Part shown: positions 1 to 64,000 of the stretch, piece by piece
Layout of the letters: each line of letters opens with the position of its first letter
Position numbering within the stretch: position 1 is the first letter of the stretch
Assembly: GCA_963820525.1 (NCBI GenBank)
Contig: CAWGAA010000003.1
Coordinates: 64,001-128,000 of the forward strand
Direction: 5' to 3'
DNA: 64,000 nucleotides
Origin: an uncultured Spirochaetota bacterium
GTDB taxonomy: Bacteria; Spirochaetota; Spirochaetia; SZUA-6; Fen-1364
Made by a program: the position numbers and the translations under genes
The notes under the pieces: generated by a model
The model's input: only the letters and a program-made list of their open reading frames with translations
The model's database searches: none
Told to the model about the DNA's origin: nothing

Positions 1-366
1 TCCGCGAATAAGCACAGTGCCGTATCTCGATCCCTCCGCGAGAAAAAGCTTTTTCTGCCGCGCGTCGGAGAGGCAGGCGCACAGGTTACTCAGCCGGATG
101 GCGGGGATGGCTGCGGCGGTGTAGTGCTCGAAGTGCTTGTCCAGCCTGTCCCGCGCGGCCGCCCGAGACTGCTGCATGCTGAAAGGGGGCGAATCAGTGA
201 AAACCGCGAGCGGCGAATTGCCCTTCGACGCAAGCTCCACGAGGAGGTTTTCCAGAGCGAGAGTCGTGAATCGTTCATCCGCGTTTCCCACACAGAACAA
301 GGCGTGCGTTCCCCGCGGGGACTGCTGCCCCGCCCCCGGTGCGGGCCGCTCTGACGAGCCGCTCAT
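1..366 (-). CDS. Partial hypothetical protein running off the left edge, translationally coupled to the HD-GYP gene
   Basis: ATG at 366-364 overlaps the TGA of the upstream gene (ATGA). Open frame to base 1: MSGSSERPAPGAGQQSPRGTHALFCVGNADERFTTLALENLLVELASKG... Absent from the ORF track because there is no stop in the window. Confidence 0.6.
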   Translation of the reverse strand, partial: MSGSSERPAPGAGQQSPRGTHALFCVGNADERFTTLALENLLVELASKGNSPLAVFTDSPPFSMQQSRAAARDRLDKHFEHYTAAAIPAIRLSNLCACLSDARQKKLFLAEGSRYGTVLIRG

Positions 367-2477
367 GCCGACCCTCCCGAGCGGCGCATCGCCTCGGCGA
401 GGGCGTCGATGTGCTCCTTATCGAATTTGCGGCCGACCCCATCCCTGATCACCGCGATCGCCGCCTCGTAACTGAGCTTCTCCCGATAAGGCCTGGCGCT
501 TGTGAGCGCCACGTAGGTCTCCGCCACCCCAATGAGCTTGGCGAATAGGGGGATCTTCGGCCCCTTCAGGCCTTTCGGATATCCCGAGCCGTCGTTGCGT
601 TCATGGTGGTAGAGGATGCCGTCCTTGAACTCCTCCGGCATCTTCATCCCTTTGAAATATTCCACGCCCTTCTTCGTGTGGCTGCGTATGAACTCGAAAT
701 CTTCCTCTGTCAGCACCGGTTTGCCGAGGATGCGCACAAGCCTGTCGGGGTCCAGAAGCAGGTAGCCCGCATCGTGGGCCAGGGCGGATTTGTAGAGAAG
801 CTCGGCGTCCGCGGTGGACAAGCCGAGCCCCCGGGCCATGCCCCGGGCGACTCTCGCCGTGACCGTCGAGCGTTCCCGGTCCTTAAGGATTTTTCTCAGA
901 TTCTCCGTGATCTCCATGAGCTTCGGAAGACCGAGCGGGGAATCGTCGGCCTCCTGCGTGGCCCCCTGGCCAAGCATGGGGAGGAGAGCCCTTCCCTCGC
1001 GGGGCCTACCCGCCAGCGTCTCGCGCACAAGACTCTCGGCCTTCTCTCTGAGGTAATCGTCATGCTCGGTCAGGAAAGGAAAAAGCACGGGCAGGATGGC
1101 GCGGGGGTCGCTGCCGTCCTCCTCCATGATTCTGTTCTCGACCACCTTGAGGATCTCTATCCTGAGGTCTTTCTCCAGCTCGCCGATGTACTCGCGAACT
1201 GTTTCCCACTTCAGGCTCCCCTGCTTCATCTGCTCGTGCATCCGCCTGATTCTCTCCGCCCGCATGAGATCACGGTACATCCCGGCGTCCCCCCCGGAAG
1301 GCGCCGTTTCGGCTGGTTTTTCAGTCTCCGGGTAAAATTCGAGCAGCATCGATTCGCCCACGGCTGCACGGCCCCGCTCCTGTTTTTCGGCCTCGCCGCC
1401 GAATGACATCGCCGGATACGCCAGGGCGGTCTCCCTCGAGCCCAGCACGCGCCTGCGGCGGAGCTGGGCGCGCACGATCAGTAGAATAAACAAAATCACG
1501 AGAAGGGTGACTATTCCCAAGCCGCCGAAGAGGAAGAGATTACGCGCCGAGAGCGTCTGGAACTGAAGCTGGTAGAGCTTATTCTGCTCCGCGAGTTGAT
1601 CGGCGAGATACTTCGTGCCCTCCTGGCTCGCGGCGCCCTGCATGTCTATGTTTTTCTGGTAGAGCTGGAGAAGCTCGGTGAGCGCTTTTGCGTCCCTGCT
1701 GGCCGTCTGGTCGTTGTTTTGGACCCGCTGGTTCAGCTGTTCGATCATCGTTCTATACCGTTCCATGTCCATCTTCAGCGCCTGACTCTCGCCCTGGGCC
1801 GCGAGCGCGGACGCTCGAATGGCTTCCAGTTGCCGCTCGGCTTCCTCTTTCTGCCGCTCCAGCTCGGTCTTGAGGGCGGCGCTCTCCTGGGTGGCGGTGG
1901 ACGTCGACGCGCGGAGGGCCGCCAATTCCTGCTCGGTTTTCTCCAGTTTATCAAGGGCCTCCTTGTAGACAGCGGAGCCCTCCACCAGCGCGGGCGTGGC
2001 GCCACCGACTGTCGTTCCCCCCGTGGCCGTTCCTCCGGCAGCCGTGCTCCCCGCCGTCTCCGTCCCGCCGCCCGTCGCTCCCGCGCCTTGCGTCGTGGGA
2101 GCTTTCTGCGCCGCTTCATCCGCCTCGTTCTTCAAGGCATTGATATTCATCTCGGCTTTCATTTGCCAGAAATACTTTGAAGCGATCTGGTTTGTCGGCG
2201 AGAGCTTCACCGCGTTCTTGAAACACTCGTAGGCGTTCTTGAAATTACGCCGACTGTACTCTTTCGCTCCGATGTCCGCGTACGCGTCGGCCAATGATCT
2301 TTTCGCTGTCGTGTTGGTCGGGCCGCTCGACAGGGCAACACCGAGGGTCTTCAGGGCGTCCGCCGCGTTTCCCGCCGCGTACTCGGACTGCGCCTGCTTG
2401 ATGAGATCGTCCAGACCGGCTGCGGAAAGACCGACGACGGCCAGGAAGAGTAGGAGCGAAACGGCCGATTTCTTCAT
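363..2477 (-). CDS. Membrane protein: signal peptide, TPR, coiled coil, TM helix, cytoplasmic HD-GYP domain (degenerate)
   Basis: Start MKKSAVSLLLFLAVVGLSAA after an AGGAGA RBS. TPR-like AYADIGAKEYSRRNFKNAYECFKNAVKLSP; TM FLFGGLGIVTLLVILFILLIV; HD-GYP motifs LAHDAG, HHERNDGSGYPKGL, RPYR. Confidence 0.85.
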   Translation of the reverse strand: MKKSAVSLLLFLAVVGLSAAGLDDLIKQAQSEYAAGNAADALKTLGVALSSGPTNTTAKRSLADAYADIGAKEYSRRNFKNAYECFKNAVKLSPTNQIASKYFWQMKAEMNINALKNEADEAAQKAPTTQGAGATGGGTETAGSTAAGGTATGGTTVGGATPALVEGSAVYKEALDKLEKTEQELAALRASTSTATQESAALKTELERQKEEAERQLEAIRASALAAQGESQALKMDMERYRTMIEQLNQRVQNNDQTASRDAKALTELLQLYQKNIDMQGAASQEGTKYLADQLAEQNKLYQLQFQTLSARNLFLFGGLGIVTLLVILFILLIVRAQLRRRRVLGSRETALAYPAMSFGGEAEKQERGRAAVGESMLLEFYPETEKPAETAPSGGDAGMYRDLMRAERIRRMHEQMKQGSLKWETVREYIGELEKDLRIEILKVVENRIMEEDGSDPRAILPVLFPFLTEHDDYLREKAESLVRETLAGRPREGRALLPMLGQGATQEADDSPLGLPKLMEITENLRKILKDRERSTVTARVARGMARGLGLSTADAELLYKSALAHDAGYLLLDPDRLVRILGKPVLTEEDFEFIRSHTKKGVEYFKGMKMPEEFKDGILYHHERNDGSGYPKGLKGPKIPLFAKLIGVAETYVALTSARPYREKLSYEAAIAVIRDGVGRKFDKEHIDALAEAMRRSGGSA

Positions 2478-2497
2478 GGCTACATTTCTCCTTCTGC

Positions 2498-5400
2498 CTA
2501 CGGCCTGTACGTGACCGCGACGTGGCCGTAGCGGCCGGCGGGCATGCTCGCGAGCGTGGTCCATGTGCCGGGAGTCGCGGGAGGGGGGAGCGAGGTCAGG
2601 TTGCAGAGGTTGCTCAGATCGAACGAGTACACATTGTTCACGCCGCTGGCGGAGGCCAACAAAGTTGAAGTGCCGCCGAAAACGTACATGATCGATCCTG
2701 AAAGGGCGGCGGAGCTGAACCCATACGATTGGGGAAAGACGCCGGTGGTGCCGCCGTTCGCCCAGACGGCCGTGCCGGTGAATGGATAGTACAGGAACTG
2801 AAATACATTGGTCGGCGTGCTTGTTGCGCCCATTCCATTGACGATGAAGCACTGGGGGGTTCCCGAAAGGGCGGTGAATCCCCCGACGATCGCCATGATC
2901 GTGGGACCCGAGGTCGGCGTATATATCACGCCGGATATACCGGTTCGGGCAAGGGCGGTATATGGCGTAACGCCTATATTCAAGACGACTTCCTGGCCCG
3001 CCGTGAGGCCTCCCGTGGTGGGGGGACTTGAGACGGCAAGTCCGTCATGCGTGGAGGCCGGCGTGGCTGCGGCCGTGCGCCCGCCGAAATTATAGATGAC
3101 GTCGCCGTACGCGAGTGCGAAGCGTTCTGACCCGGCTGCGCCGAATGCGACCTTCCCGGTATACCAACTGCCGGCTGCGCCGGAAACGGGCGTGTACTCG
3201 TATGTGGTAGTCGTGGCCGCGCCCGCCCATGCCACGCCGGCTGCGCCCGTGGTTCCGCCCAATACGTAGATTCTATTGTTCACTACAACCGCGTGGATGT
3301 TCGCCTTTGCGACGGGCATCTGGGCCGGCACGGGGCTGGTCTGCCATGAATTGGCTGCTATATTATAGATCTGCACCGAGCTGAGAACGGCGCCGCTTGA
3401 ATTGAATCCGCCGATCACGTAGATGTTCCCTCCCAATGAGCACGCCGCGGCGAAACTCACGGGAGTGGGCAAGGTAGTGACGGCTTGATACCAGGTATCG
3501 ATTACCGGATCGTACAGATCGACATTGGCGACAACCGAACCGATGAGATTCGTCGAGAGCCCGCCGATCATCCATATCCCGCGCTGTTTCTTCGCCAAGG
3601 TGGGTTCCGCCTCGGTCGGGGTGAACGAGTTTTCGGCGCTCACCACGAAGGGCAGGGTCGCGCTGTAATTCTTCACCCTGTAATAGTAGACTTGGTTGCT
3701 CGTCAGCCCCGAAAGGGTGACCGAGTGCGAGGTGCCGGCGGTCTGCGACTGGATCGTAGAATACGCGTAGGTGCCTGACCCGGCGTGGGACACTGTGTCG
3801 TACTCCACGAGGTGGGTCGTGGCTACGTTCGTCGTCCAGGTGATGTCGGCCGTGGTCGATGATGTGGGTGTCGCCGTGAGAAGCGTCACAGCTATCGCGA
3901 TGGTTGTGGTGAAGGTGTACCCGCTGTCCACCTTCGCCGGTCCCGTGCCCACGAAATTCCTGAGTTGGTAGGAATATTGGGTCGACGGGCTGAGCCCGGA
4001 CAGGGTGATCGTGTGCGAAGTGGTAGGCGTGGTGGATTGCAGCGTGGCGTACGTGTAGGTACCGGGGATGGTGCCGTACTCGACAAGGTGGGTGGCGGCG
4101 ACGTTCGTCGTCCATGCGATGTTCGCAGTCGTCGCCGCCGGCGTCGCGGTAGGCCCCGCGGAGACGGTGATGGCGGGCGTCGTGAAGGAGCTCTCGGTGC
4201 TCACGGAGTCGGGCATGGATGGATTGAAATTCCATACCCGGTAGTAGTACTTGGTTGATTCCGAGAGTCCGGAGAGGGTAACGGAGTGGGATGTCGCGGC
4301 CGTCTGTGAAACCGCGGTCGCGTACGCGTAGGTTCCGGTCGCGGTGCCGTATTCCACGAAGTGGGTGGTGGCCACGTCCGTGGTCCAGCTGATCGTGGCC
4401 GCGCTGGGCGACGTGGGTGTCGCCGTGAGGAGCGTCACCCCTATTTGGACAACGGCCGTCGTGGTGAACGAATAGGGGCCGTCCACCTTCGCCGGTCCCG
4501 CGCCCACGAAGTTCCTGAGCCTGTAAAAATATTGGGTCGACGGACTGAGCCCGGACAGGGTGATCGTATGCGAAGTCGCGGCGGCCCCCGACGAGTACGC
4601 GGAATATTCATAGGTACCGGAGACGGTACCGAAATCCACCACGGCCGTCGTGGCGACGTTCGTCGTCCATGAGATGTCCGCCGTCGTTTCCGACGGCGTT
4701 GCGGTAGGCCCGCCGGTGACGGTGATCGTGTTCGTCGTGAAGGATCTCTCGGTGCTCACGGAGTCGGGCATGGACGGGTTGAAATTCCTCACTCTGTAGT
4801 AATACACGGTGGATTCCGCGAGCCCGGAGAGGGTCACGGAGTGGGACGTATTGGCCGTCGGCGAAAGTACGGTCGCGTACGCGTAGGTGCCGGACACGGT
4901 GCCGTATTCCACGAAGTGGGTGGTGGCCACGTCCGTGGTCCAGGTGATATCGGCCGTGGTCGGCGATGTGGGTGTCGCCGTGAGGAGCGTCACCTGGATC
5001 ACCGGCGTAGCCGTGGTTGCGAACGAGCCCTCCGCACTCAACGTGGCGGGCATCGTCGTGTGGAAATTCCGAACCCGATAGTAGTACGTGGTCGATGCAG
5101 CAAGCCCCGTCAGGGGGACGGAGTGGGAGGTGTCGGCGGTCAGTGACTGGATCGTTGAAAGGTCGAGGCTGCCGGAAGTCGTGCCGTATTCCACGAGGTG
5201 CGTTGTCGGCACGTCCGTGATCCAGGCGACATTGGCCGTCGTTTGCGATGAGGTCGCCGCGAGCCCCGTCACTTGGATTCCCGGGAATGCAATCGTGGTG
5301 AACGTGTTCTCCGCGCTCTTCGAAGCCGACATCTCGGCGTCGATGTTGGTCACCCGATAGTAGTACTGGGTAGATGCCGTGAGTCCCGACAGGGTGACGG

Positions 5401-5644
5401 AATGTGAGGTGTCGGGGGTCTGCGACTGGGCCGTCGCATTGGAATACGCTCCCGAGACCGTTCCATATTCCACGAAATGGGTGGTCGGTTTCTCCGTGGT
5501 CCACGCGATAGTCGCACCCGTTTGCGAGGCCGTCACCGAAAGCCCCGTAATGACGACCGACTTCGTGCCCGGCGGAGTCTCAAGCAGCGACCCGTTGCAT
5601 GAGGCGAGCGCGACCGTCAACGCCATATACAGGAAAGGCTTCAT
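2498..5644 (-). CDS. Large lipoprotein with seven tandem fibronectin type III-like repeats and a C-terminal Kelch-repeat propeller
   Basis: Lipobox LASC. Seven ~90-aa repeats (W-T-T...VEYGT...SHSVTLSGL...YYYRV). Kelch motifs IYVIGG, IYVLGG, IYNFGG, MYVFGG. Confidence 0.85.
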   Translation of the reverse strand: MKPFLYMALTVALASCNGSLLETPPGTKSVVITGLSVTASQTGATIAWTTEKPTTHFVEYGTVSGAYSNATAQSQTPDTSHSVTLSGLTASTQYYYRVTNIDAEMSASKSAENTFTTIAFPGIQVTGLAATSSQTTANVAWITDVPTTHLVEYGTTSGSLDLSTIQSLTADTSHSVPLTGLAASTTYYYRVRNFHTTMPATLSAEGSFATTATPVIQVTLLTATPTSPTTADITWTTDVATTHFVEYGTVSGTYAYATVLSPTANTSHSVTLSGLAESTVYYYRVRNFNPSMPDSVSTERSFTTNTITVTGGPTATPSETTADISWTTNVATTAVVDFGTVSGTYEYSAYSSGAAATSHTITLSGLSPSTQYFYRLRNFVGAGPAKVDGPYSFTTTAVVQIGVTLLTATPTSPSAATISWTTDVATTHFVEYGTATGTYAYATAVSQTAATSHSVTLSGLSESTKYYYRVWNFNPSMPDSVSTESSFTTPAITVSAGPTATPAATTANIAWTTNVAATHLVEYGTIPGTYTYATLQSTTPTTSHTITLSGLSPSTQYSYQLRNFVGTGPAKVDSGYTFTTTIAIAVTLLTATPTSSTTADITWTTNVATTHLVEYDTVSHAGSGTYAYSTIQSQTAGTSHSVTLSGLTSNQVYYYRVKNYSATLPFVVSAENSFTPTEAEPTLAKKQRGIWMIGGLSTNLIGSVVANVDLYDPVIDTWYQAVTTLPTPVSFAAACSLGGNIYVIGGFNSSGAVLSSVQIYNIAANSWQTSPVPAQMPVAKANIHAVVVNNRIYVLGGTTGAAGVAWAGAATTTTYEYTPVSGAAGSWYTGKVAFGAAGSERFALAYGDVIYNFGGRTAAATPASTHDGLAVSSPPTTGGLTAGQEVVLNIGVTPYTALARTGISGVIYTPTSGPTIMAIVGGFTALSGTPQCFIVNGMGATSTPTNVFQFLYYPFTGTAVWANGGTTGVFPQSYGFSSAALSGSIMYVFGGTSTLLASASGVNNVYSFDLSNLCNLTSLPPPATPGTWTTLASMPAGRYGHVAVTYRP
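3620..5560 (-). repeat. Intragenic tandem repeats encoding the seven FN3 units
   Basis: Recurrent DNA blocks such as gtgggtgtcgccgtgag, ctctcggtgctcacggagtcgggcatgga and gtccaccttcgccggtcccg; boundaries approximate. Confidence 0.8.
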
Positions 5645-5675
5645 GAATGATTTCCCTTTCACGGCTCCCTCCGTT

Positions 5676-6560
5676 TCAGAAGCTGTAGGCCGCGCCGATC
5701 GAAACCGACGGCAGGTGAAGCAAAGTACTTGTCTGTTGCACCGCGAGCCATCTTCCGCCGAGTCGGATCAGCAGGCGCGAGCTCAGATAGAAATCCAATC
5801 CCAGGTTCGCGCTGTAGACGAGATCGATCTCACCCCTCGAGGAGCCCGCCGCCTGGTCGCTCACCCCAATATACGCGATACCCGCGCCAAGGCCGAACCA
5901 GGGAACGAGATTCTTGATGACGGGTAGGGATGAAGACCAAAAACCGAGGTAACGGTAGATCGGGCAGGCGGTGGCCGTGGTGACGCTGTAGGAGAGGTTC
6001 CGGCCGGCGAGATAGGGCACAAAGAACTGCGAAATATCGAGACCCGCGAACAGCCCTCTGACGATTGGGAGGTTGACCTCCGCGAATGCGGAAGCCAAGA
6101 AGCCCGGACCGAACGACGCGCCAAGCGGACCAACGGTCAGATCGTACCCTCCGGTAAGCCCTACGTGGATGGGGAACCCGTAGTAGAGATTTCGCTGCGC
6201 CGGGTCCTGAATTCTGCGAATGCTGTCCGACGGAATGGTGAGCTCGCCGAAATCGAGATCGACGAAAAGCCCTATATCGGGGTCGAAATTCTTCACCTTG
6301 CCGCGTATGACGGAGCCGTCATTAAGGATGATCTCCACGGGCTGGACGCTGAGGGCGCTGTAGTCGGTCTCCATTTTAATCAACGCAGTGGAGGTCAATC
6401 GAATGGTTTTTCCGAACACATCGAGCGTGACGAACCCCCCCTCCGCGGAAGCCACCTGCCCCAGGAATATCGTGCCGTCTTCCGTGCGTATCACGTCGCT
6501 GAATGCAGGAGCGGTGATTCTGCAAACGATGATCAGGAGAAAGAGAACGCGGTTTCTCAT
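5676..6560 (-). CDS. Predicted outer-membrane beta-barrel protein with two short N-terminal beta-repeat domains
   Basis: Signal peptide; two repeats (DVIRTEDGTIFLGQV / EIILNDGSVIRGKV); amphipathic beta strands; C-terminal beta-signal SIGAAYSF. Confidence 0.7.
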   Translation of the reverse strand: MRNRVLFLLIIVCRITAPAFSDVIRTEDGTIFLGQVASAEGGFVTLDVFGKTIRLTSTALIKMETDYSALSVQPVEIILNDGSVIRGKVKNFDPDIGLFVDLDFGELTIPSDSIRRIQDPAQRNLYYGFPIHVGLTGGYDLTVGPLGASFGPGFLASAFAEVNLPIVRGLFAGLDISQFFVPYLAGRNLSYSVTTATACPIYRYLGFWSSSLPVIKNLVPWFGLGAGIAYIGVSDQAAGSSRGEIDLVYSANLGLDFYLSSRLLIRLGGRWLAVQQTSTLLHLPSVSIGAAYSF

Positions 6561-6893
6561 TCAAAAGCCTCCCGGAATATCCGTTTCGCGAAAATAAAGT
6601 TACCTCTTGAACTTTCGGGGCCGAGAATGAGCGCGCGGCGGGCGGATCGTAGGATACGGCCATATCCTTGACGGCGAGGCGCTTTGAGCGCGGTCAAGAG
6701 TTTTGCAACGCACTCTTTTCCTTTAACGGCTATCATATAACCACCTCTGCCGGCCTTCTCCTAAAGGACTGCTCCTTGGCGGCGGCCATGAAAAAACAGC
6801 ATTGGAATCACCTAGCCGCCATATGCCTCAGTTTACAATTATATGCGTGTGACGCGCGGAATGCAATAAACGCGCGCCTTCTCTCCCCCTGGC

Positions 6894-7163
6894 TTACACT
6901 GAGCTGATCGAGATCTCCCGGCTCTTCAACCCGGAGCCCGGGATCACGAGTCTCCGGACACCTGAGTCCGTCCGTGCCCGAATCGATTCCGGATTAAGGA
7001 TGAGGCGATCGTGATCCCCCAGTAGGAAGAGCGCCCTCTCCCTCATTACGGCAAACTCTTCCGATTCGAACGCCCTTCTTCGGTGAACCATCAAGGACCG
7101 ATCGTTGAAATGCTTCAACAACATGAACCAAAGATCGAACAGCAGGGGATTGTCCAAAAGCAC
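6894..7163 (-). pseudogene. Possible remnant of an alpha/beta-hydrolase C-terminus
   Basis: LFLLGDHDRLI...RLVIPGSG resembles the acid-loop region of alpha/beta hydrolases; short, with no N-terminal core. Confidence 0.25.
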
Positions 7164-7380
7164 ACTTCCTGGAGGGGAAGAGGGCTTCCGGCAGGAATGT
7201 CGTTATCATCCTCCAGAACGATTGATAGTAACTACTCTAGTGTCCTCTGCGGGTTATTGCCAAGTGGTGAGGCCGCGAGGCGGCAAAAAACGGGTCTTGC
7301 AAGGGACATGCGGGAAATCCTTCGCGAGGAGGGGCTCCCGGGCGCGTGAGGCCCACTCCCTGCCCTCCCATTCGCGCTTT

Positions 7381-8052
7381 TCAGTCTTCTTCCGGCTCTT
7401 CCAGGTCGCTCGCTTCGATGGCAACGCTCTGCTCGTCCCCGGTCTTCGGGTCAATCGTGAGGTCGAACGTGTACTGGTCCATATCCTCGTCGGCGGACAT
7501 GACGTTGTACTTCACCTTCGCGTCCCCGATGGGTACCAGGACGGTGTACGACTCTCCCGCGCTCAGGATCGTGTCCTCGTCCAGAAGATCCACCCCCCAC
7601 GCGTCGGAATCCGAGGGGGACATGAAGAGGTAGTACATGTCGTAGTCCGTCTTGTTTTCGATCTGGAGCTTCACGAACGTGAAATCCTTGGGGGAGCTTT
7701 TCAGGTTTTTCCTGGTGAAGGTGATGATGCCTTCCTTGCCGTCGGTGAGCGTGAAATCGTACAGCTCGAAGACGTTCCCCGCCTCGTCCGTCGCCATGAT
7801 GTCGAACTTGAACGAGGAGCCGGGATAGTGGACGACGTATCCGATGGATTTCCCGTCGCCGAGATGGTACTCCGCCCCCACGATATCGGGCCCCCACTCC
7901 TCGCTGTCCGACGGGGAAAGGAATATGGTCTGGATGTTCTTTCCCGTCGCGTTCTTGAACTCGATGCGGTTGAGCTCTTCCGGATCGAAAGCGAACAGGA
8001 TCGCGAAACCTGCCAATAAGAAAGAAAGCGAAAGCACGTTCCTCTTCGACAT
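7381..8052 (-). CDS. Exported hypothetical protein with a duplicated ~100-aa acidic domain
   Basis: Signal peptide; repeats NATGKNIQTIFLSPSDSEEWGPDIV and NKTDYDMYYLFMSPSDSDAWGVDLL. Confidence 0.75.
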   Translation of the reverse strand: MSKRNVLSLSFLLAGFAILFAFDPEELNRIEFKNATGKNIQTIFLSPSDSEEWGPDIVGAEYHLGDGKSIGYVVHYPGSSFKFDIMATDEAGNVFELYDFTLTDGKEGIITFTRKNLKSSPKDFTFVKLQIENKTDYDMYYLFMSPSDSDAWGVDLLDEDTILSAGESYTVLVPIGDAKVKYNVMSADEDMDQYTFDLTIDPKTGDEQSVAIEASDLEEPEED

Positions 8053-8209
8053 CGCCCGTCCCCCCTCGTATCCGTCTACTATAGCCCACGAGAATCACGG
8101 TTTCAATGTTTCGATCGGGCCCGTCTCTGGCTGAAGGCGCTACCGCGAGGGAGATGATGACGAAGGGGCCGCGGACTTCGGTCCGCGGAGAGCACCTCCC
8201 GTGCAAACC

Positions 8210-9016
8210 CTAGAAGCTCTTAAGCGAGCCGGGCGGGAAATCCCACTCCGGTGTTCGAAGCCCTGTGCCGCCGGGATTGCGGTACCAGGGGTTGATCGGC
8301 TCGTCGCTCTTCAGAATCTGGATTTCCTGGGCCGGCATGTAGCTCTGGGCGAGCAGGAAAATCTTCCCAGTAACGCGCGGACTTTCGGCCACATCCACTA
8401 CGATGACGGCATGTCCTGGGCTGCCGCCCTGGATGAAGATGTCTCCGATGGCGATTTCTTCAACGCTCTTTCTTGAGAGCTGGCGCGAAAGCGACAGGGT
8501 ACCGGCATAGCCATAGATGAACAGCAGGTACTCCTCGAACACCGGCCGGGAGACTCCCCGCCTGCCGGTCCGTACCCACCGCACGCTGTTGTTCTTCACC
8601 CTGGGCCTGTACCCATCCATCCACCGCGAGAAGGGGGCATCCATTCCGTTGGTAATGGAAAAGCTTATCTCGCTGTATCGCTTTGCGGAATAGAGCCATT
8701 CACCCCTCAGCTTCATGATGGCATCTGCGCACTGAAGCAGGTCCATGTCCCCGACCGGCAAATCCACCACGGATTCGTAGACGTCACGAGTCTTAATGCG
8801 CCCGTCGAAGTAGTGGACCTTCTCTCCATACTTCTTCAAAGGAAGGTTTCTCAGATACTCGGCAAAGCTCCCGCTCTCCACCGCGCGCCTCGAGAACCCG
8901 TCCGGAGCGCGGAAGCGCGCCCCGACGGTCATGCCCGAAGGATCGATGAGGCTGCTCTGGGCACATGCGTCGAGAGCGGCGAGACAGAGGAGAACCGGGA
9001 GCAAGACCGATTTCAT
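8210..9016 (-). CDS. DUF4846-like exported protein
   Basis: Motifs SFAEYLRNLPLK, DLLQCADAIMKLRGE, YAGTLSL, GGSPGHAVIVVD, LLAQSYMPAQEI. Confidence 0.8.
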   Translation of the reverse strand: MKSVLLPVLLCLAALDACAQSSLIDPSGMTVGARFRAPDGFSRRAVESGSFAEYLRNLPLKKYGEKVHYFDGRIKTRDVYESVVDLPVGDMDLLQCADAIMKLRGEWLYSAKRYSEISFSITNGMDAPFSRWMDGYRPRVKNNSVRWVRTGRRGVSRPVFEEYLLFIYGYAGTLSLSRQLSRKSVEEIAIGDIFIQGGSPGHAVIVVDVAESPRVTGKIFLLAQSYMPAQEIQILKSDEPINPWYRNPGGTGLRTPEWDFPPGSLKSF

Positions 9017-10044
9017 TGCGGCACGATCACGGTGCGTATCCCGCCCTCGAACCTTTCCAGCGCGTCGAGGGCATCATTGACGGCTTCGGCGTCCAGCGGG
9101 ATGGTGCGCGTGACAACGCGCGAGAGGTCCAGCGCACCCTCTCGCGCCAGCTCGATCAGGGGGGGAAGCTCGTGGAGCAGGTGATCGTTTGAGCCGATCA
9201 GCTCCGCCTCGTTTCCCAGAAGCTCCCTGTAGGTGTCGAGCTGGAGCGGCTCGTCGCTTATCCCGACGATCACGGCCCGGCCCCGGACGGCGAGGCTCTG
9301 CACCGCCTGGCGCATAGTCTGCGCCCTGCCCACCAGCTCGAGGGCTACGTCAACGCCCTGCCCATCCGTCAGGCGGCGGATCTCGGCCACGGGGTCCACC
9401 GTGCGGGCGTTCACCGCCCTGGCGCCGAAGCTCGCCGCCAGGGCGAGCTTTTCCTCGTTCCTGTCCACGGCAAAGACGCGCAGCGCGCCGAAGGCCTTTG
9501 CCAGCTGCACGGCGGACATCCCCAGCCCCCCGATTCCGAAGACCGCGACGGTTTCACCCACATCCATGCCCGATTTTCGAAGGGCATGGTAGGAGGTCGC
9601 CGAAGCGCACATGAGCGTAGCCCCCTGCTCGAAGGGAATCTCATCGGGCAAGGGCACGGCATTGCGCTCCGGAACCGCTATGTACTCGGTGTAGCCTCCA
9701 TCCCTGTAATGGCCGATCATGAGGCACGTGGAGCAGAATTGCTCGTTGCCCTTCCTGCACTGCGGGCATTCGCCGCAGGTGATGTTGTAATGGAGGCAGA
9801 CACGGTCCCCTTCCGCGCGTTCCGTCACCTCGGCGCCCACCCGCGCCACTACCCCGGCCACCTCGTGTCCCAGGGTCATGGGCAGGGGTCGGACCGGCGA
9901 CCTCCCCGCCCGGTAGTGGACGTCGGAATGGCAGATGCCGGCGGCGCGGACGCGCACCAGGACGTCCTTCGGGCCAATCTCGGGCACGGGAACCTCTTGA
10001 AGCTGGAGAGGCCGCCCCACCTCGATCAAACGCACCGCTTTCAC
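9013..10044 (-). CDS. Zinc-dependent alcohol dehydrogenase (MDR family)
   Basis: GICHSD, GHE, structural-zinc CGECPQCRKGNEQFC, Rossmann GIGGLG. Confidence 0.92.
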   Translation of the reverse strand: MKAVRLIEVGRPLQLQEVPVPEIGPKDVLVRVRAAGICHSDVHYRAGRSPVRPLPMTLGHEVAGVVARVGAEVTERAEGDRVCLHYNITCGECPQCRKGNEQFCSTCLMIGHYRDGGYTEYIAVPERNAVPLPDEIPFEQGATLMCASATSYHALRKSGMDVGETVAVFGIGGLGMSAVQLAKAFGALRVFAVDRNEEKLALAASFGARAVNARTVDPVAEIRRLTDGQGVDVALELVGRAQTMRQAVQSLAVRGRAVIVGISDEPLQLDTYRELLGNEAELIGSNDHLLHELPPLIELAREGALDLSRVVTRTIPLDAEAVNDALDALERFEGGIRTVIVPQ

Positions 10045-10102
10045 TGCACGTCCTCCCTTTGGCGGCCAGCATCGACGGAGGCGGCCGCCTCCCTGCTGCG
10101 GC

Positions 10103-10663
10103 TCAAAACCACTTCGAGACTTTCAAGCCCGGCTTCCACTGCACCACATATTCTACGGCCTGCCGGGGCGTGGAAACCACGGCGTACAGGGCGCGGAAAA
10201 CGGGCTTTGCGAACTTCTCGGCATACAGCCGCTCGAAGACGTTCACGAGGGGGTCGTAGAACCCCTCTGTATTGACGAAGGCCACCGGTTTCGACAAGAG
10301 GCCGAGCTGGCCCAGGGTGATGATCTCCAGCACCTCCTCGAGGGTCCCGAAACCCCCGGGAAGGGAAATGAAGGCGTCCGAAAGCTCCTCCATCTTCGCC
10401 TTTCTCTCCCTGAGGTCCGCGGTGACAACGAGGCGGTCAACGTCCGAGTCGGTCCTTTCGGCGATGAATCTCGGGATCACCCCGGTTACGGCCGCCCCGT
10501 TCTCCCGGGCGGCCCGGGACACCGCGCCCATGAGCCCGAAACGTCCGCCGCCGTAGATGAGGGAGTGGCCCTCACGCGCGATACGGGCGCCAAGGTCGGA
10601 CGCCGCCGCCACGTAGCCGTCCGCCACGGCGCTGCTGGAGGAGCAGAAGACGCAGATGTTCAT
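10103..10663 (-). CDS. LOG family (TIGR00730-type) nucleotide-binding protein
   Basis: MNICVFCSSS, YGGGRFGLMG, PGGFGTLEE. Confidence 0.92.
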   Translation of the reverse strand: MNICVFCSSSSAVADGYVAAASDLGARIAREGHSLIYGGGRFGLMGAVSRAARENGAAVTGVIPRFIAERTDSDVDRLVVTADLRERKAKMEELSDAFISLPGGFGTLEEVLEIITLGQLGLLSKPVAFVNTEGFYDPLVNVFERLYAEKFAKPVFRALYAVVSTPRQAVEYVVQWKPGLKVSKWF

Positions 10664-10776
10664 GGAGTGCCTTTCCTCTTGCGCCACTGTACCCAAGGCC
10701 CCTCGCCTTGATCAAGGCGAGGCTCTCACGGCGCGGAAGGCGCGCCTTGACGGGCGACGGGCGCCGCGCCGCCCTC

Positions 10777-10832
10777 TTGACACGATGGGCCACCCACTGT
10801 ATTTTTATGCGGTCCAGCTGAATAAATATCCA
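10777..10832 (+). promoter_or_regulatory. Sigma70 promoter overlapped by tandem ARG boxes
   Basis: TTGACA 10777-82, 17 bp spacer, TATTTT 10800-05. Box cores TGTATTTTTATGCG (10798-811) and TGAATAAATATCCA (10819-832) start 21 bp apart, matching the canonical 18+3 arrangement upstream of argR. Confidence 0.85.
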
Positions 10833-10869
10833 ACGCGCCGAGGCAGGGGCTGGAAAGGGAGAGCACGCC

Positions 10870-11334
10870 GTGAGCACCCGGAGCACGCGCTTCGCCGCCA
10901 TTCGCAGGATCATCGCGGGCAGGAGCGTGGACAGCCAGGAGAGACTGATCGAGCTCCTGCGCCGGGAAGGCTTCCAGGCCACCCAGGCCACCCTGTCCCG
11001 GGACCTGAAGTCCCTGGGCATCGGGAAGGTTCCCCGGCAGGACGGCGGATACACGTACACCCTTCCCGACCCGGAGGTCAAACCCGGCAAGGACTCGACC
11101 TTCGTGGCGGACTTCATGCGGGGATTCCTCTCGCTGGAGTTCTCCGGAAGCTTCGGGCTCATCAAGACCCTGCCCGGCCATGCGAGCAGCGTCGCCTCGG
11201 CCCTGGACAACCTGCGGATCCGGGAGATCCTGGGAACGATCGCGGGGGACGACACGATTTTGGTCATCCCCCGAAGCGGAGTGACGCGGCCCCGCCTGCT
11301 GGCCGCCTTGCGCAAGCGCCTGCCCGAGCTTTGA
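10870..11334 (+). CDS. argR: Arginine repressor
   Basis: SQERL, TQATLSRDL, KTLPGHA, GTIAGDDTILVI. Confidence 0.96.
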   Translation: MSTRSTRFAAIRRIIAGRSVDSQERLIELLRREGFQATQATLSRDLKSLGIGKVPRQDGGYTYTLPDPEVKPGKDSTFVADFMRGFLSLEFSGSFGLIKTLPGHASSVASALDNLRIREILGTIAGDDTILVIPRSGVTRPRLLAALRKRLPEL

Positions 11335-11367
11335 AAGCTCGGGCGAGCGACAGGAGGAGCACATCGA

Positions 11368-12429
11368 ATGAAGACAGCGGTTCTGGGAGCCACCGGCTAC
11401 ACCGGCCTCATCCTTTTGCGGCTGCTCGCGGAGCATCCCGACGTCACCGATATTCTTCCGGTTTCATCTTCCCACGCGGGACAGAGCGTGCGGTCCGTCG
11501 ACCCCGGGCTCGCCCCGGCCATCGAGCGGAAGCTGAAGCTTTCCGATGGAAAGCTCCTCACCATGGCGCAGGCGGTTCAGGCCGTCGAAGGCCCCGGGAT
11601 CGACGCCGTTTTCGCCGGCCTGCCTCACCTGAAATCGGCGGAGCTGTGCGCGCCGTTCATCGGAAGGAGCGTCGTTATCGACCTTTCCGCGGACTTCCGC
11701 TTCCGCGATCCCGAGGCCTTTGCCCGGACATACGGCGCCCCGCACCCGAAGCCGGAGCTTCTGGACAAAGCGGTGTACGGCCTTGCCGAGTGGCATCGCA
11801 ATGCAATCAAGAACGCGGACCTCATCGCGCAGCCCGGCTGCTACCCCACCGCAACCCTCCTTCCGCTCCTCCCTCTGGCCAGGGAAGGTCTTCTGAAGGG
11901 GACGGTCATCGCCAATGCCATCTCGGGCATCTCGGGGGCCGGCAAGAAGGAGCGGATGGACCTGTTGTACTGCGAGCGCACGGAGAACGCGGGAGCGTAT
12001 AACCCCGGAAAAGTGCATCGCCATGCGCCGGAGATCGAGAAGGAGCTGAAGGCCGCTGCGCCTTCCCTGGACCTGCTCTTCACGCCTCACCTCGCGCCGA
12101 TCAAGAGAGGCATGGCGGTCACCACCGTGGTCGAGCTTGCCAAGGACCTGCCGGAGAGCGGCGCGGGAAGCGTCGAATCGGTGTATCAAATCTATTATGG
12201 AAGCGCGCCGTTCATCTGCCTGGCGGCCGCCGGGCGAATTCCGCAGACCCGGGAGGTCTGGGGCTCCAACCGCTGCGACATCGGCTGGCATCGCGAAGGC
12301 CGCCATCTCATTCTCTTCTCAGCCATCGACAACCTTGTGAAGGGCGCTTCCGGCAATGCGCTTCAATGCATGAATATCCGCTTCGGCCTCGACGAAACGG
12401 CGGGGCTTCGCGCCTATGGGGAGCTGTGA
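11368..12429 (+). CDS. argC: N-acetyl-gamma-glutamyl-phosphate reductase
   Basis: GATGYTG, IDLSADFR, PGCYPT, SGISGAG, IDNLVKGASG. Confidence 0.96.
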   Translation: MKTAVLGATGYTGLILLRLLAEHPDVTDILPVSSSHAGQSVRSVDPGLAPAIERKLKLSDGKLLTMAQAVQAVEGPGIDAVFAGLPHLKSAELCAPFIGRSVVIDLSADFRFRDPEAFARTYGAPHPKPELLDKAVYGLAEWHRNAIKNADLIAQPGCYPTATLLPLLPLAREGLLKGTVIANAISGISGAGKKERMDLLYCERTENAGAYNPGKVHRHAPEIEKELKAAAPSLDLLFTPHLAPIKRGMAVTTVVELAKDLPESGAGSVESVYQIYYGSAPFICLAAAGRIPQTREVWGSNRCDIGWHREGRHLILFSAIDNLVKGASGNALQCMNIRFGLDETAGLRAYGEL

Positions 12430-12430
12430 C

Positions 12431-13198
12431 GTGGAAACGGTCCTGGTAAAAATCGGGGGAAAGACGGCGGAGAAGGAAGAGCGGCTGCGCCGGCTCTGCG
12501 CCGAAATGGCCGGGCTGTCCAGACGCTCGCGGTTTCTGCTCGTGCACGGGGGCGGCGCCGAGGTGACGGCCTTGTCGTGGAGACTCGGGATCGAGGCTGT
12601 ATTCACGGACGGGATCCGGCAGACCTCTCCGGCGGAGATGGACATCGTCGACATGGTGCTTTCGGGAAAGATCAACAAGCACCTGGCACGGCTCTGCACC
12701 GCATTCGGGGTCAAGGCGGTGGGGATAAGCTGCTCGGACGGCGGGGTCCTTATCGGCAGACCCGCAGGCGGGGAGGCCGGAAGCAGGACGGGAGAGGTGG
12801 AGGCCGTGGATCCCGCGCTCCTGGTGCTGCTCTTGAAGGCCGGCTATCTGCCCGTGATCTCCCCGACTTCGATGGACCGCCAGGGCCTCGGCCTGAATAT
12901 CAATGCCGACTCCGCCGCTTTCGCTCTGGCGGCCTCGCTATCAGCCGACTCTCTGGTGTTCCTCTCCGACATCCCCGGCATCCTGCGTGACGGCGAAGTC
13001 ATTCGGGACATCACGGCGATCGAGGCGAAAGCCCTCATTGACGCCGGGGTTGTCACGGGCGGAATGATCCCCAAGGTCACGGCCTCTCTCGACGCCATCT
13101 CTCACGGGGTGCGGAACGTGATCATCGGCCAGTACGACGGGGAGGGGGCACTCGCAGCCCTCCTCGATGGGAAACGGGGAACCCGCATCCGCAGGTGA
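12431..13198 (+). CDS. argB: Acetylglutamate kinase
   Basis: VKIGG, VHGGG, NINADSAA, GGMIPKV; GTG start at 12431. Confidence 0.94.
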   Translation: METVLVKIGGKTAEKEERLRRLCAEMAGLSRRSRFLLVHGGGAEVTALSWRLGIEAVFTDGIRQTSPAEMDIVDMVLSGKINKHLARLCTAFGVKAVGISCSDGGVLIGRPAGGEAGSRTGEVEAVDPALLVLLLKAGYLPVISPTSMDRQGLGLNINADSAAFALAASLSADSLVFLSDIPGILRDGEVIRDITAIEAKALIDAGVVTGGMIPKVTASLDAISHGVRNVIIGQYDGEGALAALLDGKRGTRIRR

Positions 13199-13216
13199 CC
13201 TGAAAGGACGAAAGGA

Positions 13217-14410
13217 ATGCAGGAAAAATCGGCCATGACGGGAGACCTCCCCCTCCCCAAGCAGTACGGCACGGAGCTTCTGGTCATCTCGCGGGGGGAC
13301 GGGGCGTGGCTGGAGGATGTGGCGGGCAAGCGGTACCTGGATTTCGCGGGCGGGATCGCGGTGAATGCCCTGGGATACGGCAGGGAAGACCTGGCGCGGG
13401 CGGCGTACGAGCAGATAAAGAAGCTGCCCCACGTCTCCAACGTTTTCACCACGGAGCCGGCGCTGGCGCTTGGCCGCGCGTTGATCGCCTCCGGGCCCTT
13501 CGCGGCGGTACACTTCGGAAACAGCGGCACCGAAGCGAACGAGGCTGCGCTGAAGTACGCGCGCCTCTATGCGGCCCGCACCAGGGGCAAGGGGCACGAG
13601 AAGCTGCTCTGTTTCGCCAACGCGTTCCATGGCCGCACGATGGGCGCCCTCTCCTGCACGCCAAACCCCAAGTACCAGGGCCCGTACGAGCCGCTCATTC
13701 CCGGGGTCTCCGTGGCGCCCTTCAACGACGTGCGCGCCCTGGAGAAGACGCTGAGCGCGAAGTACGCCGGGGTGATCGTCGAGGTGATTCAAGGCGAGGG
13801 GGGCCTCGCCGTCATGACGGACGAGTTCGCGCGGGCGCTCAACGCGGCGTGCCGCAAGCACGACGTCATTCTCATCGCGGACGAGGTGCAGACCGGAATG
13901 GGCCGCACGGGCAGCCTCTACGCTTCCAGCGCCGTGGGACTCGAGCCTGACATCATAACGCTCGCCAAGCCGCTGGCCGGCGGGCTTCCCCTTTCTGCGA
14001 CGCTTATCCCCGCCAGGATCAACGATCTGATCCACTTCGGAGATCACGGAACAACCTTCGGCGGCGGGCCGGTGACCACAGCGGTGGCAATGAAGGTCTG
14101 GCAGACCATCAATCAGCCCGGCTTCCTCGATGATGTGCGGCGCAAGGGAGAGGTGCTGAGGAAAGCCCTCGAAGGGCTCAAGGCAGGCAGCCCGCGGGTC
14201 GGCGAGCTTCGGGGAATGGGGCTCCTGCAGGGTTTCGAATACAAAAGCGAGGGTGCGGACGATGTCGCCGCGCTTCTTGCCCGGCTGCGGGACAAGGGGC
14301 TCCTGGCCCTGCGCTCCGGCTCGAGCGTTCTTCGCATCGCGCCTCCCCTGGTGATCGGGGAGGATGAAATTGCACAAGGCGTCGACATCATCAGGGAGGC
14401 ATTGTCATGA
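13217..14410 (+). CDS. argD: Acetylornithine aminotransferase
   Basis: [44 protein letters not shown]. Confidence 0.94.
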
Positions 14411-15654
14411 GTGAAGGAAACGGATTCAAGACGGAGGCAAAGCGGAAGGAGGTGAAGAAGATCGTCCTGGCATACTCGGGCGGCCTGGACACCTCGATCA
14501 TCATCCCCTGGCTGAAGGAGAACTACACGGGCGCCGAGGTTGTGGCCGTGTGCACCGACGTGGGCCAGAACGAGGACCTCTCCGGCCTGGAGGAGAAGGC
14601 CAAGGCATCGGGCGCATCTAGGCTGCACCTGCTGGATCTGCGGGAAGAGTTCGTCCGCGACTACCTCTTTCCCCTGCTGCGCTCGGGCGCGATCTACGAG
14701 GGCAAGTACCTTCTGGGCACCTCCATCGCCCGGCCGCTCCAGGCAAAGGCCCAGGTGGAGGTGGCCCTGAAGGAAGGCGCCGACGCGGTGGCTCACGGCT
14801 GCACGGGCAAGGGCAACGACCAGGTCCGTTTCGAGCTCGCCTACAAGGCGCTCGCTCCCCAGCTCACCGTCATCGCCCCCTGGAGGCTGTGGAGCATCCG
14901 CTCCCGCGAGGAGGCCATCGATTTCGCCAAGACCCACGACATCCCGCTGGGAAACATCTCCAAGAAGAACATCTACTCCCGCGACATGAACGTCTGGCAC
15001 ATGAGCCACGAGGGAGGAGATCTCGAGGATCCCTGGAACCGGCCCATGGAGAGCCTCTTCCAGCTCAGCAAGTCCCCCAAGGACGCGCCGGACAGGGAAA
15101 CCGAGGTCACCATCGATTTCGAGAAGGGAATCCCCGTGGCGGTGAACGGAAAACCGATAGCGGCATTCGAGCTGCTGAAAGCCGTAAACGCGATCGGCGC
15201 GGAGAACGGCATCGGCCGCTCCGACGTGGTGGAGAACCGCCGCGTCGGGATGAAGAGCCGGGGGGTCTACGAGACGCCGGGAGGAACGATCCTCTACACG
15301 GCGCTCCGGGAGCTGGAAATGCTCACCCTGGACGCCGACACCCTGCACTTCAAGCAGTCCGTGGCGCCCGCCTACGCGGACCTCGTATATGGAGGAAAAT
15401 GGTTCACCCCGCTTCGGGAAGCGCTGGAGTCGTTCATGGAGAAGGTCTCGGAACACACGACGGGGTCAGTTCGGCTGGTCCTCTACAAGGGCAACATCGT
15501 CATCGCGGGGCGCAAGTCTCCCTACTCGCTGTACCTGAAGGACCTCGCCTCCTTCGGCGCTTCCAGCTACGATCACGCCGACGCCACCGGATTCATCAAC
15601 CTCTACGGCCTTCCCGCCCTGGTATCGTCGCTGGTGCGGGGAGCGAAGAAGTAG
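14407..15654 (+). CDS. argG: Argininosuccinate synthase
   Basis: [34 protein letters not shown]. Confidence 0.97.
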
Positions 15655-15658
15655 GGAC

Positions 15659-16123
15659 ATGGAGCGCGCCGGGATCCTGCGGCCGACGATGCGGCACGTG
15701 GAGGGCATCTTCCAGCTCGTCACGAGGATGTCCTCCCGCGGCTTGATGCTGCCCAGGAGCAAGTACCAGATCGTCACGTCGCTTACCAACTTCCTCATCG
15801 CGGCGGACAGCCGGGGAAACGTCGTGGGATGCGGCGGGCTTTTCCCCCTGTGGACGGACATCGGAGAGATCCGCTCCCTCGCCGTGGATGAAGAGCGGCA
15901 GGGCGCGGGGATCGGAAAGATGCTCGTGGAAGCCCTCCTGGAGGAGGGCCGGCGCCTGGAGATTCCCGAGGTGCTGGCCCTGACCTACCAGGCCGAGTTC
16001 TTCAGCAAGCTCGGCTTCACGCTCACGGACAAGGACAGATTCCCCAGGAAGATCTGGCGCGAGTGCCTCGAGTGCCCCAAGCTCGAGGCATGCGACGAGA
16101 CGGCTATGCACATGCTCCTCTGA
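15659..16123 (+). CDS. argA: Short GNAT N-acetyltransferase (ArgA-like N-acetylglutamate synthase)
   Basis: GEIRSLAV, QGAGIGKMLV, LTYQAEFF, PRKIWRECLECPK; last gene of the arg operon. Confidence 0.75.
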   Translation: MERAGILRPTMRHVEGIFQLVTRMSSRGLMLPRSKYQIVTSLTNFLIAADSRGNVVGCGGLFPLWTDIGEIRSLAVDEERQGAGIGKMLVEALLEEGRRLEIPEVLALTYQAEFFSKLGFTLTDKDRFPRKIWRECLECPKLEACDETAMHMLL

Positions 16124-16333
16124 AGCGGGGGGCCGGAATGCCGGCATGGTCCTGAGCGCCGCGCCTCGCGGTGAGAAGATTTTCCAACGGAACGTCCGGG
16201 AAAAAATGCTTGCGTGGTGAAGAAAAACCGGATATAGTCGTTCTGCATTGGTCATGATCTCTGTTGCTTTTCGTTCTGCACCATCCTACTCATGCCCCAA
16301 TCAATTTCAGCTTCTCGAAAAAGGAGTGTCTCT

Positions 16334-16609
16334 ATGGCTGTGAATCTCTACGTAGGGAATCTTCCCTACCGGATTGACGAGGATTCCCTGCGTCAATTGT
16401 TCACCCCGTACGGCGGCGTCGAATCGAGCAAGGTCATCAAGGACCGCCAGACCGGCCGTTCCAAGGGCTTCGGGTTCATCGAGATGACGAGCCAGCCCGA
16501 GGCTGAAGCCGCGATCAAGGCGCTCAATGAGTCCGCGCTCGACGGAAGGAACATCAAGGTCAACTTTGCAAAGCCGAAGGAGCCCGGCCATCGGGGGATG
16601 GAGGAATAG
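16334..16609 (+). CDS. Single-RRM RNA-binding protein
   Basis: RNP2 LYVGNL, RNP1 KGFGFIEM; AAGGAG RBS. Confidence 0.95.
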   Translation: MAVNLYVGNLPYRIDEDSLRQLFTPYGGVESSKVIKDRQTGRSKGFGFIEMTSQPEAEAAIKALNESALDGRNIKVNFAKPKEPGHRGMEE

Positions 16610-16635
16610 GTAATCCCTGTTCTATCCTCAGATGG

Positions 16636-16669
16636 AGCCCGAAGCCTGAGCCGGCTTCGGGCTTTTTTT
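16636..16669 (+). terminator. Rho-independent terminator
   Basis: AGCCCGAAGCC-loop-GGCTTCGGGCT followed by a T tract, between convergent genes. Confidence 0.9.
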
Positions 16670-18323
16670 ATACGAAAACGTAACGCTTTTTCTGAAATAG
16701 ATTAGCGATGAGCAGGAGAAGCAACACGATACCCAGGCTTTGGGGAAAGTAATCTCCAAACCGCGTGTAGAAGGTAAGGTTTTTTTCCTTATATATCGGG
16801 ACTTCAATCGAAAGCCATTTCCTTTCGAACAATGGCAGGCTTGCGAGAATCTCTCCCTTGGGGCCGACAACCGCCGTGACCCCGCCATTGGTTGATCGGA
16901 CCAGGACCCGCCTGTTCTCGACCGCTCTGAGGCGCGCAACCTGGAAATGCTGGATCTCGGATGAGTTCGTCTTGGACCAATAATCGTTTGTCAGGTTGAT
17001 CCACATGTCGGCCCCATCGAGGATGAAACGACGGCAGAGGTCCGAGTAGGCGTCTTCGAAGCAGATGGGCCCGCCGAACGTGAAGCTTCCCCCGGATGAG
17101 AGGGGAGCGGTAAAAATCGTGATCCTGCTTCCCATGGTCCAGGCATTGGTGATTCCAACCACCCGCCTGAAAAACTCGGCCACTACCTTGTGCTCCGAGA
17201 AAGGGATGTTCTCCGCAAAGGGAACGGGATGGATCTTTCCATAGGTATCGAGAACCTTCCCCTCCGGCGACATGAGGACGGCCCCGTTCATAAACTGCTG
17301 CTTCTGGAGGTCCAAGACCACCACGCCACCGAAAAAGGTATGAATCCCGATCTGCCTGGCGAATGGCATGAGGCGATTGTTCCGGGGGCGGAACTGCCTG
17401 TCGGCCATCACCCAGATGCTGGACACCGAGCCTTCGCTCCAGACGGCAAGGTCTGCGGGAAGCTTTGTCTGTCTCAAGCCCTCGAGGGTCAGCTCCTCGT
17501 TGATGGCCACGCTCTCAGTCACCGCCGCGCCTTCGTTCCACGGATCGATGTCCTGCTGGACCAGGAGGAGCTTGACCGTGCCCGTCGAGGGGACCGGCTG
17601 GGCCATCCTGTACAGCCCGTACGCGAGGACCAGCGCAATCACGATCAGGCCGAAGGCGGCTTGGCGTGGGAAGAGCCCGAGCCGGAACGCCGGCTTTATC
17701 AGGATCCCGTCTTGCAGAGCCGAGCGTGAATCCCACGGCGGGGCCGCCCGACAGGCGAACAGGATCCCTTCGGCGATGAGGGCGTTCACCGCAGCCATGA
17801 GAAGCGACAGGCCCCAGACTCCGGTGACATCGATGAACTGGATCAGCGGGAGCACGTTCTCCACCGGATATGCGACGAGGCCCCAGGGAAATCCGAGGTA
17901 CCCGATGGACTTGAAGTATTCGTAGACGGCCCAACCCGCCGCGAGGAGGAACGGCCTGTAGGCCGGCCTCATCCTGCTGAAACCGCGGAGAAAAGGAAAC
18001 AGGAGCGAGTTGTAGCCGGCGTATCCCAGGATGACTCCGCCGTACGTCCACACCGAGTAGCCTTGAAAGAACATGAGCCAGTAGTTGGCGAGGGCCGTGG
18101 ATAGCGCCCCGAAGAGCACGCCGAGAAGCGATGCGAACCCGAAGGTGGGAGCGCGGCTGATTGCGATGAATACCGGCACAAGACAGACGATCCCGATTGC
18201 CGCGTTGCCGTAATTGAACAGCTCATTCGGCAGACCCAGCGGCAGGAGCACGGCGGAGAGCGCCGCAAGGCCGACGAGGGGCCACCTCGACGAAGGCGGA
18301 AAAGCGGCTGTTTCGATATTCAT
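16668..18323 (-). CDS. lnt: Apolipoprotein N-acyltransferase
   Basis: Multi-TM N-terminus, GFPW, WSE, YGKIHPVPFAE, ICFED, NLTND, RSTNGGVT. Confidence 0.93.
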   Translation of the reverse strand: MNIETAAFPPSSRWPLVGLAALSAVLLPLGLPNELFNYGNAAIGIVCLVPVFIAISRAPTFGFASLLGVLFGALSTALANYWLMFFQGYSVWTYGGVILGYAGYNSLLFPFLRGFSRMRPAYRPFLLAAGWAVYEYFKSIGYLGFPWGLVAYPVENVLPLIQFIDVTGVWGLSLLMAAVNALIAEGILFACRAAPPWDSRSALQDGILIKPAFRLGLFPRQAAFGLIVIALVLAYGLYRMAQPVPSTGTVKLLLVQQDIDPWNEGAAVTESVAINEELTLEGLRQTKLPADLAVWSEGSVSSIWVMADRQFRPRNNRLMPFARQIGIHTFFGGVVVLDLQKQQFMNGAVLMSPEGKVLDTYGKIHPVPFAENIPFSEHKVVAEFFRRVVGITNAWTMGSRITIFTAPLSSGGSFTFGGPICFEDAYSDLCRRFILDGADMWINLTNDYWSKTNSSEIQHFQVARLRAVENRRVLVRSTNGGVTAVVGPKGEILASLPLFERKWLSIEVPIYKEKNLTFYTRFGDYFPQSLGIVLLLLLIANLFQKKRYVFV

Positions 18324-18377
18324 TGTCGTGGAACGAGGGTAGCCGAAGCCGCCTTTCTCGGCAAGGGAGGCTGTCCT

Positions 18378-18525
18378 GCCGCGGGCCGCGCTGGAACTGG
18401 CGCGCGGCGGCGCGGCAGGGCATGGCGCCCGCGGCTACGCGGGCCGCGATGCAACCGACGCGCGGCGGGGCCGGGAGCATGGCGCCCGCGCCTCTGCGGG
18501 CCGCGTTTCGCCGCCCCGAGCATGG
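18378..18525 (+). repeat. Degenerate ~57-58 bp tandem GC-rich repeat (about 2.5-3 units)
   Basis: GCGGGCCGCG at 18381, 18439, 18496; GCATGGCGCCCGCG at 18420, 18477; CGCGCGGCGG at 18401, 18459. Confidence 0.7.
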
Positions 18526-18572
18526 ATTCTTGACAACCGGCGCCCTCGTGGAGTAAATTGCGCCTGAAAAAT

Positions 18573-18647
18573 CGGGCTGTAGCGCAGCTGGTTTAGCGTA
18601 CTTGCTTGGGGTGCAAGGGGTCGGCGGTTCAAATCCGCCCAGCCCGA
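18573..18647 (+). tRNA. tRNA-Pro(GGG)
   Basis: Acceptor CGGGCTG/CAGCCCG, anticodon arm CTTGC-TTGGGGT-GCAAG, T-loop TTCAAAT; no encoded CCA; TTGACA at 18530. Confidence 0.96.
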
Positions 18648-18673
18648 TTTTCTTCATCACGACCCGCCAAAAA

Positions 18674-18928
18674 TCATAGGATTTCACCCTTCACAAGTTG
18701 CCACTCAAGAGATTCCCGATCCCTTCTGATGATGAAGAGTTCTCCGGCCGAAGTGCGGACCTTGAAGTAATCCGCTGCTGCAATGGCCGGATCCCGGCTC
18801 GCCTGAAACCACCTATCGACGATTTCCTCTACGTCAAAGCGTCGGTTGTTCCAGGAGAAAGAGCGGGGCGTCTCATCGGATTTGTAGCCCGCGTAGCAGT
18901 CGACTCGGATCGGAACAAGGCGGAGCAT
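18674..18928 (-). CDS. Small conserved beta-rich protein (DUF6504-like)
   Basis: IRVDCYAGYKSDETPRSF...EEIVDRW...DYFKVRT...EW pattern; start uncertain. Confidence 0.6.
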   Translation of the reverse strand: MLRLVPIRVDCYAGYKSDETPRSFSWNNRRFDVEEIVDRWFQASRDPAIAAADYFKVRTSAGELFIIRRDRESLEWQLVKGEIL

Positions 18929-19116
18929 GTGCGGCGTTGAATATACTCTCTTGCATCTTTCTTCGCCAGTCGACGGGCAACGACCTGAGATCGCTTTCAT
19001 GCTGGAATGGGTGGAAAAGTATCGCTGATTGCCTCCGCGACGAACGCGGAAGAAGCACGAGAGGGCTCTCGCAAACTTGAGACCCCGCCATCGCTGGGCC
19101 TTCGCCGATCAAGCGT

Positions 19117-19145
19117 TTGACTGTTGCGGGGACGAGTGATAAGAT
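19117..19145 (+). promoter_or_regulatory. Sigma70 promoter of the tail-tube gene
   Basis: TTGACT (19117-22), 17 bp spacer, TAAGAT (19140-45) with extended TGn; AAGGAGG RBS before ATG 19187. Confidence 0.7.
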
Positions 19146-19186
19146 CCGTTGGTTCTCGTTAATAACGTGCTATAAGGAGGAACGAA

Positions 19187-19699
19187 ATGAAGAAGTTTCT
19201 AATGGGCATCCTTGTTATGTTATGTTCTTCGGCCATCGCGATGGCGAGTCCAAACGACCAGAAAAGGGACGGCCATGGCGATTTCCTGCATTTTACCCTG
19301 GAAATTGAAGGCTTGTCTGTTGCAACTTTCACTTCTGTTCATGGGTTGGATATTGAAACCGAGATTATTGAATACAGGGATGGCGAAGACCAGATATTAA
19401 GGAAGCGTCCCGGCAGCACCAAATTTAGCAATCTTGTTTTGAAAGGGGGGACACTTCTCTCCAACGAGCTCTGGGCCTGGTATTGGAGCGTTCTTCAGGG
19501 AAGAGTCGAAAGAAAGAGCGGGTCTGTGGTGGTGACGAACAGCAGTGGAGTGGAAATTGTGCGTTACAATTTCTTTCACGCTTTTCCGTGCAAGTGGAAG
19601 GGATTAAGTTTTGATGGTTTTATGATGGAGAAACCAGTGGAGGAGATCGAATTGGCTGTGGAAGAAATAGCGAGAGTTTCCGGCGGAGACCAGGGTTAG
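19187..19699 (+). CDS. T4 gp19/Afp-type tail-tube protein with N-terminal signal peptide (orphan)
   Basis: FTLEIEG...F..V.GL..E.EIIEYRDG...RKRPG..KFSNLVLK.G...LW.W...G.VERKSGS...RYNF..AFPCKW.G...EEIELAVE matches the eCIS tube signature; preceded by MKKFLMGILVMLCSSAIAMA. Confidence 0.85.
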   Translation: MKKFLMGILVMLCSSAIAMASPNDQKRDGHGDFLHFTLEIEGLSVATFTSVHGLDIETEIIEYRDGEDQILRKRPGSTKFSNLVLKGGTLLSNELWAWYWSVLQGRVERKSGSVVVTNSSGVEIVRYNFFHAFPCKWKGLSFDGFMMEKPVEEIELAVEEIARVSGGDQG

Positions 19700-19802
19700 G
19701 GGAACGCCGACAATCAAGAACTTGTTGCCGAATGGGCCGGCAGATCGAGCATCCGCCGGCCCATTCGCTTAGGGGAACGCTGCAGCTTCGAACACCGGAA
19801 CG

Positions 19803-19967
19803 TCAGGCATTGCCCCTCTTGCCCGCTTCCTTCTGCACCTTTTCAATTGACCGCTTCGCCTCGAGCAGTATCGCCTTCATCCGATCGAGGTCGCCCAATC
19901 GCGCGCTGTTGCCATCCTGGCGCGCCGCTTTCTCGGCTTCCTGCACCACGCCGATGAGATCGTTCAC
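19803..19967 (-). CDS. 54-aa helical ORF coupled to the SCO gene (or gene remnant)
   Basis: GTG overlaps the SCO TGA; MNDLIGVVQEAEKAARQDGNSARLGDLDRMKAILLEAKRSIEKVQKEAGKRGNA. Confidence 0.3.
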   Translation of the reverse strand: MNDLIGVVQEAEKAARQDGNSARLGDLDRMKAILLEAKRSIEKVQKEAGKRGNA

Positions 19968-20689
19968 TCGCTCAAGAGCAATCGAACATCCGTGACGATG
20001 TCGGAGGGCGTTGCGCTCTCGTCCAGATCCACCCGAATTCTTCCGGATCGATCTATGATCTTGAAGGCCGTGGCGTGGGACACATCGTAGCCGCCGCCGA
20101 ATTGCCGCGCGACCGTCTGCGCCAGACTCCTGTCTTTTTCTGAAAGCCCCTTCGCGTATTCTTCGCTCACCGCCTCTTGAGCAGTCGATCCGCTTTCGTA
20201 GTGGTGCTCGGATGCCGCGGAGACATCGGCAAGGTAGCCCTGCCAGACCGGCCTGACTGATGAGAGAGGACCGGTGACGAAATGCCAGGCATCGAAAAGC
20301 CCCACCTCCCTGCTGTATGCCGCGATCGCCTCCGGAGTATCCCGCGCCGGATCGGTTGTCACGGTGACAATCGAGACATTCCTCGCATCACTGCCCAGGA
20401 GCGCGTAGGCCTCTTTCAGCTTGACCGAAAGGAATGGGCACTCATCCGTGCAGTGCGTGAAGATGAACGTGACTACCACGACCTTCCCGCTCGTGTCGGC
20501 CATGCGGAAGGGCATGCCATGCTGGTCGGTGAGCGTAAAATCCTCCGCGGCCGGCGGGTTTGCATAGATCGTGGCTCCAATGAGCCCGGAGGCATTGGCG
20601 CGATCGTCGATCTCGACGTACGCCATCGATGTCCCCGCGGAAGCAAGGAGCACCCAGAGAAAAGCCGTCATGAGCCTCCGTGCCTTCAT
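19964..20689 (-). CDS. SCO1/SenC family copper chaperone
   Basis: Signal peptide, FIFTHCTDECP, VTTDPARDT, YDVSH. Confidence 0.9.
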   Translation of the reverse strand: MKARRLMTAFLWVLLASAGTSMAYVEIDDRANASGLIGATIYANPPAAEDFTLTDQHGMPFRMADTSGKVVVVTFIFTHCTDECPFLSVKLKEAYALLGSDARNVSIVTVTTDPARDTPEAIAAYSREVGLFDAWHFVTGPLSSVRPVWQGYLADVSAASEHHYESGSTAQEAVSEEYAKGLSEKDRSLAQTVARQFGGGYDVSHATAFKIIDRSGRIRVDLDESATPSDIVTDVRLLLSE

Positions 20690-20823
20690 TGTATGAACCT
20701 CATGATTCACTATACGCAGAGACAGGGGGATCCGGTTTTACGAGCGTCACGGCAAATCATGTGCGGATACCGGCCATGGAAGAGGCGCCTCTTAATATAG
20801 TAGATTAGCACTGAGGCCACTGC

Positions 20824-22533
20824 ATGGGGACAATAAACGAGACCGAAGAGCTCTGGAGCCTGGTGAGGCGGAGCATCGTGGGATGGAACGCTTTTGTGGA
20901 CACGCCTTTCGGCAGCCGGAGGCTGACCTATGCCGATTACACGGCCTCCGGGCGCGCCGTAGGCTTTCTTGAAGACTACCTGCGCAGGGTCCTCGAGCTG
21001 TATGGCAATACGCACACTGAAGATGATGCCACCGGGATAGCGACATCCCAGCGGTTGCTCCAGGCGGAGAAGACGATCAAGCGGTTCGTGAACGCTGGAA
21101 AGGACTACAGGCTCATCGCCGTTGGATCCGGGACAACGGCCGCGGTGCACCTTCTTCAACAGATCCTCGGCGTTTACATCCCCCCTGCGGCGAAAGACAT
21201 GCTCGGAAAGCTGGTGAAAGATCGCCTGCCCGAGCAGGAGTTCGAGGGGCTGTCCCGCCACCTGCGGGAAGCGCGGCCCGTGGTCCTGGTAGGCCCCTAC
21301 GAGCATCACTCCAACGAAGTCTCGTGGAGGGAATGCTTCGCGGAAGTGGCGGAGGTGAATCTCACGGCGGACGGGCTTCTGGACCTGGAAGACTTGGAGA
21401 GAAAGGCGTCAAGCGAGAAGTACCGCGGCCGCCGGATGATCGGAGCGTTTTCGGCCGCTTCCAATGTCTCCGGCGTCAAGACGCCGGTCTATGAAGTGGC
21501 GAGGATCCTCCACCGTCATGGAGCCCTTGCTTTCTTCGATTTTGCCGCGCTTGCCCCGTACGAGCGCATCGATGTCAATCGGGACGCGCAGTCGTACTTC
21601 GATGCCATCTACTTCTCCCCGCACAAGCTCATGGGAGGCCCGGGGGCGTGCGGGATCCTCGTCATTCACAGGAAGATCTACCGCGCGGACCTCCCGCCGA
21701 CCGTCGGTGCGGGAGGAACCGTGGATTTCGTAAACTTCGATGGCCAGGAATACAGCCCCGATATCGAGGTACGGGAGAAGCCGGGGACGCCGGGAATAAT
21801 GCAGACCCTCCGCGCCGCCCTTGCCGTCGAGCTGAAGGAAGCCCTTGACCCGCAGATGATCGAGCGGCGCGAAAAAGAGATTACGGCGGAGGCCAGCCTT
21901 CGTCTCCATGGACACCCGGCCATCGAGCTCATGGGAGACGTGGAGCCGCAGCACCGGCTTCCCATTTTCTCCTTCAACATCAGGGTCGGCACTTCGTATC
22001 TTCATCCCCGCTTCATCGCGACGCTCCTCAATGACCTGTTCGGCATCCAGAGCAGGGCCGGCTGCTCGTGCGCCGCCCCCTACGGCCACCGCATCCTCCA
22101 CATCGACGAGGAGAAATCTCGGGCGCTGCGGCGCACCATCATGCGCGGTAATGCCGGACTGAAGCCGGGATGGGCCAGGGTCAACTTCCACTTCCTCCAC
22201 ACCGGGGAGGAGTTCGACTTCATCTGCCGGGCTGTACTCTTCATCACCGAATGGGGCAGCAGCTTCCTCCCCCTCTACAGCTTCGATATCCACACCGGCA
22301 AATGGCGGCATAAGGACTACCATCCCGCCCCGGTGTCCTTCGGGCTGGAGGAGGCTCTGCGGCCGGGCGGCGGCAGCGCGGGCGGTGGGGAGAGCGATGC
22401 CGCGCCTCTGGGAAAGCTCTTCGACCGCTACTTAAGGGAAGCGGAGGAGCTGGCCCGAACGCTCAAGGAAAAGTACGCGGACCAGGAGCTGAAGACGACG
22501 GAGAAAGCCCTGATTCCTTTCGTGTATATGTAA
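20824..22533 (+). CDS. Class V PLP-dependent aminotransferase / cysteine desulfurase-like protein
   Basis: YADYTASGR, YGNTHTE, PYEHHSN, AASNVSG, SPHK, GIQSRAGCSCA. Confidence 0.88.
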   Translation: MGTINETEELWSLVRRSIVGWNAFVDTPFGSRRLTYADYTASGRAVGFLEDYLRRVLELYGNTHTEDDATGIATSQRLLQAEKTIKRFVNAGKDYRLIAVGSGTTAAVHLLQQILGVYIPPAAKDMLGKLVKDRLPEQEFEGLSRHLREARPVVLVGPYEHHSNEVSWRECFAEVAEVNLTADGLLDLEDLERKASSEKYRGRRMIGAFSAASNVSGVKTPVYEVARILHRHGALAFFDFAALAPYERIDVNRDAQSYFDAIYFSPHKLMGGPGACGILVIHRKIYRADLPPTVGAGGTVDFVNFDGQEYSPDIEVREKPGTPGIMQTLRAALAVELKEALDPQMIERREKEITAEASLRLHGHPAIELMGDVEPQHRLPIFSFNIRVGTSYLHPRFIATLLNDLFGIQSRAGCSCAAPYGHRILHIDEEKSRALRRTIMRGNAGLKPGWARVNFHFLHTGEEFDFICRAVLFITEWGSSFLPLYSFDIHTGKWRHKDYHPAPVSFGLEEALRPGGGSAGGGESDAAPLGKLFDRYLREAEELARTLKEKYADQELKTTEKALIPFVYM

Positions 22534-22631
22534 GTGAGACCGCGGATTGCAGCGGCGCTTGAATTGAGACGCGGGTCGCGATTGTCGCCCGATCCGGACC
22601 GGCCGAAATAACGAGAAATCATCCCCTGTTG

Positions 22632-22703
22632 CATGACTTTCGATCCATGACCAATTCATGACCATCGGCACTCACCGTCACGGCGGTCATTTCGTCATAG
22701 TGT
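22632..22703 (+). promoter_or_regulatory. Repeated CATGAC/GTCAT operator upstream of the ABC exporter-TCS operon
   Basis: CATGAC at 22632, 22646, 22657; GTCAT at 22686, 22694; candidate -10 TAGTGT at 22698. Confidence 0.55.
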
Positions 22704-22731
22704 AATCACCTTGGATTCGAGGAGGAACTTC

Positions 22732-23670
22732 ATGAGCTTTGTAGAAATCAAGAACCTGACGAAACGCTATGGAAGCATGACCGCCGTTGACGGCATCAGC
22801 TTCACTATCGAGGAAGGAGAGCTTTTCAGCCTTCTGGGCCCCAACGGCGCCGGCAAGAGCACCTGCATTGGAATGCTGGCTATGCTTACGGAGCCCAGCG
22901 CGGGCGACGCGACGATCGGAGGGCTCTCCGTGCGCGGTAGAAGCCGCGAGCTTCGACGCGGCTGCGGCCTGGTTCCCCAGGAAATAGCGCTCCACGAGGA
23001 GCTGAGCGGCCGCGACAATCTGTTGTTCTGGGGGAGGCTTTACGGCCTTGCGGGGCGCGCTCTGCGCCGGCGCGTGGATGAGCTTCTCCAGCGCATCGGC
23101 CTCAGCGAAAAGGCCTCCAAGCCGGTCAAGAGCTACTCCGGAGGGATGAAGCGCCGCATCAACCTCGCTGCCGGCCTCATCCACAAGCCGAGACTGCTCT
23201 TCATGGACGAACCGACCGTAGGCATCGATCCCCACAGCCGTCGGGCCGTGCTGGACCTGATCGGCGAGCTCAAGCGGGAAGGGACCACGATCCTCTACAC
23301 AACCAACCACATGGCGGAGGCCGAGGAGCTTTCGGACCGCGTGGGCATCGTGGATCATGGCAGGCTCATGGCCGTCGGAACCTGCGCGGAGCTCGCGTCG
23401 AGCATCGGCGGAAACCAGCTTCTGCGGCTGACATTCACGGAAGAGTCCGCCGGGGCCCGGCTTGCCGACCTGCTGAACCGCCTGCCCGGCGCCCGCCTGG
23501 AGACCGAGGGGGCTTCCCTCTCCGTGCTCGCACCCCGGGTACGCGAGCTTCTGCCGCGGGTGATCGAGGCCGCTTCTTCCGCCGGGGCGGTCCTCCAGGG
23601 CGTCGAGATCAGGGAGCCGGACCTGGAGACCGTTTTCCTCACCTATACGGGCCACGAGCTCAGAGACTGA
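22732..23670 (+). CDS. ABC exporter ATP-binding subunit (LnrL-like)
   Basis: GPNGAGKS, YSGGMKRRINLA, MDEPTVGIDP. Confidence 0.93.
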   Translation: MSFVEIKNLTKRYGSMTAVDGISFTIEEGELFSLLGPNGAGKSTCIGMLAMLTEPSAGDATIGGLSVRGRSRELRRGCGLVPQEIALHEELSGRDNLLFWGRLYGLAGRALRRRVDELLQRIGLSEKASKPVKSYSGGMKRRINLAAGLIHKPRLLFMDEPTVGIDPHSRRAVLDLIGELKREGTTILYTTNHMAEAEELSDRVGIVDHGRLMAVGTCAELASSIGGNQLLRLTFTEESAGARLADLLNRLPGARLETEGASLSVLAPRVRELLPRVIEAASSAGAVLQGVEIREPDLETVFLTYTGHELRD

Positions 23671-23682
23671 AAGGAGGACACG

Positions 23683-24438
23683 ATGTCGTTATTCATAATC
23701 GCCTGGCAGGATCTGAAAAGGATGGCAAAGGATCCTGTGGGCCTTGTTCTCATTCTCGCCACACCGCTCGTCTTGATCGTGTCACTCGGAATGGTGTCGG
23801 GCCGCTATCCCGGAAGCCCGGCCCCGGCGGATGGATTCGATGCGCTCTCATACATAGCGCCGGGCATGGCCCTGTTCTTCGTCATGTTCGCCGTGACGCG
23901 CGCAACGCGGATGCTCGCGGAGGACGCGGATCGCGGCCTGAGAGACCGCCTTCGGGCCGCCCCTCTCCGCCCGGTGAGTCTTCTGCTCGCCGGGAGCCTC
24001 TCATTGATTGCCCTGGTGTTCCTCCAGCTGCTCGTGCTCGTCGAGATATCGACGCTTCTCTACCGGCTGAGCTGGGGAGGACAGGGAGAGGTGATCCTGT
24101 TGTCCCTCGCTTTGGCCGGCGCGGCGGGGGGTTGGGGGGCGCTCCTTGCAGCGGTGGGGCGCACACCCACCCGCATCGGCGCCGTCGGCACAGCCCTCAT
24201 GCTGATCTTCGGCATCGTCAGCCGCAGCTTCGCGGCGGTGATCCCAGCGCCTCCGTGGATGGAGAGCGTGGCGCGCATCACTCCAAACTGGTGGGGGATC
24301 CACGGCTTTACCGAGCTTGCCTTCGGAGGCGGTCTCGCCTCCATCGCTTCAGATATCGCCGCGCTCATTGCCATGGGCGCAGCGCTGTTCGCGCTCGCGC
24401 GGTTCGCGGCGCTGATTCGTCCGGGAAAAAGGAACTAG
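23683..24438 (+). CDS. ABC-2 type permease
   Basis: About 6 TM; PGMALFFVMF, ITPNWW. Confidence 0.85.
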   Translation: MSLFIIAWQDLKRMAKDPVGLVLILATPLVLIVSLGMVSGRYPGSPAPADGFDALSYIAPGMALFFVMFAVTRATRMLAEDADRGLRDRLRAAPLRPVSLLLAGSLSLIALVFLQLLVLVEISTLLYRLSWGGQGEVILLSLALAGAAGGWGALLAAVGRTPTRIGAVGTALMLIFGIVSRSFAAVIPAPPWMESVARITPNWWGIHGFTELAFGGGLASIASDIAALIAMGAALFALARFAALIRPGKRN

Positions 24439-24440
24439 CC

Positions 24441-25550
24441 ATGTCAGCAGTTTTCGCCGTTCTCCTGAAAGACCTCAAAGTCCGCTTTTCCACGCCGATT
24501 GAGCTCGCATTCTTCCTCATCCTGCCGCTTCTCTTTACGGTCGTGCTGTCGGGCACGCCATCGGGAAAGACAGAGGCCCGTGAGAACCGCCCCCTGGTGC
24601 TCATAGCGGACGGAGTTCGCTCCACCTCGAGCGGCAAGCTCGCCGAGGCCCTCGCGTCGCTTCCCGGTATCCGGGCGCGCGTTACCAACGACCCCGCGGA
24701 GCTTCTTCGCTCCAGCGAGACCGATCTGCTTCTCTGGATCACGCCCTCGTCCGAGGGGCAGGCGTCGTTTCATGTCGCTTTCAAGCCTTCACCCTGGCAC
24801 GGTGTATCCCCTGCCGTGCAGAGGCTCGGCGCCCTGATCCCCACAGCAGACCCGCTCTCGGAGGATGCAATGAGGCAAGGGTTTGCCGCGGCGGCCTCGG
24901 AGCCGGCATCTACGCCCCAAACGGTGGAGTCTGCAGACCCATCGGACCGCGCGGTTACGGGGAACGCAGGCCAGATCGTCACCTGGGTGCTTGTGCCGCT
25001 CCTCGGCATGGGATCCATCTTCATCTCCGAGCGCAGGCGCGGCACCCTGCGGCGCGCCGCCGCGAGCCCGGCAGGGAGGCCGGCGCTGACCGCGGGAACC
25101 GTGGCGGCGGAGTTCGCGGCTGCCGCCGTGCAGATCGGCCTGCTCCTCCTGTTCGGCTCTCTCATCTACGGATTGCCCGCGGGGTCCCATCCCCTGGAGC
25201 TTGCCCTCCTTTCCCTGGCGTTCTGCGCAGCCGGCGCCGCCCTTGGCGCCGTGCTCGGCCTTGTGTGCCGCACGGAGAGACAGGCCGGTGCCATGAGCAT
25301 CAGCGCGGCCATGATCCTGGCGGTCTTCGGCGGCTGCTGGTATCCGTCATCGCTCTTTCCGGCCGGCTTGAAAAAAGTGCCGGCTTTCAATCCGGCGGGC
25401 TGGGCCATGGATGGCTTCACGTCGCTTCTGTCGCCGGCGGGAAGCGCCGGAGGGGCTCTTCAGGACGCGCTGAAGCTTGCCCTTTTCGCGCTGGCCCTCC
25501 TTTTCATCGTGCTCGCCGCATCCCGCCTTCGGCGAGACAACACGGCATGA
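24441..25550 (+). CDS. ABC-2 type permease
   Basis: KDLK...FFLILP, ERRRGTLRR, GGCWYP, PAGWAM. Confidence 0.85.
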   Translation: MSAVFAVLLKDLKVRFSTPIELAFFLILPLLFTVVLSGTPSGKTEARENRPLVLIADGVRSTSSGKLAEALASLPGIRARVTNDPAELLRSSETDLLLWITPSSEGQASFHVAFKPSPWHGVSPAVQRLGALIPTADPLSEDAMRQGFAAAASEPASTPQTVESADPSDRAVTGNAGQIVTWVLVPLLGMGSIFISERRRGTLRRAAASPAGRPALTAGTVAAEFAAAAVQIGLLLLFGSLIYGLPAGSHPLELALLSLAFCAAGAALGAVLGLVCRTERQAGAMSISAAMILAVFGGCWYPSSLFPAGLKKVPAFNPAGWAMDGFTSLLSPAGSAGGALQDALKLALFALALLFIVLAASRLRRDNTA

Positions 25551-25569
25551 ACGGCGCTATAGTAGGCGA

Positions 25570-26751
25570 ATGAAGCAGCCTTCCACCGCGGGAGGGTTCA
25601 AGAAACCAGGCCAGATCCTCCATGCGGCGGCCTACCTGGCGGTTGTCGGGATCGCGCTCGCCGAGGGGCTGCAGCTCTGGCCGGACATCCGCCTCTATCC
25701 GACGCTCGCCCTCCTGGCCCTCTATACCGCGCTCCTGGCGTTCAGCTTCAGGGTAATGGGCCGGCAAGACAAGAAACTGTTTATCGCATTGACGATCGCC
25801 GAAACACTGTCCGGGGTCGGGGTGATGGTGCTGGGGTCCGGCTACTCCCTGGGAAGCGCTCTCTTCTTCATCCTGGGCACCCTCGTGGCCATGAGTCTCC
25901 CGCTTCTCTGGGCATTGGCATGGGAAACCGTGTTCCTGGGGCTGATCGTTTTCGGATTCACCTATCATGCATCAGAGGGATGGTTCCCGCTCTTCCTCTC
26001 CCTTGTTCCAGCCTTCTTCGGCCTGGTTTCGTTCTCCTTTGCCCTGAAGAGCTCCCACGAGGCGCGCGCGGAAAGCCAGCGCCTCCTCGCCGAGCTTACC
26101 GCGGCGCAGGATCAGCTTCGCTCAATGGCGGTCCTGGAAGAGCGGGAGCGGCTTGCGCGGGAGATGCACGACTCCGTCGGCCACCGCCTCACCGTGGCGA
26201 CGGTCCAGCTGGAGGGGGCGGCCCGTCTGGTTTCGCGCGACCCCGATCGAGCGGAACACATGATCGAGACTTCGCGCGATCAGGTGAGGGAAGGGCTCGC
26301 CGAGCTTCGTCGGGCCGTAAGCGCCCTTCGATCCACGGGGGAGGGAAGCGGTCCCCTTGCCGAAACCCTGCACGCGCTCGCCGCCGCTTTCCAGCGGGCA
26401 TCGGCAACGAGCGTCGAGCTCCGGATCGCTCCCGGCTTCGCGGAGCCCGATGCCGAACGGAGGCTGGTTATCGTCCGCACGGCGCAGGAAGGCCTCACCA
26501 ATGTCCAGAAGCACGCGGAGGCGACGCGCATAGAGATGAGCGTCGCGTTGAAGGGCGGGGCGTATCTGTTTTCATGCGCCGACAACGGCCGCGGCCCGGC
26601 GGGCGGGCCGCGCGATCCGCTCGCCGCCTCGGGGTTCGGCCTTCGCAATCTCGGGGAGCGCGCGGCCGCGTTCGGCGGACGGGTGGAGCTCAAGGCGCGG
26701 GAAGGCGGAGGGGCCGACCTCGTGCTCGTGCTCCCCACCGGCCTCGGGTGA
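25570..26751 (+). CDS. Membrane sensor histidine kinase (HisKA_3 type)
   Basis: Multi-TM; ERERLAREMHDSVGH, QEGLTNVQKHA, DNGRG, GFGLRNL. Confidence 0.93.
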   Translation: MKQPSTAGGFKKPGQILHAAAYLAVVGIALAEGLQLWPDIRLYPTLALLALYTALLAFSFRVMGRQDKKLFIALTIAETLSGVGVMVLGSGYSLGSALFFILGTLVAMSLPLLWALAWETVFLGLIVFGFTYHASEGWFPLFLSLVPAFFGLVSFSFALKSSHEARAESQRLLAELTAAQDQLRSMAVLEERERLAREMHDSVGHRLTVATVQLEGAARLVSRDPDRAEHMIETSRDQVREGLAELRRAVSALRSTGEGSGPLAETLHALAAAFQRASATSVELRIAPGFAEPDAERRLVIVRTAQEGLTNVQKHAEATRIEMSVALKGGAYLFSCADNGRGPAGGPRDPLAASGFGLRNLGERAAAFGGRVELKAREGGGADLVLVLPTGLG

Positions 26752-26756
26752 AGATC

Positions 26757-27434
26757 ATGGCGGGGAAAAAGCGGAGCGTCCGCGGCGTCGGCGTTCTCAT
26801 CGTTGACGATCAGAAGCTCATGCGCGAAGGGCTTCGCACGCTCCTGGAGCTGGAGGGAATCGAGGTCCGGGGCGAGGCGCACGATGGGGCATCCGCGGTG
26901 GAAGCGTACGGGAAGCTGCGGCCCGAAGTGGTTCTCATGGACATCAAGATGCCCGCGATGGACGGCGTGGAGGCGACGAGGCGCATCCGCGCTGGGGACC
27001 CGGATGCGAAAATCCTCGTCCTCACCACTTTCGATGAGGATGCCCTGGTATTCGAGGCCATTCGCGCCGGGGCCCGAGGCTATCTCTTGAAGGACCTGTC
27101 GGGCGCCGAGCTGGCCGAAGCCGTGCGCGACGTCGCGGCCGGCGGCTCCGCGCTTCCCCCGCTCCTGACGAGGCGTGTCGTCGAAGCCTTCGCCCGTCTC
27201 GCCCCGCCCGCCGCCGGGGCAGATCGCCGCCTGCCGGAGCCTCTCACCTCCCGAGAGCGGACCGTGCTTGCTCTCATTGGGCGCGGCCTGTCGAACAAGG
27301 AGATCGCGGGCCGGCTTTTCCTGGCCGAGGGCACGGTGAAGAACCACGTGAGCACGATACTGCAGAAGATCGGCGCGCGCGACCGCACGCAGGCCGCCCT
27401 CGCCGCCCGCGAGCTCGGCCTCCTCGAGAAGTGA
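26757..27434 (+). CDS. NarL/LuxR family response regulator
   Basis: IVDDQ, LMDIKMP, LTTFD, GYLLKD, LTSRE...SNKEIA...GTVKNHVS. Confidence 0.95.
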   Translation: MAGKKRSVRGVGVLIVDDQKLMREGLRTLLELEGIEVRGEAHDGASAVEAYGKLRPEVVLMDIKMPAMDGVEATRRIRAGDPDAKILVLTTFDEDALVFEAIRAGARGYLLKDLSGAELAEAVRDVAAGGSALPPLLTRRVVEAFARLAPPAAGADRRLPEPLTSRERTVLALIGRGLSNKEIAGRLFLAEGTVKNHVSTILQKIGARDRTQAALAARELGLLEK

Positions 27435-27501
27435 TCCAGCCTGCGGCCGGCATCTCCGGAAGGGGCCCGCCTTCATGGGCGCCTGCCGGAGACTCGGGGC
27501 G

Positions 27502-28461
27502 CTAGGGCACGATCCGCGTGCCCGTTTCACCCCGAAGGGCGCGCCCGATGCACTCGGGACTGGTGATGATGGCTTCCTTTCCGCCCGCCTCGAGGTAGGA
27601 GATCACGGCCTGGATCTTCGGTGCCATCGATCCTTTGGCGAAGTGGATACCCTCGGCGAGGTAGCGCCTGGCCTCGGCCAGAGAGAGGCGATCCACCCAT
27701 CTCTCTGAGGGCCTGCCGAAGTCGAGCGCCACTTTTTCCACCGCCGTGGCGATGATGAAGAGGTCTGAGCGAAGCTCGCTGGCCAGGAGGCTGGAGGCGT
27801 AATCCTTGTCGATCACCGCCGCCACCCCCCTGTACTCGCCCTCGCCCACGTCGATCACCGGGATGCCGCCGCCGCCCACCGTGATCACGACCACTCCGAT
27901 CCCGATCACCGCCTTGATGGAATCCAGCTCCACGATCTCCTTGGGAAAGGGCGATGGGACCACGCGCCGCCAGCCGCGCCCCGCGTCCGCGACCACGGCC
28001 CATGACATCGTGCGCTTCCGCCGCTCGGCCTCGGCCTCGTCCATGAAGCCGCCGATGGGCTTCGACGGATTGGCGAAGGCGGGATCGCTCTTGTCCACGA
28101 GCACCTGCGTGATGATGGTGGCCACGTTCTTGTGGATGCCGCGGTGGAACAGCTCGTTCTGCAGGGCCTGCTGAAGCTCGTAGCCGATGGCACCCTGGGT
28201 GTCCGCCACGCACACGTCCAGGGGCACCTCGTGCATCCCCTCCGTCTTGTGCGCGATCTCGGACCTGCGCAGGATGAAGCCTACCTGCGGCCCATTTCCA
28301 TGGCCGATGGCGAGCTCCCACCCCGCCGATATCATGTCCGCGAGGTAGCGGGCGGTTTCCCGAAGCGCGTCTTCCTGGTCCTCGACGCTCTGGTGCCTCG
28401 GGTCCTTGATCAGCGAGTTCCCCCCGATGGCGACGACGGCGACTTTGCTAGGCTCGGCCAT
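27502..28461 (-). CDS. arcC: Carbamate kinase
   Basis: AIGGNSL, HGNGPQVG, GWRRVVPSP, GGGGIPV, AVIDKD, GSMAPK. Confidence 0.95.
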   Translation of the reverse strand: MAEPSKVAVVAIGGNSLIKDPRHQSVEDQEDALRETARYLADMISAGWELAIGHGNGPQVGFILRRSEIAHKTEGMHEVPLDVCVADTQGAIGYELQQALQNELFHRGIHKNVATIITQVLVDKSDPAFANPSKPIGGFMDEAEAERRKRTMSWAVVADAGRGWRRVVPSPFPKEIVELDSIKAVIGIGVVVITVGGGGIPVIDVGEGEYRGVAAVIDKDYASSLLASELRSDLFIIATAVEKVALDFGRPSERWVDRLSLAEARRYLAEGIHFAKGSMAPKIQAVISYLEAGGKEAIITSPECIGRALRGETGTRIVP

Positions 28462-28687
28462 AGGCCACCCCCGATCACCGATATTTGTACATCCGCGGTA
28501 TTGCGCCGTCAACGTGTAACCAAATCGCGCCCAACGTGGTTTTATCTAGTGAGGCATCGCAGGAGAACGCGGCGCCGCGCGAGGGCGCGGCCAGGCTCTC
28601 ACGGGAAGGCCGAAGAGCATTTGTATGTGCGAAGCCTCGGGGCGGCCGCCGGCGCGAGATCCTCTTTTCGGCGACCGCCCGCTTTTT

Positions 28688-29407
28688 TTATCGGCGCTGG
28701 GGATCGCCGCGGCTTTCCGGGGATCCAGCTCGCGTCATGCCGAGGAGGGCGGTCCCCAGAAACCAGAGAATCGTCGTGAAGAAAACGGCCCATTCCACGG
28801 CGGCAAGGGGCCAGAACGCCGGCCTGTGGGAAAACGCTCCCGGGTCCAGCGGATTCAGGCCCCCGGGAGTCTTCACGGAAGCCATGATCAGAAAGGCGGC
28901 GTAGGCCGCGGCGGCGGGAAAGCTGAATATCGCGGCCGCCTTGTGGAGACGGGCGGCGCCGCGCCTCTGCGCCAGGATCGCAATCCCGAAGAACAGCACG
29001 GTTGCCAGGCCGAGCCGGAAGAACCACATGGCGGAAAAAATGTGCGGCCCGAGGTTGTTCATGGGGAACAGACCAACCGCGGAGCAGAATACCCCCGCGC
29101 CCGCCGCCGCGGCCATGCCGAGGTAGGCGGCCGCGTTGCGGATCCGCAGGCCGAGACCGACGGCGTAGGGGATGAAAAGGAGCCCCGAGACCATCATGCC
29201 GGCATTGAAGAGCCATGCGCCGCGGGAGACCCCGATGCGGCCGAGCTCCGAGATGAAGTGGTTGGAAAGCGAGTAGCCTTCGCCGCCCCTGCCCTGGAAT
29301 ACAAGCGCGGTGGCGAAAACGGCAAGGCATGACAGGACGCTTCCCGCCGCCCCAAGATACGCAGAAACCTCGATGAACCCCGCGGCAAACGCCGAGTCTT
29401 CCTTCAT
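28688..29407 (-). CDS. DUF998-like membrane protein
   Basis: YSLSNHFISELG, FNAGM, VGLFPM..H; multi-TM. Confidence 0.7.
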   Translation of the reverse strand: MKEDSAFAAGFIEVSAYLGAAGSVLSCLAVFATALVFQGRGGEGYSLSNHFISELGRIGVSRGAWLFNAGMMVSGLLFIPYAVGLGLRIRNAAAYLGMAAAAGAGVFCSAVGLFPMNNLGPHIFSAMWFFRLGLATVLFFGIAILAQRRGAARLHKAAAIFSFPAAAAYAAFLIMASVKTPGGLNPLDPGAFSHRPAFWPLAAVEWAVFFTTILWFLGTALLGMTRAGSPESRGDPQRR

Positions 29408-29490
29408 GGCTGCTCCATCCCTTCAAAAGATACACCATCCGCCTCTGGCATGAAAACCGGTCCGGCGCTACAGTATCACCCGGAGAGTCC

Positions 29491-29802
29491 GTGAGCATCT
29501 TCGAGATCATCATGCTGGCCTGTTTCGGCGCGGCCTGGCCGTTCTCCATCTACAAGTCATGGAAAACCCGGCAGGTGGCGGGAAAAAGCCTTCCCTTCCT
29601 GCTCGTCCTTTTCGTGGGCTACATTGCGGGAATCCTGCACAAGCTGTTCTTCCGCTACGACCTCGTTATCTTTCTCTACATTCTCAACGCCGCCATGGTG
29701 GCCGCCGACATCGCTCTGTACCTGAGAAACCGTCTCTACCACGTGCGGCGGAGCCTCGCCGAAGCCCAGGATCAAGGCGGCGGGAAGAAGGGGGCATTGT
29801 GA
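29491..29802 (+). CDS. Small PQ-loop/SemiSWEET-like 3-TM protein
   Basis: FEIIMLACFGAAWPFSIYKSWKTR..GKSLPFL...GYIAGILHK. Confidence 0.7.
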   Translation: MSIFEIIMLACFGAAWPFSIYKSWKTRQVAGKSLPFLLVLFVGYIAGILHKLFFRYDLVIFLYILNAAMVAADIALYLRNRLYHVRRSLAEAQDQGGGKKGAL

Positions 29803-30284
29803 GCGTCCTGATCGCCTACCGGTCGAAATACGGGGCCACCGCCGACTGCGCCCGCGCGCTTGCGGCCCGCATCCGCGTCCAGACGAAGCTCGCCGACCTT
29901 GCCCGCGACCGGCGTCCCGATGTGGCGGCCGCCGACGTTGTCCTGATCGGAGGGTCGATCTATGGAGGCAAGATTCAGAGGGAGGTCCCCGCGTTCTGCG
30001 ACCGCCAGCGCGAGCTTCTTCTCGCGCGGCCCGTGGGGCTTTTCATCTGCTGCCTCTACCGCGACGAGCATGCAATGGCACAGCTCTCATCGGCGTTTCC
30101 CGACTGGCTTCTCGCCCATGCGTTTGCGCGAAGCTGGTTGGGGGGAGAGATTCATCGCGACAGGCTAACCCTCTTCGACCGCGTTCTCATCCGAAGCTTG
30201 CCGCAGTCCATCCACGACATCGCCACCGTCCGTCGGGAGGCGATCGAGGAGCTTGCGGCGGCGGTCAACGCCCTGGGCCGGTGA
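29799..30284 (+). CDS. Flavodoxin-like protein (HemG-like)
   Basis: LIAYRSKYGAT, IGGSIYGGKI; GTG overlaps the upstream TGA. Confidence 0.8.
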   Translation: MSVLIAYRSKYGATADCARALAARIRVQTKLADLARDRRPDVAAADVVLIGGSIYGGKIQREVPAFCDRQRELLLARPVGLFICCLYRDEHAMAQLSSAFPDWLLAHAFARSWLGGEIHRDRLTLFDRVLIRSLPQSIHDIATVRREAIEELAAAVNALGR

Positions 30285-30329
30285 TAGGCTGGGGAGCGCC
30301 GGCCGTGAAAGAAACGGGCTTCCTGTGCT

Positions 30330-31175
30330 CTAGTTCGCTATCGTCGGATAAAGTCTCGCACCGATGGCTATGAGCAGAGTCGTGGCGCCAAGGAGCACCA
30401 GGATGTCCACGCCCGTCCCGTACGTGGATGTGCCGCCGGCCAGCATCAGCGCGCGCAGGGCATCGACCTGGTAGGTGAGAGGGTTGCCGCGCGATATCAC
30501 CTGCAGCCATCCCGGCATGATGGAAATGGGGTAGATGGCATTGCTGGCGAAAAACAGGGGCATGGTGAGGATCTGCCCGATTCCCATGAAGCGCTCCCGA
30601 GTCTTGACGAGGCAGGCGATGATGAGGGAGAAGGTCGAGAATAAGGCCGCGCCCAGAATCACGGTGAGCACCACGGCGGCGAGGGCGGCGGGGTTCCAGT
30701 TCATCCGCACGCCCATGAGCAGGGCGAGGATGTAGATGATGACTGCTTGCGCGAGCCCGCGGACCCCCGCGGAAAGCGCTTTACCCAGGACGAGGGCTGA
30801 GCGCGGCGTGGGGCTCACCAGGAACTTGTGAAGGATCCCCAGGTCCCGCTCCCAAATCACGGAGATCCCGTAGAAGATGGCGATGAAGAGCACGCTCTGG
30901 GAAAGGATGCCGGGGGCCATGAAGTCGATGTAGCGCATGCTCCCCGTGGGGATGGCGCGCACGCGGGTGAAGACCTGGCCGAAAACGAGCAGCCACAGCG
31001 CCGGCTGCACCGCCCGCGTGGCAAGCTCCGTGGGATCGTGGCGGAGCTTTCGCGCCTCGAGCTCCGCGATGGTGAGAGTGCGGCCGATGAAGCTGGCCAG
31101 GGCCTTGAATGGATTCCACCGCCGGGCGATCGGCTCAACCGAGGCGCCGAACAGCCCTTCGAGTTCTTCTGACAT
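30330..31175 (-). CDS. ABC-2 permease (DrrB-like)
   Basis: QPALWLLVFG, PGILSQSVLF, NPLTYQVDALR. Confidence 0.9.
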   Translation of the reverse strand: MSEELEGLFGASVEPIARRWNPFKALASFIGRTLTIAELEARKLRHDPTELATRAVQPALWLLVFGQVFTRVRAIPTGSMRYIDFMAPGILSQSVLFIAIFYGISVIWERDLGILHKFLVSPTPRSALVLGKALSAGVRGLAQAVIIYILALLMGVRMNWNPAALAAVVLTVILGAALFSTFSLIIACLVKTRERFMGIGQILTMPLFFASNAIYPISIMPGWLQVISRGNPLTYQVDALRALMLAGGTSTYGTGVDILVLLGATTLLIAIGARLYPTIAN

Positions 31176-31941
31176 CGCGATAGCTCCCTCCGGATTCGAT
31201 ATTGTTTCCCGTGTAGTGGATGAAAACATCATCCAGCGTGGCCCCTTCCCGCTCGATCGAGGCTTTCAGCTCCCCCGGCGTCCCATGCGCCACCATCTTG
31301 CCCAGGTGCATGATCGCAACCCTGCTGCAGATGTTGTCGGCCTCCTCCATCAGGTGGGTGGTGAGGACAATGGTCATGCCGAGGCGCATTCGAAGCCGCT
31401 CGATGTGTTCCCAGACGGCGCGCCGCGCTGAGGGATCCAGGCCCACCGTCGGCTCGTCGAGGAACAGCACCCGGGGGTTGTGCAGCATCGATTGGGCGAT
31501 CTCCAGGCGGCGGATCATCCCCCCCGAGTACTGGCGGACCAGCTTGCCGCCCGAGTCCTCCAGGCCCATGAAGCGAAGCGCCCCCTCAACCCGCGCCCGC
31601 CGCTCCGATCGGGGAAGCTCGTAGAGCTTGGCGAAGATGAGCAGGTTCTCGTAGCCGGTGAGCGTCCCGTCCGCCGAGATCATCTGCGGGACATACCCGA
31701 TCAGCCTCCTCACCTGACGCGCCTGACGGGCCACATCGAAACCCGCAACGCGGGCCTTCCCCCCGGTGGGGGCGAGGAGCGTAGTGAGCATCTTGATGGT
31801 CGTTGTCTTTCCCGCGCCATTGGGGCCCAAAAGGCCGAACACCTCCCCCTCCTCTATCGAAATGGAGAGATGATCGACGGCGGTAAGGGAGCCGAACACG
31901 CGGGTGAGGCCTTCAGTTTCGAGGATTGCCATTCTTTTCAC
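31135..31941 (-). CDS. ABC exporter ATPase (DrrA-like)
   Basis: GPNGAGKT, YSGGMIRRLEIA, LDEPTVGLDP. Confidence 0.93.
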   Translation of the reverse strand: MKRMAILETEGLTRVFGSLTAVDHLSISIEEGEVFGLLGPNGAGKTTTIKMLTTLLAPTGGKARVAGFDVARQARQVRRLIGYVPQMISADGTLTGYENLLIFAKLYELPRSERRARVEGALRFMGLEDSGGKLVRQYSGGMIRRLEIAQSMLHNPRVLFLDEPTVGLDPSARRAVWEHIERLRMRLGMTIVLTTHLMEEADNICSRVAIMHLGKMVAHGTPGELKASIEREGATLDDVFIHYTGNNIESGGSYRDVRRTRRAVRRLG

Positions 31942-31950
31942 AATTCCTCC

Positions 31951-32406
31951 TCACCGGCATCGCGCGCGGGAAAGAGCGGCGAACGATCCATTGAGCACAA
32001 CCATGGCCCGCCTCACGGCTTCGCGATCCGTCGGGTCCAGGACCGCCAGAGCCGACGCCAGGCTCGTCTGGGCTTCCCGCCGGGCCGCGGTCATCATCCG
32101 CCTGCCGTCCGGCGTGAGGGCGAGCACGATGCGGCGCCTGTCGGCGCTGGAGTGCCCGCGGGTGAGCAGGCGGCGCTCTTCCAGGCCGTCCACCATCTTG
32201 CTGGCGGTGGCCGGGGCTATGCCCAGATGCTCCGCCAGCTCCCCCAGGGAAGCCTCGGACTTCCTGTCGATGAAAGCCATGGAGCGGAATTGCGGCACGC
32301 TCAAGTCCGCCGCCCGACGGCTGCGCATCTCGGCGCGGATGAAGCGCATCACCGCCGGGACCGTTTCCAGGACGAGCCGGGCACATTCCCGTGTGCTTTC
32401 CATCAT
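31951..32406 (-). CDS. MarR family regulator
   Basis: LSVPQF...SLGELAEHLG...VDGLEERRLL.R...DRRRIVLALTPDG. Confidence 0.9.
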   Translation of the reverse strand: MMESTRECARLVLETVPAVMRFIRAEMRSRRAADLSVPQFRSMAFIDRKSEASLGELAEHLGIAPATASKMVDGLEERRLLTRGHSSADRRRIVLALTPDGRRMMTAARREAQTSLASALAVLDPTDREAVRRAMVVLNGSFAALSRARCR

Positions 32407-32418
32407 TCCATTCGCCTT

Positions 32419-32456
32419 TCTAATTATTAGATAATCTAAATAAAAGACACGGTCAA
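32419..32456 (-). promoter_or_regulatory. AT-rich palindromic operator and promoter of the marR-ABC operon
   Basis: Overlapping palindromes TCTAAT-T-ATTAGA (32419-31) and TTAGAT-A-ATCTAA (32427-39); minus-strand TTGACC at 32456-51. Confidence 0.65.
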
Positions 32457-32511
32457 GCCCTCCCGCAGTGTCTCCCTTGCCATCCGCCGCTCATCGGAAC
32501 ACAATCGCGCC

Positions 32512-33125
32512 ATGACGAAGGCGGAGCTTCGCGCGCGCATGCTGAAGATCCTCGCGGAAACAGGCGACTCCGAGGCGGCACGGCGCGGAGATCTGGTGGC
32601 ACGCCGCCTTTCCGATACCGGGGCGTGGCAGCGGTCCGGGACGCTCCTTGTCTTTCTCTCCATGTCTCACGAAGTGGATACGCTCCCCTCATTGCCGCAG
32701 CTCGCGGCGCGGGAAAGTCCCTCGCCGTGCCTCGGATCGTGGGGAGCTCTCTGGTGTTTCACTCCCTTGGCACGGGCTTCGAGACGCTCCCCCATGACGC
32801 GATGGGGATCAGGAAGCCCGATCCGGCATGGCCGGTGTTCGACCCTCACGCGGCCGCGCGCCGAGGAGGGATCCTCATCGTCGTTCCCGGCCTCGCATTC
32901 GACAGGAGGGGCAACCGGCTGGGCCGCGGCCGGGGCTTCTACGACCGTTTTCTCGTAGAAGCCCGCTCCTGGAGCGTCGAACGGCCGCTCGCCATCGGGA
33001 TTTGCTTCTCCGAGCAGCTCTTCGACTCGATCCCCGCCGGCCTGGGGGACCAGCCGCTGGACGGAGTCGTGACCGAGGAGGAGACTCTCATGATGCGCGG
33101 GCTTCCGCCGGATGCAAGCCCTTGA
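32512..33125 (+). pseudogene. 5-formyltetrahydrofolate cyclo-ligase, split by a 1-nt frameshift near 32685 (pseudogene or assembly error)
   Basis: MTKAELR...FLSMSHEVDT in one frame continues as PLIAAA...VPGLAFDRRGNRLGRGRGFYDRFL in another; junction at a C4 run. Confidence 0.8.
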
Positions 33126-33198
33126 TTCCCGGCGGGCTTGTTGAGTACATTGCTTTGGAGCAAGCACGCAGTCGTTCCGGCCGCAAACGGAGAGTGAT

Positions 33199-33789
33199 AT
33201 GGGAACCATAAAATCCGCATTTGAAATCGCGATGGAAAACACGAAGAGCATCGAGGCCAACAAGGAGCTCGTCGAGCTCAACAAGCTCAAGGACGAGGGA
33301 AAGAAGCTCGTCTCACGGCTGTTCGACGAGGCATCCTTCAACCTCAAGGAAACCCTCGCGGCCTTCGACAAGAGCAAGCTCCAGAGCGTGCGGGAAGGGC
33401 TCATCCAGTCCCTCCTTGCCAACCTTGTGCTGCCCTTCGACGAGTTCGCGCTTCAGCGCAACAGGAAGATCGGCGAGGCCGTGGGAGCCATTGTGTCGGA
33501 CACGAAGCGCATTTCGATGATGTTCAGCCAGCTGGAGCACTTCTTCAAGGAGTTCATGGATGAACGCACGCGGCTGATCGAGACACTGGAGCGCCAGTAC
33601 GCCCCCCGGCTCCAAAAAAAGGAAGAGGAGGTATCCAAGCAGCTCGGGCGGCCCGTGAAGATCAACCCCGCATCGGACCCCGAGTTCCAGGGCCTCATGC
33701 GGCAGTACCTCGGACAGCTCGAGGCCAAGTATGAAGAGGTTCTCTCCGGAGCCAAGGAAGAGATCAAGGGCACCTTCCTGAAGGGCTGA
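33199..33789 (+). CDS. Conserved helical hypothetical protein (DUF6657-like)
   Basis: N-terminus MGTIKSAFEIAME; strongly biased coding-like codons; 3 bp before the EndoQ-UvrD gene. Confidence 0.7.
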   Translation: MGTIKSAFEIAMENTKSIEANKELVELNKLKDEGKKLVSRLFDEASFNLKETLAAFDKSKLQSVREGLIQSLLANLVLPFDEFALQRNRKIGEAVGAIVSDTKRISMMFSQLEHFFKEFMDERTRLIETLERQYAPRLQKKEEEVSKQLGRPVKINPASDPEFQGLMRQYLGQLEAKYEEVLSGAKEEIKGTFLKG

Positions 33790-33792
33790 TCC

Positions 33793-36700
33793 ATGCCCTT
33801 CGTCGCTGACCTGCACCTCCATTCCCGATACTCCCGCGCAACCAGCCGCGAGGCGGACCTCGAGGGCTACTACCGCTGGGCGCGCGTGAAAGGCATCTCG
33901 CTCCTGGGAACGGGAGATTTCACCCACCCGCGGTGGATGTCGGAAATCTCTTCCCGCCTGATCGAGAAGGACGGCCTCCTGAGCTTCGCCGACGAGCCGA
34001 AAGGCTCCGCGCTCTCCTCGGCAAGCCCCGCCGCGATCCCCGTGCGCTTCATCCTCACGGCGGAGATAAGCTCCATCTACAAGAAGAACGGGGCCACGCG
34101 GAAGGTCCACAGCCTCATCATCGTTCCCTCCCTGCACGCCGCCCGATCGCTTTCCCGCAAGCTATCCGCCATCGGAAACATCGCCTCGGACGGAAGGCCC
34201 ATCCTCGGACTGGACCCGAAGGACCTGCTCGCGATGATGCTGGAAGTCGCGCCCGAGGGCATGCTGATCCCGGCGCACATCTGGACCCCCTGGTTCTCCA
34301 TCTTCGGATCGAAGTCAGGATTCGACCGGATCGAGGACTGCTTCGAGGAGCTGACCCCCTACATCCCCGCCCTGGAGACCGGACTCTCCTCGGACCCCCC
34401 CATGAACTGGCGATGGAGCGCCCTGGACCGTTTCCGCCTTGTCTCAAACTCGGACGCCCACTCCCCCGCCAACCTCGGCCGCGAGGCGAACCTCTTCGAT
34501 TCCGAGTTGAGCTATGAAGGCGTGCGGACCGCGCTCGTCACCGGCCGCGGCTTCTCGGGCACGTTCGAGTTCCATCCCGAGGAGGGAAAGTATCACGCCG
34601 ACGGCCACAGAAAATGCGGCGTCTGCATGGACCCCGAAGAGACGCTGCGGAGGGGAGAGAAATGCCCCGAGTGCGGAAAGCCGATGACGATCGGCGTGCT
34701 CAACCGCGTGCTCAGCCTCGCCGACCGCGCCGAGGCTGTTCAGCCGCGCGCGGCAGAGGGCTTCCGCTATCTCATCCCGCTCCCCGAAATCCTCTCGGAG
34801 CTTGCCTCAGCCGGGGTCGGCTCGAAGGGAGTCACGTCCCTGTACGAGAGAATGATCGGCGCTTTCGGAAGCGAGTACGGGATCCTCTTCGATGTCCCCC
34901 TCGAGGATATCGAGAAGGGCTTCGGTAACCTTGCGGCGGAGGCCATCAGGCGCATGCGGGAAGGCCGGGTCCATCCATCCCCGGGCTACGACGGCGAGTT
35001 CGGCAGGATTCTCCTCTTCGAGAGGCAGGAGCTGGAACGCCTGAGGGGCCAGGACGAGCTTTTTGCCGTTTCAGCCACTCCCGGCAAAAAAAAAGCCCGG
35101 ATCGGCGGGGCTTCGCCGCTTCTCGGGCGCGATGCCGCCGGAGAAAGACAGCGGGCGGCGGAACCGGCCGGCCTCGACGCGGAGCAGGAAGCCGCGGTGG
35201 CCGCGGACTCCAGCGCGGCGATAGTCCAGGCCGGGCCGGGAACGGGAAAGACGCGCCTCCTGACCCATTGGATTGCGCGCCGGATAAAAGAAGGAGCGGC
35301 GCAGCCGGGGGAAGCGCTGGCGCTTACCTTCACGAACAGGGCCGCGGCCGAGATGCGGCAGAGGCTGCGCGCCCTGCTCGCCGACGATGCGGAGGCGATT
35401 CTCGTCACCACCTTCCACTCCCTGTGCTTCTCGATCCTCCATGAGATGGATCCCGCGCTTCAGTCCATCTACGGGGCGGCGGACCGGGAGGAGATCCTTG
35501 GCATCATTCTGCCCGCCGACGCGGCGGGGCGGGCGCGCGAGATGTCCCGCAGCATCGAGAAATACTACGAAGGGGTGGAACCGGGGAACGAGGAGCTTTT
35601 CCCGGTGGTCCGCATCTATGAGGATTACCTGGCGGAGATCGGCGCGGCAGACCTTTCCTCGCTCGTGTTGAAGGCGACGGCGGCCTTGCGGGCAGACGAC
35701 GCAGCGCTCCAGCGGCTGCGCATGCGCTTCACGCTGATCGCGGTGGACGAGCTTCAAGACATCAACCCCGGCCAGTACGAGCTCGTGATGCTTTTGGCGG
35801 GAGACCGTGAAAGCGCTGCATCGAAAGACCGCCGCCGCCTGCTCTGCATCGGGGATCCCGACCAGGCCATTTACGGCTTCCGCGGGTCGGACCGCGGCCT
35901 TTTCTTCCGCCTCCGCGACGAGCTTTCAGCCGAAACCCGCATCCTCACCCGAAGCTACCGCTCCACGGCAACCATACTCCGCGCCGCCTCCTCGGTTCTG
36001 GCCGGCGGCCGGAGCGAATCCGCGCCCACGCTTTCCGCTGTCCGCGGCGGAGGCGCGGCCATCGAGGTATACGCCGCTTCGGACCCCTCGGACGAGGGGA
36101 GGTTCATCGCGCACGGCATCGCCACGCTGATGGGCGGAGTCGACAGCATTTCGGCGGATGCGGCGCGCGACGCATCCTCCGGCTGCTCCTTTGCCGACAT
36201 TGCGGTCCTGTTCCGCACGCGGGCCATCCGCGACGCGCTCCTCCCTGCCCTCCTCAGGGCGGGGATCCCCACGACGGTGAGGGAAAGCTCGCCGCTTCAT
36301 TCCGAGAGACCCTTCGTGTACCTGGTGGCGGCCTTGAGGGTCCTCCACAATCCGAGGGACGCCGCTTCGCTGGCGCTGCTCCTCCAGCACGTGGCACCCG
36401 GCAGGCCGATCGCCCTTGCCGCGGCGAAAGCCCTCGGGGCTGGAGATCCCCCCGGAGAGCTTCCCGCGATCCTGGCCGGGCTGCATGGCTTTTCGGAATC
36501 ATCGCGGATGCGGCTGGATTCGATTCTGACGCGAAGGGACGAGCTTGCCGCGCTGCTCGAATCCGGCGGCATCCCTTCCGTGATCGACAGGATTCTGCAG
36601 CAGACCGTCAGCTTCGACGGCTCGGACCCCCGGGTAGTCATAGGCGAGCAGATCATCCGGGAGACGGCCGGCGAGTTCGGGTCAGATCTGGCCGCTTTCC

Positions 36701-37068
36701 TGAGGCAGCTCTCCCTGCTTGCGGTGGAAAGCGAGGGCGCCGTGCGAAGCGAGAAGGTGCGCCTCCTCACCTTCCATGCGGCGAAAGGCCTGGAGTTTCC
36801 CGCCGTGTTCCTGGCGGGGGTGGAGGAAGGGATCACGCCGATGCCCGACAATCCGGAGGAGGAGCGCAGGCTGTTCTACGTGGCCGTCACGCGGGCCAAA
36901 GACCGCCTCTTCATCTCGCATTGCGCCCACCGGGACGAGTATGGAGAGCACAGACAGATGCGGCCCAGCCGCTTCCTGCAAGACATTCCTATCGACTGCC
37001 GCAAAGACGCCGAAAGGCCGGCGCCCAGGAAGGATCGCTCCGACGCCCAGCTCGGGCTCTTCGAATGA
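33793..37068 (+). CDS. Endonuclease Q-like PHP domain fused to a UvrD/Rep SF1A helicase
   Basis: DLHLHSRYS, GTGDFTHP, PAHIWTPW, SNSDAHS, GHRKC..CPECG; then GPGTGKT, TFTNRAA, DELQD, GDPDQAIYGFRG, TFHAAKGLEF, EERRLFYVAVTRA. Confidence 0.92.
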   Translation: MPFVADLHLHSRYSRATSREADLEGYYRWARVKGISLLGTGDFTHPRWMSEISSRLIEKDGLLSFADEPKGSALSSASPAAIPVRFILTAEISSIYKKNGATRKVHSLIIVPSLHAARSLSRKLSAIGNIASDGRPILGLDPKDLLAMMLEVAPEGMLIPAHIWTPWFSIFGSKSGFDRIEDCFEELTPYIPALETGLSSDPPMNWRWSALDRFRLVSNSDAHSPANLGREANLFDSELSYEGVRTALVTGRGFSGTFEFHPEEGKYHADGHRKCGVCMDPEETLRRGEKCPECGKPMTIGVLNRVLSLADRAEAVQPRAAEGFRYLIPLPEILSELASAGVGSKGVTSLYERMIGAFGSEYGILFDVPLEDIEKGFGNLAAEAIRRMREGRVHPSPGYDGEFGRILLFERQELERLRGQDELFAVSATPGKKKARIGGASPLLGRDAAGERQRAAEPAGLDAEQEAAVAADSSAAIVQAGPGTGKTRLLTHWIARRIKEGAAQPGEALALTFTNRAAAEMRQRLRALLADDAEAILVTTFHSLCFSILHEMDPALQSIYGAADREEILGIILPADAAGRAREMSRSIEKYYEGVEPGNEELFPVVRIYEDYLAEIGAADLSSLVLKATAALRADDAALQRLRMRFTLIAVDELQDINPGQYELVMLLAGDRESAASKDRRRLLCIGDPDQAIYGFRGSDRGLFFRLRDELSAETRILTRSYRSTATILRAASSVLAGGRSESAPTLSAVRGGGAAIEVYAASDPSDEGRFIAHGIATLMGGVDSISADAARDASSGCSFADIAVLFRTRAIRDALLPALLRAGIPTTVRESSPLHSERPFVYLVAALRVLHNPRDAASLALLLQHVAPGRPIALAAAKALGAGDPPGELPAILAGLHGFSESSRMRLDSILTRRDELAALLESGGIPSVIDRILQQTVSFDGSDPRVVIGEQIIRETAGEFGSDLAAFLRQLSLLAVESEGAVRSEKVRLLTFHAAKGLEFPAVFLAGVEEGITPMPDNPEEERRLFYVAVTRAKDRLFISHCAHRDEYGEHRQMRPSRFLQDIPIDCRKDAERPAPRKDRSDAQLGLFE

Positions 37069-37171
37069 CGTGCGGCGACGTCTTCCCTTGACACCGCCGT
37101 GCCGAAGGTCATACTGGAGCAAATAGATCCTCCGTCATGTAACCCATCTACTTTGCTCGAGGAGGTACATC

Positions 37172-37819
37172 ATGCGCTGTGTAAAATGTGTGCTTGTGTT
37201 TGCCGCCGTATTGGCGGTTCTTTCCTGCAACCCTCCGGGCGAGACAACCCAGGATAAAACCCTGACCTTGCTGAGCGAAGCTGCCCTCGACGGCTACGTC
37301 ACATTTGTATCACCGAGCTCGTACACAGGATTTGCGGGCGACGCGGCCGTCAACATCGGAGACAGCTCAAACGACACGGATTTCACCCGCTGTGTAGTCA
37401 GCTTCGACCTGAGCTCGCTTCCCGCCGGGGCCCAGATCCAATCCGCCGTGCTCAGGATGTACCAAAACGATCAGTTCACAGGCGACAGCTATGCGGACCC
37501 CGCGGGGCTGGGAGCGGTTCTTGTGGACAACGTCAGTTATGCATCGTTCACGCCCGACGCCGGCCTTTTTTCAGCAGATACCACCGGCACGGATATCGGA
37601 ATCGGGCCGCTCGCGACATCCTTTTCCGCGAATACGTGGCATGAGCTGGATGTGACCACCTCGGCAACTGATGAGGTCAACCTGTACCACAACGGCCGAT
37701 TGCAGTTCCGCATCTACCATCATTACGAAAATAACAACAATTCCACCGCGGACACCGACGGCTGGGTGATGGGGGACAACTCCACGAATCAGCCCCAGCT
37801 CGTCATAACCTACCGGTAA
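37172..37819 (+). CDS. Lipoprotein with DNRLRE-like beta-sandwich domain
   Basis: Lipobox VLSC; DGYV, FDLSSLPAGAQIQSAVLRMY, WHELDVT, PQLVITY. Confidence 0.7.
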   Translation: MRCVKCVLVFAAVLAVLSCNPPGETTQDKTLTLLSEAALDGYVTFVSPSSYTGFAGDAAVNIGDSSNDTDFTRCVVSFDLSSLPAGAQIQSAVLRMYQNDQFTGDSYADPAGLGAVLVDNVSYASFTPDAGLFSADTTGTDIGIGPLATSFSANTWHELDVTTSATDEVNLYHNGRLQFRIYHHYENNNNSTADTDGWVMGDNSTNQPQLVITYR

Positions 37820-37833
37820 GCCCTCGACCTTGA

Positions 37834-37860
37834 GAGGGGCCGCATACGATGCGGCCCCTC
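37834..37860. terminator. Hairpin between convergent genes
   Basis: GAGGGGCCGCAT-ACG-ATGCGGCCCCTC, 12-bp perfect stem; no clear U tract. Confidence 0.6.
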
Positions 37861-37862
37861 CG

Positions 37863-39587
37863 TCATTTCACGGTGACCGTAAGCGACCCCACGATCTCCC
37901 TGTAGCTGACCTGGATGGTCGCCTTCCCCTTGGACAGGGCGGCAAGCTCACCGGTGGCGCTCACCGTGGCTACTTTCGGGGTAAGGGACTTGTACGTGGG
38001 AACCACTGTTTCGGGTGACTCGCTGAATATGTCGTTCCCCGTTCCCGGAGCCGAGCCCAAGGCAGCGAACGAGTAGACCACCAGCTTCGTGGAGAGCTTG
38101 AGCTTCTGCCTGGCCTTGAGAGCATTGGGATCCGAGCCGGCCGGCGGCTTCACTGAAAGCCCGTCCCTCAGGCCCGAAAGCTTCTTGACCGCGGCGACAT
38201 CCAGCGCGTAGTTGTACATGCGAAGCTCATCGATCACGCCTCTGGTGAAGAAGGTGTTGCCGCGGTCGATGAGCTGGCCGATCACAAGCTTCCCGCCGGA
38301 GCCGGTGACGGCGTCCTCTTCCCCCTCCGAGCTCTTGGCGAGCGCGCCGTCGAGGTAGAACCTCGTGGACTTTCCGTCATACGTGATCGTGAGCAAAGTC
38401 CATCTCCCGGGTGCCATGCGGGTTTCCGTATTGGAGGAATGCTGGCCTTCGGTGCTGAAACCATAGATGGTCATGGAAGGCACATAACCCCGGCCCGATT
38501 TTGCATCGTAGAAGGCGGTATCCACGGAAAGGGTGTAGGCGGGAAGGGCGGAGTCCAGGCTGCTCTTGAGCTTTGTCAGGACGGGTTGGGTTGACTGCCC
38601 CTCCTTGCCCAGATCCAGCTTCAGCCAGCAGGAGATGGTGTAGCCGCCGCCGAGCTGGAGAGAGTCCCTGTCCGCGACCTCGATGAAGCTTTTGCCGTCG
38701 AACTGCGCCCCCTTTGTCGCGATGGAATCCACGTAGCCGACATTCCCGACAATCGCCCCATTGTTCCCCCAACCGGACGAATCGGCCGCATCCCCGTTGA
38801 AATTGAAGTAGGCGATCATTCTCTTGGGCGCGGCGACCAGGTCTCCGCCGGGTCCCGCAAGCGCAGCTTGATAGAGCCCCTTGATTTCATCCTGGCCGAG
38901 AGCCCTGTTGTAGATCCGAAGGTCATCCATTCTTCCGCTATAGAAGACTTTCCCCTCGTTCAATGTGACCAGGCCGATCTGGAGCTTGCCGCTTGAGCCG
39001 GCCAGGCGCGTCCCCCCCGCGCTCTCCTTCTGGGAGAAAAGCTCGCCGTTTCGGAAAAACCTGATCGATTCGCCGTCATAGGTGATGGTGAGAAGCTGCC
39101 ATCTGTGCGCATCGATTCTCTTGTCCGCCGTCACTTCGCCCAGGCCGATATTGTCGCTGGCATCGTAGCGTTGGAGCTGGGGCTGCATGCTCCTCTCGCT
39201 GACTGTGTACGCGGGGATGGTGGCATTGAGATCGCTTGCGAGCTTCGTGAGGATTCCTTGAGCCTTGTCTATTTCCACGGGGTCATCGTTGAGCCACAGG
39301 GAGAAGGTGAAATCCTTCCCGAGATCCAGCGAATTGTTGTCGTTCACCTGGACGTAGCTCTTCCCGTTGAAGAGGGCGGCCATCCCGAGTGGGCCCGGGA
39401 CGTAGGTGATTGAACCGACGGCAGTCCCGTCGTTGCCGTTGCCGGAGTCGTCCTTGAGAGTGCCGTCGAAAGCGTAATGGGCAACGAGAGCCGTATCATC
39501 GGCAAGCGCCGCGCCCGCGCTCACGATGAAAAGAGAGATGGACAGAAAGAGGACCATGAACGGTCCCACTGTTCTTCTTGTTCTCAC
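37863..39587 (-). CDS. Secreted protein with two LamG/concanavalin A-like domains and a C-terminal Ig-like domain
   Basis: Signal peptide; two repeats (AHYAFDG..DDSGNGNDG...W.LLTITYDG...G.MDDLRIYNRAL); terminal VATVSATGELAALSKGKATIQVS. Confidence 0.85.
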   Translation of the reverse strand: MRTRRTVGPFMVLFLSISLFIVSAGAALADDTALVAHYAFDGTLKDDSGNGNDGTAVGSITYVPGPLGMAALFNGKSYVQVNDNNSLDLGKDFTFSLWLNDDPVEIDKAQGILTKLASDLNATIPAYTVSERSMQPQLQRYDASDNIGLGEVTADKRIDAHRWQLLTITYDGESIRFFRNGELFSQKESAGGTRLAGSSGKLQIGLVTLNEGKVFYSGRMDDLRIYNRALGQDEIKGLYQAALAGPGGDLVAAPKRMIAYFNFNGDAADSSGWGNNGAIVGNVGYVDSIATKGAQFDGKSFIEVADRDSLQLGGGYTISCWLKLDLGKEGQSTQPVLTKLKSSLDSALPAYTLSVDTAFYDAKSGRGYVPSMTIYGFSTEGQHSSNTETRMAPGRWTLLTITYDGKSTRFYLDGALAKSSEGEEDAVTGSGGKLVIGQLIDRGNTFFTRGVIDELRMYNYALDVAAVKKLSGLRDGLSVKPPAGSDPNALKARQKLKLSTKLVVYSFAALGSAPGTGNDIFSESPETVVPTYKSLTPKVATVSATGELAALSKGKATIQVSYREIVGSLTVTVK

Positions 39588-39752
39588 GGGAATACCCTCC
39601 TTGCGCTCGTGCGTGCTCAGCCTGCTTTATTGGGCGGGCGGCGTCGATTATCCCTCCGGCGCTCCCGCCCCGTCAAGCTCTCCCGCGCGCGGCCATGACC
39701 ATGCCCGCCGCCATTGACTCCCCACCGGTACGCGGCTATCCTCTGTCCTTGC

Positions 39753-40889
39753 ATGGACGCGCCGGCTGAAAACCCAGATACTCGGACATTCCTCAAGAGC
39801 CTCGGATTCCCCGAAGTCAAGGTCCACCGCTCCTTCAACCACTTCGATTTCGGCCGCGCCGGCCGCCGCATCCTGGTGATCGGCTCCATGGGGTCCGGAA
39901 AGACCGAGTTCTCCGCCCGGGTATGGAGAGACTCCGAGGTGGCGCGAAAGAAGGTGGGCGCCGCCGCGGCGGGCGCGATGACGGGAGAGTCGGACCGGAG
40001 GGTGGTTTTTTTCATCCGCTCAGCGCTGGATGCCGGGCGGTTCCCCGACTATCCCCCGGATGCGCTTCCCTACAGGGGCGGATACGTTCGCTGCGGAGCC
40101 AATATCGCGGAGATCCGCGATTCCTTCGACCTGGAGCGGATAATCGCGGCGAATCCGCTCGTCGGCACGTGGATCATAGACGAAGCGGCGTTTTACGAGG
40201 AGCGCCTCGCCTACGTGGTCGAGCGCGCATCCCGGTCGCGGGGACTCACCTTCATCTTCCCCTCCCTCATCCTCAACTTCCGGCGGGAGATCTTCAACAC
40301 CACGGCGCGGCTCCTGTTGGACACGGCCACGGACGTTTTCCCCCTCACCGCGTACTGCGAGCATCCCGAGTGCATTGCTGACTCATTCTATACCTACCGC
40401 TCCTACACGGTTGATGGAAGTGAATGTCCCGCGCTCTATTTCGATCCGCTCATCGTGATCGGGGGAGACCGCGAAGTGAACGACCCGCGCGAGCCGAATT
40501 ACGCAACCCGCTGCGACGAGCACCACTACCTTCCGGGCAAGGAGTACTGCTTCCTTATTCTCAAGCCGCTGGGCGAGGAGGCGCTGAAAGGGGACATCCG
40601 GCCCCTGCGGGCGGAGCTCGAGTATCTTCGCGACAACATGGGCTCCTCCCGCCTCCACGCCCATTTCCAGGAGCTCTACGGCAGGGAAGGGGCGCGCGGC
40701 TCCATCATGATGAACGCCCTGCGGGTAGCCTGCATCGCGGAGAAGGCCCTTTTATTTCTCTTCTCGGAGCAGAACCTCCTGCCCAAGGAGAGCTTCGTTC
40801 GCCTGGCGCGGGAGCTGGAGCTTGACGGGGAGTACCTGAGGCGGCGGCTCTCCGATACGCGGCGCTCGGGCGTGCTGGAAGAGCTATGA
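39753..40889 (+). CDS. tdk: Thymidine kinase, long spirochaete type
   Basis: GSMGSGKT, IDEAAF, zinc site AYCEHPEC...TRCDEHH; C-terminal extension. Confidence 0.8.
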   Translation: MDAPAENPDTRTFLKSLGFPEVKVHRSFNHFDFGRAGRRILVIGSMGSGKTEFSARVWRDSEVARKKVGAAAAGAMTGESDRRVVFFIRSALDAGRFPDYPPDALPYRGGYVRCGANIAEIRDSFDLERIIAANPLVGTWIIDEAAFYEERLAYVVERASRSRGLTFIFPSLILNFRREIFNTTARLLLDTATDVFPLTAYCEHPECIADSFYTYRSYTVDGSECPALYFDPLIVIGGDREVNDPREPNYATRCDEHHYLPGKEYCFLILKPLGEEALKGDIRPLRAELEYLRDNMGSSRLHAHFQELYGREGARGSIMMNALRVACIAEKALLFLFSEQNLLPKESFVRLARELELDGEYLRRRLSDTRRSGVLEEL

Positions 40890-41671
40890 GAGCGTTTCAC
40901 AGTCTAACGGCCGTTCGTAGTATCGTCCTCGCGGCCCTCCTCTCGTCGGCGCTCCTTGCCGGCTGCTCGGGCAAGCCGCCGCAGATCTCGCGCGTCTTCC
41001 GCCAGCTCCTTCTCGTTCATGACCTCCAGGCCAATTCCTACACCGAGCGGCTGAGCGTATTCGTGGTGGGAAGCGATCCGGATGGATCGGATGACCTTTC
41101 GACTCTCTACGTGATCAACGACGATGCCGAGGCATTCTGGACCGTGGACAGCAAGAGCTGGTCGAGCTCCACGGCCGAAGGGGAGACCTGGATAGGGACC
41201 AATGGCCTGGCGATGCCGGGCGGCGCGCCTCTTCCCGTGGGGACATATCGGGTGATTCTCCAGGATGCCGGAGGCGAGACGGCGGAGGACAGCTTCACCC
41301 TCCCGGACGAAGGGGTGGACCCGTCCAAAGTGAGCTATCCCGTGGCCAGCGTCAAGGCGGGGATAATCCGCATCACGGGCCCGGTGACCGGCCCCGAGAT
41401 CTGGATCTATACCAAGGAAGACCGCTTCCTCATGCGCCTTCCCATGGGCCAGAGCATCCAGCCCGCGGTCCCGGCGGGTCAGGGCGCAGCACCCGCGGGA
41501 GCGGGGGCTCGTCCCACCGGCTCCGGCGGCAACATCCTGGCTTTGAAGGACATCGCCGCGGCTTACCCCACCCTCACCCAGGGATTCATCTTCTGGGCGT
41601 ACGGGCAGGACCCCCAGAGGTTCGGGCTGCTCAGCGGCCCTTACTCATCCGGAAGCTTGCAGGCTCAATAG
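40886..41671 (+). CDS. Hypothetical lipoprotein
   Basis: Lipobox LAGC; ATGA overlap with tdk. Confidence 0.75.
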   Translation: MRAFHSLTAVRSIVLAALLSSALLAGCSGKPPQISRVFRQLLLVHDLQANSYTERLSVFVVGSDPDGSDDLSTLYVINDDAEAFWTVDSKSWSSSTAEGETWIGTNGLAMPGGAPLPVGTYRVILQDAGGETAEDSFTLPDEGVDPSKVSYPVASVKAGIIRITGPVTGPEIWIYTKEDRFLMRLPMGQSIQPAVPAGQGAAPAGAGARPTGSGGNILALKDIAAAYPTLTQGFIFWAYGQDPQRFGLLSGPYSSGSLQAQ

Positions 41672-41692
41672 CCCAGCCCGTATAATCGTCCC

Positions 41693-43183
41693 ATGGCATC
41701 CTATATTCTCGCGTTGGATCAGGGGACGACCAGCTCGCGCGCCATCCTCTTCGATAGGTCGGGGCGAGAGGTCGCAAAGGTCCAGAAGCCTTTCGCCCAG
41801 CATTACCCCCGGCCGGGCTGGGTCGAGCACGACCCCCGGGAGATCAGGGACACCCAGCTCGCATCGGCCCGCGAGGCCATCGCCGCCGCCCGCGTGAAGC
41901 CCTCCGACATCGCCGGCATCGGGATCGCCAACCAGAGGGAGACGGCGGTCTTCTGGGACCGCAGGACGGGCGAGCCCCTCGGTCCGGCCATCGTCTGGCA
42001 GGACAGGCGCACAACCGAGGCGTGCCGCCGGCTGGCGGCGGAAGGGCTCGAGGCGAAAATCAGCCAGAAGACGGGGCTCCTTCTGGATCCCTACTTCTCC
42101 GGCACCAAGATCGCCTGGTTCCTCCAGAACGTTCCCGGCATGAGGCGCAAAGCCCAGGCGGGCGGAGTGTGCTTCGGCACAATCGATTCCTGGCTCATCG
42201 CCTGCCTCACCGGCAAACACCTTACGGACCCGTCCAACGCCTCGCGCACCCTGCTGTTCAACATCCGGGAAGGCACATGGGACAAGGAGATCCTTTCGAT
42301 CCTCGATATCCCCGAGTCGATGCTCCCCCAGGTGGCGCCGTCCGCCTCGATGCTGGGCACGGCCAGGCAGGACGCGCTCGGGGCCGAGATTCCCGTCTGC
42401 GGCTGCCTGGGAGACCAGCAGGCGGCCCTCCTCGGGCAGGCGTGCCTTTCTCCCGGGATGGTCAAGGTCACCTACGGCACGGGATGCTTCAGCCTGGCGA
42501 GCACGGGAAAGAAGGCGGTCGCGTCGAAGAACAGGCTCCTCACCACCGTCGCATGGGACCTTGGCGACGGCCTCGAGTACGCTCTGGAGGGCTCAGTGTT
42601 CATAGGAGGAGCCGTCGTTCAGTGGCTCCGCGACGAGGTTGCCCTTGTCTCCTCGGCCGTCGAGACCGAGGAACGGGCCCGATCGGTGGCCGATACGGGA
42701 GGGGTGTACTTCGTTCCCGCGTTCGTCGGACTCGGGGCGCCGTACTGGGACCCCGAGGCGCGGGGCACGATCCTGGGAATCACCCGCGGGACGAAACGCG
42801 AGCACATCGTGCGGGCAGCCCTGGAGAGCATCGCGTTCCAAACCCGCGACCTCATCGAGGCCATGGAGAAGGACGCAGCAATCGAGATCGCATCGGTGCG
42901 CGTGGACGGCGGGGCCTCTCTCAACGGCTTTCTCATGCAGTTCCAGGCCGACATTCTCGACGCGACGCTGGTTCGGCCGCTGAGTCCCGAGACCACCGCC
43001 CTGGGAGCGGCGTTTGCCGCCGGGCTCACGGCCGGGTTCTGGAAGGACAGGGAAGAGCTATCACGGATCTGGCAGCAGGAGGCGCGTTTCGAGCCCGCGA
43101 TGCGCCCGGAGGAAAGAGCGTCACGTCTCGAGTCATGGAAGCGAGCCGTGAGCGCCGCGCGCGCGTTCGGAACTGGGGCCTGA
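41693..43183 (+). CDS. glpK: Glycerol kinase
   Basis: [48 protein letters not shown]. Confidence 0.96.
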
Positions 43184-43202
43184 AGGATTGATTGTGGGGG
43201 AA

Positions 43203-43275
43203 TGCCGCCGATCAGAGTCGAACTGATGACACGTGGATTTTCAGTCCACTGCTCTACCACCTGAGCTACAGCGGC
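43203..43275 (-). tRNA. tRNA-Phe(GAA)
   Basis: Reverse complement GCCGCTGTAGCTCAGGTGGTAGAGCAGTGGACTGAAAATCCACGTGTCATCAGTTCGACTCTGATCGGCGGCA folds as a cloverleaf. Confidence 0.96.
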
Positions 43276-43418
43276 AAAAAACGCTTGCCTGACGCCTCGC
43301 GGCGTCAGCCGCCATAGTATTTGCCGAGGAGAAAAAGTCAAGGGGCCGCGGCGCTTCGGACGCCCCGGCAACTGCTTGCCGATGCCGCCCGCCGATGATA
43401 AGGTACTCAAGCGTCTGT

Positions 43419-44456
43419 ATGCCGTCCCATTTCACGCACCTGATTTTTACCGAGGAGGCCGTGACCGCCGCGCTCGGCGAAGCCGGAAACAGGATTATCG
43501 CCTCATTCGGCAACCTCCTGCGCTTCGGAGCGCAGGGGCCCGATTTCTTCTATCACAATCAGCGAACGGTGCCCACGGGGCTGCGTTACGGGGTTCTCAC
43601 TCATCGCCATGGATACGGCACGCTGGTTGAAAATATGACTAGGGAAGCCCTGCGTCTGAACCTTCCGCCCCAGTCGGAGCTCGCCGCGTTCATCCTCGGC
43701 TTCGCGACTCACGCTCCCCTGGACAGGAGGACGCACCCCTACATCGTCTATCGCGCGGGCTGGGTGGATCCCGAAAAACCGGAAACCCGCCGCTTCTCGA
43801 AATGCCATCCCTTTCTCGAGCGCATCATCGACGTGCTGGTCCTTCGCGAGAGAAGGGGCCAGGGGCTTTCCGACTTCGATTTTCTCTCCCGGGTGCGCTG
43901 CGGCAAAACCCTTCCCTACCCCGTCATCAAGACCATGGTGAAGGGCCTCAACGCCACCTACCCGTCCACGGCTCACAAATCCCGCGACAGGATGAGGATC
44001 GAGAACGCCTACCATGACGCCGTTTTCTTCTACAAGCTCACGAACCACAGGACCCCCGCATGGCGGCTTCTGGCGTTCAAGAAGGATAAAAGGGACGGTT
44101 TCCGCGAGAGGCGGCTGGCCCTGTTCCACCCCGTGGAAGTTCCCGAGGGCTCGGATTTTCTCAATGCGAAGCATGAGAGATGGTGTCACCCCTGCGATGA
44201 AAACGAGATCTCGCATGCTTCCTTCATGGACCTTTATCAGCAAGCCTTGGAGGATGCCGGGGAAGCGGTTCGAGCGGTGTACGATGTGATTTCACGCAAG
44301 GCTTCCCCCGATGGTCTCGGCGACAGGCTGGGAAACCAGAGCCTCGATTCTGGCAGGGAGCACTGCACCCCCCGCTGCTCGGATCCCTTCCCTCTTTCCG
44401 AAATTCTGGACGAGATCTACAGGAAGCTCGAAAAAGAGATGGCCGGGCGCTCCTGA
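43419..44456 (+). CDS. Zinc-dependent phospholipase C family protein
   Basis: MPSHFTH, GAQGPDFFYH, GFATHAPLD..THPY, HPFLE. Confidence 0.8.
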   Translation: MPSHFTHLIFTEEAVTAALGEAGNRIIASFGNLLRFGAQGPDFFYHNQRTVPTGLRYGVLTHRHGYGTLVENMTREALRLNLPPQSELAAFILGFATHAPLDRRTHPYIVYRAGWVDPEKPETRRFSKCHPFLERIIDVLVLRERRGQGLSDFDFLSRVRCGKTLPYPVIKTMVKGLNATYPSTAHKSRDRMRIENAYHDAVFFYKLTNHRTPAWRLLAFKKDKRDGFRERRLALFHPVEVPEGSDFLNAKHERWCHPCDENEISHASFMDLYQQALEDAGEAVRAVYDVISRKASPDGLGDRLGNQSLDSGREHCTPRCSDPFPLSEILDEIYRKLEKEMAGRS

Positions 44457-44459
44457 ATC

Positions 44460-46505
44460 CTAATGCCCTTCGGCCCCCAGGTATGACATCATTTGCGACA
44501 CATCGTTTGTTGGAAGCGAGCAGGCTCCGCCCCGGCACACGTACGCGGTGGCCCTGCCGTTTATTTCGGTCTGGTACCGGGCAAAGGGAGCCAGCCGGAC
44601 GATATCGGGCTCCGCGCCCGGGGGACGGAAGACAACGGTCTTTCCGGGAGAGAATGCACGCCTGAGCGCCCTGGCCATCAGCCCGGTATCCTCCCGCAGA
44701 GGATCTCCTGCCACCGCGACCTCGATCGGAGGACCGCTGATGAAATCCAGGGCGCTGAAGAAGAAACAGAAGGAAGAGGGGCTTTCATCGAGGGCGCGCG
44801 CGGGATAGAGGCCGAGGATGCCCCCCGCCTTATCCCGGTAGCTCTTGTTGTCCATGAGCCTGCCGAGCTTCGCCAGCACAAGAAGCGCCACGGAGTTTGC
44901 CGACGGAAGCACTCCGTCGGCGAGCGGTTTCCGTCCAGTGGAGGAAGCTCTCTCGAAGTTGTCCGTCAGGAAAAATCCTCCCCTGTTTGGGTCCCAGAAC
45001 CGGGCGACGAGCGAGTCGACCAGGCCCGCCGCCTGCTCGAGGAAGCTCGCCGTGAAGGTGGCCTCATAGAGCTCCAAGAGGCCCCAGGCAAGGTACGCGT
45101 AATCATCGGCGAACGCGGGGATGCCCGACTCTCCGTTGCGGTAGCGATGCATGAGGCTTCCGTCGCGCGCACGCATCCGGGAGAGAACGAAGAGCGCCGC
45201 GTTCGACGCCGCTTCATGCAGCGCGGGCTCGTCGAATGCCCCTCCCGCGCTCGCGAATGCCGCGATGGCAAGGCCGTTCCACCCCGCGAGGATCTTGTCG
45301 TCGCGGAACGGACGCGGCCGCCGCGCGCGCGCCGCGAGGAGCTTCTCCTCTATCGCGCCGGGCGGCGAGGTGTCGGAGGGATCTCTGTGCAGGATGTTCA
45401 TCCCTGAAGCCTGATCGCCAGGCATGGCGAAGTTCCCTTCTTCCCGCACCCGATACCTTCGGCAGAGCTCCGCAAACTCGGCTTCGGTCAGGAGCCCGCG
45501 AGCTTCGGAGGCTTTCCAGAGGTAGAACCTCCCCTCCTCTCCTTCGCTGTCGGCATCCTCGGCAGAGGCGAACCCCCCGCCCGGATCCGTCATGTCCCGA
45601 CGCACGTAGCGGAGGATCTCCTCCGCGGTAGCCCGATAGAAAGCCTTGCCCGTGGCCTGCCATGCCTCGGTGTACGCCAGGGCGAGGAGGGCCTGATCGT
45701 AGAGCATCTTCTCGAAATGGGGGACAAGCCAGCGGCTGTCCGTGGAGTAACGGTGGAAGCCGAACCCGAGCTGGTCATAGATGCCCCCGTTTCGCATCGC
45801 GGTGAGGCTCTTCTCCACGATGGCGAGGGATTTCGGATCTCCGCTGCTTTTCCAGGATCGAAGAAGGAAAAGAAGGATGTCGGGCATGGGAAACTTGGGA
45901 GCGCCGCCGAAGCCTCCATGCTCCTCGTCATGGAGAGACAAGATCCTCGCCGCGACGTTCGAAAGGAAACCGGGGGCAAGGAGCGCTTCGCGGGCTGCCG
46001 CGGGCTCCGCGGGCCGTGCAAGCTCGCGCGCGATTGCCCGCGCCGAATCCGTCAGCCGCGATCGGCTGGTTTTCCACAGCTCGCGGATCCGGGGCACCAG
46101 CTCCAGCATTCCCGGCCTGCCGTATCCGCCCGTCTTCGGTATGTATGTTGCCGCGAAGAACGGCTCCTTTTCGGGGGTCATGACGATGGAGAGCGGCCAG
46201 CCTCCGCTTCCCGTGAGCAGCTGGCAGACTTCCATATAGCGGCCGTCCAGATCGGGGCGCTCCTCCCTGTCCACCTTCACGGAAACGAATGCGTCGTTCA
46301 TCAGCGCCGCCACCTCGGGATCGTCGAAGCATTCCGTTTCCATGACGTGGCACCAGTGGCAGGTGGAGTATCCGATGGAGAGGAAGACCGGCTTGTCCCG
46401 AGCCCGCGCCTCCCCAAAGGCCTCGTCCCCCCAGGGATACCAGTCCACGGGGTTTGACGCGTGCTGCAGCAGATAGGGGCTTCTCTCGTCTTTCAGGCGG
46501 TTCAA
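44460..46505 (-). CDS. YyaL/SPATA20 family thioredoxin-like protein
   Basis: NRL...[48 protein letters not shown]; probable TTG start. Confidence 0.9.
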
Positions 46506-46698
46506 AGCTTGATAAAAGGTACGGATTCGGCGGGGGTGGGGGCAAGCCGGGCGCTTGACTGGAAGCGACGACGCGGTCGGCAGGCAAACGGCGGTGCGGG
46601 AGGCGCCGCGGCGGCAAAGTAGTGAGGCGCCGCCCCAGTCGAAAGAGCGCCGCCAAGGAAGCGCCGCTACTTGCCGATAGCGGCCTGCCGCCGCGGGG

Positions 46699-47589
46699 CT
46701 ATGCCTTCCCGGCCCGCTCCCGCGAAATGCCCAGCGAGTTGTATATCCGCAGCACCGCTTTTGCTCGGTTGAAAGTGTAGAAATGAATCCCCCGCACGCC
46801 GTGATCCAGGAGGTCCAGCACCTGCTCGGTAGCCCAGTGGATCCCCACATTCTCGAAGGAGGTGTCGTCCGAGGCGCGGTTCAGCGCCTTGAGAAGGCGC
46901 GCGGGATAGCAGACGCCCGCCGCCTTGTCGGCCATGGCGACGAGGTTCTTGCGCGAAAGGATGGGCATGATGCCGGCAATGATCGGTACCCTGATTCCGG
47001 CGAGCTCGCAGCGCTCGCAGAAATCGAAGAAGACCCGGTTGTCGAAAAAGAGCTGCGTGCAGATGTAGTCTGCGCCCGCGTCCACCTTTTCCTTGAGCAG
47101 CTCGATCTCCCTCAACCGGTTCGGCGTCGCGGGATGTCCCTCGGGGTAGCCTGCTACCCCGATGCCCATAGCGGGGAACTCCCCGTGGATGAAGCCGACC
47201 AGCTCGCCCGCATGGGCGAACCCGCCCTCGGCGGGCGAAAAACCGGCATCGCCGCGCGGAGGGTCGCCCCTGAGCGCCATCACATTCTCGATCCCGCCCT
47301 CGCGATAGGTGTCGAGGATCCGGCGGATCTCTGAAGCCGACGAGCCGACGCACGTCAGATGCGCGACGACCACGAGGTCCGCACGCGATTGGATCCGAGT
47401 CACCAGCTCGTGCGTCAGGTGGCGGGTGGAGCCGCCCGCGCCATAGGTGACGCTCACGAACGAGGGGTGGAGAGCGGCGAGGCTTGAGATCGTGTCGTAG
47501 AGAAGCCGGGCCGCGTCCGGCGAGCGCGGCGGGAAGAACTCGAAGCTGAACGCGGGCCGATCCCGCTCGAATATCCGCGCTATGTGCAT
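46699..47589 (-). CDS. metF: 5,10-methylenetetrahydrofolate reductase
   Basis: [42 protein letters not shown]. Confidence 0.95.
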
Positions 47590-47680
47590 GCGCTCCATTC
47601 TATAGCCGCGGGGGGCCATCTCTTCAAGTGGGACTCGCTCGACGTTGACCTCGCCAGATCGCCTCGCTACTATTGCCTCG

Positions 47681-48775
47681 ATGGCGGACAAGAAAGACGA
47701 TCGCCGCGAGAAGCCCGACCCCGCGGGGCGCCGGCGCGCCGACCGTAAAACCGGCATGGATCCCAGCCTGAAGGGTTTCATCAAGGAAACCACCCGGGAC
47801 GCGGGCTACCGCAAGGCGGCCCGGCTTCTCATGATCCTGGGAAAGGATGAGGCGGCAAAGGTCCTGAGCCACCTCTCCCCAAAGGAAGTGGAGGGAATCG
47901 CCCAGGAGATCGCGCGCACCGAGCACATCGACCAGAAGGAAGCCGCGGCAATCCTGGAAGAGTTCGGATATATCCGCCAGACCAAGGACCTCATCGCGAG
48001 CGGCGGGATCGAGAAAGCCGAAGAGATGCTGGTGGCATCCATCGGCAGGGAGCGCGCCGAGGCGATTCTGACCAAGGTGAAAAAGGAGATGGCGCCACCG
48101 CCGTTCTCCTTCCTCATGGACATCGACATCCACCAGACCGTCTCCCTTCTTCGGGAGGAGTCCCCGCCCGTGATCGCGCTCATCATGGCGCACCTGGAGC
48201 CCAAGGTGGCTGCGCGAATCCTCTCGTCCCTCCCGCCGGAAGTCCAGAAGGAGGTCGTGCCGCGGATCGCCAAGATGGGCACGATAGATGCGGAGGTCAT
48301 CCGCAGGGCGGAGGAGACCCTGCGCACGAAGATCAGAGACCAGGGCAAGGTGGTCACCGACGAGGTGAACGGCAAGGCTGCCCTCACCGAGATCCTCAAG
48401 TACATGGATCCCGCCAAGGAACAGGCGATCCTGGAGGAGCTGGAGCCGAACACCGCCAACGAGATCCGAAAATCGCTCTTCACCGCGGAGGTGATCTTCC
48501 AGATCACGGACAAGGACCTTCAAGGCGCGCTTCGCGACTACGCCGACCGCGAGATCGCCCTCATGCTGAAGGGTCAGGGCGACGCCTTCCGCGAGCGCAT
48601 CCTGGCGAATGTCTCGGAGCGCAGGCGCGAGTTCATCCTTTTGGAGATCGAGGGGCTCGGCCTCATCCCCAAGTCGAAGGCGGACTCCGCCCTCGACGAC
48701 TTTCTCGGCTACCTGCAGCTGCTGGAGCAGAAGGGCGAGATCACAATCATGCGCGAGCCGGAAAAATACGTCTAG
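47681..48775 (+). CDS. fliG: Flagellar motor switch FliG paralogue (orphan, FliG1-like)
   Basis: KAARLLMILG, GGIEKA, PFSFL, EESP (variant of EHPQ), G..ALTEIL, IRKSLFT; outside any flagellar cluster. Confidence 0.85.
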   Translation: MADKKDDRREKPDPAGRRRADRKTGMDPSLKGFIKETTRDAGYRKAARLLMILGKDEAAKVLSHLSPKEVEGIAQEIARTEHIDQKEAAAILEEFGYIRQTKDLIASGGIEKAEEMLVASIGRERAEAILTKVKKEMAPPPFSFLMDIDIHQTVSLLREESPPVIALIMAHLEPKVAARILSSLPPEVQKEVVPRIAKMGTIDAEVIRRAEETLRTKIRDQGKVVTDEVNGKAALTEILKYMDPAKEQAILEELEPNTANEIRKSLFTAEVIFQITDKDLQGALRDYADREIALMLKGQGDAFRERILANVSERRREFILLEIEGLGLIPKSKADSALDDFLGYLQLLEQKGEITIMREPEKYV

Positions 48776-48796
48776 ATCCGCCGGAAGGAGACGGGC

Positions 48797-50095
48797 ATGG
48801 AGAGGGTTTCGATCGCGAACATCGGCGGCGCCGTGGGCCGGGACGTGGAGATCTGGGGCTGGCTGTACAACCTCAGATCAAAGGGAAAGATCGCCTTCCT
48901 CCAGCTGCGCGACGGCACGGGGCGGATCCAGGGCGTCGCGGAGGAGGGCGCCTGCGGGGCCGAGTGCTTCGCGCTGATCGCGGGGCTCAAGATGGAAGCG
49001 TCCGTCAAGGTGCGCGGCCGGGTGCAGGAGGATCCCCGGGCGCCGAGCGGCTACGAGCTCACCGTCTCCGGCCTCGACGTCGTGCAAAACCCGGCGGAGG
49101 ATTATCCCATATCCAAAAAGGAGCACGGCATCGATTTCCTCCTGGAGAACCGCCACCTGTGGCTGCGCTCCAGCAGGCCCGCCGCCATCATGCGCATCCG
49201 CGATCAGGCCATCCATTCATTGCGTACCTTCTTCCATGACAGGGGCTTTATCCTGATAGACACGCCGATCCTCACCGGCTCCATCGGGGAGAGCGCCGGC
49301 ACGCTCTTCACGGTCCCGTACTTCGATCTGGGAAACGCCTACCTCGCCCAGACCGGCCAGCTCTACCTGGAGGCCGCGTGCGCTGCGTATGGCAAGGTCT
49401 TCAACTTCGGCCCCACCTTCCGCGCCGAAAAGTCCAAGACACGGCGGCACCTCACCGAGTTCTGGATGCTCGAGGCCGAAGTGGCCTATGCCGACAACGA
49501 GGACAACATAAGGCTCCAGGAGGACATGGTAAGCGCGGCCGTCGCCGGGGTGCTGGCCAACTGCTCGAAAGAGCTCGAGAGCCTGGAGCGCGACCGGGAG
49601 CCGCTTTCGAAGGTGGCCCCGCCCTTTCACCGCGTGGACTACGGCGAGGCGGTGAAGATCCTGCAGTCAAAGGGAAGCGCCATCTCCTGGGGAGATGACC
49701 TCGGCGGGGAGGACGAGACCATCCTCACGAAGCTCTACGACAAGCCTGTATTCGTGACCAACTACCCCAAGAAGGCCAAAGCCTTCTATATGAAAGAGAA
49801 CCCCGCCAACCCGGAGACGGTCCTCTGCTCGGACCTGCTCGCCCCCGAGGGCTATGGGGAGATCATCGGCGGCTCCCAGCGCGAGGATATTCTGGAGAAG
49901 CTCCTCGCCCGCATCCGTGAGGAGAAGCTCCCTGAAGAGACCTACGGCTGGTATCTGGACCTCCGCAAGTTCGGCACGGTGCCGCACTCCGGGTACGGTA
50001 TGGGGCTCGAGCGGACCCTGGCCTGGATCTGCGGGCTGCAGCACATCAGGGAGAGCATTCCCTTCCCCAGGACGATATCGAGGATATATCCGTAG
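48797..50095 (+). CDS. asnS: Asparaginyl-tRNA synthetase
   Basis: GPTFRAEKSKTRRHLTEFWMLE, GYGEIIGGSQRE, VPHSGYGMGLER. Confidence 0.95.
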   Translation: MERVSIANIGGAVGRDVEIWGWLYNLRSKGKIAFLQLRDGTGRIQGVAEEGACGAECFALIAGLKMEASVKVRGRVQEDPRAPSGYELTVSGLDVVQNPAEDYPISKKEHGIDFLLENRHLWLRSSRPAAIMRIRDQAIHSLRTFFHDRGFILIDTPILTGSIGESAGTLFTVPYFDLGNAYLAQTGQLYLEAACAAYGKVFNFGPTFRAEKSKTRRHLTEFWMLEAEVAYADNEDNIRLQEDMVSAAVAGVLANCSKELESLERDREPLSKVAPPFHRVDYGEAVKILQSKGSAISWGDDLGGEDETILTKLYDKPVFVTNYPKKAKAFYMKENPANPETVLCSDLLAPEGYGEIIGGSQREDILEKLLARIREEKLPEETYGWYLDLRKFGTVPHSGYGMGLERTLAWICGLQHIRESIPFPRTISRIYP

Positions 50096-50360
50096 ACAGG
50101 GATGTCGGAGCCGCGCCGAGGCAAGGATGCCGGAAGGTGCGGCATTAGCGCGGTGGAAGCGCAGCGAGCACCGCGCGGCAGGGGCCCCGCGCCGGCAGCT
50201 GTTTGCGAAGCAAACAGCGAGAGGCGTGGGGAAATACTGTCTGAGGGGCGCCGCAGCCCCGCGCCGGCTTGCCGAAGGCAAACGCCGCGAGGATGCCGGA
50301 AGGCGCGGCGCTAGGCCGGCAGCCGCGCCGAGGCAAGGGCTCTGTACAGTGCGGCCAGCG
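50095..50360 (+). repeat. Cluster of GC-rich hairpins and direct repeats downstream of asnS
   Basis: AGCCGCGCCGAGGCAAGG at 50109 and 50321; GGATGCCGGAAGG twice; GCTGTTTGC-GAA-GCAAACAGC; GAC-AGGGAT-GTC; GGC-AAGGAT-GCC. Confidence 0.75.
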
Positions 50361-50376
50361 GCAACCGCCGCGAGGT

Positions 50377-50766
50377 TCACTGCTTCACATAAGGACCCGT
50401 GTCAGTGCCAGTTGCCGGGTAGCTGGTCGGTGAAATAGAGTATGAGAAACTCGAGCCGCTTATGGAATAGGTAACAAAGACGGGGCCGCTCGTTCCAGTG
50501 TAATAACCGGTGGCACCAGTGATAGTGCCATGTATGTGATGAGCGGCTTCATCGTATGAGTCGATTGAGATAGTCAGAGTCCCGACAATGGATATTATAA
50601 AAGAATAATTCGAATTCTGCACCCATGAAGTACCGCTCAATGTGAGGGTGTCAGTGCCAATGGGAGCCGTCAAGACCCATGTTCCGGCAAACTCAGGGCC
50701 GCTCGAGCCTATAGACCGCTCCTTTTGGATCGATACTTTGCGATCAACGTGAAATATAGCACACAT
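50377..50766 (-). CDS. AT-rich small beta-rich protein, possibly a 5'-truncated exported protein
   Basis: AGTWVL motif and Ser/Thr-rich strands; no signal peptide; atypical codon usage. Confidence 0.4.
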   Translation of the reverse strand: MCAIFHVDRKVSIQKERSIGSSGPEFAGTWVLTAPIGTDTLTLSGTSWVQNSNYSFIISIVGTLTISIDSYDEAAHHIHGTITGATGYYTGTSGPVFVTYSISGSSFSYSISPTSYPATGTDTGPYVKQ

Positions 50767-50871
50767 TAAGGAGAAATGGAGCCAAAGCCCCTCTCTTGGC
50801 TTAGCACCGTGCCTGTGCTATACCTACACAAAATGGGTCAGCTCTTTCACTCCTCAGAAAAGGGAATCGGC

Positions 50872-52179
50872 ATGTACTGGCAGCAAGAGATCGAGACCCT
50901 CGATCGCGATGAGCTTGAAAAACTCCAGATCCAGGGGCTCGAGCGGACCCTGAAGCGGGCCGCGTGCTCGCCGTTCTATCGCGAGCGCCTTCCCCGTTCG
51001 GCCTCCCGGCGGATATCCTCCCTAGAAGAAGTCCAGGGCCTGCCCTTCACCACGAAGCAAGACCTCCGCGACCAGTTCCCCTACGGGCTTCTCGCCGTGC
51101 CCCTGGAGGAGGTCGTGCGGCTGCACTCCTCCTCCGGCACCACGGGCAACCCAACCGTGATCTACCACACGAAAGAGGATATCGAGTCCTGGCAGGACCT
51201 CATGGCCCGCTGCATCTATATGGCCGGGATGAGAAAGCACGACGTCTTTCAAAACATGATGGGCTACGGCCTTTTCACGGGAGGCATCGGCTTCCACTAC
51301 GGAGCGGAGAGGCTGGGCGCCCTCACCATCCCCATCGGCGCGGGAAACAGCAAGCGGCAGATCTGGTTCATGCAGTCCTTCAAGACGACGGCGGTCCACG
51401 TCCTTCCCAGCTACGCCTTGCGCCTCTCCACGCACCTCAAGGAGATGTCGATCGACCCCCGGAAGGATCTCAGCCTCCGCATGGCCTTCGTGGGGGCGGA
51501 GCCGCACACGGAGGAGACCCGCCGCAAGATAGAAGAGGTGTACGGAATCAAGGTCTACAACTCCTACGGCCTCTCCGAGATGTGCGGGCCGGGCGTTGCC
51601 TTTGAATGTCCCGAGCAGAGCGGGCTGCACCTCTGGGAAGATCACTTCTACATGGAGATCATAGACCCGGACACGGGCGCGGTCCTCCCTGAGGGGCAGT
51701 GGGGCGAGCTCGTCCTCACCTCGCTCAAGCGGGCCGCCACTCCCCTGATCCGATACAGGACGCGGGACCTCACCCGGATCATCCCGGGGCCGTGCCCCTG
51801 CGGAAGGACGCACAGGCGCATCGACAGGATCAAGGGAAGGTCCGACGACATGCTCATCATCAACGGCGTGAACGTTTTCCCCATGCAGATCGAGATGACC
51901 CTGATGCGCATGCCCGCAATCGGGGACAACTACCTCATCGAGATCCACGAAGAGAACTACATGGACAAGCTCCACGTGAGCGTGGAGCTGAAGGCGGATG
52001 CTTTCCAGGGCACCCTCTCCGAGGTCGAGAGCCTCAAGGCGCGCGTCACGGAGGAGCTGAAGAGCGAGCTGGGAGTTTCTCCCGTCGTGAAACTCCTGGA
52101 GGCGGGAAGCCTTCCCGCCTCCGAGGGAAAGGCCGTGCGCGTCGTTGACCTGCGAAAGCAATCGGGGAAGGGAGGCTGA
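50872..52179 (+). CDS. paaK: Phenylacetate-CoA ligase family protein (copy 1)
   Basis: LPFTTK, HSSSGTTGNP, YGLFTGG, YGLSE, RYRTRD, GRSDDM. Confidence 0.88.
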   Translation: MYWQQEIETLDRDELEKLQIQGLERTLKRAACSPFYRERLPRSASRRISSLEEVQGLPFTTKQDLRDQFPYGLLAVPLEEVVRLHSSSGTTGNPTVIYHTKEDIESWQDLMARCIYMAGMRKHDVFQNMMGYGLFTGGIGFHYGAERLGALTIPIGAGNSKRQIWFMQSFKTTAVHVLPSYALRLSTHLKEMSIDPRKDLSLRMAFVGAEPHTEETRRKIEEVYGIKVYNSYGLSEMCGPGVAFECPEQSGLHLWEDHFYMEIIDPDTGAVLPEGQWGELVLTSLKRAATPLIRYRTRDLTRIIPGPCPCGRTHRRIDRIKGRSDDMLIINGVNVFPMQIEMTLMRMPAIGDNYLIEIHEENYMDKLHVSVELKADAFQGTLSEVESLKARVTEELKSELGVSPVVKLLEAGSLPASEGKAVRVVDLRKQSGKGG

Positions 52180-52181
52180 AG

Positions 52182-52610
52182 ATGGCATTCCACCTTTCCG
52201 TCTTTGTCGCGAACGAGCCGGGAAAACTGGAGAAGATCACGCACGTGCTGGCGGACGCGGGCCTGAACATCCGCGCCGTCTCCGTGGCCAGCGCCGGCCA
52301 ATTCGGCGTGGTGCGGGTCCTCGTGAACGATCCCGACAAGGGAATGGAGGCCCTCAAGGAGCACAAGTTCACCGTCACCAAGAGGAGAATCCTCGTCGCG
52401 CTCATCGAAGACCGCCCCGGGGCCATGCACGATCTCCTGGTGACCCTGTCATCCAACAATGTGAACGTTGAGGACTGCTACGGCTTCGTGATCGAAGAGG
52501 GCAAGCGGGCCGCCATCGTCTTCGAGGTGGAGAAGTTCCCCGAAGCGGAGAAAGCTCTCAAGGCAACAAAGATCCATCTCATCTCCGATAGGGAGATATA
52601 CAGATTGTAG
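52182..52610 (+). CDS. Tandem ACT domain protein
   Basis: LSVFVANEPGKL...NIRA; DRPGAM...NVE. Confidence 0.88.
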   Translation: MAFHLSVFVANEPGKLEKITHVLADAGLNIRAVSVASAGQFGVVRVLVNDPDKGMEALKEHKFTVTKRRILVALIEDRPGAMHDLLVTLSSNNVNVEDCYGFVIEEGKRAAIVFEVEKFPEAEKALKATKIHLISDREIYRL

Positions 52611-52646
52611 GCGCCGGCCGGCAGGGCGCACAAGCGGAGGAACGTC

Positions 52647-53943
52647 ATGATCTGGAACACCGATTTCGAGACCCTCGCGCGCGCAAGCATGGACAAGCTG
52701 CAGAGCGAGAGGCTCGGCAGGCTCGTCGACACCCTCTACAGGAGGGTTCCCTTCTATAAGAAGAAGATGGAAGAGAAGGGGGTGAAGCCCCACGACATCC
52801 AGTCGATCAAGGACATTGCGCGGCTTCCCTTCACAACCAAGGACGAGATGCGGGAGGTGTACCCCTACGGCCTTCTGGCCACCAACATGCACGAGATCGT
52901 GGAGATCCACACCTCTTCGGGCACGACGGGAAAGCCCGTGGTGGACGCATACACGACGGGCGACATCGACGTATGGTCCGAGGTGATGGCCCGCACGCTC
53001 ACCACCGGCGGCACCACCAGGCACGACATCGTGCAGAACGCCTACGGCTACGGGCTTTTCACCGGCGGACTGGGCGTGCACTACGGAGCTCGGCGCATCG
53101 GAGCCACCGTGATCCCCATTTCCGGGGGCAACACGAAGCGCCAGCTCGCCATCCTGCAGGACTTCAAGACAACCGTCCTCGCCTGCACGCCGTCTTACTC
53201 CCTGTTCCTGGCCGAGGGGGCGCGGGAGGAAGGGCTGGATCCCACGAAGCTGGGGATCAAGGCCGGCTTCTTCGGCGCGGAGCCCTGGAGCGAAACCATG
53301 CGCAAGGAGATCCAGGAAAAGCTCAACCTGCTCGCCATCGACATCTACGGGCTTACCGAGATCATCGGCCCGGGTGTGGCATCCGAGTGCGAGCAGCAGA
53401 ACGGGCTTCACATCTTCGAGGACCACTTCTATCCCGAGATCATCGATGCGAAGACGGGCCGCGTGCTTCCCGACGGAGAAAAGGGGGAGCGTCATCACGA
53501 CCCTCACCAAGGAAGGCACCCCCGTTCTTCGCTACAGGACGCGCGACATCACGTACATCGATCACTCCCCGTGCCCCTGCGGAAGAACATCCGTGCGCAT
53601 GCACCGGGTGCTGGGGCGCACCGACGACATGCTGATCATCCGCGGGGTGAACGTGTTCCCTTCCCAGATCGAGGAGGTGATCCTCGCCATCGAAGGAGTG
53701 GAGCCGCACTACCAGCTCATCGTGGAGCGCCGCGACCAGCTGGACGAGCTGGAGGTCCAGGTGGAGATGAACGAGAAGCTGTTCTCCGACGAGATCAAGA
53801 TACTGGAAAAGACGGAGAAGAAGATCGAGGCAGACCTGTACGCGACGCTTAGCATCCACACGCGCGTCAAGCTGGTGGAGCCCAAGAGCATCGCCCGAAG
53901 CGAAGGCAAGGCCAAGCGGATCATCGACAAGCGTCAGCTGTAG
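52647..53943 (+). pseudogene. paaK: Phenylacetate-CoA ligase family protein (copy 2), frameshifted at ~53490
   Basis: N-part to ...PDGEKGE; C-part VITTLTKEG...RYRTRD...KAKRIIDKR in another frame. GAG C GTC here versus GAG CTC GTC in both paralogues indicates a 2-nt loss. Confidence 0.85.
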
Positions 53944-54019
53944 GCGCGACGCGGCGCCCCGCGGGCGCCCGCGGGGGGAGCCCTCGGGGCGTCCGCCCGA
54001 TACTGCAAGGAGGCATTCC

Positions 54020-54451
54020 ATGAGCGTGAAGCAGATTTCCGTGTTCCTGGAAAACAAGAAAGGCCGTCTGGCCGAGGTGACCCGCGTCCTCTCGCGGGAG
54101 AAGATCAACATCCGGGCCCTCTCCCTGGCGGACACGGCTGATTTCGGAGTGCTTCGGATCATCGTCAACAATCCCGAGCGCTGCCTCTCGGTTCTGAAGT
54201 CGGGCGGCTTCGTCGCCCAGGTTACCGAAGTGGTCGCCGTCGAGGTTCAGGACAAGCCGGGGGGACTCTCCCGGATCCTCGAGGTCCTCGACGCGGAGAA
54301 CGTCAATGTCGAGTATATGTACGCGTACGTCGAGAAGACCAAGGACAATGCCATCGTGATCTGCAAGATCGACGACAGGGAACGGGCGCTCACCGTGCTT
54401 GCGAAAAACGATATTCCCACGGTGAACGGAGAGGTCCTCAAGACCTTGTAG
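54020..54451 (+). CDS. Tandem ACT domain protein
   Basis: QISVFLENKKGRL, NIRALSLADTADFGVLR, DKPGGL, NVEYMYA. Confidence 0.9.
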   Translation: MSVKQISVFLENKKGRLAEVTRVLSREKINIRALSLADTADFGVLRIIVNNPERCLSVLKSGGFVAQVTEVVAVEVQDKPGGLSRILEVLDAENVNVEYMYAYVEKTKDNAIVICKIDDRERALTVLAKNDIPTVNGEVLKTL

Positions 54452-54614
54452 CCCGCGGAGACGGCCCCAGGGCGCGCGCGCAGGCCATCCCCGCCCTGCT
54501 CTCTCTTTTTCATTGCCTTCAGGCGAACGTCTTCGCTATATTGCATGAAAGCCCGACTCAAGACGGCATTGGACGCGCGTTCAACGGTTCGATCGGGCGC
54601 GAAAGGAGAAGGCT

Positions 54615-55394
54615 ATGAAAAACAGAGCCGTTCTCTGGGGCGTCATCAACTGGGCGCTCCTGGCCGGGGTTCTCGTTGTGAACACCCTCTCCGTGGTCCT
54701 TCCGCTGAACGGTAGGACTCCGGGGGAGATCGCGGACAGCTTCCGGGTTCTCTTCGAGCCCGCGGGGTACGTGTTCTCCATCTGGAGCCTGATCTACATC
54801 GGGCTTGTCGCGTTCGCCGTGTTCCAGCTGCTCCCCTCCCAGCGGGACAACCCGCGGGTTCGAGCCACTGACGGCTGGTTCGCCCTCAGCTGCCTGGCCA
54901 ACATCGGGTGGATCTTCTCCTGGCACTACGGGCGGTACCCGTTGAGCATGGCCGCGATGCTCGTCCTCCTGGCGTCGCTTATCGCGATCTACCTCTCGCA
55001 GCGCTCGCCGCGAAGCGCCGCAGCGTCGCTCACCCTGGGCACGCGGATTCTGGCACGCGCCCCTTTCAGCCTGTACCTGGGATGGATCAGCGTCGCAACT
55101 ATCGCCAATGCGGCAGCCGTCCTCTCGTGGGCCGGTTTCTCGGGATTCGGCGTCTCCCCCGTCGCATGGACAGTGATCGTCTCCTGCTTGGCGGCCGTGC
55201 TCTCCGCGGCGATGTCGATCAGGAACCGCGAAATCATATTCCCCGCCGTGGTCGTGTGGGCATTGATAGGAGAAATCGTCAGGCAGGCAGCCGTCCCCGC
55301 CATCGTGTGGGGCTGCATTGCCGCCATTTCCGTGGCTGCCGTTGCCGCGGTTGACGGCATCCTCGTAAGGCCGGCGCCGAAAACCGCCCGCTGA
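54615..55394 (+). CDS. TspO-like tryptophan-rich membrane protein
   Basis: PAGYVFSIWSLIY, NIGWIFSWHY, PFSLYLGWISVATIAN. Confidence 0.75.
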   Translation: MKNRAVLWGVINWALLAGVLVVNTLSVVLPLNGRTPGEIADSFRVLFEPAGYVFSIWSLIYIGLVAFAVFQLLPSQRDNPRVRATDGWFALSCLANIGWIFSWHYGRYPLSMAAMLVLLASLIAIYLSQRSPRSAAASLTLGTRILARAPFSLYLGWISVATIANAAAVLSWAGFSGFGVSPVAWTVIVSCLAAVLSAAMSIRNREIIFPAVVVWALIGEIVRQAAVPAIVWGCIAAISVAAVAAVDGILVRPAPKTAR

Positions 55395-55523
55395 AAGGCC
55401 TCGCGCCCGCGGCTGTCGGAGCGCTCAGGAGGCCCGCGCCTCATCCCGCTCGCAGAGAGAACGCACGTGACGGCCGCAGGCCCTTGCCTCGGCGAGAGAC
55501 TCTCTGCGATAATCCCGCCGGTC

Positions 55524-56513
55524 ATGCCGCAGGAGCCGCTCTCCATTGGGAGTCTCTTTTCCGGTGGCGTCATCGTCACCTACCGCTGCACTTCGCGCTG
55601 CCGCCACTGCCTCTATGCCAGCTCCCCCCGCAGGGAGAACCGCTATATCAGCCGCGAAACGGCGGCCGCGGCGTTTCGCATCATCAGGAGGATGGGCTGC
55701 GATTCGGTTCACATCGGAGGCGGCGAGCCCTTTCTGGACACGGAAGGGCTTTTCGGTCTCCTGGAGGCGGCCCGGGATTCGGGAGTGGGTATCGAGTATA
55801 TAGAGACCAACTCCTCATGGTTCCACGGCGAGGCATCCGCAGCGGCCATGCTGAAGAGCCTGTCGGCCCTGGGAGCGCGCACGCTCCTGGTGTCGATCAG
55901 TCCCTTTCACAACGAGTACGTGCCGTTCAACAGGGTCCGGGGAGTCATCGCCGCATGCCGGCGCGCGGGAGTCTCCGTATTCCCCTGGGTGGATGGATTC
56001 ATCGAGGACCTCTCGCGGATGGACGGCGATTCGATCCATGCGCTGGAGGAGTACCTCGAACGATTCGGCCCCGACTATGTCCAGAATCTCCCCTCCCGCT
56101 ACTGGATAAGCTGGGGGGGCCGGGCGGTATCCACCTTTCAGGGGCTTTTTCCCGCCGTGCCCCTCGATGAGCTCGGCGCCGCGCGCCGGGGATGCTCCGA
56201 GCTTTCCGACACCTCGCACTTCCACATCGATCTCGATGGAAACTACGTCCCCGGGCTCTGCAGCGGCCTCGCCATCGATATGAAAGACCTCGCCTCCCCC
56301 CTCGATGCCGCTCGCTATCCCCTCATCACGATTCTCCACAACGACGGCCCGGCCGCGCTCGCCGAGCACGCTCGAAAAACGCAGGGTTTCAATCCGAAAG
56401 GCGAATACATGAACAAGTGCCACCTCTGCCTCGATGTGCGAAGGTTCCTGGTAACCGAGAGGGGGCTTCGAACTCCCGAGCTGACACCCGGAGAGTTCTA
56501 TGGAAACCTTTAG
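55524..56513 (+). CDS. Radical SAM protein
   Basis: CTSRCRHC, GGGEPF, C-terminal KCHLC. Confidence 0.88.
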   Translation: MPQEPLSIGSLFSGGVIVTYRCTSRCRHCLYASSPRRENRYISRETAAAAFRIIRRMGCDSVHIGGGEPFLDTEGLFGLLEAARDSGVGIEYIETNSSWFHGEASAAAMLKSLSALGARTLLVSISPFHNEYVPFNRVRGVIAACRRAGVSVFPWVDGFIEDLSRMDGDSIHALEEYLERFGPDYVQNLPSRYWISWGGRAVSTFQGLFPAVPLDELGAARRGCSELSDTSHFHIDLDGNYVPGLCSGLAIDMKDLASPLDAARYPLITILHNDGPAALAEHARKTQGFNPKGEYMNKCHLCLDVRRFLVTERGLRTPELTPGEFYGNL

Positions 56514-56727
56514 CGGGCGGCCGGCAGACAAACACGTGTTCGGCGCCACGGCCGAGGAATAGGAGAATACTCGGGCGGCTGCTCTTGAACGGGGCGGCTT
56601 TCATGGCGAAGTCGCCCCATTTTTTTCTCGGCGCACATCCTCGCGTTCTTATCTTGACAGTTTTGATAAAGTTTGCTTTTCTGTATAATTATTCATTTCT
56701 GTCTTTATAAAGAAGGAGGAACCTGAA

Positions 56728-57873
56728 ATGAAGAAGATCCTTTTCGGGGCATTCTGTCTTTTGGCGGCCCTCGGTGCCGTCCTGCCCCTTGCCGCGGCTG
56801 ACACGATAAAGATCGGTGCCATCCTCGCCGTGACCGGACCAGCGGCCAACCTCGGATCTCCCGAGGCGAAAACCCTGCAGATGCTCGTCGACGACACCAA
56901 CAAAGCGGGCGGGATCCTGGGCAGGCAGATCGAATTGATCCTCAAGGATTCCGGGGGGAGCCCGGACAAGGCGATCTCTTTCGCCAAGCAGCTAATCGAG
57001 GAGGACCAGGTCCTCGCGATCATCGGGCCTTCGACCAGCGGCGAATCGATGAAGATCAAGAGCCTCTGCGAAGACAACGAGACCATCCTCGTCTCCTGCG
57101 CCGCGGCGGAGACCATCGTCAACCCGGTGGCCAAGTGGGTGTTCAAGACCCCCCAGATGGACAGCTTTGCGGCGACGGCAATCTTCAACACCATGAAGAA
57201 GCTGGGGATCTCCACCATCGGCGTCGTGGTGAGCAACACCGGTTTCGGCCAGGGAGGAAAGGCGCAGCTGGAGAAGCTGGCTCCCGCGGCGGGAATAACG
57301 ATCCTCGCCACGGAGGTGTACGACCAGAATGCCACCGACCTCTCCGGCGTCCTGGCCAAGATCAAGGCCCAGAAGCCGCAGGCGGTTGTCAACTGGTCCA
57401 TCGAGCCGGCCCAGAGTCTGGTGCCCAAGAACATGAAACAGATCGGCATGAACGTTCCCCTCTTCCAGAGCCATGGGTTCGGCAACATCAAGTACGTCGA
57501 AGCTGCGGGCAGGGCTGCGGACGGGATCATCTTCCCCTGCGGCAGGCTTCTCGTCTCCGACGTTCTCCCGGCCGATCATCCCCAGAAACAGCTCCTGGTC
57601 AACTACAAGAAGGAGTACGAGTCGAAGTTCGCCGAGGACGTGAGCACCTTCGGCGGCCACGCGTACGATGCGTACCTGCTCATTACCGAGGCCGTGAAGA
57701 AGACAGGGTCCACGGACAAGTTCAAGGTCCGCGACGCGATCGAGAACACAAAGGGGCTCGTGGGGACCGCGGGAATCTTCAACTTCTCTCCCACGGACCA
57801 CAACGGCCTCACCATGGACGCCTTCGCGATGCTTACCGTGAAGGGCGGAAAGTTCGTCCTGTACACGAAGTAG
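56728..57873 (+). CDS. Liv-type ABC transporter substrate-binding protein
   Basis: Signal peptide, IKIGAILAVTGPAA.LG, NKAGGILGRQI, IIGPS; AGGAGG RBS after an AT-rich promoter region. Confidence 0.9.
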   Translation: MKKILFGAFCLLAALGAVLPLAAADTIKIGAILAVTGPAANLGSPEAKTLQMLVDDTNKAGGILGRQIELILKDSGGSPDKAISFAKQLIEEDQVLAIIGPSTSGESMKIKSLCEDNETILVSCAAAETIVNPVAKWVFKTPQMDSFAATAIFNTMKKLGISTIGVVVSNTGFGQGGKAQLEKLAPAAGITILATEVYDQNATDLSGVLAKIKAQKPQAVVNWSIEPAQSLVPKNMKQIGMNVPLFQSHGFGNIKYVEAAGRAADGIIFPCGRLLVSDVLPADHPQKQLLVNYKKEYESKFAEDVSTFGGHAYDAYLLITEAVKKTGSTDKFKVRDAIENTKGLVGTAGIFNFSPTDHNGLTMDAFAMLTVKGGKFVLYTK

Positions 57874-57888
57874 GACCGAGCCGGGGGC

Positions 57889-58908
57889 ATGAGCGGCGGC
57901 GAGATTGTTCAATACCTGCTGTCGGGGATCACGACGGGAAGCATCTACGCGATCATCGGCATCGGGTTCAACATCATCTACAACACGACGGGGATCATCA
58001 ACTTCGCCCAGGGCGAGTTCCTGATGCTCGGGGGGATGATCGCCATATCCCTGGCGAAGATCGTCCCCCTGCCCCTCGCAATCGCCGCCGCCGTGCTCGC
58101 GACCGGCCTCATCGGCGTGGCCATCCAGGTGGTCTTCCTTCGCTGGCTGAAGGACCCGGACGTGCTTCGCATGATCATCATCACGATCGGCCTCTCCATC
58201 CTCGTGCGTGAGGCCGCCCTGCACGTGTGGGACGAAAAGGTCCGCGCCCTGCCCTTTTTCACGGGTGACGAGACATCCTCCGTCGCGGTGCTGGGCGCCC
58301 GCATCTCTCCCCAGATATTCTGGATTCTCGGGGTCTCGCTCCTGCTCGTGCTTGGCCTTTCTCTTTTCTTCCGCTACAGCCTCCTGGGGCGCGCCATGCG
58401 GGCATGCGCCTCGAATGCCGTAGCGGCGCGCCTCTGCGGAATCAAGACCAGGTCCATGATCACGCTGTCCTTCTTTCTGGCGGCATCCATCGGAGCGTTG
58501 GCGGGATGCGTCGTCTCTCCCGTGACCCAGACCCAGTATGACATGGGTACCTCCCTCGCGGTGAAGGGCTTCACCTGCGCCGTGCTTGGCGGCCTGGGAA
58601 ACAGCACGGCGTCCGTCGTGGCGGGCCTGCTCATCGGCATTTTGGAATCGGCAAGCATCAGCGTTCTGCCCCTCGCCTTCAAGGACGTCGTTGCTCTGAG
58701 CATCCTCCTGGCAATCCTTTTCCTGAGGCCCCAGGGCCTCTTCGCCCTGAAGAAAAAAGGCCTCCTTGGCGGGCGCTCTGACATCCATGTCCGCGACCGC
58801 CTCGAGCCGACCCTGGCCAAGGGCGGGGGCTCGGACATGCGTGGGCGCCCGCTTGCGGGAGTGTCCACGCTGTTGGCCAGGCTCCTGCCGCCGCGGTGGC
58901 GGTCTTAG
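57889..58908 (+). CDS. livH: LivH-type permease with an atypical C-terminal tail
   Basis: GSIYA...INFAQGEF, GRAMRA, LGGLG, LRPQGLF. Confidence 0.88.
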   Translation: MSGGEIVQYLLSGITTGSIYAIIGIGFNIIYNTTGIINFAQGEFLMLGGMIAISLAKIVPLPLAIAAAVLATGLIGVAIQVVFLRWLKDPDVLRMIIITIGLSILVREAALHVWDEKVRALPFFTGDETSSVAVLGARISPQIFWILGVSLLLVLGLSLFFRYSLLGRAMRACASNAVAARLCGIKTRSMITLSFFLAASIGALAGCVVSPVTQTQYDMGTSLAVKGFTCAVLGGLGNSTASVVAGLLIGILESASISVLPLAFKDVVALSILLAILFLRPQGLFALKKKGLLGGRSDIHVRDRLEPTLAKGGGSDMRGRPLAGVSTLLARLLPPRWRS

Positions 58909-58920
58909 GGGAGCACACCG

Positions 58921-60006
58921 ATGCGCGGAACCTTCACGCGATACCTGCCCGTCCTCGCCCTCGCCGCCGCAAGCGTTCTCGTTCAGCTCGTGCTTTCCGC
59001 CCTCAAGCTCGAGTACTGGCTCACCCAGCTCACCATGGCGGCATACACGACGCTCGCGGCCCTGGGCCTGAGCCTCCTCATGGGCTATGCGGGCCAGGTA
59101 TCGATGGGGCATGCGGGGTTCGTGGCCATCGGCGGCTACTCTTCCGCGGTCCTCACGACGCTGAACATCCTTCCCATGGCCGCAAGCCCGCTTGTCGCCT
59201 TCCTCCTCAAGGTTGGATTGGCCGCCTCCGGCGCCGACATCTACGGCGCGCCGGTGATGCGCGTGAGCCCATGGCTCGCGTTCGCGGCGGCGGTCGTCAT
59301 TGCCGCGATTGTAGCCCTGACGATCGGCGTGCCCGTGCTCCGCCTTCACGGCCACTACCTCGCCATGGCAACCCTCGGCTTCGGCTTCATCGTCTCTCGC
59401 GTCCTGCTGGGCACGAGAATCCTCGGAGAGGCGGATGGGATCTCCGATATTCCCGCCTTTTCGCTGTTCGCCGGTCTTGTGGTCACGGGCAAGAGGGCGC
59501 TGCGCGTCCAGAACTACTACATCGCCTGGGCCCTCGTGGCCGTCGGGGTCCTCCTCGTGGTGAACCTCATCAACTCGCGGGCCGGCCGGGCGCTGCGCGC
59601 GGTGCACGGCAACGAGGAGGCCGCCGCGGCGGTCGGGGTGGACGTGGCGCGCTTCAAGCTGGCCGCCTTCGTCATGAGCGCCATCTACGCCGCCGTGGCC
59701 GGAGCATGCCTGGCCCATTTCAACGGGGGGATCGGTCCCGCGGAGGCGGGGATCATGAAGTCGGTGCGCTACGTTGCCCTCGTGGCGGCGGGCGGCATGG
59801 GAAACGTCTGGGGCACCCTGGCCGTCTCGGCGCTCCTCACCTTCCTTTCCCTGCGCGGCGTGTTCGGGCTCTACGACGATGCCTTCTTCGGAGCGGTGCT
59901 CGTGGCGGTGATGCTCTTCGCCCCGCAGGGGATGTTCCGGATCTTCGGGGCCCTCAAGGGGTCGATCGCAGTGGTGACGAGATGGAAGACGCGCGCCGGC
60001 CGCTGA
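58921..60006 (+). CDS. livM: LivM-type permease
   Basis: GYAGQVSMGHAGF, LRLHGHYLAMATL, SRAGRALRA, PQG. Confidence 0.88.
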   Translation: MRGTFTRYLPVLALAAASVLVQLVLSALKLEYWLTQLTMAAYTTLAALGLSLLMGYAGQVSMGHAGFVAIGGYSSAVLTTLNILPMAASPLVAFLLKVGLAASGADIYGAPVMRVSPWLAFAAAVVIAAIVALTIGVPVLRLHGHYLAMATLGFGFIVSRVLLGTRILGEADGISDIPAFSLFAGLVVTGKRALRVQNYYIAWALVAVGVLLVVNLINSRAGRALRAVHGNEEAAAAVGVDVARFKLAAFVMSAIYAAVAGACLAHFNGGIGPAEAGIMKSVRYVALVAAGGMGNVWGTLAVSALLTFLSLRGVFGLYDDAFFGAVLVAVMLFAPQGMFRIFGALKGSIAVVTRWKTRAGR

Positions 60007-60776
60007 CGCAAGAGCCGATCCTCGAGATCGCCGACCTGCATCACTGGTTCGGCGGCCTGCACGTGATCGACGGCGTGAGCCTCTCCTGCCGCGCGGGGAT
60101 CGTGAAGGCGATCATCGGACCCAATGGAGCGGGAAAGACCACCCTCTTCAACCTCATCTCCGGAAGCCTCACCCCCCTGTCGGGAAGCATCAGGTTCCTC
60201 GGCGAGGAGCTGGCCGGCTTCAAGCCCCATCGGATCGCCCAGCGCGGCATCGCGCGAACCTTCCAGGCAAGCCACCTGTTTCCGGGGATGACGGTGCTGG
60301 AGAACGTGATGACGGGCAGGCACGTGAAAAGCCGCGCCGGGTTTCTCTCCGGGATGCTCGCCCTGCCGCACGCCCTGCGGGAGGAGCGCAGGATACGGGA
60401 GGATTCAATGGAGATCCTCCAGGAGCTGGGCATCGCGGGGCTCGCCCGCAAGGAAGGCGGGAGTCTCCCGTTCGGCCAGCAGCGGATCGTGGAAATAGCC
60501 CGCGCCCTTGCGGCGCGCCCGCGGCTGCTTCTCCTGGACGAGCCGGCCTGCGGCCTCACCATGAACGAGACGGAAGCGCTGGGCGGGCTCATTTCCCGCA
60601 TCAAGGAAGCGGGCACCACCGTTATAATCGTGGAGCACGACATGGCTCTGGTGATGGGCATCTCCGACGAGGTCGTGGCGCTCAGCTATGGCCGAAAGAT
60701 CGCCGAAGGCACTCCGCGGGAAGTGCAGGCGAACCCCGAAGTGGTCGCCGTTTACCTGGGGGCCGCGGATGCTTAG
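59982..60776 (+). CDS. livG: LivG-type ATPase
   Basis: FGGL, GPNGAGKTT, GIARTFQ, LPFGQQR, LDEP, VEHDM. Confidence 0.9.
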   Translation: MEDARRPLTQEPILEIADLHHWFGGLHVIDGVSLSCRAGIVKAIIGPNGAGKTTLFNLISGSLTPLSGSIRFLGEELAGFKPHRIAQRGIARTFQASHLFPGMTVLENVMTGRHVKSRAGFLSGMLALPHALREERRIREDSMEILQELGIAGLARKEGGSLPFGQQRIVEIARALAARPRLLLLDEPACGLTMNETEALGGLISRIKEAGTTVIIVEHDMALVMGISDEVVALSYGRKIAEGTPREVQANPEVVAVYLGAADA

Positions 60777-61515
60777 AGTGACGAACCTCCGCGCCGGATA
60801 CGGAAAAGTGGAAGTCCTCTCCGGCGTCTCCCTCCACGTTGATCCGGGTGAGATCGTGGCGCTGATCGGAGCCAACGGGGCGGGCAAGAGCACCCTCCTG
60901 GGCGCCGTGGCGGGGATCGTGAAACCGCGCGGCGGCTCCATCGCTTTCCAGAAGAAGGAGATCGCCGGCATCACCGCCGAGGAGATCGCGGAGCGCGGCT
61001 GCCTGCTCGTCCCCGAGGGAAGGCAGATCTTCTCCGACATGTCCGTGTTCGAGAACCTCCTCCTGGGCGGCTACCTCCGCCTGCGCTCGCCCGAGCGCGG
61101 CTCCGTCGCGTCCGACATGGAGAAAATCTACGGCCTCTTCCCGATCCTTCGAAAAAGGCGCGAGCAGCAGGCCGGCACCCTCTCCGGAGGGGAACAGCAG
61201 ATGCTGGCCCTGGGCCGCGCCCTCATGGGACGGCCCAAGATCCTGATGCTGGACGAGCCTTCCATAGGGCTTGCTCCCCTCGTCGTGAAGAGCATCATGG
61301 AGGTGATCGGGGAGCTTCGCGGCCAGGGGACCACGATCCTGCTGGTGGAGCAGAACGCGCGCGCCGCGCTCTCCATCGCGGACCGCGGCTACGTGATGGA
61401 GGCGGGGAGAATCGCGTTGGAAGGGAGCGCGCGGGAGCTTGCCGACAACCGGGACGTGCAGCGGGCGTACCTCGGCAAGGAATATTCGAGGATCAACGAG
61501 CGGGGGCAGGTATGA
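60769..61515 (+). CDS. livF: LivF-type ATPase
   Basis: GANGAGKST, VPEGR, LSGGEQQMLA, LDEPS.GLAP, VEQN. Confidence 0.92.
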   Translation: MLRVTNLRAGYGKVEVLSGVSLHVDPGEIVALIGANGAGKSTLLGAVAGIVKPRGGSIAFQKKEIAGITAEEIAERGCLLVPEGRQIFSDMSVFENLLLGGYLRLRSPERGSVASDMEKIYGLFPILRKRREQQAGTLSGGEQQMLALGRALMGRPKILMLDEPSIGLAPLVVKSIMEVIGELRGQGTTILLVEQNARAALSIADRGYVMEAGRIALEGSARELADNRDVQRAYLGKEYSRINERGQV

Positions 61516-62816
61516 TCTTGAACGAAAAGTTCGAATGCATGGACAGGGAAGACCTGGCGCAGGTCCAGGTGGAGCGCCTGCAGTCGGCGCTGACCCGCGC
61601 GCGCAGGAACGTGGCCTTCTATCGCAGCGCCTTCGAGAGGGGCGGCGTCTCGATCGAGGACGTGAAGAGCGTGGCGGATCTTGCCCGCCTGCCCTTCACC
61701 ACCAAGGAGGACCTGCGCGCCAGCTATCCCTACGACATGTTCGCCGTGCCCCTTCGCGACATCGTGCGGATGCACTCCACCTCCGGCACCACGGGCACCC
61801 CCGTGGTTGTGGGCTATACGCCGAACGACATCAGGAGCTGGACCGAATGCGTGGCCAGAGTCCTGGCAGCGGGAGGAGTGACCGAGCACGACGTGGTGCA
61901 GGTGGCTTTCACCTACGGGCTTTTCAGCGGCGGCCTCGGGTTCCACTACGCCGCGGAGAAGCTCGGCGCCTCGGTGGTGCCCGCTTCGGGGGCGGGGCTG
62001 GAGAAGCAGTGCCTGATCCTTCGCGACTTCATGACCACCGCCCTTGCCTGCACGCCGAGCTACGCGCTGGCCATCGCGGACGAGCTTTTACGGATGGGAA
62101 TCAAGCCGGGGGAGATCGCGCTTCGGGTGGGCTTCTTCGGGGCCGAGCCGTGGAGTGAGAGCCTTCGCTCGCAGCTGGAGGAGAGGCTCGGCGTCACGGC
62201 GCTGGACAACTACGGGCTCACCGAGGTCCTCGGTCCCGGGGTATCCTTCGAATGCGAGGCCAAGGAGGGGCTCCACGTCAATGAAGACCACTTTATCGCG
62301 GAGGTGATAGATCCCAAGACCCTCACGCCGCTTCCCATGGGAAGCGAGGGCGAGCTCGTCTTCACAACGATTACCAAGGAAGGGTTCCCCCTCATCCGCT
62401 ACAGGACGGGAGATCTTGCCACGCTTACCGCCAAGCCGTGCCGTTGCGGCAGGAGCCTTGCGCGCATGTCCCGCATCCGCGGCCGCATCGACGATCTGAT
62501 CATCCTCGGCGACGTGAAGGTGTTCCCGACCCAGGTGGAGCAGATCCTTCTCGCCGAGCAGGGCGTGGAGCCTCACTACGAGATCGTTGTGGACCGCATC
62601 GGAGGAAAGGACACCCTGGAAGTCCGGGTCGAGATCTCGCAGGCCATGCCCGAGCTCGACGAGATGAAGACCCTCGAGCGGGTCAAGGAAAGGATCGTGC
62701 GCAGGCTGGACACGGTGCTTGGCGTCCAGGCGAAGGTGACCCTCGTGGAGCCGGGAACCTTCGCGCCGGGCGGGGGTGGCAAGATCAAGCGGGTTGTTGA
62801 CAAAAGGCGGCGGTGA
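61512..62816 (+). CDS. paaK: Phenylacetate-CoA ligase family protein (copy 3)
   Basis: LPFTTKEDLR, HSTSGTTG, YGLTE, RYRTGD. Confidence 0.88.
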   Translation: MILNEKFECMDREDLAQVQVERLQSALTRARRNVAFYRSAFERGGVSIEDVKSVADLARLPFTTKEDLRASYPYDMFAVPLRDIVRMHSTSGTTGTPVVVGYTPNDIRSWTECVARVLAAGGVTEHDVVQVAFTYGLFSGGLGFHYAAEKLGASVVPASGAGLEKQCLILRDFMTTALACTPSYALAIADELLRMGIKPGEIALRVGFFGAEPWSESLRSQLEERLGVTALDNYGLTEVLGPGVSFECEAKEGLHVNEDHFIAEVIDPKTLTPLPMGSEGELVFTTITKEGFPLIRYRTGDLATLTAKPCRCGRSLARMSRIRGRIDDLIILGDVKVFPTQVEQILLAEQGVEPHYEIVVDRIGGKDTLEVRVEISQAMPELDEMKTLERVKERIVRRLDTVLGVQAKVTLVEPGTFAPGGGGKIKRVVDKRRR

Positions 62817-62832
62817 GGGCTCATTATCAATC

Positions 62833-63738
62833 GTGCCGGAGCTTCCGGACCTCGAATATATAGCGAAAAAGCTTTCACCCCTTCTGGCGGGCAGGCGGAT
62901 CGTGGATGTGGCCGTAAAGGAACCCATCGTCATCCGCATGCTCGTTGCCGGCTCATTTTCCGACGCTTTGAAAGGAAAGACCTTCGCCGGGCTCGTTCGC
63001 CACGGCCCCTTCCTCAGCTTCAGCCTGCTCGACGGCCTGGAGCTCATCATCCACCACATGCTTGCCGGCAGGCTCCAGATAGCCCCGAAATCGCAAAAGC
63101 CCCTATCCCACCTCTGCTTCAGCCTCTCTCTTGATGACGGGCCCCGCCTCAGCTATGGGGACGACAAGAAAATGGGGAAGGTCTACGTGACCCAGGCGGG
63201 CTCGCGCTCTGCCATCCCCGGCTTCGATACCCAGGGGATCGACATCCTTTCCACTGGTTTCACGCTCGAAGTGTTCGAGAAGCTCATAAAGGGGAGAAGG
63301 CAGCAGGCGCGGGTCTTCATCATGGACCAGAGCGCACTGAGCGCCATCGGAAACGCCTACGCAGACGAGATCCTGTTCGCCGCCGGGATCCATCCCAAGA
63401 CCCTCTGCATCAGCCTGACCGAGGAGGAGCGGAAAAATCTTTACGAAAGCATCCGCTCCATCATCGCCTGGGGAATCTCCGAGGTGGAGAAGGCGGGCAT
63501 GCCAATCGAAGAGAAGGTGCGCGGCCACATGAAAGTGCGAAACAGGAAGGGCGAGCCGTGTCCCGTCTGCGGCACGACGATACGCAGGGCGGGAGTTCTG
63601 GGTTATGACTCGTTCTTCTGCCCACGATGCCAGCCCGGCCCATGGACGGGCAAGCCAGGCAAAGGCTCGAATGCCGGAAGTCTGCCCAGCCCAGGGACGG
63701 GCGAGGCCGGCGGTGGCCCGCGGCGGCTTGCCAAGTAA
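62833..63738 (+). CDS. Fpg/Nei family DNA glycosylase
   Basis: N-terminal (M)PELPD, H2TH IGNAYADEILF, zinc finger CPVCG...FCPRCQ; low-complexity tail. Confidence 0.9.
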   Translation: MPELPDLEYIAKKLSPLLAGRRIVDVAVKEPIVIRMLVAGSFSDALKGKTFAGLVRHGPFLSFSLLDGLELIIHHMLAGRLQIAPKSQKPLSHLCFSLSLDDGPRLSYGDDKKMGKVYVTQAGSRSAIPGFDTQGIDILSTGFTLEVFEKLIKGRRQQARVFIMDQSALSAIGNAYADEILFAAGIHPKTLCISLTEEERKNLYESIRSIIAWGISEVEKAGMPIEEKVRGHMKVRNRKGEPCPVCGTTIRRAGVLGYDSFFCPRCQPGPWTGKPGKGSNAGSLPSPGTGEAGGGPRRLAK

Positions 63739-63875
63739 AACGAGGCAAACGCCGCGTCGGATGCCGGAAGACGGCCCGCGAAGCGTTCGCAAAAGATCCC
63801 CTGGTAGGGCGGACGGCCCTGCCTGCCGGCACCGCGCGGCTTGACTTTATGGCTCCTCTTCCCCTAGATAGCCGC

Positions 63876-64000
63876 ATGGGACAGACCGCATGCAAAGGGG
63901 AGCACCAGGGCCACCTGTGCGTGCTCGCGAGCAAAGGGCTCATCGACCAGATCAAGGGCATGACCACGAAGCCCCGCTTCATTTGCTTCAACTGCGGTCG
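63876..64000 (+). CDS. Partial small Cys/His-rich putative metal-binding protein
   Basis: MGQTACKGEHQGHLCVLASKGLIDQIKGMTTKPRFICFNCG runs off the right edge; TTGACT at 63841. Confidence 0.65.
   Translation, partial: MGQTACKGEHQGHLCVLASKGLIDQIKGMTTKPRFICFNCG

Follow-up and report, generated by a model that had tools for sequence, protein, structure and literature searches.

Within the window (the whole 64,000-nucleotide stretch of DNA analysed here, from an uncultured Spirochaetota bacterium), a 170-aa ORF for a tube protein lies on the plus strand in a low-GC stretch whose left edge is marked by a tRNA-Pro gene. A DUF6504-type ORF sits between the tRNA and the tube gene, divergent to the latter and without a PADLOC or PHROGs match. 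Beyond the tube gene lie a SCO1/SenC gene and a small ORF upstream of it, both on the minus strand. The features of the locus are:

16668-18323: Lnt gene (Pfam)
18572-18648, plus strand: tRNA-Pro (GGG) (ARAGORN; Rfam RF00005, 63 bits)
18674-19000, minus strand: 108-aa ORF with a weak DUF6504 match (PF20114, E 1e-05, 26.1 bits vs a cut-off of 24.2)
19117-19145, plus strand: sigma-70-like promoter match TTGACT-17-TAAGAT, with TG before the -10 hexamer (9/12 positions match)
19174-19180, plus strand: Shine-Dalgarno sequence AAGGAGG, six bases 5' of the ATG at 19187
19187-19699, plus strand: tube ORF, 170 aa
19187-19246, plus strand: predicted Sec-type signal peptide, residues 1-20 (n-region MKK, h-region FLMGILVMLCSSAI, c-region AIA/AMA)
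19247-19696, plus strand: predicted mature protein of ~150 aa (tube domain, residues 35-161, at 19289-19669)
19696-19707 and 19769-19780: perfect 12-nt direct repeat TTAGGGGAACGC, flanking the hairpin
19729-19767, plus strand: hairpin with 17-bp arms, 30 bases past the stop codon

The promoter-like hexamer begins at position 19117, and the ORF proper at 19187. The promoter that a sequence-only reading had assigned to this gene was picked up by our scan as a consensus match only (two sites vs 0.6 expected in shuffles). That reading had also described the gene as AT-richer than its neighbours, which agrees with a GC content of 0.47-0.50 over 19050-19649 against 0.59-0.69 on both sides. The 3' hairpin has a minimum free energy of -37.6 kcal/mol (z -1.67) and no U tract; it occurs as a single copy in the genome, and so is not a repeated element, and may be a terminator or an RNA-stabilising stem.

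The full T4 gp19/Afp-type tube signature previously noted in the ORF was recovered by two profiles. Residues 35-161 match PF06841 (Phage_T4_gp19, Pfam) with an E-value of 6.5e-32 and 110.6 bits, against a cut-off of 28.2, and the ORF scores 93.5 bits on TIGR02241 (NCBIfam cut-off 62.4). A protein atlas search with the tube protein returned PF06841 clusters only. An AF2 model, built on a 142-row alignment, has a mean pLDDT of 81.2; block means reach 82-96 across most of the domain, and values fall under 50 for residues 9-30. Its tube domain has the helix and the full set of strands of the contractile injection system (CIS) inner-tube fold, and the long hairpin is kept. The best Foldseek match of the model is 7adz_1a (Algoriphagus Alg1; E 8.6e-11, TM 0.76 by target), accompanied by 6j0b (Photorhabdus Pvc1), 6rao (Serratia Afp1) and 7b5h (Anabaena All3324); across these four entries the probability is 1.00, E-values run from 8.6e-11 to 2e-09, target-normalised TM scores from 0.75 to 0.77, and identities from 28 to 36%. 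Hcp, lambda gpV and T4 gp19 are lower-ranked matches. The same entries were returned by sequence when the family profile was compared with the PDB (7adz at 6.2e-38). The ORF is thus a true member of PF06841/TIGR02241, with a tube fold matching solved tube proteins. It misses both NCBIfam equivalog cut-offs for injection-system tubes, scoring 40.5 bits on CIS1 (inner tube), far under the cut-off of 220, and 71.2 bits on CIS5 (tube adaptor), far under 260; despite its family membership, it is filed outside the CIS components.

The N-terminus sets this protein apart from the tube proteins that it resembles. The sequence, MKKFLMGILVMLCSSAIAMA-SP, runs from two lysines through 14 hydrophobic residues without charge to AIA and AMA, as the sequence-only reading had it, down to the A-x-A site. 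The small residues at -3/-1 fit cleavage after A18 (AIA|M) or A20 (AMA|S), and the anatomy is that of a Sec/signal peptidase I substrate (charged n-region, h-region of 7-15 residues, small -3/-1 residues). The call on the window protein combines this n/h/c anatomy with the comparison with relatives below, and on that footing its export is well supported in silico.

Such leaders proved to be common around this protein, albeit at a frequency that depends strongly on how relatives were sampled. A word-indexed search found the nearest proteins at 50-60% identity, 143-153 aa long and without the extension; among the matches listed, 4 of 120 carried it, namely the query and three proteins of 175-180 aa whose extensions end in VLAQ, one of them from a Dehalococcoidia MAG. 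An exhaustive search of 1.84 billion cluster representatives (50%-identity clusters) gave 3220 matches at E <= 0.001, and a heuristic placed a leader before the tube domain in 77 of the best 149 of the 3220 representatives (query left out), a proportion that is biased upward, since leader-bearing matches gain score from the leader of the query itself. The single-domain proteins of 150-200 aa within the leader-bearing group (n = 58, including the window protein and the three word-search relatives) have a median leader length of 21 aa; all 58 start with Met, and 57 have K/R before the h-region, as do 57 a -3/-1 site between the h-region and the tube domain. The leaders of many relatives are the same feature in unrelated sequence. 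One leader-bearing relative, P0144, comes from a cultured species, Desulfatiferula olefinivorans. The expectation that homologues should share the extension thus held, in that the leader is common to many divergent homologues, while the earlier premise that tube proteins lack signal peptides fell, since a large set of PF06841 database proteins has them.

Leader-bearing copies are few in less biased samples. PF06841 was detected in 10 of 401 genomes of a phylum-wide sample, two of which account for three leader-bearing ORFs (that of the window, and an adjacent pair in G256); in a second phylum sample it was detected in 2 of 301 genomes, one with a leader and one without. Among the 80 nearest species-genome loci, retrieved with alignment A1 and with tube ORFs read from the first start after the upstream stop, one was leader-bearing (L109). 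The heuristic had flagged five of the ~120 tube ORFs in these loci; four were spurious when their N-termini were read, and L109 was accepted. A scan of 80 metagenome loci yielded two true leader-bearing loci only, L156 and L193; heuristic flags on L202 and on the second ORF of L150 did not stand once their sequences were inspected. Most of what a profile of the 13-row alignment A5 retrieved were leaderless tubes.

Domain architecture gives separate support for export in some of these relatives. Behind a leader we found tandem tube domains (P0121, P0132, P0226), a tube domain with CIS_tube (P0182), the order DUF5667, tube, Kazal (P0143, P0172, P0216, P0246), and collagen repeats with a tube domain (L156). 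Fibre repeats are a further extracellular module fused to members of the leader-bearing set. Since Kazal and collagen modules typically belong to extracytoplasmic proteins, these fusions support export of the tube domain in the relatives that carry them. In a 142-row tree built from the tube domain only, with the leader columns taken out, the leader label was strongly clustered, with 13 changes compared with ~45 in shuffles (0 of 500 shuffles were as low), and well-supported branches force at least three changes of the label. Judged from these sequences, the predicted leader is a recurrent feature of the family rather than an accident of one gene. Loss of the conserved R-G pair at positions 87-88 was considered as a possible hallmark of exported copies; the pair is kept in 28 of 58 leader-bearing rows compared with 62 of 84 leaderless rows, a difference that comes down to only three independent pairs on starred branches. 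The PF06841 family itself is known; for its broad Sec-leader set, we found no description of signal-peptide-bearing tube proteins in the full-text literature, a search that left subscription journals largely outside.

We then considered whether a machine exists in which such a protein could work. The sequence-only reading had noted that sheath, baseplate and spike genes are missing from the window, and this extends to the whole genome (5.05 Mb in 4 contigs, 96.67% complete). It has one PF06841 match, hence no second tube gene by that profile, and 0 matches each for PF04984 (Phage_sheath_1), PF17482 (Phage_sheath_1C), PF04965 (GPW_gp25), PF04865 (Baseplate_J), PF04717 (Phage_base_V, the gp5/VgrG-type spike) and PF05943 (VipB). 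Controls for the sheath and VipB searches gave matches; Pvc16_N was excluded from the list of absences, its control having matched nowhere. A complete eCIS locus elsewhere, which could have supplied cytoplasmic partners, did not turn up, nor did any T6SS or phage-tail partner in the genome. The tube protein likewise had no tblastn match in 50,697 phage records and no PHROGs match.

Gene context in relatives was broadly in keeping with this. Frequent neighbours in the 80 genome loci, by ORF clustering and Pfam, were sheath, Pvc16_N, CIS_tube with LysM, Phage_GPD and gp25 genes, and the 80 metagenome loci were scanned with profiles built from the genome-locus ORF clusters. Restricting the tally to leaderless tube genes flanked on each side by 5 kb or more, a sheath gene was present in 33/47 genome loci and 15/21 metagenome loci (48/68 combined). 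The remaining 20/68 are leaderless orphan tubes, so orphan status is not tied to the leader. CIS genes were absent from all four leader-bearing loci with readable flanks (the window, L047, L109 and L156), and the proposed pairing of signal peptide and orphan context therefore extends to the other leader-bearing tube genes that could be placed (0/4 loci with CIS genes); a fifth leader-bearing locus, L193, was left out of this tally as too short to judge. L047, in G256, has two leader-bearing genes side by side (186 and 185 aa), with msrAB-like and lysS-like genes on either side; L109, in an Endomicrobiales MAG (G461), has its leader-bearing gene behind a large RND-type transporter gene; L156 is an archaeal contig with diphthine synthase, where an archaeal-type signal peptidase I gene directly adjoins a pair of tube genes, one with the collagen repeats. 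These loci share no neighbour, and the gene therefore seems to act alone or with a paralogue. No sheath matches were found in three whole genomes with leader-bearing tubes (the window's own, G000, and G256 and G461), whereas four of five genomes with leaderless tubes had them (G286, G442, G414 and G471, but not G241). With only four loci and three genomes, and the genomes not being independent, the orphan contexts fit this reading of the leader-bearing class but fall short of proof.

The reading that we prefer, with a probability of roughly 0.7, is that the product of this gene stands alone, as a protein of the CIS inner-tube fold that is exported by Sec and works in no injection machine. Translation would start at the ATG at 19187 behind the strong Shine-Dalgarno sequence, the 18-20-residue leader would direct passage through SecYEG, and signal peptidase I would cut after AIA (A18) or AMA (A20), releasing a soluble product of ~150 aa into the periplasm. 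The host cell is a diderm (two Omp85 matches in the genome, and the Lnt gene listed above), for which reason a cleaved Sec substrate would by default be periplasmic. With lower confidence than for the export steps, we expect the tube fold still to oligomerise there, forming rings, short stacks or fibres outside the cytoplasm. Oligomerisation was probably retained, given that the fold has lost none of its strands and keeps its long hairpin, and the tandem duplicates, adjacent paralogue pairs and trimerising collagen stalk of relatives point to it too. The role would be that of a structural or binding module of the envelope, the extracellular space or a matrix, rather than that of a sheath-driven conduit. 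In a published secretome of Accumulibacter granules, a Phage_T4_gp19 protein is reported to exceed in abundance all other members of a cluster of small, beta-rich extracellular proteins (PMC12019908); whether it has a leader is not stated there.

How the window's copy came to have its leader can be approached through its nearest sequences, which by identity are leaderless (63% to P0002). The window domain aligned to most leaderless relatives without insertions or deletions, and a C-terminal tail is common to the window protein and P0002 (alignment A1). A quick tree grouped the window protein with leader-bearing sequences only (a group of 13 rows, SH-aLRT 87), a placement we rejected as unreliable, the constrained tree being better: joining the window protein with the leaderless P0002 group gave a tree 45 log-likelihood units above the free quick tree (p-AU 0.842). 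The gene is therefore likely to derive from leaderless tubes of a Myxococcota-type lineage. Met19 of the window protein falls on Met1 of the nearest relatives (MASPNDQKR vs MGADNRRDF), which suggests that the leader was gained by an 18-codon 5' extension upstream of the old start codon, and that the former start apparently persists within the stretch where the leader is cleaved. Within the short flanks of L097, the only member of the P0002 group that could be placed, there was no CIS gene.

Horizontal transfer is the probable route by which the gene reached this genome, given the low-GC islet, the adjoining tRNA-Pro and the absence of the tube protein from all 24 of the same-family genomes searched. 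In another family of the same order, four of five genomes have a tube protein, at 30-40% identity only and in at least two copies per genome, and the window protein is itself a singleton, in a cluster of one sequence. The tRNA-Pro gene may be the landmark at which integration occurred. We infer acquisition beside it, rather than reading it directly from the locus, because no att-like copy of the 3' end of the tRNA turned up as a direct repeat downstream and synteny is not conserved: SCO1 homologues in 11 same-family loci have neither neighbours nor a tRNA in common with the window, so that insertion borders could not be set.

These same observations raise the possibility that the gene is a decaying passenger, a fragment of a foreign tube gene left beside a tRNA, unexpressed or useless and drifting, with a leader of no consequence. 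Besides its singleton status, low-GC setting and absence from same-family genomes, the window protein sits on a long terminal branch (0.86 compared with 0.01-0.12 for the P0002 group in the 142-row tree) and, of 58 columns in which 16 or more of the 17 relatives share a residue, differs at nine (R25Q, H29G, N35H, R77S, Y80F, R87G, Y89T, L116V and W133F), most others differing at 0-5. Nonetheless, the frame is intact over 170 codons, 49 of the 58 near-invariant columns are kept, and the model is confident over most of the domain; the promoter-like site, the strong Shine-Dalgarno sequence and the 3' hairpin are in place, and many lineages retain the same architecture. Comparison with the contigs of four DNA runs also gave identical pieces of the gene in runs from two studies, and one diverged 151-nt piece. 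Decay is thus unlikely, and the fast change of this lineage fits either a changed job or relaxed constraint. The term 'domesticated', which the sequence-only reading had applied, is nevertheless uncertain for this copy, because it is a singleton islet gene missing from 24/24 same-family genomes, with a long branch and 9/58 columns changed.

The start codon may instead have been misjudged, the real start being Met19 (ATG at 19241), in which case the product would be a leaderless cytoplasmic remnant of 152 aa and the 18 upstream codons an untranslated stretch that is open and hydrophobic by chance. A start at Met19 would give exactly the length of the leaderless relatives; its exact alignment with their Met1, the leaderless state of the nearest relatives and the occurrence of leaderless orphan tubes such as L097 are all in favour. 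Against this, the AAGGAGG site reported earlier does lie six bases before the upstream ATG, whereas on reading the sequence nothing comparable precedes the internal one. The upstream codons also form a textbook n/h/c leader, frames 5' of leaderless tubes were spuriously leader-like in only 4 of ~120 ORFs, and many relatives have the same feature in unrelated sequence. We consider an error of this kind quite improbable, while a cytoplasmic form made from the internal start in addition is conceivable.

Tethering of the protein to the membrane, by an uncleaved signal anchor or by lipidation of Cys13 at a relaxed lipobox (VML-C), is very doubtful: Cys13 is preceded by L-V-M-L, Leu at -1 is tolerated in some bacterial groups, and the lipobox pattern flags 5 of the 77 leader-bearing representatives as possible lipoproteins (lipobox-like N-termini on reading include P0148, P0194, P0255 and P0225), but Leu at -1 leaves the canonical [LVI][ASTVI][GAS]C unmatched, the 12 residues before the Cys are unusually short for a leader, the 14-residue h-region is short for an anchor, and two good AxA sites follow it.

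Beyond the stand-alone exported protein that we favour, a wider and distinctly more tentative proposal can be made for the family. Sec-exported tube-fold proteins would constitute a functional class, so far undescribed, whose members evolved repeatedly from the tubes of injection machines by acquiring a signal peptide and assemble into sheath-less rings or short tubes in the periplasm, at the surface or in a matrix. There they might cap or bind the incoming tube tips of contractile phage tails, tailocins, T6SS or eCIS; the window gene would then be a recent recruit, its leader only just gained. A role as a decoy against incoming needles is possible but finds no support: PADLOC returned 0 families at E <= 0.01 for the tube protein, and there is no defence-island context.

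Comparison with known systems helps to delimit the window protein. In phage tails, eCIS and T6SS, the tube protein is regarded as a cytoplasmic part dependent on a sheath and a baseplate. The eCIS inner tubes Alg1, Pvc1, Afp1 and All3324 belong to the same Pfam/TIGRFAM family and have the same fold; however, they are cytoplasmic, leaderless and encoded beside sheath genes, whereas the window protein has a predicted Sec leader and its genome has no sheath, baseplate or spike matches. Of the two equivalog families, it scores better on that of Afp5/Pvc5 (CIS5) than on CIS1, and the fold is again the same (6j0n_n). Afp5 acts on the baseplate, a partner for which the window's genome has no matches. 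The nearest sequences (50-63% identity) are leaderless tubes of 143-153 aa from Myxococcota-type MAGs (the P0002/P0046 group and the MPNRRAFDHIGNFN group), many of which also have no sheath gene within 10 kb (14/47 full-flank genome loci) but which, unlike the window protein, are without a leader. T6SS Hcp and T4 gp19 share the tube-fold superfamily (6bdc, Hcp1, E 5.7e-07; 5w5f, T4 tube, E 1.5e-04). Hcp ends up outside the cell, leaving through the T6SS without a signal peptide, whereas the window protein has a leader and its genome no VipB match.

If tube proteins with Sec leaders are indeed recurrent, they would give the tube fold a second life outside the cytoplasm, in bacteria and on at least one archaeal contig. 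Genes of this kind are named 'phage tail protein' in annotation and may be counted as markers of prophages or eCIS where no such element is present. The window's copy would be an evolutionary snapshot, with the old start codon seemingly inside the cleavage region of the new leader. Questions raised for the family are whether such proteins form rings or fibres in the envelope or matrix, whether they bind cargo as Hcp does, and whether they may interfere with incoming needles.

Downstream of the signal-peptide-bearing tube gene, the following features lie in the window:

19729-19767, hairpin with 17-bp arms, within a 19696-19780 unit
19803-19967, minus strand, 54-aa ORF with a four-base overlap of the start of SCO1/SenC

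A perfect 12-nt direct repeat, TTAGGGGAACGC, flanks the hairpin on both sides, its first copy overlapping the stop codon of the tube gene (window 19696-19780). By its layout the unit looks like a small insertion with target duplication, though it is single in the genome: no second copy of the hairpin element was found in the window's own genome. The 54-aa ORF had no match in PADLOC or PHROGs, and its four-base overlap suggests that it forms an operon with SCO1/SenC.

Leader-bearing tube genes also occurred in pairs, as at locus L047 (genome G256):

9324-9884, tube gene with Sec-type leader, 186 aa
9912-10469, tube gene with Sec-type leader, 185 aa

These genes lie side by side among housekeeping genes, and the sheath family had no matches in G256. 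Such pairing suggests an assembly of two subunits. Neighbouring tube genes were also encoded on L156, an archaeal contig with a diphthine synthase gene, and here a signal peptidase I gene directly adjoins the pair:

1552-2475, leader, collagen-repeat and tube protein, 307 aa
2485-2994, leader and tube protein, 169 aa
2991-3698, archaeal-type signal peptidase I gene

Among relatives recovered by exhaustive search of cluster representatives, the order DUF5667, tube domain, Kazal protease inhibitor recurred in four proteins of 620-990 aa (P0143, P0172, P0216 and P0246). This secreted architecture is not known to have been described. Two giant proteins, P0133 (5,355 aa) and P0233 (5,053 aa), each contained five stretches matching the window tube protein; P0133 also has a heuristically called N-terminal leader, and it contains motifs that may be Hcp-like.

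Leaderless relatives included tandem paralogues in the 2.9-Mb genome G286, which also encodes sheath genes:

C1:268656-277066, three tandem tube paralogues (L036, L040, L042), open frames of 315-346 aa

Their tube domain is N-terminal, with a long extension on the C-terminal side. Myxococcota-type MAGs (a subset of loci L091-L128) carry a conserved 143-aa leaderless tube gene with N-terminus MPNRRAFDHIGNFN. A separate, apparently UvrA-like ORF cluster (by reading of the sequence) was present at 16 of 80 loci, counted irrespective of sheath presence. At 14 of the 47 genome loci with full flanks, MPNRRAFDHIGNFN-type genes had no sheath within ≤10 kb, and this sheath-less subset included same-MAG locus pairs (e.g., L088/L093 and L108/L120). 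The MPNRRAFDHIGNFN-type leaderless tubes may represent a second kind of orphan tube.
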